A stretch of 47,312 nucleotides of DNA from Neoconidiobolus thromboides FSU 785 (Eukaryota > Fungi > Entomophthoromycota). How positions within the stretch are numbered: the stretch's first letter is position 1; the number at the start of each line of letters is the position of its first letter. Below the pieces are notes generated by a model. The model made no database searches. It saw only the letters and a list, made by a program, of their open reading frames with translations, and had not been told where the DNA came from. Positions 1 through 47,312 of the stretch are shown here, one piece after another. The stretch is taken from positions 1 through 47,312 of the forward strand of contig MU626414.1 of NCBI GenBank assembly GCA_025603075.1, in the 5' to 3' direction. Position numbers and translations under genes: made by a program.

Positions 1-361
1 TACGAAGATAACAGAGAATTTAAAAATTTCAATATTTACTAAGCAAGTAAGTAGTTTGTTGAATGATAGAAATAGATTGTTAAATGTTAAGGTTACTTAA
101 GTTATTAATAGCTAAGTTAATAAATAGCCAAAGAACAAGTAACTGTAATAATATGTAAAAACTATTATTACTTGTACTATATAGAGATGGTTAATTATAG
201 TTTTTGGGCTAACCGCTCCCTCCCATCCAGCTATTTATTAACTTGGCAATATATTAATAATGTAATTATAACATTAAAATGGTTTACTTATTTGATAACA
301 AATCTGTAATATTGATTATAAATCAGTTGATAAAATATTTCTCAATAAAGTTTTATAAGAA

Positions 362-468
362 TATGGGGGATGTTTTTTTTGGCTTCATTATTTTTTTGAT
401 TTTTTTAAACATTGTTTGAGTGGAAAAATTGTTAGTAAAATTCTTAAATACAAAAATACCTCTCCATA
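362..468 (+). mobile_element. MITE family A copy (~105 bp, TIR GGGGATGT..ACATCCCC)
   Basis: TATGGGGGATGTTTTTTTTGGCTTCATTA...GTTAGTAAAATTCTTAAATACAAAAATACCTCTCCATA; matches 18 other copies in the window. Confidence 0.85.
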
Positions 469-714
469 TGTATTTAAGATCTAGTACAAATTCAACTAAT
501 TTAACTTACAGTATAAACTATAATAGAATGATTTAGAACTGTGTCTGGGTACTTTTGTTTTAATAAAAGATATGATTTTATAGAATTTTAAGCGAAGTTT
601 TTGAAATACAATTTTTTTTAAAAATTGGATAAAATAATGAAACTAATTCAGAGACAACCCTATATGGTTAAGAAAATTAGCTATCTAAAAAAAGGAAACA
701 ACTAAAATAAGTTT

Positions 715-838
715 TAAATAAAGAGATTTAATTTAGGCTTTTTGGATTTAATCCGTTATATTAGACACAAATTTAAAAATATAAAATTTGGATTAACTTC
801 TAAGTAAATTCTGAACCAATTCGGACAATCCCCCCATA
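715..838 (-). mobile_element. Terminal segment of a longer TIR element (family B), reverse orientation
   Basis: Reverse complement aligns over ~120 bp with 46697-46820 (TATGGGG..TCCGAA(T/C)TGGTT..AGAATTTACTTAGAAGTTAATCCAAATTTT..TTTGTGTCTAATAT..AAAAGCCTAAA..TTAAATCTCTTTATTTT). Confidence 0.7.
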
Positions 839-897
839 CATCAAAAATTTATAAACTTAAAGTTTAAATTAATTTTTAAATAAACTCAGATATTTTT

Positions 898-1003
898 ATA
901 CAAGGTTGTATTTTTATGTTTAGGAATTTTGTTAATAGTTCTTTTACCTAAATAATGCTTAAAAAATAGAAAAAGTGATAAAGCTAAAAGAACACCTCCT
1001 ATA
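898..1003 (-). mobile_element. MITE family A copy, degenerate
   Basis: GTATTTTTATGTTTAGGAATTTTGTTAATAG...TAAAAAATAGAAAAAGTGATAAAGCTAAAAGAACACCTCCTATA resembles the reverse consensus. Confidence 0.6.
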
Positions 1004-1106
1004 TATTAATATTAGTTTTAAGTATAAATTAAAAAATAAACTAAACGCTTTTATATTCATAAAATTATAACTTATAGTAAAAATTAAATTTTCAATTAGT
1101 AGCTTT

Positions 1107-1548
1107 TGTGAAATCTTGGTACTCAGTGTTTGGGAGTCAAAAACAGCTATTACTTGGTTGACTACACTATAAGTTGAAAGGTCTTAGTTTATGTGACTAA
1201 AATAGGCTTGGATTATGAAGAATAGCACGTGATAGACTACAAACCATACAAAACAAATAGAATAGACAATACTAATAAGTAAACTTAGTGACTTTACTAA
1301 ATGTACGAGATATCAGGGAATAATTCAGTTAAAAAGCCTCGAACTACTATACTCTGTAAACTCTTTTATACTCTGAAAAGTATAAATATCAAAACGAGAA
1401 GATAACATTGTTTGGGATGGAGCTATAAATTCTCATAGCAAATCAAACTAAGAACGTGGGATTAATTTTCTCTGAACTCGAGAACACAACAGCTTAGGGG
1501 ATTATTATACTATAATTAATCATGGGACTGGCAAAGCGATATTTCACA
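1107..1548. mobile_element. Solo LTR (442 bp), retrotransposon remnant
   Basis: TGTGAAAT...ATTTCACA inverted termini (TG..CA), flanked by the 4-bp direct repeat CTTT (1103-1106, 1549-1552); homologous along its length to 45931-46394. Confidence 0.85.
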
Positions 1549-1671
1549 CTTTATATATTTAGCAAAAATGTAAAAAGCTGCTTTATCAGCTTTATAGTTG
1601 ATCATAATATAACAGCTACTTAAATTGTTTATAAAATTAATTACAGTTTTATAGTTAATTTGGCTATAACA

Positions 1672-1776
1672 TACGGGAGTGTCTTTTTTGACTTCATTAT
1701 TTTTTCCATTTTTTAAATGCTTTTTAAGCGGAGAATTTGTCAGTAAAATTCTTAAATGTAAAAATACATCCCCATA
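1672..1776 (+). mobile_element. MITE family A copy
   Basis: TACGGGAGTGTCTTTTTTGACTTCATTA...AGTAAAATTCTTAAATGTAAAAATACATCCCCATA. Confidence 0.85.
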
Positions 1777-1955
1777 TTCTATGTATATGATTATTTAAAA
1801 TATACTTTTTAAATGCAATAACTTAAAGCTTTATGGTAGATTATTCCTTGGTATTATACTTTTTAATAAAACTATTAAGTTTCATTAGTATCTTTATGTA
1901 AAATTTATAGTAATATTTTCTATTTTGTTTGTTTTATATGGTTTACAGCTTATCA

Positions 1956-2056
1956 TATGCGGGTATTTTTTTGGCTTCATTACTTTTTCCATCTTTTAAG
2001 CGCTATTTGAGCAGAAAAATTAATAAAATTCTTAAATGAAAAAATACATCCCCATA
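1956..2056 (+). mobile_element. MITE family A copy
   Basis: TATGCGGGTATTTTTTTGGCTTCATTAC...AAGCGCTATTTGAG...AAAATACATCCCCATA. Confidence 0.85.
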
Positions 2057-2470
2057 TATTAAAACATAGAATTGAAATTTAATGTTAAGTTAAATTTAAA
2101 ATTTTATTTAATCACTCATATAAAACTATACTTTTTGATATATATAGCTTTATTAGGTACTTTTGCCTAATGTGTGCCGAATTTCCCAGGATTTTTTATT
2201 GCAATGGTTGCAGGCTACAGCAGTAGAAGTTGCTTTTTGGAAAGTTATTGCTAGCTTTTAAAAAAATTAAAATTCTAATCCAAAAAGCATAATTTAAATT
2301 AAAAACAATCAATATTTATTTTTGGTTCCTATAAAAAAAACCATTAATATTTATTTTGATTATAAGTTATTAAAAATTAAGTCTTTATTTAAAATTTTAA
2401 AAAGCTAAATTGCTATTAACTAATAATACCACTTTTTTTAAATCAAATTTTGCGACATTTTAAGCAAGAA

Positions 2471-2574
2471 TATGGGGATGTATTTTTGTATTAAGAATTT
2501 TACTAACGAATTTTCCGCTTAAATAGTGCTTAAAAAATGGAAAAAATAATGAAATCAAAAAAAACACTCCCATA
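2471..2574 (-). mobile_element. MITE family A copy
   Basis: TATGGGGATGTATTTTTGTATTAAGAATTTTACTAAC...AATGAAATCAAAAAAAACACTCCCATA. Confidence 0.85.
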
Positions 2575-3229
2575 TCTAATATTTAGTATTAATTAAAAAA
2601 TAACCAGAAGTTTCAAAAAAATAAGCCAAAGTTCATTCTTTTTTAAATAAGTATAAATAACAAATACAGGCTTTATAACTCTTATTTTATTATCAATAGA
2701 AAATTCTCAACGTAGACTACAAATAAAATAACTTGTATTCTTTTGCTTACCTATGATAGAATATAAAGCTTAAATAAAAATAAACAATTGTTTAGGAACA
2801 GTGATAATAATTTAAGTTAGTTTGAATGTTGTTTAGTTTTTCAACATCAATAATTTAGATGTGATCTTAGTAAAAACTTGTCCTAACAAAAAAGCATTAA
2901 TATAAAAGGAGAATACATAATATCAAAATAAATCAATGCGTATTGTCCTTAAACCAATTGAAATCTATAGCTATACTCAAACCTGCATGAACCAAATGCT
3001 CCTACTATAATACTTCGATTATTCTTAATACTTATTTCTAATTTACCAATTAAACTCTTACCCTCAAACTTTTTATCCCATAGAAAAAATGAGGAACAAA
3101 TTAGATTAGCTAAAAAAATGAATTAAAAAAATCCCTTAAAAAGGGAAATATCAAAACTAAAATCCATTTCTTTCCCCCTCCCTTTGCGTATCTTTTTATT
3201 AATAAACAAAGCACCTTTCTTTAATCAAA

Positions 3230-6133
3230 ATGGCTAACTCAGAGGATAATAGAACCAATGACTATGAAATTATTGAAGTTTATGAAGATGGTAGCTTATT
3301 AAATAAGCGAGTACAATCCTTAAGTAGAGAAGCTAGTCATATTAGAAAGGGAATGGACGAGATTATTATAAATGAAGAACAAGATGAAGAAGAAGTAATT
3401 AGTTTGGTAAGTCGTTGATGAATGCTACCATATGTTTTTATTTATTTTATTAATTAGAGTTCTCAATCTACAAAAAGAAGAGTAATCATTGACTCTAGTG
3501 ATGAAGAAGGTATGATAGTCAAAAAAAGTTATAGACAAAGAGCAAAGTTGGTCGTAGATAGCGATACTGAAGAAGAGAACACTATTGCAAAAAAAAATAA
3601 ACCTGAAGTGGTATGTATAGAAGGGAGTGATAATAGTAGTGATTCGGAGATAGAAATCATCCGACATAAGAGAAAAAAAGTGATAGATTCGGATGCTGAA
3701 TTGATAGAAAAACAAAATGAAGAAGAAAAAGAGGATGTTATTGATTTATCTGAAAGAATAATTAAGGAAGAAATTACCACTCATGAATATTTAGATATTT
3801 TGACTTTCTTTAATCAAAGTAGTATGGAAGAAATTAAAAAATTATTAACCATAGAGAAAGAAGAACGCGTACAAAATATTATATCTCATCGACCTTATAA
3901 TACTATAGAGGATTTGAGAATATTAATAAAACAAAGTTTGATTGATAAATACTATAAAATCATTAATGGATTTAATGCCTTGGATCAATTAGTAAATTTA
4001 TCAAATCAATGGCAAAATCAATTTATTATTAAAGGATTTAAAAATATTAGATTTGAATTAAATAATGGGATTTCATTAAAAGATTATCAATTAGAAGGAG
4101 TCAAATGGTTGCTAAATAAATATCAAAATCAATGTGGAGCTATTTTAGCAGATGAAGTAAGTTGTTTATATTTATATTATATTGTTATATTAATTATTAT
4201 TATTATTAAGATGGGATTAGGAAAAACATGCCAAGTGATTACATTATTATCATATATTATATTAAATTTAAATCATAATGATATCAATCTGATTGTTGTA
4301 CCTGCTTCCGTATTAGATAATTGGATAGAAGAATTCAATAAATTTTGTAAAGTTATCAAAGTGTTAGCTTATAAAGGTAAATTAAACATATAATAATAAT
4401 AATAATATATCATTATTATTAGGTACTCAATCTGAAAGAGCACGAATCCATTTTGATTATAAACGAGGTAACATTCAGCCACAAGTAATAATCAGTACTT
4501 ACAACTTAATCAACTCTGATAAATATGATCGTCATTTTTTTAAATCATTAACATATCAAAGTATTATATTAGATGAAGGACATTTAATAAAAAATCAGCA
4601 AACTCAAAATTATCAATATTTAAGTAAATTAAAATGTAACTTTAAATTAATATTAACTGGCACTCCATTACAAAATAATTTAATGGAATTATTTAATTTA
4701 TTTATGTTTTTTAATCAACCATTTTGTATTAAAAATAATGAGTATTTGGAAGTATTACTAAACTCAAATATATTAAAATTTGGTCATCTGAAAGATAATA
4801 AAATGCAAAAGCTGGATCAATTATTTAATTTAAGATTACAAAAATTAAAAAAATTAGTAGATAATTTTATTTTAAGGAGAACTAAAGAAGACGTAAGTTA
4901 ATCAATAATAGTATAAACAGTAATAACGTATTCCTATTTCCCTAGGTATTAAAATCCCTGCCTATAAAAACAGAAAAAGTAATCAAAATCTGCTTAGAAG
5001 ATAGTCAAAAGAAAGCATATAATTCAATAATTGAGCAAATTAAAGATTGGAAACTATTGGGCAATAATCAATTAATGGATATTTCATTTAAATTGAGAAG
5101 AATCGCCAATCATGTATTATTAATACCTAAGGGTTTTTATTATACTCAAAAATTAAAAAGGAAAATTGCTAAAGAGATTATTAAAGTATATTTAATATAT
5201 AAATATTATTTCAAATATTGATTTATTGATTTAGGATCCTAAATTCCATGATTCGGATGTGGATGCTATTTATGAGGTAAGGATTATTATTCTATATTAT
5301 CTAATATAATATATAACAACAATAATAGGATTTAGTGCCTTACGCAGATTCAGATATGATCGAATTATGTCAAAAATACAAAGTAAGTTATTGAATTTGT
5401 TAAATTTATTATAATTTGATTTATCTATTGAAGTGTATTAACAAATATTTATTGTCCAATGATAAATATATGAATAGTGGTAAAGTAAAATGGATGATAG
5501 AAAATTTACCAAAATTAATTCAACAGGTAAATATTATTATATAATATCGAATAATTAACTTATTTATTTATAATAGAATCATAAAATTATTATTTTTAGT
5601 CAATTTGTGATGGTCTTAGACATTTTAGAAACCGTAGTTACGAACCTTAATATAGAATATCTCCGTTTAGATGGTGCTACTGCTCAAAATGACCGACAAA
5701 ATTTAATTCATGAATTTAATAATAATAGAAATATATCAATCTTTTTATTATCTACTAAAGCAGCATCGACAGGTATTAATTTAACTTCAGCAGATACAGT
5801 TATTTTACATGATTTGGATCATAATCCTCAAAATGATAGACAGGCAGAAGCAAGAGCTCATAGTAAGTATTATTAAATAAAAGTAAGCTAAAAAATAACA
5901 TGTGTTAATATATTTTTTATTAGGAGTTGGTCAAACAAAAGATGTTACAGTATATAAGTTAATTACATTAAATACTATTGAGGTAAAACCTAATATATTA
6001 ATTAGAATTTAATATTTAATATTTAATTTAGGAACGTATCTTTGATATTAGTAATTCTAAATTATTATTGCATTCTTCATTTCATAATGAAGATAAAAAT
6101 TTGAATTTGGATTTCTTTAATAAAATTGAATAA
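3230..6133 (+). CDS. SNF2-family chromatin remodeller, Fun30/SMARCAD1-like (spliced, about 10 short introns)
   Basis: Joining exons across GT-AG introns (e.g. 3407-3457, 4157-4210, 4377-4422, 4893-4945) gives LKDYQLEGVKWL, GAILADE|MGLGKT (motif I), IILDEGH (motif II), LILTGTPLQNN, IIIFSQFVMVLDILE, YLRLDGAT, LLSTKAASTGINLTSAD, DLDHNPQNDRQAEARAH; ends ..FFNKIE-TAA at 6131-6133. DEGH plus an acidic N-terminus fits the Fun30 subfamily. Confidence 0.9.
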
Positions 6134-6315
6134 TTTAAAAATATAATAAAAATAAGAGGCATATAATATAATAACTATAAATTAAATTTCAAAATCAAAA
6201 AAAAGGATCCAACTTTAATAAATAGAATATATTAATAAAACACATAGTTATTAAAAAAAGAAACAGAGGGTTGATAATAGCACCCACGTTTTCTTTTTTA
6301 AAATTAAAACAAAAA

Positions 6316-8097
6316 TCAATTAAAACGGGTAACTGAGGTAGATAAAAAGCTAGTAGTAGCCTGGTCTTGATTAGGAGGTAATTCATTCAATACTTTAGGA
6401 GATTGTCTAATAATATCTGCAGACCAACGACGAGTAGCAATTAAAGTATCATTTTCATTAAATGTATCATCTTTATCTTCGTCTCTATTATTATTATTAT
6501 TATTATTAATTCTCTTATTTGATGACATAATTGAATGAAAATAAGTATTACTCATACTATTCATTGTTGTTAATTTATTATCAATAATTGAATCTGCATA
6601 ATGAGAATCTAATTCCCAAATTTTTGAATTAGTACGATCTAATTGAAAGGGATTGTTATTATTGAAATTAGACCAAATAGGAGTTAATAATGGGGCATTT
6701 GATAAAAAAGAGTTAACTGAATTTCTATTTAACTTATTATTATTAATCTTGTTTAATTTTTTCATTTTATATTTCCATAATAAAAAAAAGATTAAAAAGG
6801 TCAAAAATATACCCCCAACTAATCCAAAAGTAATACCTAATATTAATCCATTATTGGAAGGTAATTCATCACCTTGTGGTGGTAATGTTACAAATTCAGT
6901 GGGATATTTGACCTTCATAAATAAATTATTAAAATTTTCTTGTTGATAATCTTGGGCTGGTCCGATTGTTTTATCCCAATTAATAATGTTGTTCGTTATG
7001 TTTTGTATATTTAATATCATTATATCTGTCCAATCTTCTTGTATTGATTTATCTCCATATAAATACAATAATTTATTATCAATCAATAAAGAAGAATGCC
7101 AAGCTCGTCCAATATTAAATAATGTTTGATTAAAAAACATAGTTGGTAACATTTTCCATTGGTATGTATTTAAATTTAACAATTGAATATCATCATAGAT
7201 GACACCTTTACCTGTAATTTGATCTGTACCTCCATAAATTAATATACTATTAATCTCTTTAATAAATGTAGCTGAATGGCCAATTCTAGGTTTTATTGAG
7301 AAATTAGTGGAATTTCTGATTATCCATTGATTTTTTTTAATATCATAAATGGTAATTAAACTTAAATCTTTTTTCAATGTACTCTGTAAACTAATTTCTT
7401 TAACGTCATCGTTATCTTGTGTAATTCTCATACTAGCTCCACCTAAATAAACAATTTTATCTCCTTCAATTAGAGTAGCTGAGTGAAAAGCCGATGGTAA
7501 TATTCCTTTATTAATAGCATCAATAGATAAATCTAACCACTGATTTTTAATAATATCAAATTTATACATTTGTCGAGTTAATAAAAAACTATTACTATTA
7601 GGATCTACAATAAACCCACCAAATATATATATATTTTGTTGTTCATCTATAGTGATACTTGCACCAGACCTTTTAACGGGAGAATTTAGCGATAAAGTGG
7701 GTTCAATATTCCATTTAGATGTAGTATAATTATAAAAATAAAAAGAACTAGTCAACGGTCTTTGTTGTAATAAAGTTTCTTTATCTATTTGTACATAAAC
7801 TAATAATGGTGGATAATTTTTAGTTAAACTAAACACACTGGGTACAACACAATTAGGTAAACCTATTGTATTAACTTGATTGTTTCGTTGAATATCTGAT
7901 AAATTTATAATGGTACTTAAATTGACCTGTAATAATTTATTTTTGTTGACAAACTTATCCGTCGTTTCGACTTCGGATAAAAAGGATAATAATACTTGAT
8001 CATATATAATACTTGTTGCTCTTGTAAAACCTTCAATTTTATTACTATTGATAAATTGAATAAAAGATAATAATAACGTTAAATAATGAAACTGCAT
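6316..8097 (-). CDS. Kelch-repeat single-pass membrane protein
   Basis: Hydrophobic N-terminal signal, kelch-like blades (IYIFGG, SAFHSATL, IVYLGG, RIGHSATF..ILIYGG, RAWHSSL), TM segment GLILGITFGLVGGIFLTFLIFFLLW followed by KYKMKK, Asn-rich cytoplasmic tail. Confidence 0.8.
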   Translation of the reverse strand: MQFHYLTLLLSFIQFINSNKIEGFTRATSIIYDQVLLSFLSEVETTDKFVNKNKLLQVNLSTIINLSDIQRNNQVNTIGLPNCVVPSVFSLTKNYPPLLVYVQIDKETLLQQRPLTSSFYFYNYTTSKWNIEPTLSLNSPVKRSGASITIDEQQNIYIFGGFIVDPNSNSFLLTRQMYKFDIIKNQWLDLSIDAINKGILPSAFHSATLIEGDKIVYLGGASMRITQDNDDVKEISLQSTLKKDLSLITIYDIKKNQWIIRNSTNFSIKPRIGHSATFIKEINSILIYGGTDQITGKGVIYDDIQLLNLNTYQWKMLPTMFFNQTLFNIGRAWHSSLLIDNKLLYLYGDKSIQEDWTDIMILNIQNITNNIINWDKTIGPAQDYQQENFNNLFMKVKYPTEFVTLPPQGDELPSNNGLILGITFGLVGGIFLTFLIFFLLWKYKMKKLNKINNNKLNRNSVNSFLSNAPLLTPIWSNFNNNNPFQLDRTNSKIWELDSHYADSIIDNKLTTMNSMSNTYFHSIMSSNKRINNNNNNNRDEDKDDTFNENDTLIATRRWSADIIRQSPKVLNELPPNQDQATTSFLSTSVTRFN

Positions 8098-8939
8098 CTT
8101 TCTTTTTTACTTTAATAATCAAATTAATAGCCAAGAAAGTAATAATATTAAAATGTTAGTAAAAATAATGTTTAAAATAAATTAATTTTATTTCTAGTAG
8201 TTATCAATTAACATGTTTTAGGTTTACCGCAATAATTCCCTATTTTTTGAATCTTATTGGTTATGGATCATTATCATTATCCAATTATATGAAGTTTATT
8301 TTTAAACTTGGGGTTTGTTTTTGACTTATTTTTTGTTAATCAAAGTTGCTTTTTCAATTATAATACTCTATTAAACATTTATAGAAGGAGTTGTTCGAGT
8401 TAAAAGTAAAAATAAAATTATATTTTTAATATTTTTATTGTTATTAAAAAATTACACTTGTTACAGGTCATAATGTTTTAATTTTATTTTAATTATTCTT
8501 AAACTCAAGTGATTATTCTATTGATTTATTAGTCTTAACCTCCACTTAGAGTTTAGAATTTAGAATTTTTTAGTTATTTTAGCAACTATGAGCTCATTTT
8601 TTTATATCACTGATATTTAATTGATAAAATGAAAATTAACTGCTTTTTGATATGATTAATTAATTTAATATAAAATATAAAATATAATATAAAATATATA
8701 ATATAATGTAATATAAAACATATTAGATAAAAAGCTAAAGTACTGAGTTAGTTTAATATTTATTCATTAATTGTTTATTACAAAATTAATTAAAATAGAA
8801 TAATAACTTATCTTTTTATTCATTTCAAATTTTGAACACAGGTTTAATATAAAATTAAGGTTATATTAAATCTCAGTTGGTAGTTTTTTTCACTTTTTAA
8901 ACTAAAAAGTGATCAAATAAGCCAAGACAATAAAGATAA

Positions 8940-9040
8940 TATAGGGAATGTATTTTTTGTTTAAGAGTTTTACTAATAATCTTTGCACTTAAATAGCACT
9001 TAAAAAATGGAAAAAGTAATGAAACTAAAAAAACTTCATA
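8940..9040 (-). mobile_element. MITE family A copy
   Basis: TATAGGGAATGTATTTTTTGTTTAAGAGTTTTACTAAT...TAAAAAATGGAAAAAGTAATGAAACTAAAAAAACTTCATA. Confidence 0.75.
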
Positions 9041-9374
9041 TAATTTTATCATAAAAATTGACTAATTTTTTGTTATTTGCCATAATCTAAAGATTGATAT
9101 CAAAATAAATATATATAAAGAGATTGTTTTATCTTAATTTCTTTTAACTTATTTAAAGCTTAGTTTTAAATACAACTCTTTAATATATACAATCTCCTTT
9201 TTATCACATTAATTAATTGTTATCCGCTATTCGTTACTCTATTAACAATCTATTCATTGGCTTATTCATTGTCCTATTCTTAATTTGGTTTTATTATCTT
9301 ATTTAAACTATCCGTCTGGATCTGTTTTTTTATTCATATATAAATTTGTAAAAAAGAATAAATCATTTATAAAA

Positions 9375-9481
9375 ATAGGAGGATGTATTTTTGTATTTAA
9401 GAATTTTACTAACAATTTTCTTTACTCAAATAGCGCTTAAAAGATGGAAAAAATAATGAACCCAAAAAAAACATCCCCATA
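9375..9481 (-). mobile_element. MITE family A copy
   Basis: ATAGGAGGATGTATTTTTGTATTTAAGAATTTTACTAAC...AATGAACCCAAAAAAAACATCCCCATA. Confidence 0.85.
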
Positions 9482-10146
9482 CTATAGCTTAAATTTGTAA
9501 ATTTAAATAAAATACACCAAAACACCTAATGTTATAACTCACTTCTTTGTTCAATAATTTTATTTATTAAATAATATTGAGTATCATGTCCCCTTTTTAT
9601 TTATTAATAGATTAGAATAAACTCAAACTATTTCTTATCCCATTTTTATTTGTTTAGTCATCTAATAAATTTCAGCTGACTTCGACTATTGAAAACATCC
9701 CTAAATATAATAGGATAAATTTAAATAAACTTAGTAAATAATACTATCTAGTATTTTAAACAAAATAAACAAAAGATCAACGTAAAAGTTCTACTATTAA
9801 TCATTATAGATAATTATAAGTGATCAAATATTGATTATCAATGATAGTAAAACAATGAAGATATTATACAATATAAGTTCAATAATATAAATTTGCTTTT
9901 TTATTGAAAAAATAGTTTTTAACATTGAGTTTTAATCAAACTAGTTGCATTTAAATGCTTGTTTTTTTTTAGTTTGTTGCTAATTTTTTTATGATGAATT
10001 TAATAACATTAGAAAAACCCATGAATTGATAAATTCATTATAAAAGAAACCAGTAACAAATTATAAAAAAGTGAGAGCATCTAAATACAACTAGCTCTAA
10101 ATCAACACAATAATTTAAAACTATTGGTTTATAATATAAAAAAGTA

Positions 10147-10250
10147 TATGGGAATGTATTTTTGTGTTGAAGAATTTTACTAACAAATTTCCATTTAAAA
10201 TAGTGCTTAAAAAATGGAAAAAATAATAAAGTCAAAAAAACACCTCCATA
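10147..10250 (-). mobile_element. MITE family A copy
   Basis: TATGGGAATGTATTTTTGTGTTGAAGAATTTTACTAAC...AAAGTCAAAAAAACACCTCCATA. Confidence 0.85.
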
Positions 10251-10469
10251 TTCTAAAAAAATGAACCAATTTTACGAATATAACCTTGATATCATCTATC
10301 TTAAATTTGAAGTACTAGAAACAAACAATGTTATCTACAAAGTTACAATATAAAAAAATAAAAAAATATTAAGAATGATATACTATTTATATTTATTAAC
10401 AAGATTGAATTACCAGCAAACTATAACAAGATTAAAAATTAAATTATAAAATAAAAATAACCTATTAAG

Positions 10470-11318
10470 TTAAAATTTAAGTATTGGTTTTAACTTAAGG
10501 TTATTATCAACAAAAGGGTCTGGTAAAGATAGTATCGTTTTTAAAGAAGGTAACTGAATAATATCTAATATTTTAGATGGTCTAGTCTTTTCAGTATGAA
10601 TATGAGTATGAGTAATTGAAGGTGGTAAACCAACACGAGATTGTAGTAATGCTTCCCCTAAATTAACCAAAGATAAAGAACGAATACGATAAGGATCAGA
10701 GATTTTGAAAGCTGAGGAAGAAGTATTAACATTAGAAGTATTGATTGTACTGGAAGCGATGTGAGGAGATAAAGGGGGTAAATTAGGAGAATGAATAGGA
10801 GTAGGATGAATAGGATTTGAATTAAGATTTAATGCCATTTCCTCATTATTACTACCAACTTCTTGATTGATTAAAATCTCTTCATTATGAGATTTAAAAT
10901 GACAATTTAATAAAGTTTGATTTTTGAATTTTTCATCACAATTAATAAAAGGACAACTTAATTTCTTATTTCCCTTTGTTACTTTTCTGCTGTCAGCACT
11001 TCCTTTGGATAACTGGCCATTGGTGTTAATACTTACTTGTTTAAAATTCAATGTTGGTTTTAATACTTTCTTGTTTTTTTTAGGTAAATTTTTATGAACA
11101 TGAGCATGTCTCGCTAATTCATCTGATCTGGAAAATCGTTTATTACATCCTGGAAATAAACACTTTTGCGGTTTTTCCCCAGTGTGTTTACGGATATGAC
11201 GCGTACGATGTTCTAATCTTTTAAAAGCAAAGTTACAAATGTTACATACAAACGGACGATCATTCATTGTTGATGGTTGGAGTGACATTAGTTCATCGAT
11301 ATATGGTGTTGCTTCCAT
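10470..11318 (-). CDS. C2H2 zinc-finger transcription factor, CreA/Mig1-type finger pair plus a third finger
   Basis: [55 protein letters not shown] closely matches the CreA/Mig1 finger pair; additional [23 protein letters not shown]. Confidence 0.85.
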
Positions 11319-12429
11319 GGAATCGTATTTATTATTATTATTATTATTAAGAAAAAAGAAAGAAAGAAATGAAAATTAATATGTTAAAGAATGCATTCAG
11401 CTTATTTATAGCCTTATTTTAAATTTGTAATGTAATGTTATCAGCTGTTAAGCTTATCCTTTTCGCTAAAAATTGATTTTAAATATTTCACTAAAAGCCA
11501 ATTAAAATAGCCAACCTTACCATGCCTACAAGGAATATCAATGTTAAATATAGAAATAATAACGATTGGAGTAAATGAAGACGCCATACATTGAATTTTG
11601 TGGAGTAAATTTGGCTTTAGTTAAGTTATGTTAGAATTCGATTAAAGCCAATCAGAATAATTTTTGATGATAATGTATAGATTATTCATTTTTGATTGGT
11701 GAAGTTTACTATCTATCCTGACTTTATGGGGAGAGAATAAAATATGATTTCATAACTTTTAGTTTTCAAGTTAATAAATTTATTAATTTTTTAATATGGT
11801 TTATTTTAATAATTTAATAAGTCTACTTTGAAGACGCTTAAAGTGAATTGATTATTATTTAATGTTAAAGTTGATATAGTATTATTATATAAACTAAAAT
11901 AACTCCATTAAAGAGTTTATTATTGTTTTGATAACTCTTGAATTAAATGCTATTAAGATAAGCCTACCTTTATCTATTTTTTATTAATGTTTTAGTTCAA
12001 GGTTAGTGTGGATTTGATAAGATGGAAAGGTGAGAATCGGTAGAATACTTGCCCAATTATCAGCAATTGTATTAAAGTATAAATGGGCAAATATTCCGCA
12101 CATCTTCGCTCTTGAACTTCAAATGTATATTATTATTTTCAAACTTAATTTAGGCTAATAAATCTCAGAATATTTTTGTTTCAATGCTTATTGTTATTAA
12201 GTAATAATAATAAACAATGATAAGTTAATATATTTGGATTATGACAATTTTATTGTACTATCTTTTTGTTGTAAAGGAAAAATATACATACTACTTTAAG
12301 ATTGATCTAATTTTAACAGTTGATTCTATTATTATTTTATTAATTCTTAGAATTCGTTTGACTAAAAGCTCAAAATTTAAAAAACAATTTAAAGTTAAAT
12401 TAATAATTTAAAAAAACATGATTGCATAA

Positions 12430-12533
12430 TATGGGAATGTTTTTTTTGGCTTCATTATTACTTTCCATCTCTTAAGCGCTATTTGAGTGGAAATATTGTT
12501 AGTAAAATCCTTGAATACAAATACATCACCATA
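12430..12533 (+). mobile_element. MITE family A copy
   Basis: TATGGGAATGTTTTTTTTGGCTTCATTA...AAGCGCTATTTGAGTGGAAA...ATACATCACCATA. Confidence 0.85.
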
Positions 12534-12767
12534 TAGTGATATATTATAAAAGTAATAATATCATTACAACCATCTCAAACTATTATATATGCTAAATATA
12601 TTCTAAACTCAGATAAACTACGGCATAATAATACTTATATAGAAAATAAATGCAATGAAACAATAGCAACTAATTTAAAAAAATAACAACTTTAATACTT
12701 TCAACTAACCTGCAGCCAAACATAAAGAACAAAGTTCATGTCGTCTTCACTTTCGCTCCTTAACGGC

Positions 12768-14162
12768 TTAACTAAGATAAGCCTTAGCATTTTTAACTCC
12801 TGGAGTAGGATAAAACCCAACCTTAGTATGACCAATGGGATGAATTGGAGGCAAATAATTGTTAGTATCATACTTCAATTTATTAAATCGTTTCTGTTCA
12901 TTTAACCTAACTTGAGAACTACCATATAAATTAGTTTTTGGTTTCAATGTGGGATAACCTACGCTTTCATTTGATAAAGATCTTAAATGTAAGTTGGGAC
13001 GTGTCTGCTGCACTAAAGGTTTATTTAGTTTTTTCATATTTACATTGTTATGCTGAGATGGGGTAATAGGGAATTTGTCCTTGTTCGTAGCTCTCTGTTT
13101 ACTTTCAATAATATCAATATAAGGTACCTGTTGAGTTGGTTTAGTTGGCTTATAACGAGGTAATTCTAAAGTTACATCCGATTGATTACGTCGATGCTTC
13201 TGTCTACTGAGTTTAGCAGTAGCGATGTTGTTACCATTGGAATTGAGTGTAAGATTCGTTTGAGATTGAAGTTGAGGATTAGAATTAGAATGTGAATGCT
13301 TATGCTTAGGTACCGTTGGTTTCACATTGATTAAGCCTCTTGGTTTTAATGATGAAATGGGATTAATTTTATTCATTTTATTACTATTAATTGTATTAAT
13401 AGAACTACTACTGCCATTGTTACTCAAGTTATTATTTATATTAATACTATTCTTAATATGATTATTTTTAATATTAGCGTCTCCAACATCAGGTTTAGTA
13501 TCTGAAACCAATTCTACTTGTTTAAATGGTACTTTAATAGGTGGTAATAAACTACAAACCATTTCATTGTCATTAATTTGAATAGAAGGTGAGCTTGGTC
13601 CTGCTTGAACTAAAAGTGAGGATTGATTCCAAGCTTGAATACAAGCTTCTCTAAAGCTATGTTGATTACTATTTGTTCCATTTTGATATTTATACAATGG
13701 CCAATGACTTGATAAGGTAAATAACCAACGATCTAAGTCCATTTTGTTATTGGACCTTAAGATAAGGTTCTCCCCATTTGATAAAGTGAGTACAAATGCT
13801 TTTGATGATTTAGCCATAAACCAAGCATCATTTTCTTTGACTTTATCTTTAATCAACTGAATATCCACAATATCTTCAATTTTGACCTTCCATTTAATAA
13901 TTAAATACTTGTGTGGCGTTGGGTTCAATAAAGTAGCGGAGGTTACATAGGGATTATTAGCTGGACTATTGATACTTCTTTGGGTCTTATAGCAATATAA
14001 AGTCTCACCATCAAACTTAAATAGTCTTCGCTGCCAGCATAAATTTTTGCCCAACTTCATTAAGTATCCGGAATATTGTAATTTTTTATTACCTATGCTA
14101 ATCCATTCCTTTCCTTTGCCAACTTTTTCTTTTAAACTTGCTTGTCTTGTTGTTAAAGTCAT
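12768..14162 (-). CDS. PH-domain protein with low-complexity C-terminus
   Basis: YSGYLMKLGKNLCWQRRLFKFDGETLYCYK ... LILRSNNKMDLDRWLFTL is a PH signature; 464-aa uninterrupted ORF with ATG start. Confidence 0.8.
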   Translation of the reverse strand: MTLTTRQASLKEKVGKGKEWISIGNKKLQYSGYLMKLGKNLCWQRRLFKFDGETLYCYKTQRSINSPANNPYVTSATLLNPTPHKYLIIKWKVKIEDIVDIQLIKDKVKENDAWFMAKSSKAFVLTLSNGENLILRSNNKMDLDRWLFTLSSHWPLYKYQNGTNSNQHSFREACIQAWNQSSLLVQAGPSSPSIQINDNEMVCSLLPPIKVPFKQVELVSDTKPDVGDANIKNNHIKNSININNNLSNNGSSSSINTINSNKMNKINPISSLKPRGLINVKPTVPKHKHSHSNSNPQLQSQTNLTLNSNGNNIATAKLSRQKHRRNQSDVTLELPRYKPTKPTQQVPYIDIIESKQRATNKDKFPITPSQHNNVNMKKLNKPLVQQTRPNLHLRSLSNESVGYPTLKPKTNLYGSSQVRLNEQKRFNKLKYDTNNYLPPIHPIGHTKVGFYPTPGVKNAKAYLS

Positions 14163-15128
14163 TTTTAACTAACTAAAATAGAAAATAAAGAAATAAAAAA
14201 ATAGAAAATAAAAAATAAAAAATAAAAAGATAATTTTGTTATTTATTGTACTTAAACTTAGTTCTATCTACTACACCTTTTAATTAACTTTATATGATAT
14301 TGGTTAATCCTCTCCTTAATATTGGGTACTCGATACTTGATTTGTTATTTTATTCTAAAATCCAATTTTAAGCCACAATTTAGTCTATTTTTATCATAAT
14401 TTCCAAATACAAATCATTATCTTTGATAAACTTAAAGCTGTTTGTTAATTAGCTAGATTTAAACTCTCTGAAAATGATCTCATTTTTTAGCTAAGCCTCG
14501 AAGCCTAACGAATAAAGCCAAGAAATTAATAATCTCAAATTTGAGAAAATGCCTTTTTTTATTCAATAATCTCATTTTAACTTACTAATGAGAACATTAT
14601 GCTTAACAATAGTCACATTCTGTCGATTCACGTCAGCTCAGTTTAAACCCAAAGTTCTATTGAATTCCAGTTGAATCCTTATAAAAGCCATAATCAAATA
14701 CAATTATTGAAAGTAACTTTGTTATTTGATTCAAAATAAACATATAAAATGATTTGGTTTCGCATTACTGAATTAATGATTGTTTTTGAATCCTATTTTA
14801 CATAAAAATATAATCAAAATGATGACATTAAAAACATTATCATTTCATTTGTAAACTGAGTTTAATTAAACTGTGAACTTTTATTTTCAGATTTAACCAA
14901 ACTTAAACGCCTCTATCTGAGATGTTCTTCTAATTAAATTCTTCTCTATGGAAGCCAATAACTAAATTCAATTGGAACTGAGCTCAACCTTATCTATTAT
15001 TTATGATAATTCTATTAACCGAATGTTTCTATCAAACTTAACTAATTTAGTTTGAATCTCATTTTATTTAAACAACTAGAAGATGGCTAGTATAATCAAA
15101 TTTGAAACAAAGATAACTTTATTTCGAA

Positions 15129-15222
15129 TATGAAAATGTGTTTTTTGTTTAAGAATTCTACTCAATGTTTCTGCTCAAATGACATTTAAAAAATGAAAAG
15201 TAATAAAATCAAAAACATCATA
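15129..15222 (-). mobile_element. MITE family A copy, degenerate
   Basis: TATGAAAATGTGTTTTTTGTTTAAGAATTCTACT..CTGCTCAAAT..TAAAAAATGAAAAGTAATAAAATCAAAAACATCATA. Confidence 0.6.
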
Positions 15223-16438
15223 GGTATAAAATTCAAAAGTAAATCATTTAATATAAGGATGTTTTTGTTTAACTAGTAATATTTCTTTACAATTTAAATT
15301 ACTTGAAAATAGATAAAATACTGAAACAAAAATATATTCCTAAATGATAATATATTCGAACACCTTTATTGATTAATATATGTAATCAGATATTAGTGAT
15401 ATATTTTAATATCTAAAGTACGAAATTTTCTAAATTAATTGTTTTATTATTAATGATGCTAAGACAACTTAGTTTAATTTAGTTACAATTTAAGATAAAG
15501 TTGAAACCCTTTTTTCTCAATTTATTATTTGAGGTTTACTTAGCTTTAAAACTAAATTGCTAATTTATTTATTTCATATTTAATAAATATTTAACTCCTT
15601 ACTTCAATTTATTATATAGACTTAATAATAAATCAATATATTGACTTTTTATTAACTACGATATTTGACTTTTATGTTATTTCTTTTTATTAGACTGTGA
15701 TATTTGTCTTATGAAGAATCTACAAGTCGAATATATTAAAATAGTATAATTATTGAAATTGAAATAGACTAAAGCTTTAGCTATTTTTGATTGAAATATG
15801 ATGAACAAATTTATTATAATTAACAGTTGACTTATTAATATTTTCTTTTTTTGATTTAATGTTAGCATTTATCCTCTTTTAGCAATCTTGATTAAATACT
15901 GATTCTGTCAAATCATAATTATCTAATAATATATTAATATTTCAATATTTGTATTTAGTAACCACTTAATAATTAAAATAATTAAAAACATATACGCTGT
16001 ATTAAACTAAATTTATTACCAAGCTTATTTACTACTTTAATTCCATACCTATTTTTAATAATAAGTATTAAGTTACTATGATATATTTGAAACAATAATA
16101 CCCGAGTTTACTTTTCATGATTTAACAAATTGATCGACTTTATAAATACTAACAAATTAATAAAACAAATGTCCAACCACTTATTGTAATCAAATATCTC
16201 AATAAACATCTCTGTTTCAAATATAACTTTTTTAAAATCATAGTGTTTATGACAAAATGATACCAAATGCATAACGATTATATTGAAAATTAGAGTAAAG
16301 CTAAAAGTAGGACAATTTAAGATTTTATTTTAGTGCTTTACTTATTTCTATTTCTAATATTACAGAAATTCCATCCCTCATGCTTAGCCATTTGATCACA
16401 TTTGAAAACCCAGACTTATCATTTTTGTGAAGTCTAAT

Positions 16439-16540
16439 AATGGAGATGTTTTTGATTTCATTATTTTTCCATTTTTCAAGTGTTATTTGAGTGGAAAAAT
16501 TGTTAGTAAAATTCTTAAATATAAAAATATATGCCCAATA
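16439..16540 (+). mobile_element. MITE family A copy
   Basis: ATGGAGATGTTTTTGATTTCATTATTTTTCC...TTTGAGTGGAAAAATTGTTAGTAAAATTCTTAAATATAAAAATATATGCCCAATA. Confidence 0.8.
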
Positions 16541-17100
16541 ATGAGTATGATTTATCAAATATAGTAATAATTGAACAACAAATAGAATTCGCTTGGAATG
16601 GTTTAACTTAGCAGTTAACTGGTCAAATTTTCTTTTACCAGATTCCTTGATTCCATTGGCTTATCTGCTAAAAATTTTCTCAAAAACTATCTAAATTATA
16701 AAGCTCTTTAAAAAAATTTTATTGGTCAAACCAGGGTCAAAAATTTTAGACCAATAAAATTAACTAAAAAATCCGAAAAAATTCGGTTCCCAAAAATCAC
16801 TATAAAGCTAAAAATGTAAAGATTATGTTAGATCGTTGGTTATGATCCCAATCCTTCTATTTAAAAAGTTGTATTTTATGACTTCCTACTTCTATCTATA
16901 GCTACAAGTGACGGTATGGTGGCTGTGTCTATAGTCTTGTAGTACTTGAATTTATCGACACAAACTGTGTTATGGACGCATGATTTGTTTTGTTTCTTTC
17001 TCTCCTTGTCTTACTGTAAACTATATTTCAGTGTCAATAGTTTCTCCCATTGTATTAAATATTAATAGGTAAGTAACAAAGCTTTGATAAGTTAAATAAT

Positions 17101-17183
17101 AATACAATGATGATCTAAATTTCAAATTTTCAAACTAGAGTTTCTGAACTACATTGATTAGAACTTTACTCTGAAATTGTATT
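17101..17183 (+). ncRNA. snR78: Box C/D snoRNA, snR78-like (predicted LSU Um, yeast position 2421)
   Basis: C box ATGATGA 17107-17113, D' CTGA 17144-17147, C' TGATTA 17155-17160, D CTGA 17171-17174, terminal stem AATACA/TGTATT; guide TCAAACTAGAGT (17130-17141) is complementary to conserved LSU ACUCUAGUUUGA, and the D+5 rule selects the U of GACUCUAG. Confidence 0.85.
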
Positions 17184-17335
17184 ACTTTTTAACTTTGTTA
17201 ATTAACTTCCAAAGTCCATTTACTTATTGTCTTTTTCTAGTTCTTTACTATCCCTTATCATTTTAAATGATATTTACTAATAAGTAACCGTATGTAATAT
17301 ATATGGTAAGTAGATAGTTTCTCTTATATACTTTT

Positions 17336-17418
17336 TTAAGTGATGATTTTCTTTAATGGAATTACCGTCCTAATTTTCTTGAAGGAAAACATAGCTGGCT
17401 GCTTTTTATACTGAAATT
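17336..17418 (+). ncRNA. snR77: Box C/D snoRNA, snR77-like (predicted SSU Um, yeast position 578)
   Basis: C box GTGATGA 17340-17346, guide TGGAATTACCG 17357-17367 complementary to SSU CGGUAAUUCCA, non-canonical D' (CCTA/CTAA), D CTGA 17411-17414; lies in an intron between the snR78- and snR75-like genes. Confidence 0.75.
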
Positions 17419-17592
17419 ACCTTAATTATTTAAAAGCTTTATTAGTATCATTTATATTAATTTTGATTTTATAGATTTTAATGCATTACCGCTTATCTTA
17501 CCCATGTATCATAATGCTCCATTGATAATTAATGTAAGTGTTTTTACTATTCTTAAACATAATAATAGTAGTTTTACTATTATTATTTTCAT

Positions 17593-17685
17593 CTAAATGA
17601 TGAGCCCTTATTAGATGACGAGTCTGATTCAAGCTATTGATGTTGAAAGACTTATATATAATTCCATTCATGCAAAACTGAGCAT
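17593..17685 (+). ncRNA. snR75: Box C/D snoRNA, snR75-like (predicted LSU Gm, yeast position 2288)
   Basis: C box ATGATGA 17597-17603, guide ATTAGATGACGAG 17610-17622 complementary to LSU CUCGUCAUCUAAU, D' CTGA 17624-17627 (D+5 selects the G of CUCG), C' TGATGT 17638-17643, second antisense TCCATTCATGC 17663-17673, D CTGA 17678-17681. Confidence 0.87.
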
Positions 17686-18356
17686 ATTATTATAGTTATT
17701 ACTATGAATTAATAAGATCTTTTTATTAATTCTTTTTTATAGTTAGGATCTTAATACCCACACATTCCATTCGTCATCCTCTATAAAATTATTTTTGTAA
17801 ATAAACAAGATATGTTATTTAATAAATTTTTACAATTCATTTATGCTATTATATTTTTTATGCAATCCAAGATTTATATTTTTATTTAAAATAAAGAATA
17901 GTAGAAGGTCCTATAACTAATTAAAGAGTAAAAAAATGATGAATTTATTAATAAATTGACTACAAATAAATTTACAGTTACCGGGAATTCTAAAGTAAGA
18001 GGGTAGAAGAGGAGAGAACTCATTAAGAAATAAACTAAAAATGCTATTAAAACATAAATGAATTTAAAATCAAATTAATTCATTGTATATTCTTAAACAA
18101 TCCTACTACTTATCCCATACCCTAACAGTGAATATAATTAAGTGGTAATTTAATATATAATAATTCAATCAACATATACCCAAAATCATAGTAATTAATT
18201 GAACTACTTCTTCTGCTATTAAATTTTAAGCGGATTAAGTAATTTAATTCAGATAATTATTAATACTTGACATGGTTATTTAAATAAAGTACAATTTATA
18301 ATTTCTTTTTAAAAATTTATTATTCAATATTTTAAATCCCTATTAAATCCTTTACC

Positions 18357-19328
18357 ATGTATTATACATTGTCCATTCTTCAACAGCCAAAACAAGCACG
18401 CCAATGTAGTGGCCGTGATAAAATTGATCGTCGTCCTATTGATCCACCACCAATTTTACAAATCCATAGCAATAGTCCCACCCACGATGGAGATGAAGAC
18501 ATCAATGACAACTCTCAGCTTCATTTTATTAATGTAAAGTTAGTCGACAGTGCCAGTCTACTCCCGATAGAAAACTATAAACCAAACAGCGTACTCAATG
18601 GGGGGTTAAGTCAAACCACCCAACTGATTAAAGACTTGAACAATCAAATAAAAAATTTAATTTTGTTCCAAGATTTATCAGTGAGAGTGGAAGGCATTTT
18701 TAAATTAAAGTTCACTCATTTTATTATTAAAGACGATGTGACAATTCAATTGTCTTCAACTTATTCCACTCCCTTCCAAGTATTTAATCCAAAATCATTT
18801 CCTGGTATGATGGAGTCTACCTTATTGACCAGATTGTGTGCATCTCAAGGTATTAAAATTCGTGTAAGAATGCAAAGTAGAAGAAATAGCAATAATATTA
18901 ACAATAATAATATTAATTTAATTAATAATAACAATGTCGATAAAAGGAAACAATCTTTAATATCTTGCATTTATAATCCAACCAATGACTCATTAGCTAA
19001 AGAAGAAGGTTCCCCATTATCGATTTCTAGTCAAACCGCTTTAAATACTCCTCAAAATAACAATCATTCTACGTTTTATAATGAATCCTTTGTTTATCAA
19101 AAGTATCCTTTGAATCTACCAATGATTACTATACCTTCTAATATAGCTAACAAGAAAGACAATTGTTATAATCATAACAGTTATAGTTATAATGGTTATA
19201 ACAACAATGCATTGAACAATGAATATACAATTAGTTCTTTTAAAAAGCCTAAAGCGGCTACATTGAATCCGACAGATAATAGGGACTTTGATAAGCTGTT
19301 TTTATCATATCTAAAATCAATCTATTAA
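18357..19328 (+). CDS. Velvet-domain transcriptional regulator
   Basis: YTLSILQQPKQARQCSG..DRRPIDPPPILQI, FQDLSVRVEGIFKLKF, YSTPFQVFNPKSFPGMMESTLLTRLCASQGIKIRVR are hallmark velvet motifs; the subfamily (VosA/VelB/VelC) is not assignable by eye. Confidence 0.9.
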   Translation: MYYTLSILQQPKQARQCSGRDKIDRRPIDPPPILQIHSNSPTHDGDEDINDNSQLHFINVKLVDSASLLPIENYKPNSVLNGGLSQTTQLIKDLNNQIKNLILFQDLSVRVEGIFKLKFTHFIIKDDVTIQLSSTYSTPFQVFNPKSFPGMMESTLLTRLCASQGIKIRVRMQSRRNSNNINNNNINLINNNNVDKRKQSLISCIYNPTNDSLAKEEGSPLSISSQTALNTPQNNNHSTFYNESFVYQKYPLNLPMITIPSNIANKKDNCYNHNSYSYNGYNNNALNNEYTISSFKKPKAATLNPTDNRDFDKLFLSYLKSIY

Positions 19329-19915
19329 TCCCCTGTTTTCAATTCCTTTTGTTGTCTTTATGTTGGTCATTTTTATATATTAAATAATAAAGATATTTCG
19401 TTCGTTAATTAAGTTTTAACTTTATTTTTGTGTACTAATTTTTATTTTATTTTATTGTTCAGCACTATTGATATAATCTAAACATAGCTAAACCTTTTAA
19501 TTTGTTCCTATTTTTATTTAATATTTTAGTTAATATCTGTTATATAATTAAAACCTTAAAGTAAAATGATGGCGAATTAAAAAATTTACTCACGTTTAAA
19601 TTGGATTGGCAATAACTTTCAAGATTAGAATGGTATTATTTTAGTTAATAAAAATAAAACCAGTTAATGACCCGTTAAAATATATTTAAAAATAGTAAAA
19701 TTAAAAATAAGATTTTAGCCAATAGAAAAAATCGGAGATCTAGTTAAAGCATATTTCATTGGATAATAAGTATACAAATTATAATTTGAAAGGAAAAAAT
19801 AATATATCAATAAAACTCTTTCAACGGTATCCAAAGGATAATTAAATCAAGTAAAGTAACTTTGACCAGTTAATTTTATAAAATCCTCCTATATAAACAA
19901 GCTAAATGAAAAAAT

Positions 19916-20368
19916 ATGAAGTATAAAAAATATAAACTAATGATTACGAATTATACATATAATACAAAAACTACAATGTATAGTCATTCATATAAAAGTC
20001 CGACTACTACCAACACTTCTATCCATCCTTTTAGAGAGTATATAACAAGCTTATACTTCTTATCTAACAACAAGTTAGTCAAGATAAAATCTAACTCAAT
20101 GCCTTCAGCAAGTGGACCCAATCCACCCTTAAGGGTTAAATTAATGATCTGTAATATGATTCAGTTTACTTCCAAAGCAATGAAGCAGCCAGCGTATATA
20201 TCGATGAGGTTTTATCCCAATGATCTCAAATTGATTAAATTTAAGGAGGGTGGCAATAGCAATAATAATCATAGCAGTAATAGTAATACTGTTAGTAATA
20301 CTAAAGATAATACTAAGTTATTGACTATCAACTTAAGTTTAAGACAAAGTACCACAGTTATGGTATAA
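19916..20368 (+). CDS. Hypothetical small protein (start may be 19979)
   Basis: 150-codon ATG ORF in DNA where random ORFs are short; Asn/Ser-rich tail; no family recognised. Confidence 0.4.
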   Translation: MKYKKYKLMITNYTYNTKTTMYSHSYKSPTTTNTSIHPFREYITSLYFLSNNKLVKIKSNSMPSASGPNPPLRVKLMICNMIQFTSKAMKQPAYISMRFYPNDLKLIKFKEGGNSNNNHSSNSNTVSNTKDNTKLLTINLSLRQSTTVMV

Positions 20369-20582
20369 GCATTAGTGGTGATATTAGCATTAGTAGTAGT
20401 ATTATAAATAAGTCAACTTTAATTTTATATAAAGTTAGAATTAAAAGGGAAGTTGGTTGGCTGAAGCTAAAAATAGAAAATGAGAGCATTTTTTAAAAAG
20501 TAATAAAGTTGAATAAAAAACTAAAAATTGATTTACTTCTTTTAATTTGAATTTATTATCACAATTAAATCGACTATAAAAA

Positions 20583-21461
20583 ATGAAATTAAAACCAGAA
20601 CAGATACTGATAGGTATAAGATTGAGTGTGAAAGCACTTTATAAATCGGTACAAAACAAAAAGATTCAGCGTTATTTTTATAAAGCTTTTTTATTCCTAA
20701 GTATAAGTAAAAGTGTGTTTTACATCTTATTCAATAGTTTATTTTACTTACTAAACTACCTCTTGATGTATTTGTTCAACTTTGACATCAACCAATTTAT
20801 ATTAAACTACTCTTCCATCGTATTTATCAATAATTTGTTTATATTAAGGTACATTTACCCTTACCCAATGAATAACATATTCTTATCAAATTTAAAGCTA
20901 TATGGTAAAAATACAGAGTTGGTTGAATATTTGGTAAAAAACAGTGATTATAAACTAGATTATTATTTGGAGTTAAAACAAGGATTATTACGTAACTTGA
21001 AACGCATGGCTTATTTTGGTTTGTTATTTTTAGTATCAAAGATACCTGTGGTCGGTCCTTTAATATTACCATTGAATTTATTCCTTTTATTCAATCGTAT
21101 GCTTGGTTTTAAGTTAGCCCTATTCATTACTTTGATACCGACTTTTTTTAACTCAAATCAAAATTATTGTTTATTAATTATCAAATTTTATTATACTAGT
21201 AGAAGTATTATAAGAGAATTATTTGAACCTTATTTCAATCGCTTGGAGATGGATCAGAAACAAAGAGCTCTTTTTTTTAAGAAAAAGTTTTCGATTACGT
21301 TTGGATTTTCTATTTTATTTTATTTCTTAATGTTAATCCCCTTCTTTGGGCCGGCTTTTTATATCATGGCCCAAGCTTCCATTGTTATATTGTTAAACTA
21401 TTTTATTGATAATTATGACCAGCAATCAATCATGCCGATTCCTACCTCAAAAGAACTTTAA
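20583..21461 (+). CDS. Multi-pass membrane protein, EI24-domain-like
   Basis: Several hydrophobic segments; SKIPVVGPLILP, SRSIIRELFEPYFNR and LMLIPFFGPAFYIMAQAS resemble the fungal EI24 family. Confidence 0.65.
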   Translation: MKLKPEQILIGIRLSVKALYKSVQNKKIQRYFYKAFLFLSISKSVFYILFNSLFYLLNYLLMYLFNFDINQFILNYSSIVFINNLFILRYIYPYPMNNIFLSNLKLYGKNTELVEYLVKNSDYKLDYYLELKQGLLRNLKRMAYFGLLFLVSKIPVVGPLILPLNLFLLFNRMLGFKLALFITLIPTFFNSNQNYCLLIIKFYYTSRSIIRELFEPYFNRLEMDQKQRALFFKKKFSITFGFSILFYFLMLIPFFGPAFYIMAQASIVILLNYFIDNYDQQSIMPIPTSKEL

Positions 21462-21542
21462 AAAATAAATTCGTTACATTATTAAAAACAAACTAATGTT
21501 TTCTTACTATTATTTATTAAATAAACAAAAAAGGATAACAGT

Positions 21543-23863
21543 CTAATTTTTAACCAAATTATAAATCAATTCAAACCTCTGTTTAGCTTTTAAAAACCCT
21601 TTGTCTCCCGCCCTCTTGTAATATTTTAAACATAAATTCAAATCCTTATTAATCCCTACGCCAGCCTCATAACATGCCCCCAACTTAAATAAGCCGTGTA
21701 GATCATTTTGCTCTGCCGCTAACTTATAATACTCATAGGCCTTAGCGCAATCTTTTTCAACTCCTTGTCCACTTTCATAACATTTACCTATAGTTCAATA
21801 AACAACTTATTATTGGTTTATATAATCATGAATTTACCTAAATTGACCATCGCTTGCCCTACCCCTTGTTTAGCTGATAGCTGATACCAATAAATAGCTT
21901 TTCCCATATCTTTCATGGTTCCAATCCCCAACTGATAATACCGCGCCAGATTATTTTGTGATAATCTATCCCCAGCTTCCGCTCCCTTTAAATACCACTT
22001 ATAAGCCAACCCAAAATTTTTTTCCACCCCGTTACCTAAATCATACATATAAGCGATTGAATGGTATGCTCTAGCCACTTTAAACTGCGCTGCTAACCTG
22101 AAATTTTCAAGTGCTTTTTGGTAGTCACTTTGCATTCCAATTCCCTTCAAATTCATTTTACCTAACTCATAAATTGCTTTTGGGTGCATGCCCCGTTTTG
22201 CAAGCTTAAGGTATGCATGTGCTTTAGTTAAGTCTCTCCTTATTTTTAACCCACTTGCATATAGCTGACCTAATCTATAGGCACAATGGGCATGTTGGTA
22301 TTCGATGCCTATTAAATATAGCTTGATGGCATAAGGTATGCTTTTTTCAATCCCTAGGCCATCCTCATACAACATAGCTAACCTATACAGCACCATTGGT
22401 ATATTTTGGTTATTACTAGTATTGTTTTCTATTGTTTTATTATTCTCCTTAGTACCCTTTAAAACATCAAAGGCATTTAAATAAGCAGTATAATATTCTA
22501 TTGCATTTGTATAGTTTAAATCAACACCAATCCCGAATTCATTGAAATAAGCTAAATGGAGCAAACTATCCAGGTGGTTCTTTTTGCTTAGTCTTTGATA
22601 TTTATGCACCACCTGGCTTATCTTACTCTTAGTATCCTTATTTAACTTAAAATACTCAATCTGTGCTAATAGAAATTCGGCTTCCAAGTGCCGTTGATTT
22701 GCTGCTTTTTCCAACCAAATCATTGCTGTTCTACAATTCTTTTCCCTCCCTAGTCCAAACAGATATAGCTTTCCCAAATGATACTGTGCATCTGCGTGAT
22801 GGTTCCAAGCTGGAACATCAAATAAATTGGCTGCTTTGATGTAGTTATCAACTTTTAGATAGGATAAGGCTAATTGATAACAGACTTCAACTTCTTTTAG
22901 TATTTGTTGTTCCGTTTCTTCCTCTCCTTGTTCGTTGTTTAATATTGACAAATCCACCTGATCTAAAGTTATATCAAAGTCAATACTGTCCAAATATTCA
23001 CCTCCGACAAAAGGCTGTATTATGGCAATGATATCGGTACAACTGGGTCGTAATTCAGGCTTCTGGTTAATACAGGCTAATATTAAGTCACGGATAACCT
23101 TTGGTAGTAAATGCATGGTTGGGTGCCATTTCTTATATTCATTCAGTTTATTATCCTTTGGGTCTAGTGCTTTTCCACTTAGTATCTCATACATCAACAC
23201 TCCTAAGCTATAAATATCGCCCTGAACACTTCCAACTGTATAATTGATAACTTCAAACTCAGGCGCTTTCCAATATAACTCATCGCGCTTTTTTTGGGTC
23301 TTTGAATGGGTAATTAATGATTTCAAATAAAATACTTTAATAAAATTTACCTTTTCTTTTGAATCTAAAGCATCTAACAAACCAAACAGCCCGATATCTC
23401 TAATTTTAGGAAGAAGTTGATTGTCAACATCAAGTTCAACGTTTGCTGTAGTCAAATTACGATGTATAAAATCATGTTGGTGCAGATAACTGATACCAAG
23501 GCTTAACTGGTAGCAAAGTTTCAACTTTTGTTCTAAACTCCAGCCATATACTTTGTTTTCGGTTAATAAAATATATAATGTAACCCCATCCACATATGAC
23601 TTTAAAGTAAAAAAATGGTTATCCAAGTCAAAATAAAAGGCTATAAAGTTTTCAATGTATTGGTTGGGATAAGATTTTAGCAGTTGGTGGACTTTTTGAA
23701 GTTCGAAATAATATGCTCGTAGGTTTAAGTTGACCTGCTCTTCGCCTGGATACTCTTGTAATTCTTTTTTTTGTCCTTGATAGTCACAGAGGTAATGTAT
23801 CCTATAGTTATGTTTAGCTATAAGCTGTTTGCTTTGGAGCTGCTCCCATTTGATTTCTTTCAT
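21543..23863 (-). CDS. Kinase-like (probable pseudokinase) plus Sel1-repeat protein, paralog 1 (spliced)
   Basis: HRNLTTAN, KIRDIGL, YWKAPE, DIYSLG, then many Sel1 repeats. The track start is GTG and the first ATG is at 23863. Intron 21788-21837 adds a last exon GKCYESGQGVEKD..LIYNLVKN-TAG that matches paralog 2; probable intron 23300-23350. Confidence 0.85.
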
Positions 23864-24262
23864 CTGAAACTCTTTTGATGCTAAAAGACTCACTCTGCCT
23901 TTTTATTATTTGAGTTTTTGTATTTTCAATGTTCGTTTTAGTGCAAAAAATAGATTAAGTTGACGACTGCTTTATTAGCTTAGTGAGTTATTCTTATTTT
24001 TAAATTTACATTTTATAAATGGAACATTAGGTCATAAATCAAATCTATTAAACAATTAGGTCACGTTTCTATCATTCTCAATTTATTAAAAACACAATTA
24101 AAACTATAGCTAATATAATAAATAATGTTTACTATAGGTGCTATTCTTTTTATATATACATTTAATAAAGAATAAACTTTATTTCATTTTATTAATTTTA
24201 ATTTTACATTAAAAATTATATTTTATTTTTAAAAAAAATAAACCAATTAAAGGTATTCAATA

Positions 24263-26950
24263 TTAATTCTGTGATAATGATGAGTTAGATTTCGACCCTT
24301 TGGCAAGATTAGGGATAACCCTTGGTTTGGACATGGAATTCACATCAAAGCGCTGAGCAGTTAGCCTATTAAGACGACTACGTGTTGAATTACTAACACT
24401 CGGGAGCTCCGGTGGCAAAGTTGGATTGCTCTGTGGTAAGTCAAAGAACTTATCTTTACTTTCCTTTTTATTTTTACTTTTAGCTTTACTTTTGGGCTCG
24501 TCAGTATATAAATTATCAAGGGACAAAAAGTCTTCTGGTTTCTTCAACTTACTTTTCGTTTTTTTGCTTCCGTTAGTCAAGGAGCTCATTGAGCCTTTTG
24601 GTGATGGTGGGGGTATGATTTTGGGTGATGCAACTAAAGGGATGGGTTCTGGAAGTGGCTTTTGATATGAACTTGGTCTGGGGTTAGGATCAATCGTAAG
24701 GTTTGCAATGTTACGCCCATGGGGCTCATTGACTGCTACCAACTCATTACGTACTTGTTGGTCAATAGGAGGCAAAGGCTTTAGAAGCTGGTTCATTCTA
24801 GCTAATGCTTTTTCTGAACCCTTTTCTCCAGCTTGTTTATAATATTCCATTGCTACATTTAAATCCTTTTCTGTTCCAAACCCTTCTTCATAACAACTTC
24901 CAAGCTTATATAATCCGTTCGCATCATTTTGTTCTGCTGCTGCTTTATAATATTTGAATGCTTCCCCATAATTTTTTTCTACCCCAGATCCTTGTTCATA
25001 ACATCTACCAAGGTTGACATAGGCTTGAACTACTCCTTGATCACATGATCGACGATACCAGTAAATAGCCTTTTCCATATCTTTAGGCACACCAGAACCT
25101 AAATGATAACATCTAGCAAGATTGTTTTGAGAAAAGCGGTCACCGGCATTAGCTGATTTCAAATACCAAAACACTGCTAGCTTACTATCCTGTGGTACAC
25201 CTCGACCCTTATCATACATGTGTCCTATCGAATGGCAAGCCTTAGCTACATTAAGTTCTGCTGACTTCTTAAAAAGCTCTAATGCCATCAAATGATTAAT
25301 TTCAACACCAAAACCTCGCTGATAAAATCGACCCAAATGGTAGATAGCTTCTGGGTGGGATAGGTTAGCAGCTGATTTAATATACTGAAACGCAGCATTT
25401 GGGTCTTTTTGCATACCAGCACCTACTTCGAGGATTTTACCTAAATGAAATTTAGAATGTGGGTTCCCTAATGAAGCTGCTCTTTGATGTAATTCAATAG
25501 CCATGCGTGAGTTTTTTTCAGTTCCTAAACCAAGCTCATACATTTTAGCTAATCGAAATAATGCAATTGAATCCTCTTCTTCAACACATTTCTCATAAAG
25601 TTTAATTGCTTTTTCTGGATTGGCATCAATCCCACTCCCAGTTTCATAACAATAAGCTAAATAGACTCGAGAGGCCACATGGTTCTTTTTATTTAACTTT
25701 TGAAATAAATATGCCGCTTCATCTTTGTCAATTCTTCCGCTTTCTCGGACTCCGAAATAAAATAAACTTGCAAGCAAAAACTCAGCATCTAAATGATTAT
25801 TATTTGCTGCACTTTCAAGCCATTTAGTAGCTAGCATAAGGTTTCTTTCACGTCCAAGTCCAAATAAATGTGCACGTCCTAAATAGTATTGGGATTCAGC
25901 ATGATTGTTCCATGCTGGAAGATCAAAGCATTTTGCAGCGTTGACGTAATCTTTCATCCCCAGAAACTCCAACCCTTGTTTGTATAAAAGAATAGTTTCC
26001 TGATCATCAAGCTGTGTAGCATGTTCTGGCATTTCACTGATTGTTGTGCTTTGTAACTCGGTAGTTCCTTCTTCATCACTCCCTAAATCAGAATCATCGT
26101 TTCCAGCAAAAGGGTGTAAGCTAAAAGTGAGCTCTTGAGCACTTGGTCTTTGTTCAGGGGCATTACTTAAAGTAGCAGTTATTATATTAATAAAATCTTC
26201 TGGAATGTCCTTAAAGTCTTGGGCTAAGTCTTTACCAATTAAATTATTGACTTCAAATTGAGCTGATTTTTCAGAGAGAATTTCCCACATCATTATACCA
26301 AAAGCAAATATGTCCGCTTTTTTACTTCCTGAGCTAAAAGTAAGATCAGTGATTTCTGGTGCCTTCCAATAAAAGTCATCTCGAGTTCTTACAATCTAAA
26401 ATGGTTAAAATCAAACTTGCATCAACAAATAATAACTAATTACCTTGTTCGCTTCATCTATAGTATCCAAAATTTCATGCAAGCAAATCTCTGTGACTTT
26501 CGGACAATAATTATCTTCATAATCTAATAAAACATTAGTTGCCATAAGATTTCGATGAACAAAATTGTTAATATGTAAAAATTCTAGCCCTAAAGCCAGC
26601 TGGAAACAAATTTTTGCTTTAGTTTCAAAAGGAATGTCTTTGATATCCTCTTTTATAAATTGACTCAACGTTTTGCCAACAATAAATTCAGATACCATAT
26701 AAAACTGGTTTTGGTCATCGAAACAGGTACCTATAAAACGCTCGATATTTGTATTATACTTCAAACGCTTTAGCTCTCTATTGAGATTAAGGGAACAGTC
26801 TTTTAGTTTATCTATCATCACCTTTTCTGTTTTGAAATGCTTAAAGGAACATGTATAATTACTGTTGTATTTACATTTATAAATTTTGAAATGGTTGAAT
26901 TCCTCAATCAGGGCTCCAGGTTTAATTAAGTCAAAGTCAAGATCCTCCAT
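24263..26950 (-). CDS. Kinase-like (probable pseudokinase) plus Sel1-repeat protein, paralog 2 (spliced)
   Basis: Track ORFs 26411-26950 and 24263-26293 join in frame via the 48-nt intron 26396-26443 (DEANK|IVRTRDDFYWKAPE); HRNLMATN, KVTEICL, DIFAFG; about 10 Sel1 repeats; Pro/Lys/Ser-rich tail. Confidence 0.88.
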
Positions 26951-27769
26951 GGTTTAGCTCAAGATGTTAAAAAAGTTCGACCAATCTGTTAAAATAAAGA
27001 AAATATCTAAGTTATAAATTGAACTCTAAATTATGAGTTTGAACTTAGATTCGGATAATTCAACTTACCCCCACTTTATGCAAAATGGTCCCTAAATTTA
27101 GTAATTGTAATTCCTTATTTTTGCAAAAAGAGAAATCATTGGTTAAGTTACTATAAAATAAAATCACCATAGAAAAAATGTTAATTAAAGAAATGGCTTT
27201 TATTCCAAATTTATTTATTAATCTTATGCTATTATAAATTAAAAGGTAAGGTAATAATAATCCTCTAAGCGAGAGTAATAAGACTAGATAAAGACCTTGT
27301 CCAAAAACTAGTTTTATTAGTATTAAATGATAATTGAAAGAGACATTTTTTTAATTAATTAATAGTAATAAATTTAGAAGCTTTCAACTTGTTCTTAAAT
27401 CATTAATTTAATCTTAAATTAATTTTCAGACAAAATTTGTTCTATTTTTAATTGTTGTTTTATTTGTTTATTTATTTTACTATATCCAATCAAATTGAGG
27501 TAATTAATTGGTTTTATTTTTTTTAAATAAAATTTATAATTTCAATGTTATAAAAAGTTTACTTTTATTTATTTAGTTATAAAGCAAATTTTATGTATAT
27601 AGAATTTTATTAATCTTATCCTGTTTATTTTATTTTCAAATAGATGTATTATCTTAATATTGTTTATATAGTATATTTTTTAATCTTTTTGAAACAAGCA
27701 AGACGATTTTATATTAGGCATAATTAAAACTAAAATTGAAGTCAAAATTAAAATACTTATAATTTGTTA

Positions 27770-27867
27770 TATGGGGATATTTTTTGGTTTCATTACTTTT
27801 CCGCTTCAAGTGGTATTTGAGCAGAAAGATTGTTAGTGAAATTTAAACAAAAAAATACATCCCCATA
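27770..27867 (+). mobile_element. MITE family A copy
   Basis: TATGGGGATATTTTTTGGTTTCATTAC...AAAAAAATACATCCCCATA. Confidence 0.85.
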
Positions 27868-28276
27868 TAGTTGTTAACTAAATTTAATTAATATTGATTG
27901 GTTTTTATTTTAAATTCTTTTTTATAATATCAAGTTAGAACTTGATATAATAGTATAAGTTATTGATTTCAAAGGTTATTACTAGCCATTATAATTTGAA
28001 CTTAAGTAGCTATACAATCAAACTTTAAAAAATTAAGTAACAGTTAAAAAGCAATATTCTTTTTTAACTAATCAAAAATTAAATTTTGTTTTGGCCTTTT
28101 TATAAAACACCTGATAATTATTAATAATAAAATTGCTGGAGTAATTTGTTTCTATAATAAATTAATTGCTTAAAAACCATATTAAAAGTTTCACTATTTT
28201 TGAAATAAGTTTAATATCTATAAATTAATAATAGTTTTTTTAAATATTAACTCTAGTTTATAATATTTATTACTAT

Positions 28277-28378
28277 TTAGGGATATTTTTTTGGCTTAAT
28301 TATTTTTTATATCTTTTAAGTATTATTTGAGTGGAAAGATTGTTAGTAAAATTCTTAAACACATAAATACATCCCCAT
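28277..28378 (+). mobile_element. MITE family A copy
   Basis: TTAGGGATATTTTTTTGGCTTAATTA...GTTAGTAAAATTCTTAAACACATAAATACATCCCCAT. Confidence 0.8.
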
Positions 28379-28695
28379 TTTATTAAATTTAATACTAAAA
28401 ATTTCACTTTAATAAATAAAGTAAACAGAAGTTATTTTCTTAGTAAACAAAGTAAATTAAATTTGTCTTGGTTTTTTACTATTGATCTATTATATATATA
28501 TTAGTTTTGAATTTAATAATATCATTTAAGTAATAAAAAAATATCAACTATATAATAAATAAACAAATACATATAATTAATTTGTATCACTAGGTATTTT
28601 TATAATAAAATATACTTAGTATACAACCTAAATTTATCTTAAAATTTATTTCACTATTTAAATCGGATTTTTCATTAGTGTCCTTTTAGAAACTA

Positions 28696-28800
28696 TATGG
28701 GGATGTATTTTTGTGTTTAAGAATTTCATTAATAGCTTTTCCACTCAAATAGCGCTTAAAAAATGGAAAAAGTAATGAAGTTAAAAAAAACACTCCCATA
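28696..28800 (-). mobile_element. MITE family A copy
   Basis: TATGGGGATGTATTTTTGTGTTTAAGAATT...CCACTCAAATAGCGCTTAAA...CACTCCCATA. Confidence 0.85.
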
Positions 28801-28807
28801 TGCTTTA

Positions 28808-28903
28808 TATGGGATATGTTTTTTCGTCTAAGTTTTACTAACAATTTTCCCACTTAAATAGCGCTCAAAAAGATGGAAAAAATGAAACCAAAAAACATCT
28901 TCA
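28808..28903 (-). mobile_element. MITE family A copy, directly adjacent to the previous copy
   Basis: TATGGGATATGTTTTTTCGTCTAAGTTTTACTAAC...AAATAGCGCTCAAAAAGATGGAAAAAATGAAACCAAAAAACATCTTCA. Confidence 0.75.
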
Positions 28904-29492
28904 AGTATTACCCTTATTACAGTTTTTGCCTTGGATGACTAAATTTTTGCATCATAAATCAGACAAGTTTTTTTAAACCAAGGTAAAATTATAATAGGAA
29001 GAGTAAGTTAAAAAACAATACTCATATTTTGAATTAATTTTTTTGCATACAGTATTATTTTGAAACTCAACCATGATCAGAAGCTTTTTATAGAGCTTTT
29101 TGATAGCTATCAAACAACACTAACAAGGGATTGGTATCACTTTTTACTGTCCTTATCATTAAGCTCAATACTGTATTGTAAGAAGCAAACAAAAACTAAT
29201 CAAAAGTTATTCTGTTTAATTAAATAGTTAATGAGTCTAAACTAATGGAGTAAATTCAATTTACTTCTAAACCAATAAAATAAAACAGCATTTGCTATTT
29301 GAATCAAACTACGCAAATAATACGCAGAAAATCCGCAATGGAGATAGATAGGAGAGTCTCTTAATTGGTCGAAAATTTTTTAAGCTCCCATAAAAAAGCC
29401 ATATAATCAAGTCAGTTTACTACTTTACTTTTTTCCAACGTAAGCTAAATTTCAATTCAAAATTAACTTATAGTAATTCAATTTAAATAATA

Positions 29493-32066
29493 ATGTCTGG
29501 GTTTAATCAACAGACGCCCTCAGGCTTTAATAATAATACTCAAAATTCAGGATTTGGACTTCAACAATCATCTGGTTTTGGTCAATCATCAACTCAAACT
29601 TCAGGTTTTGGAATACCAGTGAAGCCAACCATATCCCTTTCACAGCTTGCTGGCATGAATAATCAACAACAGGGTACAGGGTTTGGCCAACAAGCTACTG
29701 GATTTAATAGCATACCAGAGGTAAAAGGGCCCTCTGGTTTTGGTATAACGCCAGATCAAGTCGCTGGTTTTTATAAACCAACTTCTGGTTTCAGTCAACC
29801 ATCTAGTCAGCCTTCAGGATTTGGTTTACAGCAGCCTTCAGGATTTGGTTTATCAAGTAGCCAACCTTCTGGATTTGGGCAACAGCAGTTAACTATAAAT
29901 AAGCCAATGTCCCTTGATCAACTTTCAGCTTTTAATACACAATCTTCTGGCTTTGGTATATCAAGTAGTCAACCTTCTGGTTTTGGGCTTCAGCAGCCTT
30001 CTGGCTTTGGTCAAGCAACTAGTCAGCCCTCGGGTTTTGGACTTCAGCAAACTTCTGGCTTTGGTCAAACGGGTAATCAAACTTCTGGATTTGGCCAAGC
30101 AACCAGTCAAGCCTCAGGTTTTGGACTTCAACAGCCATCTGGATTTGGCCAAGCAACCAGTCAAGCCTCAGGTTTTGGACTTCAACAGCCATCTGGATTT
30201 GGCCAGGCAACTAGCCAAGCTTCAGGTTTTGGCCTTCAGCAATCTTCCGGTTTTGGACAAGCTTCCGGTTTTGGAGCTAGTAACACTAGTGGATTTGGCC
30301 AAGCAGGTAACCAAACTTCAGGTTTTGGAACAAGTAATACTAGTGGATTCGGACAATCATCTGGCTTTGGTCAACAAAATACAGGGTTTGGTCAACAGCA
30401 AAGTAGTGGTTTCGGCCAACAAAGTAGTACTGGGTTTGGCAATAGTACAAGTACAGGTTTTGGGCAACAAGGCACTGGATTAGGACAGACATCTGGATTT
30501 GGAAGCAATACAGGTAGTGGGTTTGGTCAATCATCTGGATTTGGGCAACAAAGTACTGCACTCGGACAACAAAATACTGGATTTGGTCAATCCTCAAGTT
30601 TCGGTCAACAACAAGGTTCTGGGTTTGGCCAATCATCAGGCTTTGGTAATAAGACAAGCACAGGTTTTGGTCAAACTCAAAGTTCTGGCTTTGGAACTAA
30701 TACTGGTTTTGGACAACAGCAAAGTGCTGCACTTGGACAACAAAATACAGGATTCGGCCAATCTTCTGGGTTTGGTCAACAACAAGGTTCTGGGTTTGGC
30801 CAATCATCAGGCTTTGGTAATAAGACAAGCACAGGTTTTGGTCAAACTCAAAGTTCTGGCTTTGGAACTAATACTGGGTTGGGGCAACAGCAAAACACTG
30901 GATTTGGAAGCACCAGTACTGCATTTTCTAGTGCCACCGGAGGGTTTGGTTCATCAACTTTAGGGAACAGTAGCAATGGACTTGGTTCCTCTACTCTAGG
31001 GAATACTAGTTTTGGGAATACCAATACTTCAAGTATGTTTGGAAACACTAGCCTTACAGGATTAGGCTCCGGCTTAGGCGCTAATGCAGGGTCTACAATC
31101 GGAGCCTCCAATTTCGGGCAAACCGGTAGTGGCTTCCAGTTTGGTAACAACACAGGAGCTTCAACCCTTGGCTTAGGTCAATCATCAAATGCTTTTGGAC
31201 AAAGTGTTAACATATCAAATAATTTTACTTCTGGATTTGGTTCAAGCTTAACTCAAAACCAAAGTAGCTTTTTAAACAGCCAAGCTTTAAATGATATTTC
31301 TTCTATCAGTAAAACTGCCACCTTTGGAACTTTGCCAAAAGAGGTATTAAAATATTTTGGAGAAATACAAAAGAAGATGGATGAGTTGGCAAAGGCAAGT
31401 CAAAAATTTGAAGCTCAAATTGAAGCAAATGATCGTGAATATACTTTATCTAACTATGGAGTTGAGAAAGTACTCGAGAAGACAGGGGATATTGACCTTA
31501 TGATATCTAGTTCAATTAATAGTCTTCATAGCATTACAGGCGAGGATGTTAACAAACAAAATGCTATTGATCTTCGTTATTCTGCAATGACTTTTCATAT
31601 GTATTATGGTAGATGGTCCGCAGAACATCGTAAATCTTATGAAAAGGAAAGAGATGGTAAAGCTACTATAGATAAATTGAAACGTAGGATTACTTCAAGG
31701 CTACGTCGCATAGTTGAGGATAATGGTGGGCGCTTAGTTGATACTTTTACTGATCTCTCATGTACTTCAAAAGCACTAGCTAGACTTGATGAGGTTAAGC
31801 CATATGATGCAACCTTTTTATATGTCCACGATAAGGTGCGTGAGATTTATGATGATAAGTTAGCGATGACTAAACATGCAGATGAACTAGAGAATGTATT
31901 CAAACGTTTAGGTTTTACAGCTGCAGAAGTACTTGAACTCTTCAAAAATTCAAAAGCAAGTTCAGTTATTCCTACTAAACCCAGCTTAAGCAGGGCACTA
32001 TACTCTGATGTTGACTATTATGATGTAGCATTTAATGACCTTGAAACTACTGCGGTTAAGGTATGA
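29493..32066 (+). CDS. FG-repeat nucleoporin, possibly Nup49/Nup58-like
   Basis: About 590 aa of S/T/Q/G-rich sequence with dozens of (S/T)GFG repeats, then a predicted helical C-terminus (TFGTLPKEVLKYFGEIQKKMDEL..); subfamily assignment is tentative. Confidence 0.75.
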   Translation: MSGFNQQTPSGFNNNTQNSGFGLQQSSGFGQSSTQTSGFGIPVKPTISLSQLAGMNNQQQGTGFGQQATGFNSIPEVKGPSGFGITPDQVAGFYKPTSGFSQPSSQPSGFGLQQPSGFGLSSSQPSGFGQQQLTINKPMSLDQLSAFNTQSSGFGISSSQPSGFGLQQPSGFGQATSQPSGFGLQQTSGFGQTGNQTSGFGQATSQASGFGLQQPSGFGQATSQASGFGLQQPSGFGQATSQASGFGLQQSSGFGQASGFGASNTSGFGQAGNQTSGFGTSNTSGFGQSSGFGQQNTGFGQQQSSGFGQQSSTGFGNSTSTGFGQQGTGLGQTSGFGSNTGSGFGQSSGFGQQSTALGQQNTGFGQSSSFGQQQGSGFGQSSGFGNKTSTGFGQTQSSGFGTNTGFGQQQSAALGQQNTGFGQSSGFGQQQGSGFGQSSGFGNKTSTGFGQTQSSGFGTNTGLGQQQNTGFGSTSTAFSSATGGFGSSTLGNSSNGLGSSTLGNTSFGNTNTSSMFGNTSLTGLGSGLGANAGSTIGASNFGQTGSGFQFGNNTGASTLGLGQSSNAFGQSVNISNNFTSGFGSSLTQNQSSFLNSQALNDISSISKTATFGTLPKEVLKYFGEIQKKMDELAKASQKFEAQIEANDREYTLSNYGVEKVLEKTGDIDLMISSSINSLHSITGEDVNKQNAIDLRYSAMTFHMYYGRWSAEHRKSYEKERDGKATIDKLKRRITSRLRRIVEDNGGRLVDTFTDLSCTSKALARLDEVKPYDATFLYVHDKVREIYDDKLAMTKHADELENVFKRLGFTAAEVLELFKNSKASSVIPTKPSLSRALYSDVDYYDVAFNDLETTAVKV

Positions 32067-32236
32067 TTTTCGAAATAATGGGTTTGTTTTATTACAATTT
32101 TGAGTTAGTTTTACTCTTTGCTACTTATATAAAAGTAAAATATCTTTCAAATGTTATTATCATCACTTATTCTGTAAATGCTTATATTTTTAATTTTAAG
32201 GTTTTTAATGTTAACTCAATTTTTATTTAAAAGGAA

Positions 32237-32338
32237 ATGGGGATGTATTTATGTGTTTAAGAATTTTACTAATAATTTTTCCACTCAAATGCGCTTAAAA
32301 GATAGAAAAAATAATGAAGCCAAAAAAAACATCCCCAA
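32237..32338 (-). mobile_element. MITE family A copy
   Basis: ATGGGGATGTATTTATGTGTTTAAGAATTTTACTAAT...AATGAAGCCAAAAAAAACATCCCCAA. Confidence 0.85.
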
Positions 32339-33805
32339 ATGATGATTCTTATAATTTAATAGTATAATAAAAAGGAATTTTTATTTCCTTCCAATGGGAT
32401 ATACTGAACAAAGAGCTAGCCTTATGGGGTTTGCTTTAACACAAGGGACTATGAAGCTCATCTAAAGCGTAAAGTGATGGAATAAGATGAAGTACTGTTA
32501 TTTATTCCAATCATAAATTAAGAAATAAGCTTTCGAAATATTTTTTGGCTGACTTTTTACACCATCAAAAAGATGGGATTTCTCATTGATTTAATTCAAT
32601 AATTTCCTCAAAATTATAGAAGTAGATGTTAATCTAGGCTATTGCTTTATACTTACAATTTCTATCAGAAAAAGAATCTGCTACTAAATTTATTAGTAAC
32701 TAATAATAACTATTGAGTGTATTTTTCTATTAAATTCGTAAAGTTTATAATTACAAGTAAATTTAAAATCATCATTTTTGAACCTTAACCAAAATGCTAA
32801 GTAAAATTACATTCTTAAAGCATTTTCAAAAATAGGAAAAACTCTCAGTGATTATAAACGTTTCAGGGGATGATATAGAATCACAATAATATAACAAAAA
32901 ACTAGAGATAGACAATATTAAAATATTAGTATATTCAATTTGAAATCAGGTTCGAGAAAAACAAGCGTTTCTAAGATTAATATATTTAATAAGCCACTTC
33001 AGCTGCATAAGCAATGAGTACTGCTCCAATTTCAATTACCCAAACAACGCAAAATTTTATCACAATTCCTTTTTATAGTCATCACAATATTTTATTTTTA
33101 CTGTCTTAATTTTTGATGTAAAATTAAAAATTGATTAAAATCCGCTTTTAATTCTGAACCCCTCCTTAAAACATTAGCTTATTATCTAACATTTTATTAA
33201 AATTTTATAAAAAAATATATAGAAACCTTATGTATTAATATCTTTTTTGAAGGTTAAAGATTATAGAATGTACAATCTCGTTTTATAGAATTTAAGTTTA
33301 TCTATAGATTTATTAATTAATTATTTGGATTTCAATATGTTAATGACATTGGCAATTTTTCCAAGTTTGAAACCAATTAGAATCAAAGCAATTAAAGTGC
33401 TAATAATTTAGCAAATTGATTAATTTTATCAGCCAATGAAAGTCAGCTTTTAAGCTTGGCTCTAAATTTAGAAATAGTCATGCAAATTTGGAGTTAAAAA
33501 TAAGTCGATATCAAGTGGAAATAGGAACTGGGTAACTTGATATTAATTTTTGAAATAAATGATAATTACTAAAGAATAAACCAAATTTTATTACTTTTAT
33601 TATAGCCGTGCTTAATTAAAATTTCACTATACTCAACTATTTGTTAATGTTATAGGACATCAGTTTATTCTATAATTAGTCCTTCTTATTTCATTAATTA
33701 AATACTATTATCTCCTTAATTTTATTTTGATATTTTATTCTCCCTAATATTCAGCTTCCTATAATTAATATTTGATACTGGGATATCACATACAATCTTT
33801 AGGAT

Positions 33806-36497
33806 ATGAATAAATTTAGCTCTCATAAAATTGTACAATATATATGCATAGCAATCCTTATTTCATCTACATTACAACAAGAATTACCACCTTTTGATGA
33901 TGTAGAAAATGATGCTGCTCCGCAATTAAATTCACCTCAAGGATTAGGCGCTGTTCAAAACGAAAGTATAATTAGCAGTTTAACACAATCATCTGAGTCT
34001 GATTTACAGCTTCGAACTTTATCTCATGATCATTTGAGCCAACAAATTCCAACATTACCTACAATTTCATCTGTAGATAATGTTATTAGTTCGGCTTCAA
34101 TATCAACTCTAGCTGTCTCTGAAAGTAATCTCAGTACACCAACTTTAGAAACTGAGACACTTACACAATCGGTAAGCTCAAGTGTAATAAGTTCAGCCTC
34201 TTCTGTAACCCAGGCATCAAGCGTAGAAACAAGTACATCAACTCAAACTACTGTGACAAGTATATCAACTCAAAGCATCGAATCTACTACTTTAGTAACA
34301 CCATCTGAGGCTCAAACTAGCAGTGAGAAAACTACTTCAACACAAAATTCAATCTCAACTTCAGGTTTAGGATCAAGTTCAGGATCAAGTTCAAGTGAAA
34401 CTTTAACAATTTCATCCCCTACTTTAGAAACTCAAAATTCTACAATTACAGAAGTTGCAGTTTCCCCAACAACTGTTTACACAGATCATAACGAAGCAAC
34501 AATTACGAGTACAACAACCAAAGTTAAATCATCAGAAACACAGCATGAACAAAATCCAATTGCAACTCCTACTGTAACTTCAACTACAGAACAACCAATA
34601 GCTTCATCTGACACAAACACTTTAGTTAGTACAAGTGAATCATCTAGTGTTCCAGTAGTTGTAAATACCTCGACAAGTTCAGCTACAGGTTCAACCACTA
34701 CTTCAGAGACATTTTCATCGATATCGACGAATTCTGAATCAGCTGAGAGCCATACCGCGACCACAGCAGAAGAGTTGGAAACTCTAACTTCTCAAGTATC
34801 AACAAGCGAGAGTAGTTTTAGTCCAAGTGTAGCGACTTCAGTGACTTCAAGTTCAGAATCATCAACTTCGTCATCAATCTCATCTAAGATTACTACTGAG
34901 TCTACAGCTGAATCAACTCAATCAACTATTTCTGTCCCAACTTCAGAAAGTTCAAGCTTCATCTCAAGTACTTCTACAACTAGTAAGGTCGAAAGCGAAG
35001 CTATTACAACTGAAACAACTATTAGTTCTGTCTCAACGCCTAATACAGCTTCAAGCTCAATAGTTAGTCCAAATAGTTTAGAAACTAGCCAAAGCACCCA
35101 GTTAGGCACATCTTCTGAGCCAACAATTTCTTTAAGTGAATCTGTTACAACACCAATTATAATTTCTAGTGAAACAAGCGTAACTACCCCATCAGTACCA
35201 ATTTTTACACAACCCCTTAGTTCACCAACAGTTACTTCTGAACTAACTACAGAAAGTGAAAAAGAGACTGTTGGCACTACATTTGAAACACCTATCATAT
35301 CAACTTTAAGTTCTTCTGAGATCGAAAAAAGTCCTCAAAGTGACATTATTACTCCAACTGAGACATCGGTTGTAGAGACTTTTACTAGTTCTAATCAAGT
35401 ATCTATACCAACCCAAAGTGAAACAGAATCATTTGATGAAGAGATTGAAACACCTACTCCATCAACAACGTTTGGATCGCTGTTCACTTCATTTTTCAGC
35501 TCATCCTTCACTTCTAGTACTTTTGAGGAGCATTTTGGGACCACTGCTTCCAACACTGTTCCTTCTGCAATTCAACTTTCTTCAACTGCTCCAAGCAAAG
35601 ATAAAGTAACTAGTGAAGTGGAATCAGGATCAAGTGTTAGTCCAACCCCAACCCTAGACTCATCTCAAACTTCATTTTTTACATCAAGTGAAACTGAAGA
35701 AATTGTTCAACCAAGTGAATCATCTATTTTATTTTCATCAAGCCTAACTCAAACTACATTCAGCACCACAACTCAAACAGAAGAACCCAGAGAAGGTGTA
35801 GATACATCAGTCATCCTTATTTCATCAACCGCCTCGTCGGAATCTGCTTTCCCCAAATCGAGCGAAGTTGAGAGTACTTTTACTGCCTCTGTTACGATTC
35901 CAACAGTAAGTTTTTCATCCGAGACTAGTGTTTCTAAATCAAGTAAGATTGAAAGTGCTTCTACTATTCAAACCTCAAGTGAATTGTTTGAAGAGATTAC
36001 TTCTACTTCAGGCCAAATCAAGAGCACTTTCGTAACTCCAACTTTCTCTAGCTCAACTGAAATTGATAGTACTTTTGCCATTCCAACTTTCACTCCAACG
36101 GTAAGTACCTCATCAGAAGTTGCTTCTTTTAGTTCAAGCGAAATTGAAAACACTTTTACTATCCCATCTTTAAGTACGTCTTCTGGAATTAATACTTTGA
36201 CTTCAAGCAAAAGTACTATTACCACTCCAACTTTAAGCGGGTCTTTCGAAAATACATCTCTTACTTTCAGTGAAGATGAAAGCAGCTTTACCACTCCAAC
36301 TTTCACCCAACCTTTAAGCAGATCTTCTGAACCTATCTCTTTTAGTTCAAGCGAAACTGAAAATACATTTACCACCCCAACTTTAGATAGATCTTCTGAA
36401 AGTAATGTCTTTGCTTCAAGTGAAGACACTTCCAATATTCCAACTTTTACCCAGACTTTTAGTAAGTCTTTTGAGACTACCCCCCCTAGCTCAAGTG

Positions 36498-36532
<35 letters not shown>

Positions 36533-39508
36533 ATCGTTACTACTCCAACTTTTAGTAGATCCTCCGAAACCAGCATTTCTAAATCAAGTGAAATTGAAAN
36601 NNNNNNNNNNNNNNNNNNNNNNNNNNNNNNNNNNNNNNNNNNNNNNNNNNNNNNNNNNNNNNNNNNNNNNNNNNNNNNNNNNNNNNNNNNNNNNNNNNNN
36701 NNNNNNNNNNNNNNNNNNNNNNNNNNNNNNNNNNNNNNNNNNNNNNNNNNNNNNNNNNNNNNNNNNNNNNNNNNNNNNNNNNNNNNNNNNNNNNNNNNNN
36801 NNNNNNNNNNNNNNNNNNNNNNNNNNNNNNNNNNNNNNNNNNNNNNNNNNNNNNNNNNNNNNNNNNNNNNNNNNNNNNNNNNNNNNNNNNNNNNNNNNNN
36901 NNNNNNNNNNNNNNNNNNNNNNNNNNNNNNNNNNNNNNNNNNNNNNNNNNNNNNNNNNNNNNNNNNNNNNNNNNNNNNNNNNNNNNNNNNNNNNNNNNNN
37001 NNNNNNNNNNNNNNNNNNNNNNNNNNNNNNNNNNNNNNNNNNNNNNNNNNNNNNNNNNNNNNNNNNNNNNNNNNNNNNNNNNNNNNNNNNNNNNNNNNNN
37101 NNNNNNNNNNNNNNNNNNNNNNNNNNNNNNNNNNNNNNNNNNNNNNNNNNNNNNNNNNNNNNNNNNNNNNNNNNNNNNNNNNNNNNNNNNNNNNNNNNNN
37201 NNNNNNNNNNNNNNNNNNNNNNNNNNNNNCAACTTTAAGTAAATCACTTGAAACTAGTCTTTCTAAATCAAGTGAAATTGAAAGTACTTTTACCACTCCA
37301 ACTTTCACTCCAACTTTAAGTAGACCTTCTGAATCTATCTCTTTTAGCTCAAGTGAAAGGTCTATTAGTACCTCGACTTTTGTTCCAACTTTTACTAGAC
37401 CCTCTGAGACTACCATTTCTAAGTCTGATGAGGTTGGAAGTACTTTTACTACTTCAACTTTCACCCAAACTTTAAGCAGGTCTTCTGAAACCAATACTTC
37501 TGAGCCAAGCGACATTGTAAGTACTACTAGTACTCCAACTTCAAGTAAACCTTCTAGTACCACTTTCTTTAGCTCAGGAGAAGTTGAAAGTACTTTTACC
37601 ATCCCAAATTTTACTCAAACCATAAGCAGACCATCCAGTACTAATTTATTTAGTTCAAGTGAAGCTAATGAGACTGCTGGTAGCTCCGTCGTTTCCTCTA
37701 TTTCCTTCTCATCTTCGCTTACTTCGTCACGAGATGTACCCATTGCTACCCTTACAGAAACTCAAAGCCAAGTGCCAGCTAAAACTAACACTGCTTCTGC
37801 AACTTATACTTTGTCAGAACTTCCTACTAAAACAACCCAGGAAACAGGGTCAAGTTATTCATCCCCAACTGCACCCTCATCTGTTGACTCTTCTCTTCCC
37901 CCAACCGATATTTCTACTCAAAGTGACGTAGCTACAAGTACCAAAACATCTGGACCCGGAACCCCATCTACTGATACCGACTATAGCTCTATTTTGACTG
38001 TGCCTAGTTCATTTAGTCTAACTATTACTAAATCCTCTTCAACTCTTTCGCTAACAACACAAACACTTTTACCTTCGCAGACTGCATCAAATACCACCTT
38101 TGTACTAACAAGTACTCTTTCATCCTCCAGTGAGAAAACCACTTTGTCTTCTATCAAAACATCCACTTCAAATTCTAAACCCGACTTCACTAGTATAAGC
38201 TCATCTACTAAAACAAGCATAATATCATCTAAGACTGTAATTAGCTCATTTAGTAGGCCAAGCTCCAATTCAAGTAAGACAACTAACGGTTCATCTACTA
38301 GCAATATTAGATCAACAAATATCTCATCATCTACATCAACCTTTATATCAAGCACAGAGTCGACTGAAAGCCCCCAAACTCCAGAACCAACTCCAGAACC
38401 AACTCCAGAACCAACTACTCCACCTCCACCTCCAACTTCTACTCCTACACCAAGCTATCAAATTTCACTCATTCCTATCTCGACACCCAAGACTTCCATT
38501 TCCCCTTCAGCCTCAATTCCTACACAAAGCAGTACTATACCTCAAACCCCTATTGCAACTCCAACTCAAGAGCCAGTCAAAGAGTTTTTAGTCAACTTTG
38601 AGCAAGTAAATACAGCTTCTGAAACTCAAAGACAGGGATCATCAACTCCATCTACTAGTTTTAGAGCTTACACATTGGCTATTCCCACCTATCTTCCTGA
38701 TTCTTTTACTTTAACTGATTCTTCAAGTAAAAGTAAACCAACTTCCAGTAGTGATGATTTTTCCAAAAATGTAAGCTCAATTGATCCAGAAGTACTCCCA
38801 CCAGATAGCCCACAATTTATTATCGGAACAGATCTTAAGTCAAATAGTAATGAAGGTGGCTTAGTGTTTCGAATCAAATTGAATAATGTTAGTTACAAGA
38901 AGTTAATTACTGATATCTCAGCATCTAAATACGTGATGAATACTATCCCACAAGATCTTGATTACATTAGTGAGTATGGCAAAGAAATTTTTAGCATCCT
39001 TAAGATTCAACCTAATAATCCTTCTAAAATTGAATCAGACCAGTCAGTCTTAGTTTATATTTATATTTCTACTATTAAAGATGATAAATCTGAAACATTG
39101 GCTATTAACGTTAAGAGAACCATTGATGACATTGTTAAAAATGATCCCAATAAATTAGCAAGAAGTGTTCTACTTAGAAACTTGGATATATCTAAATATA
39201 TATCCGAGAATTCAGATGCTAATAATAAGATCAATTCATTTGATTCCAACGTTCCATTTTCTGATGTGTTATCTAAAGTTTATACCGATAACCTTGCTGG
39301 TATGGGGAAACCAAGTATTTTATCAAGTCTTCCGAACCCTATTGTCAAAGCAGCTATGTCCCAATCCTTAACAAGAACCGATGATGCAGTAGATTGGATT
39401 ACAATCATGACCATTACATTGGCTGTTTTATCTTCTATTGTCTATGCATTTATGACTTTTATTCAATCTCGTAAGCCTGGTATATTCCAAATTGAAAGTC
39501 AAGCATAA
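33806..39508 (+). CDS. Large Ser/Thr-rich mucin-like cell-surface protein (signal peptide, C-terminal TM); true length uncertain because of the gap
   Basis: N-terminal hydrophobic IVQYICIAILISS, >1500 aa of Ser/Thr-rich sequence with internal TTPTF..LS repeats, a non-repetitive juxtamembrane domain, TM WITIMTITLAVLSSIVYAFMTFI and a short tail; same repeat type on both sides of the N run. Confidence 0.8.
36495..36530 (+). repeat. (AGTGAA)n coding microsatellite encoding a Ser-Glu tract
   Basis: AGTGAAAGTGAAAGTGAAAGTGAAAGTGAAAGTGAG seen directly. Confidence 0.9.
36600..37229. other. Assembly gap (630 N) inside the mucin repeat region
   Basis: Run of N. Confidence 0.99.
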
Positions 39509-39749
39509 TCTTTAATTTTATACTTCAAGTATTTCATTTATCTTTAATATAATCCAAATTAAAAATAATTGTAATTATTAAAAGCATTTTATCTTTTGCT
39601 ACTGTTTTTTATCTTTAATGTAATATGGTTACTTAAGTTAAAATTTATACACTATTTAAAAAATACTAAAATAATTTTATTACAATTTTTTGATCATATA
39701 AAAATATCCTTGTGTGATGATGTGCAAGGATATTGGCAATAAATCAAAC

Positions 39750-41628
39750 CTATTTCTTAGGAAGAGGGGGAGCTAGACCACGGTTTATTGGAATGTTATT
39801 GAATGCCATGGGCTCAAACTCTTGCCAAATATACTGCTTACATTTCTCTGCATTTTTTAATGATTGTAGCATCCAAGAAATCGTAGCATGCGCAAATCCA
39901 GAAAGCTCAGGTCCAGACCCAGAGCTATTAACCTGCACTTTACGTATGTTATTAGCAAGCTTAATTACTTGCCCCCAAGCTCCAGACAATGTTTCTGAAT
40001 GAAATACTTCACCACTGTCTTGAGCTTCCAATTGAAATTTAGGCCCAAGTCGGCCTTCCAGTATAGTAAGTGTATAAACAGAATTTCCTTCTGGATCAAT
40101 TGTAGACTTATAATACCTTTGTATTTTAAAACCAATTGGGTAAAGGTATCGATTACTATGATATCCTGGTTTTTCATACTCAATACGCCCTAAATCTAAC
40201 ACAGTAAATATACTCATCTGTAATGGAAGTTTGATATTCCCATCTTTATCCTTTGGTACGGGTTGTACCCTCCTTGGTTTTACTGCCTTATTGGCTATAG
40301 TAGCTGACTGTGCATTGTATGGGTTTGTAGTAATATTAGGATTATTTATTGGTTGAGCATTGGTAACCGGTGGTGGTGGATTTTGTAAATTTGCTGTTGT
40401 TCTCGCCACATATTGTTGATATTGAACTGGTACTGAGCTAACTGGTGGTGGGTTAGCTGGTCTTGGATAAGCCATGCCGTATGCCATTGGATTACGCATA
40501 TCTACATATCTTTTATCTTGAGGCATTCTAAATCTGTCACTATAATAAGAGTTTAATCCTATATTATCTCTACTTTGGTGTGGTCTCATTGCATTATAAT
40601 TGATATCGCGTTCGCTAAATGGTGGTGGTGCCATGGCATTCATTATCATATTTCTTTCGTTTTGCATCATTGAAGCTTCTTTCATAGAATGAAACTGTTC
40701 TCTACTTGGAACTGATCCTGGGACTGGAACATGATGCATTTGTCTCAACCTTTCTTGATCCACCATAGGTCTGTGTTGCATTGACACATAAGCTTCTCTT
40801 TGAGCATGACTTGGATGTGGATATGGGTATGGTCGGTAGCCTTCTTCTCTTACTTCTGTCCTTCGGATAGTTCCTTGAGAATCCGCATGTACCATTCCTG
40901 GATTCCTAACCTGAGGATGCTGGATTCCACTAGGATGGATCCCGTTTGGATATCTTAAATATGGATCCCTCACTTGACCGTTTTCAGCTATGTGTTGTCT
41001 CATTCTTTCGCCATTCATCATTTGAAATTTTATCTCGTTTTGCCTCCTTAGGTTCTGTTCATATCTTATTCTCATATCGACAGCTTCTTGAGGAGTATAG
41101 TGCATAGGATTAGGCATGGGATAGAACGCTTGATTAGGAGGTAACTGAGGACGAGATTGCATCATTGCTTCGTTTCTACCTTTATACATGCTTAGCCAAT
41201 CATTTAAGTTTATATTGTTGGGCTTCCTTGAGATGAAGTGCTTTAAATTGGGGTCATCATTCGTATCTTTGTCCTCTGTAACTGGCTTTTCGATCTCTTC
41301 TTCATCGCTTGTAGTCCTGTCCTCTTTTTCATCCTCTTTACTGCTAAGCTCAACAAGTCGATTTAAACAATTACTAAGCTTGTTTAGTTTTTGAGTTTAT
41401 GTAACAATTAAATATCTTACTTATTCAACCTCCTTAACTTTTTTATCTCCTTATTAAGAATGTCTAATTCAGTAAGAGCTCCTTCGTTTTCCTAATAATT
41501 TCATTAACAACTTGTCATTATTTCTAATTTTTAGTTACCTTTTCAACCTCTTTAATTCTACTTTTAGTCGTCTTATACTTCTCATAGTAGATATCTTTAT
41601 TTAAACTTTTTTGATGTAACTTAGACAT
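39750..41628 (-). CDS. FYRN/FYRC-domain protein with N-terminal coiled coil (spliced; extends 5' of the track ORF)
   Basis: C-terminal LPLQMSIFTVLDLGRI..YHSNRYLYPIGFKIQRYY..YTLTILE..GPKF..SGAWGQVI..SGPELSGFAHATISWMLQSL is FYRN+FYRC. Upstream exons read MSKLHQKSLNKDIYYEKYKTTKSRIKEVEK|ENEGALTELDILNKEIKKLRRLN|NNCLNRLVEL.. in frame into 41189. Confidence 0.8.
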
Positions 41629-43450
41629 TAAAGAATAATTTTGCTGTTTAGCTCCATTTACCTGATCATTTCACCCTCGATTTAACTGATGTTTAAGGTG
41701 CTTAACTTAATTTAGTAATACTTCCTGCCTGATCTCCATTCTTATGGGATCATGTGCCCCTAATTCGTTTCAAATTGAATGGTCCAGGTTAAGCCTTAAA
41801 ACTAAATTAAAAAGTTGAAATTTTATTTTTAAATTTTTGATTACACAAAAACTTAATATATAAAATATCAAATGATAACATGTTTTAAAATATTATATAT
41901 TTCTAACTTATACTATAATCTTATAGTATATGAGTATGAAAAAATGAACATTTATACTATAAGAAATGAAAGTCCAATTTATTAGCTGACTTTATTCGCG
42001 TCATAAATATTCTCCTATGATGCTAATAAAACAAGTAAGCATTTAGAGAACCTTAGCTTCCATTGTTTTAATAATTTATAAATGATTAAACTTTTACAGC
42101 TAATAAATTATAAGAGCTTTACTTTAAAGATCTAAAAATTGTTAGAAATGAGAGGGCTGTAATTTTTTAAAGTTAGTTTCTTGATAAACTTAGTTTTATC
42201 TGCAGGTGTAGAATGTTAACAATACTAACCACCGTTCTAAATATTTATACATACAATCATAAAAAATAACATTTGGAGTTGTTTTTTTATAATAAAACGA
42301 CAGTTTATTATAGAAATAATATTATAGACCATTGTTATTGTATATAAAAACAGTAAGATACAATGCCTATTGTTTTTTGTTTCAATTTCTAATGAGTTTT
42401 TGGCTTTTTTATTTCATAAAAGTGAACAGTGATGAAATGTGAGGCATTCTGATGCTTATTTATAAAAAATAACTTTTACGTTAATAATAAAACAATATTT
42501 GAAATAACTAAGACAAGAATAAAAATGAATTAAGTTCAAGTATTTTTTATTATTTTTGCATGGAAAGATAGTTTTAATCAAAGTTTATATTATATTTTAA
42601 ATATCTTTTTTATTTCATTATTATTTCACCTTTGATGCAAATTGAGAAATTCACCTGTAATGGTTTATACCTGTTAATTATGCTATGAATTTATGACCTT
42701 TGAGATCCTGCAGTATAAACTTACCTACTTATATGGCAATTTTGTCTTATGAACGTTTTGTTAATAATATTAGTAACAAAACAAATATTTATTGTGGTAG
42801 TATTAGCAATATTGATAAAAAGCGATAAAATATTAGTATTCAGATTAAACAAAGTTTAAAAATCATATTTTCTATTTACTTTAACTATACTTCATATTTA
42901 TCGCAGTTTAAAGGAATAAAAAAAATAAAATCATATCTTTTAAACAGTATTATACTTTATTTAAAATCATCTAAACAGTTTTATAAAAAGCAAGTGAACT
43001 GAGAAAACAATTATCCTTTACCCTAAGTATCAGTTTATCAGATCAATAAAATGAGCTTTTCGTAGTCATGTTAAAATAATTATAATTTTTTCGTGTATTT
43101 GCTTAATGCAAATTTATATGATATATATTGGACTTTAAAAGATATACTTTTCAATGAATAAAATTATATGATCCCAAACTCATTACTTTAATGCTTCGTT
43201 TTGTATTATCGCTTTGTCATTACTTTTGTTATATATTTATTTTTGATGTATGAGCTAATTTTTTTCGCATTAGTTCTCCTTTAAACTTCATATGTATATA
43301 GATTATCAAGACAAACAGTCCCTAAAAATATTATATTTTTGTAAAATTACCTAACTTAAAATTTGAAAAATTGCTCATTCTTATGTTCCATTTAACATAT
43401 AATGAATGGTCATTATAATAAATTAAAATCCTTTTTTATTCCGATTATAT

Positions 43451-44213
43451 TTAAGCAGATTTGTTGTAAACAGTACGGTCACGACGAGCTAACATAGCAA
43501 GACGATCTTTATCAAGCTTAAGCTTGGTGATTTGGCAGTTAGATGGGTGGACACCAATGTTTACAGAGGCACCTAAATCATTAGTACTTTCTCATAAAAC
43601 AATTTTGAAGATTTCTCACCATTAACTTTATCACGAGTAAGACGCTCAATGTAGATAACATATCTTTTACGATAAACTTGAATAACTTTACCGTCTCTAC
43701 CTTTATGAGCACCAGTCATAATTTTAACTTCGTCATCAACACGAATTGGAGCTGAACGAACCTTTAAGTTAGCTTTTAGAAATTCAGTTTAATCTTTTAT
43801 AGGTTACAACCCATTTAAAATAAAGCTTACGTTATATTTTTCGCGGAGATCCTTGGCAAGGGTAGCGCTCATGAGTTTTTGACGAAGATGAGATGGGGCG
43901 GTAAAGTGAGCCTTACGAGACTTACGACGGGAAGAGCTGACGTCTATTAGAATTGCCATTAAAAATTTATTACATTTGAACTTAGATTTTAGGCATCTTC
44001 ATTTCCTTGAAAGATTAATTTTTTTATATCGCTTTACAATGCATCCATTAAAAATTCCATAATTTGTAATAATAAACTAGTCTTATTTCTACCACATTAA
44101 CTTTTATTACTTTTCTTCTTGATGTTGTTGATTCATTTCGTTTGGTATATTGCCTCGTTCCGTTATTCTTCAAAAAGATAATTAAACTGAGTATTACCTG
44201 AGCTGAACTTCAT
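43451..44213 (-). CDS. RPL26: 60S ribosomal protein L26 (uL24), 4 exons, absent from the ORF track
   Basis: Exons 44213-44198, 43943-43831, 43761-43620 and 43572-43451 translate to [130 protein letters not shown]. Confidence 0.97.
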
Positions 44214-44665
44214 TGTTGACAAATTTAGTATATAGTAATGCCACGAAGGAAAGAGGGTTTCTACCTTTTCTTACTTTCTTTCTAATACCTGAGAACTATC
44301 TTGGACTTTGATTCATCTAATACACTTATTTTCTAGAATTATTGGTGTATTAAACTTTGCTAATAAATTTTTAGATATTCAACCTTAAAGAATGGAGCTT
44401 TTTTCAGCAAATAATTAAAATTTATTTGTCAAAGATAAGAGTTTTTATTTGTTGAAAATTATGAACAAAAACTTGAATATTATGTGTAATAAAGAAGTGA
44501 TATATATAAGCAAGTGGAGCACTTGCCTAAATTGCTAATGATATTTTCTAAAATTTTAAAGTACAGTTATTTTACTAAACTTTATAGTGTTGGACAAAAG
44601 TAAGCATATGTTGGTCTTTTTTTAGTTTCTTTTGCAATACATTTAACATTAATAGATACTAATAG

Positions 44666-44765
44666 ATAGGGATGTATTTTTGTATCTAAGAATTTTATTA
44701 ACAATTTTTCCACTCAAATACCGCTTAAAAGATGGAAAAAATGAAGCCAAAAAAAACATCTCCAG
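44666..44765 (-). mobile_element. MITE family A copy
   Basis: ATAGGGATGTATTTTTGTATCTAAGAATTTT...AATGAAGCCAAAAAAAACATCTCCAG. Confidence 0.85.
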
Positions 44766-45468
44766 ATATTATATTTATAAAAACTAATCCATTTGTATTA
44801 ATTCTAAACTAAATAAGAGTGTATTAAATAATTGCTACTTTGATTAAATTTAGATTGAATTATTTTAGGTCTTCTTTACACTTGAAAGGAATGTTTATAT
44901 GTTTATATTAATGTACTCGTTACAATAATACACTTTAAGACTGATTAACACTAGACAGGAATCGATCAAGTCAAATCGGTCCATTATGTTATATTGAATA
45001 AACCGATAGGTTTTCATTCATATTATTTTAAGTGAAAAAAAAACATACATAAAGCTCTAAATATAACCATTAAAAAATATGAATAAGTCCTAAAATTAAA
45101 ATACCATTAAAGTAGATATATTATTTTGGAAGGAATTTTAAAATCCTAAATTTCTCTACCAAAAAAGTGTTCAGTTTTTATCCATTCTATTAAGAAAACA
45201 CCACCTTGAATTATTGTTTTGAATAAAGTTGTAGAATTATTTAATGTATTAAATTTAATAACATTTTAGAATTAAAAACCAGCTATAAAGCCCTTGAATA
45301 ATACTCAGAGCTTGATATATCATCGACTTCTATTTAAAATAATAGAAATGAAAGCTCACAAGTTAGTTCAATGTGATATAGTGGGCCTTTTTAAGTTGAT
45401 TTTAAAGGCACTTGCTAATAAAAAGCTGAAAAGTGGTCAAAATAGCCACTCACTTATGTCCAACATTA

Positions 45469-45574
45469 TATAGGAGTATTTTTTTTGACTTCATTACTTT
45501 TTTCATTTTTTAAGCGCTATTTAGGTGGAAAAACTTGGTAGTAAAATTCTTAAACAAAAAAATACATCCTCGTA
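45469..45574 (+). mobile_element. MITE family A copy
   Basis: TATAGGAGTATTTTTTTTGACTTCATTAC...AAGCGCTATTTAGGTGGAAAA...AATACATCCTCGTA. Confidence 0.8.
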
Positions 45575-45685
45575 TTAAATTTAGCAATAATACATATATA
45601 TGAATAATACGAAAAAGGTATCCGAAATTTTTTAAAAGGAAAACAAGTTTATTTATATAAATGTCGCCATAAACTAAACATCAAT

Positions 45686-45785
45686 TAGGGGATGTTTTTT
45701 GGTTTCATCACTTTTTCATTTTTTAAGCACTATTTAAATGGAAAAGTTGTTAGTAAAATTATTAGACAAAAAAATACATCCCCAT
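45686..45785 (+). mobile_element. MITE family A copy
   Basis: TAGGGGATGTTTTTTGGTTTCATCAC...GTTAGTAAAATT..AAAAAATACATCCCCAT. Confidence 0.85.
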
Positions 45786-45930
45786 TAGTTGTTTAGTTTA
45801 AACTTGAAAAACTGGTCCAAATGGACTAGCCAAATTTATTTTGCATTAATAAGGCGTATGAAATACTATTACAAAGATAATAATATTAATTATACTAGGA
45901 GCCAATTCCTATGTATACTTGGGATACCGG

Positions 45931-46394
45931 TGTGAAATCTGGTACTCAGTGTTTAGAGTCAAGAACAGATATTACTGGGTTGACTACACTGTAAGTCAAA
46001 AGGTCTTAGCTTAAGTGACTATAATAGGGTTGGATTATGAAGAATAGCAAGTAATATGTTACAGACTATGTAAGACAAATAGAATAGACAATACTAATGT
46101 AAAATATATGTAAAATACCATTAAGAAAACTTAATGGCTTTATTAAATGTTTGAGATATCAGAAAATAATTCAGTTAAAAAGCCTCGAACTACTATACTC
46201 TGTAAACTCTTTTATACTCTGAAAAGTATAAATATCAAAATGAGAAGATAACGTTCTTTGGGATGGAGCTAGAAATTCTCATAGCAAATCAAACTAAGAA
46301 CATGGGGTTGATTTTCTCTGAACTCGAAAACACAACAGCTTAGGCGATTGTTATACTATAATTAACCATGAGTCTGAAAAAGCGATATTTCACA
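45931..46394. mobile_element. Solo LTR (464 bp), same family as 1107-1548
   Basis: TGTGAAAT...ATTTCACA termini, 4-bp TSD CCGG (45927-45930, 46395-46398); long identical stretches with the first copy, e.g. TAATTCAGTTAAAAAGCCTCGAACTACTATACTCTGTAAACTCTTTTATACTCTGAAAAGTATAAATATC. Confidence 0.88.
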
Positions 46395-46696
46395 CCGGTA
46401 AGTATAAAATATAAAACCAAGACCCAATCGAGCACTATTTAACCTAGTTATAATCATTTAAAAATTGACTTAGATGGGTTGATTTTTGAGAGTAGTATAA
46501 TAAAATAGTATCAAGTTTTTGATGATGAGATTTTGGAAAAAAAGGTAGTATACGGGGATGTCCGAATTGGGCTCATTTTTTTATTCGCCTTTTCAAAAAC
46601 TCATATTAAAAATTTTGCTTAAAATTCCATAAAACAATTTTTTTTGTTAAAAGCAAAAGCACACCAACTAGTTTTAAACTATTTTGTTATAATACA

Positions 46697-46820
46697 TATG
46701 GGGCTATCCGAACTGGTTTTAGAATTTACTTAGAAGTTAATCCAAATTTTAAATTTTCAAATTTGTGTCTAATATGACGGTTAAATCTAAAAAGCCTAAA
46801 ATTAAATCTCTTTATTTTTT
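46697..46820 (+). mobile_element. Terminal segment of TIR element family B
   Basis: Inverted homolog of 715-838; a related terminus TACGGGGATGTCCGAATTGG is at 46551-46570. Confidence 0.7.
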
Positions 46821-46969
46821 GTTGAAATAAGAATAAAACGCAAATTTTCATAACTAAACTTCGAAATGGAGTTTCTGAAAATTTCAATATAATAGGGAGG
46901 AGTACACAATATAAACATTGTAATTCATTTACATCAACTTTAAGAGCTACTTATAACAACCCAACGTTT

Positions 46970-47312
46970 ATGGAATTTTATAATAAAACAAAATAAAGAA
47001 AAGATATATTATCAAAGTTTACTATCGATAATAATAAACTTAATCAAGTAATGTATAAAATTAGTGCTTTAAGGGAAACAGGAAACAAAAATCAACAAGT
47101 AGAGTTATTATCAACTATAGCTTCAGTATATTCTTTTGATGAATATAAGAGTTTTGGGCTTAATATAAATAGAAATCAATATGATTATTCAAAAACAAGT
47201 AATAATAATAAAATATCAACATTAAAACCTATTATTAAAAACACAAAAAAAATTAAAGACGAGCAAATTGAAACTATTATACAATATTTACTAAATGATT
47301 CAACTATTTCAT
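46970..47312 (+). pseudogene. Partial, possibly transposon-derived ORF running off the window end
   Basis: ATG 46970, in-frame TAA 46994, then an open frame through ATG 47051 MYKISALRETGNKNQQVELLSTIASVYSFDEYKSFGLNINRNQYDYSK..KIKDEQIETIIQYLL to the window end; lies just inside the family B terminus; product not recognised with certainty. Confidence 0.35.

Follow-up and report, generated by a model that had tools for sequence, protein, structure and literature searches.

Organization of the locus

The window analyzed here, a 47,312-nt stretch of DNA from Neoconidiobolus thromboides FSU 785, contains three box C/D snoRNAs between positions 17069 and 17742 of the forward strand, each of which lies within its own predicted intron. 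The features, in their order along the locus, are as follows.

about 16858, TATA-like element TATTTAAAA, upstream of putative exon 1
16870..17068, forward strand, putative exon 1, ending at the first GTAAGT, of predicted extent
17069..17240, forward strand, intron 1, 172 nt (GTAAGT ... TTAAC ... CTAG)
17103..17180, forward strand, snR78-like box C/D snoRNA in intron 1: C box ATGATGA at 17107-17113, D' guide at 17130-17142, D' box CTGA at 17144-17147, C'-like TGATTAG at about 17156-17162, D box CTGA at 17171-17174
17241..17305, forward strand, exon 2, 65 nt, non-coding, with stop codons in all three frames
17306..17474, forward strand, intron 2, 169 nt (GTAAGT ... TTAAT ... ATAG)
17338..17416, forward strand, snR77-like box C/D snoRNA in intron 2: C box GTGATGA at 17340-17346, D' guide at 17357-17368, degenerate D' box CCTA at 17369-17372, D box CTGA at 17411-17414
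17475..17533, forward strand, exon 3, 59 nt, flanked by ATAG and GTAAGT, two of the three frames closed
17534..17742, forward strand, intron 3, 209 nt (GTAAGT ... TTAAT ... ATAG)
17595..17683, forward strand, snR75-like box C/D snoRNA in intron 3: C box ATGATGA at 17597-17603, D' guide at 17610-17622, D' box at 17624-17627, C'-like TGATGT at about 17639-17645, accessory pairing element at 17663-17673, D box CTGA at 17678-17681
17743..17806, forward strand, putative last exon, with the first AATAAA at 17800, of predicted extent

A preliminary description of this DNA had given the positions of the locus, the GTAAGT starts of the introns and an intron length of 169 to 209 nt, and all of these values were exact. 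It had also proposed an arrangement of one snoRNA per intron, and the splice motifs around each unit agree with this: each unit lies between a GTAAGT and a YAG, with no spacers free of splice signals, and all three show a canonical combination of 5' splice site, branch-like TTAAY and YAG, as in verified coding introns. These coding introns belong to a SNF2-like gene elsewhere in the window (3407-3457, 51 nt; 4893-4945, 53 nt); they were confirmed through continuity of the open frame and read GTAAGT...TTAAT/TAAC...YAG, which is the same form as that of the three snoRNA introns. Their lengths fit the earlier statement that ordinary introns measure about 50 nt, in a small sample of two. TGATGA follows the 5' splice site at a distance of 39, 35 and 64 nt in introns 1, 2 and 3, respectively. 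The pyrimidine-rich YAG motifs of the 3' splice sites lie 60 to 66 nt past the D boxes, and the individual distances between the last nucleotide of the D box and that of the intron (66, 60 and 61 nt) are those previously reported.

Coding potential was assessed exon by exon. Putative exon 1 has a GC content of 0.33, compared with about 0.25 for its flanks, in a genome of 25% GC (the assembly comprises 24.6 Mb in 799 contigs), and contains stops in all frames. Stop codons interrupt every frame of exon 2 and two frames of exon 3, which precludes a protein encoded through the exons, in agreement with the non-coding host that had been postulated. The putative last exon has a GC content of 0.28, which drops to 0.12-0.20 in the 3' direction from about 17800. 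The description of the stretch as free of open reading frames holds apart from one minus-strand frame of 57 amino acids, the only one present, which overlaps the snR75-like unit. The segment from 16880 to 17068 was also considered as an upstream hairpin and rejected, its folding being no better than that of shuffled sequences (z = +0.32).

Family assignments and predicted rRNA targets

In a scan of the window with Rfam models, snR75 was the one match at the gathering thresholds, while use of an E-value threshold added snR78 and snoR77Y; there was no further match in the 47-kb window at an E-value of 1 or better. The snR75 model scored above its cut-off, whereas snR78 fell marginally below its own and snoR77Y likewise stayed below. 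The best-matching models are fungal for the snR75- and snR78-like units and of plant origin (snoR77Y) for the snR77-like unit.

The nuclear rDNA of the organism was not found in the 24.6-Mb assembly, either with the Rfam LSU and SSU models or with three conserved rRNA patterns. For this reason, the guides were compared with environmental reference rDNA and not with the rRNA of the species itself. The references were metagenome contigs that match the reverse complements of both antisense elements of the snR75-like unit, 6 to 14 nt apart. This search yielded more than 115 eukaryotic rDNA contigs, one of which (L035) is a complete SSU-5.8S-LSU unit according to Rfam, and guide duplexes were scored on L035 and on four other fungal-type loci. 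There was no sign of human sequence among the contigs. The expectation of one C/D unit with an rRNA-complementary guide in each intron was borne out, with duplexes of 13, 12 and 13 bp on the reference rDNA. In all three units a C box RUGAUGA lies close to the 5' end and a D box CUGA close to the 3' end, and in all three guides the fifth nucleotide 5' of D' falls on a known methylated nucleotide.

The snR75-like unit is the most clearly assigned by score. It matches RF01185 (snR75) over the full model (positions 1-88) with a score of 68.8 bits (cut-off of 40; E-value of 5e-12 in the window), and the gene is single copy genome-wide. Its D' guide forms a 13-bp, entirely Watson-Crick duplex with GCCUCGUCAUCUAAU, which places the target on the G of CCUCG in the LSU of five fungal-type references; this G corresponds to G2288 of yeast LSU. 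A second, accessory element forms 11 bp with GCAUGAAUGGA, 19 nt 3' of the target, a pairing that is reached by only 1 of 2,000 shuffled sequences. This accessory duplex starts exactly at position 5, indicating that the element is not a methylation guide. Yeast snR75 has an "extra base-pairing" that boosts methylation, and its mutation reduces methylation of G2288 4- to 5-fold (PMC3116282). The accessory element matches this extra base-pairing element and is its counterpart.

The snR78-like unit matches RF01176 (snR78) with 46.5 bits (E-value of 3e-4 in the window), just short of the cut-off of 48. Its ends are paired by a 9-bp terminal stem, the only clear stem among the three units; none is evident in the snR77- and snR75-like units, and intronic snoRNAs commonly have no evident terminal stem. 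The D' guide forms 13 bp (12 Watson-Crick and 1 G-U) on UUGACUCUAGUUUGA of fungal-type LSU. In the five fungal-type references the target U lies exactly 133 nt past the target G of the snR75-like guide, equal to the spacing from G2288 to U2421 in yeast LSU; most non-fungal rDNAs have a spacing of 131 nt and a shorter snR78-like duplex. No convincing target in the reference rRNA was found for the guide next to the D box, and we therefore rejected for this unit the double-guide snR78/72 form of Pezizomycotina and Yarrowia.

For the snR77-like unit, RF01178 (snoR77Y), which belongs to the same Rfam clan as snR77 (RF01181), matches positions 17338-17407 with 35.6 bits (E-value of 4e-3 in the window) and a cut-off of 52. 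A whole-genome run with RF01181 itself gave no match and so also missed the snR77-like unit of the window. The D' guide forms 12 bp (11 Watson-Crick and 1 G-U) on SSU GCCGCGGUAAUUCCAGC / GCCGCGGUAAUUCCA, with the U of GGUAA in SSU (motif context GCGGUAAUUCC), U578 in yeast (PMC3511168), as its target. The guide at the D box had no convincing target in the reference rRNA. A heptamer of the unit, GGCTGCT at 17397-17403, could pair with an adjacent AGCAGCC in the rRNA, a result that was not significant, as 238 of 2,000 shuffled sequences reach it. The Rfam matches and the guide pairings thus support the three family identities and the targets (LSU Um2421, SSU Um578 and LSU Gm2288) that had been proposed. 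The same sites are given for snR78, snR75 and snR77, and for the counterparts of these snoRNAs in plants and humans, in PMC3511168.

A second host gene and the location of snR76

As stated in the preliminary description, no snR76-, snR74-, snR73- or snR72-type guide lies nearby, the window scan having detected no other snoRNA of the cluster. A snR76-like snoRNA was found on another contig (C26) with a pattern that combines a C box and the guide. The guide GAGCACTGGGC pairs over 11 bp, and the target C lies exactly 91 nt 5' of the G2288 equivalent, which makes it C2197 of yeast. The gene is one of five in a second host, in the order snR55-like, snR40-like, snR76-like, snR61-like and U18-like, with one snoRNA per GTAAGT-type intron; the snR61-like member matches RF00476 with 55.1 bits, above the cut-off. 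The 3-kb locus holds no complete open reading frame of at least 60 amino acids. The cluster had been described as split or reduced, and this can now be sharpened: it is split, at least for snR76, which has separated from the 78-77-75 block and is housed alongside members of the yeast "cluster II."

In the C26 host the D boxes lie 56 to 62 nt from the 3' splice sites. As a spacing of about 60 nt is present in both host genes, it seems to be under constraint in this species. Coupling of snoRNP assembly to splicing is known from animals and yeast and fits such a spacing. Two 8-mers, GGTTCCCA and ATCCCAAT, occur upstream of both host genes. The first is not enriched genome-wide (176 occurrences versus 318 for the control), and the sharing of the two is probably due to chance.

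The genome-wide search for homologs that had been recommended recovered snR76 but no snR74-, snR73- or snR72-like gene. The whole-genome RNA search also misses the snR77-like unit of the window and is therefore insensitive, so that the absence of a match to SNORD27/snR74 (RF00086) in the whole-genome Rfam search carries little weight. The one whole-genome match to snR73 (RF01207), at 17.9 bits, is not a snoRNA, and the matches to a guide pattern for SSU A28 (snR74-type), with or without a C box, were all devoid of snoRNA features.

Interpretation and alternative explanations

The locus is probably a small gene transcribed by RNA polymerase II that yields a non-coding spliced product and would serve to deliver three intronic C/D snoRNAs. 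From what can be read directly in the DNA (the boxes, guides, family matches, splice-site motifs and closed frames), we would predict transcription, splicing, processing and methylation of the following kind. After splicing, the lariat would be debranched, and exonucleases would trim the intron as far as the core proteins that occupy the C and D boxes (Snu13, Nop56, Nop58 and the methyltransferase fibrillarin/Nop1), releasing RNAs of about 75 to 90 nt. The guide upstream of D' in each snoRNA would then direct 2'-O-methylation of a single rRNA nucleotide, the predicted targets being the equivalents of LSU U2421 for the snR78-like, SSU U578 for the snR77-like and LSU G2288 for the snR75-like RNA. 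The second element of the snR75-like RNA may dock on the rRNA 19 nt 3' of the target and aid methylation. As a whole, the locus would be an intronic version of the 5' part (78-77-75, with 76 missing) of "cluster I," the fungal snR72-78 cluster.

It is conceivable that the three snoRNA introns are genuine and yet form part of a long 5' untranslated region of a velvet-domain gene, so that the host is a protein-coding mRNA. The velvet coding sequence (18357-19328) is on the same strand and begins 614 nt past the last intron; the N-termini of velvet proteins of relatives align from residue 2, suggesting a single-exon coding sequence that starts at 18357. However, the spacer in front of it has the highest AT content within the locus (GC content of 0.12-0.21) and the look of a terminator followed by a promoter, with 11 AATAAA/ATTAAA motifs, the AATAAA copies lying between 17800 and 18283. 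Exons 2 and 3 would also contribute several upstream ATGs followed by stops, which would hamper translation of velvet. The second multi-snoRNA host, with no open reading frame of at least 60 amino acids, makes it probable that free-standing non-coding hosts exist in this genome. Comparison with relatives points in the same direction. The best named relatives of the velvet protein are from Entomophthora muscae and Massospora cicadina (43-44% identity), followed by Mucorales and Kickxellales, and the regions upstream of the homologues in Entomophthora and Massospora yielded no snoRNA, with no match at an E-value of 0.1 or lower on the velvet contigs (two for E. muscae and one for M. cicadina). 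A velvet contig from a further relative (60% identity) also gave no snoRNA match, which is uninformative as it extends just 526 nt upstream. We consider a velvet mRNA host unlikely.

A second alternative is that the snoRNAs derive from an unspliced polycistronic transcript, or from an independently promoted one, through RNase III/Rnt1 cleavage and trimming, and that the GT...AG pairs are coincidental. The snR72-78 cluster of Saccharomyces cerevisiae is processed in this way (PMC3596301; PMC3116282), and TTAAT, YAG and other short AT-rich motifs are frequent at 25% GC. Against this, GTAAGT occurs 19 times on the forward strand of the whole 47-kb window, and the probability that chance alone would place an exact copy at the right distance, 35 to 64 nt 5', of each of the three C boxes is about 2e-5. 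The spacing from D box to YAG is also tight at both host genes, and typical RNase III stem-loops were not seen between the units. We therefore regard unspliced processing as very improbable. It is just as improbable that at least one unit, in the first place the snR77-like unit with its degenerate D' box (CCUA), low score (35.6 against 52 bits) and lack of a terminal stem, is a decaying or inactive copy that has lost methylation guiding, since its guide is intact (11 Watson-Crick pairs and 1 G-U) on a universally conserved, methylated site (PMC3511168), divergent C'/D' motifs function in yeast (PMC3116282) and no second snR77-type copy was found in the genome, albeit by a weak search.

Relation to known snoRNA clusters

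Carriage of C/D snoRNAs in the introns of a spliced non-coding host is a textbook mechanism. Luo et al. (2013) described cluster I as intronic, within non-coding hosts, in Rhizopus oryzae, Basidiomycota and Pezizomycotina (PMC3596301). The locus in N. thromboides resembles this fungal cluster I in having one C/D snoRNA per intron, a poorly conserved host devoid of open reading frames and canonical splice signals; the order is the same (78, 77 and then 75), and snR76 is absent, as it is in R. oryzae and Schizosaccharomyces. The snR76 intron was lost in R. oryzae, and the members are scattered in some Basidiomycota (PMC3596301). Unlike the published clusters, the one described here has three members, with no snR74 or snR73 after snR75, and a snR76-like gene has been kept, in another host together with snR55-, snR40-, snR61- and U18-like genes. 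An Entomophthoromycotina-like lineage was not sampled in that study.

The snR72-78 cluster of S. cerevisiae contains homologous snoRNAs with the same targets and order, and the extra pairing of snR75 is kept (PMC3116282), but the yeast cluster is unspliced and comprises seven snoRNAs, which are released through endonuclease cleavage. The animal hosts UHG/SNHG1, GAS5 and the U22 host gene are likewise spliced, with poorly conserved exons that lack open reading frames, and carry one snoRNA per intron at a fixed distance upstream of the 3' splice site; they have no sequence relation to the present locus, in which the introns (169-209 nt) are far shorter. Human SNORD52 and HBII-135 and plant AtU15, snoR77Y and snoR37 (clans CL00063, CL00057 and CL00045) have orthologous guide functions at the same rRNA sites (PMC3511168), whereas their hosts and contexts differ. 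The organization, the processing route and the targets are thus already established, and what is specific here is the three-member block and the location of snR76. The evolutionary weight that had been attached to the locus is correspondingly smaller than implied, as an intronic cluster without snR76 has already been published for R. oryzae (PMC3596301). The affinities of the velvet protein, the 25% GC and the introns of about 50 nt indicate a zygomycete-grade fungus, probably Entomophthoromycotina-like, and the earlier description as an early-diverging fungus is reasonable.

Implications

Published accounts differ on the time at which the cluster arose: in that of Luo et al. (2013) it is widespread and intronic, Rhizopus included, whereas Canzler et al. 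(2018) proposed that the cluster was assembled at the root of the Ascomycota from scattered genes (PMC5824354). The collinear 78-77-75 block, taken with the published Rhizopus cluster, would make cluster I older than the Dikarya split, if true. It is possible, if somewhat short of probable, that cluster I predates the divergence of Dikarya and zygomycetes, against the view of Canzler et al., and that the presence of the snR76-like gene in a cluster-II-type host reflects the movement of a snoRNA-bearing intron between hosts.

In summary, three previously unannotated guide RNAs for rRNA modification, together with their putative non-coding host, extend the annotation of a fungal lineage that has received little study, and they provide a further data point for the arrangement of the snR72-78 cluster outside the Dikarya. 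The locus fits the picture of Luo et al. (PMC3596301) and adds a lineage that was sampled neither by them nor by Canzler et al. (PMC5824354). A 78-77-75 block with snR76 in another host favors an old cluster that was later broken up by individual lineages.

A second snoRNA host gene

The genome carries a second multi-intron snoRNA host gene, on contig C26 of the assembly, and here too each intron holds a single C/D snoRNA.

G000:C26 ~152,900-153,840 (reverse complement of locus L136, 1060-2052), minus strand: second host gene, with several introns that each contain one C/D snoRNA

Its snoRNAs are snR55-like, snR40-like, snR76-like, snR61-like and U18-like, the snR61-like unit matching RF00476 at 55.1 bits, and the 3-kb locus contains no complete ORF of at least 60 aa. 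At one point in this gene (L136 reverse complement 1461-1464), the intron 3' splice site TTATTAG| is followed by AT and then directly by the next GTAAGT; with a separation of only 2 nt, either the exon between them is 2 nt long or the splice site is chosen alternatively.

Two 8-mers, GGTTCCCA and ATCCCAAT, are common to both host genes, ~200-280 nt 5' of the first intron.

window 16785-16792 and 16845-16852: copies of GGTTCCCA and ATCCCAAT
L136 reverse complement 869 and 848: copies of the same two 8-mers

Genome-wide, GGTTCCCA is not enriched (176 occurrences versus 318 for the control), and the presence of both 8-mers upstream of both host genes is probably due to chance.

The velvet gene and its upstream region

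Downstream of the first host gene, on the same strand, lies a velvet-domain gene whose nearest named homologues are those of Entomophthora muscae and Massospora cicadina.

window 18357-19328, plus strand: velvet-domain gene, single exon (Pfam PF11754, E 1.5e-36)

The spacer 5' of this gene contains an extra ATGATGA (17936-17942), with neither a D box nor a guide nearby; Rfam at E up to 10 does not identify it as a snoRNA. At the velvet locus of the nearest relative (Logan SRR3507923 contig, L005:1-30), the contig starts with ...TTCATATCTGAGAC, ~500 nt 5' of the velvet orthologue, and this stretch, although too short for a judgement, may derive from a truncated snoRNA, of which it would be the D-box end.

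Other loci in the assembly

Nuclear rDNA was undetected in the whole genome with the Rfam SSU and LSU models and three universally conserved rRNA patterns; it was probably unassembled or filtered out. On a further contig, C14, a weak but full-length match to snR79 (RF01184; 22.7 bits, E 0.003) was observed at 71347-71430 on the plus strand (locus L125), and this stretch may represent another C/D snoRNA.
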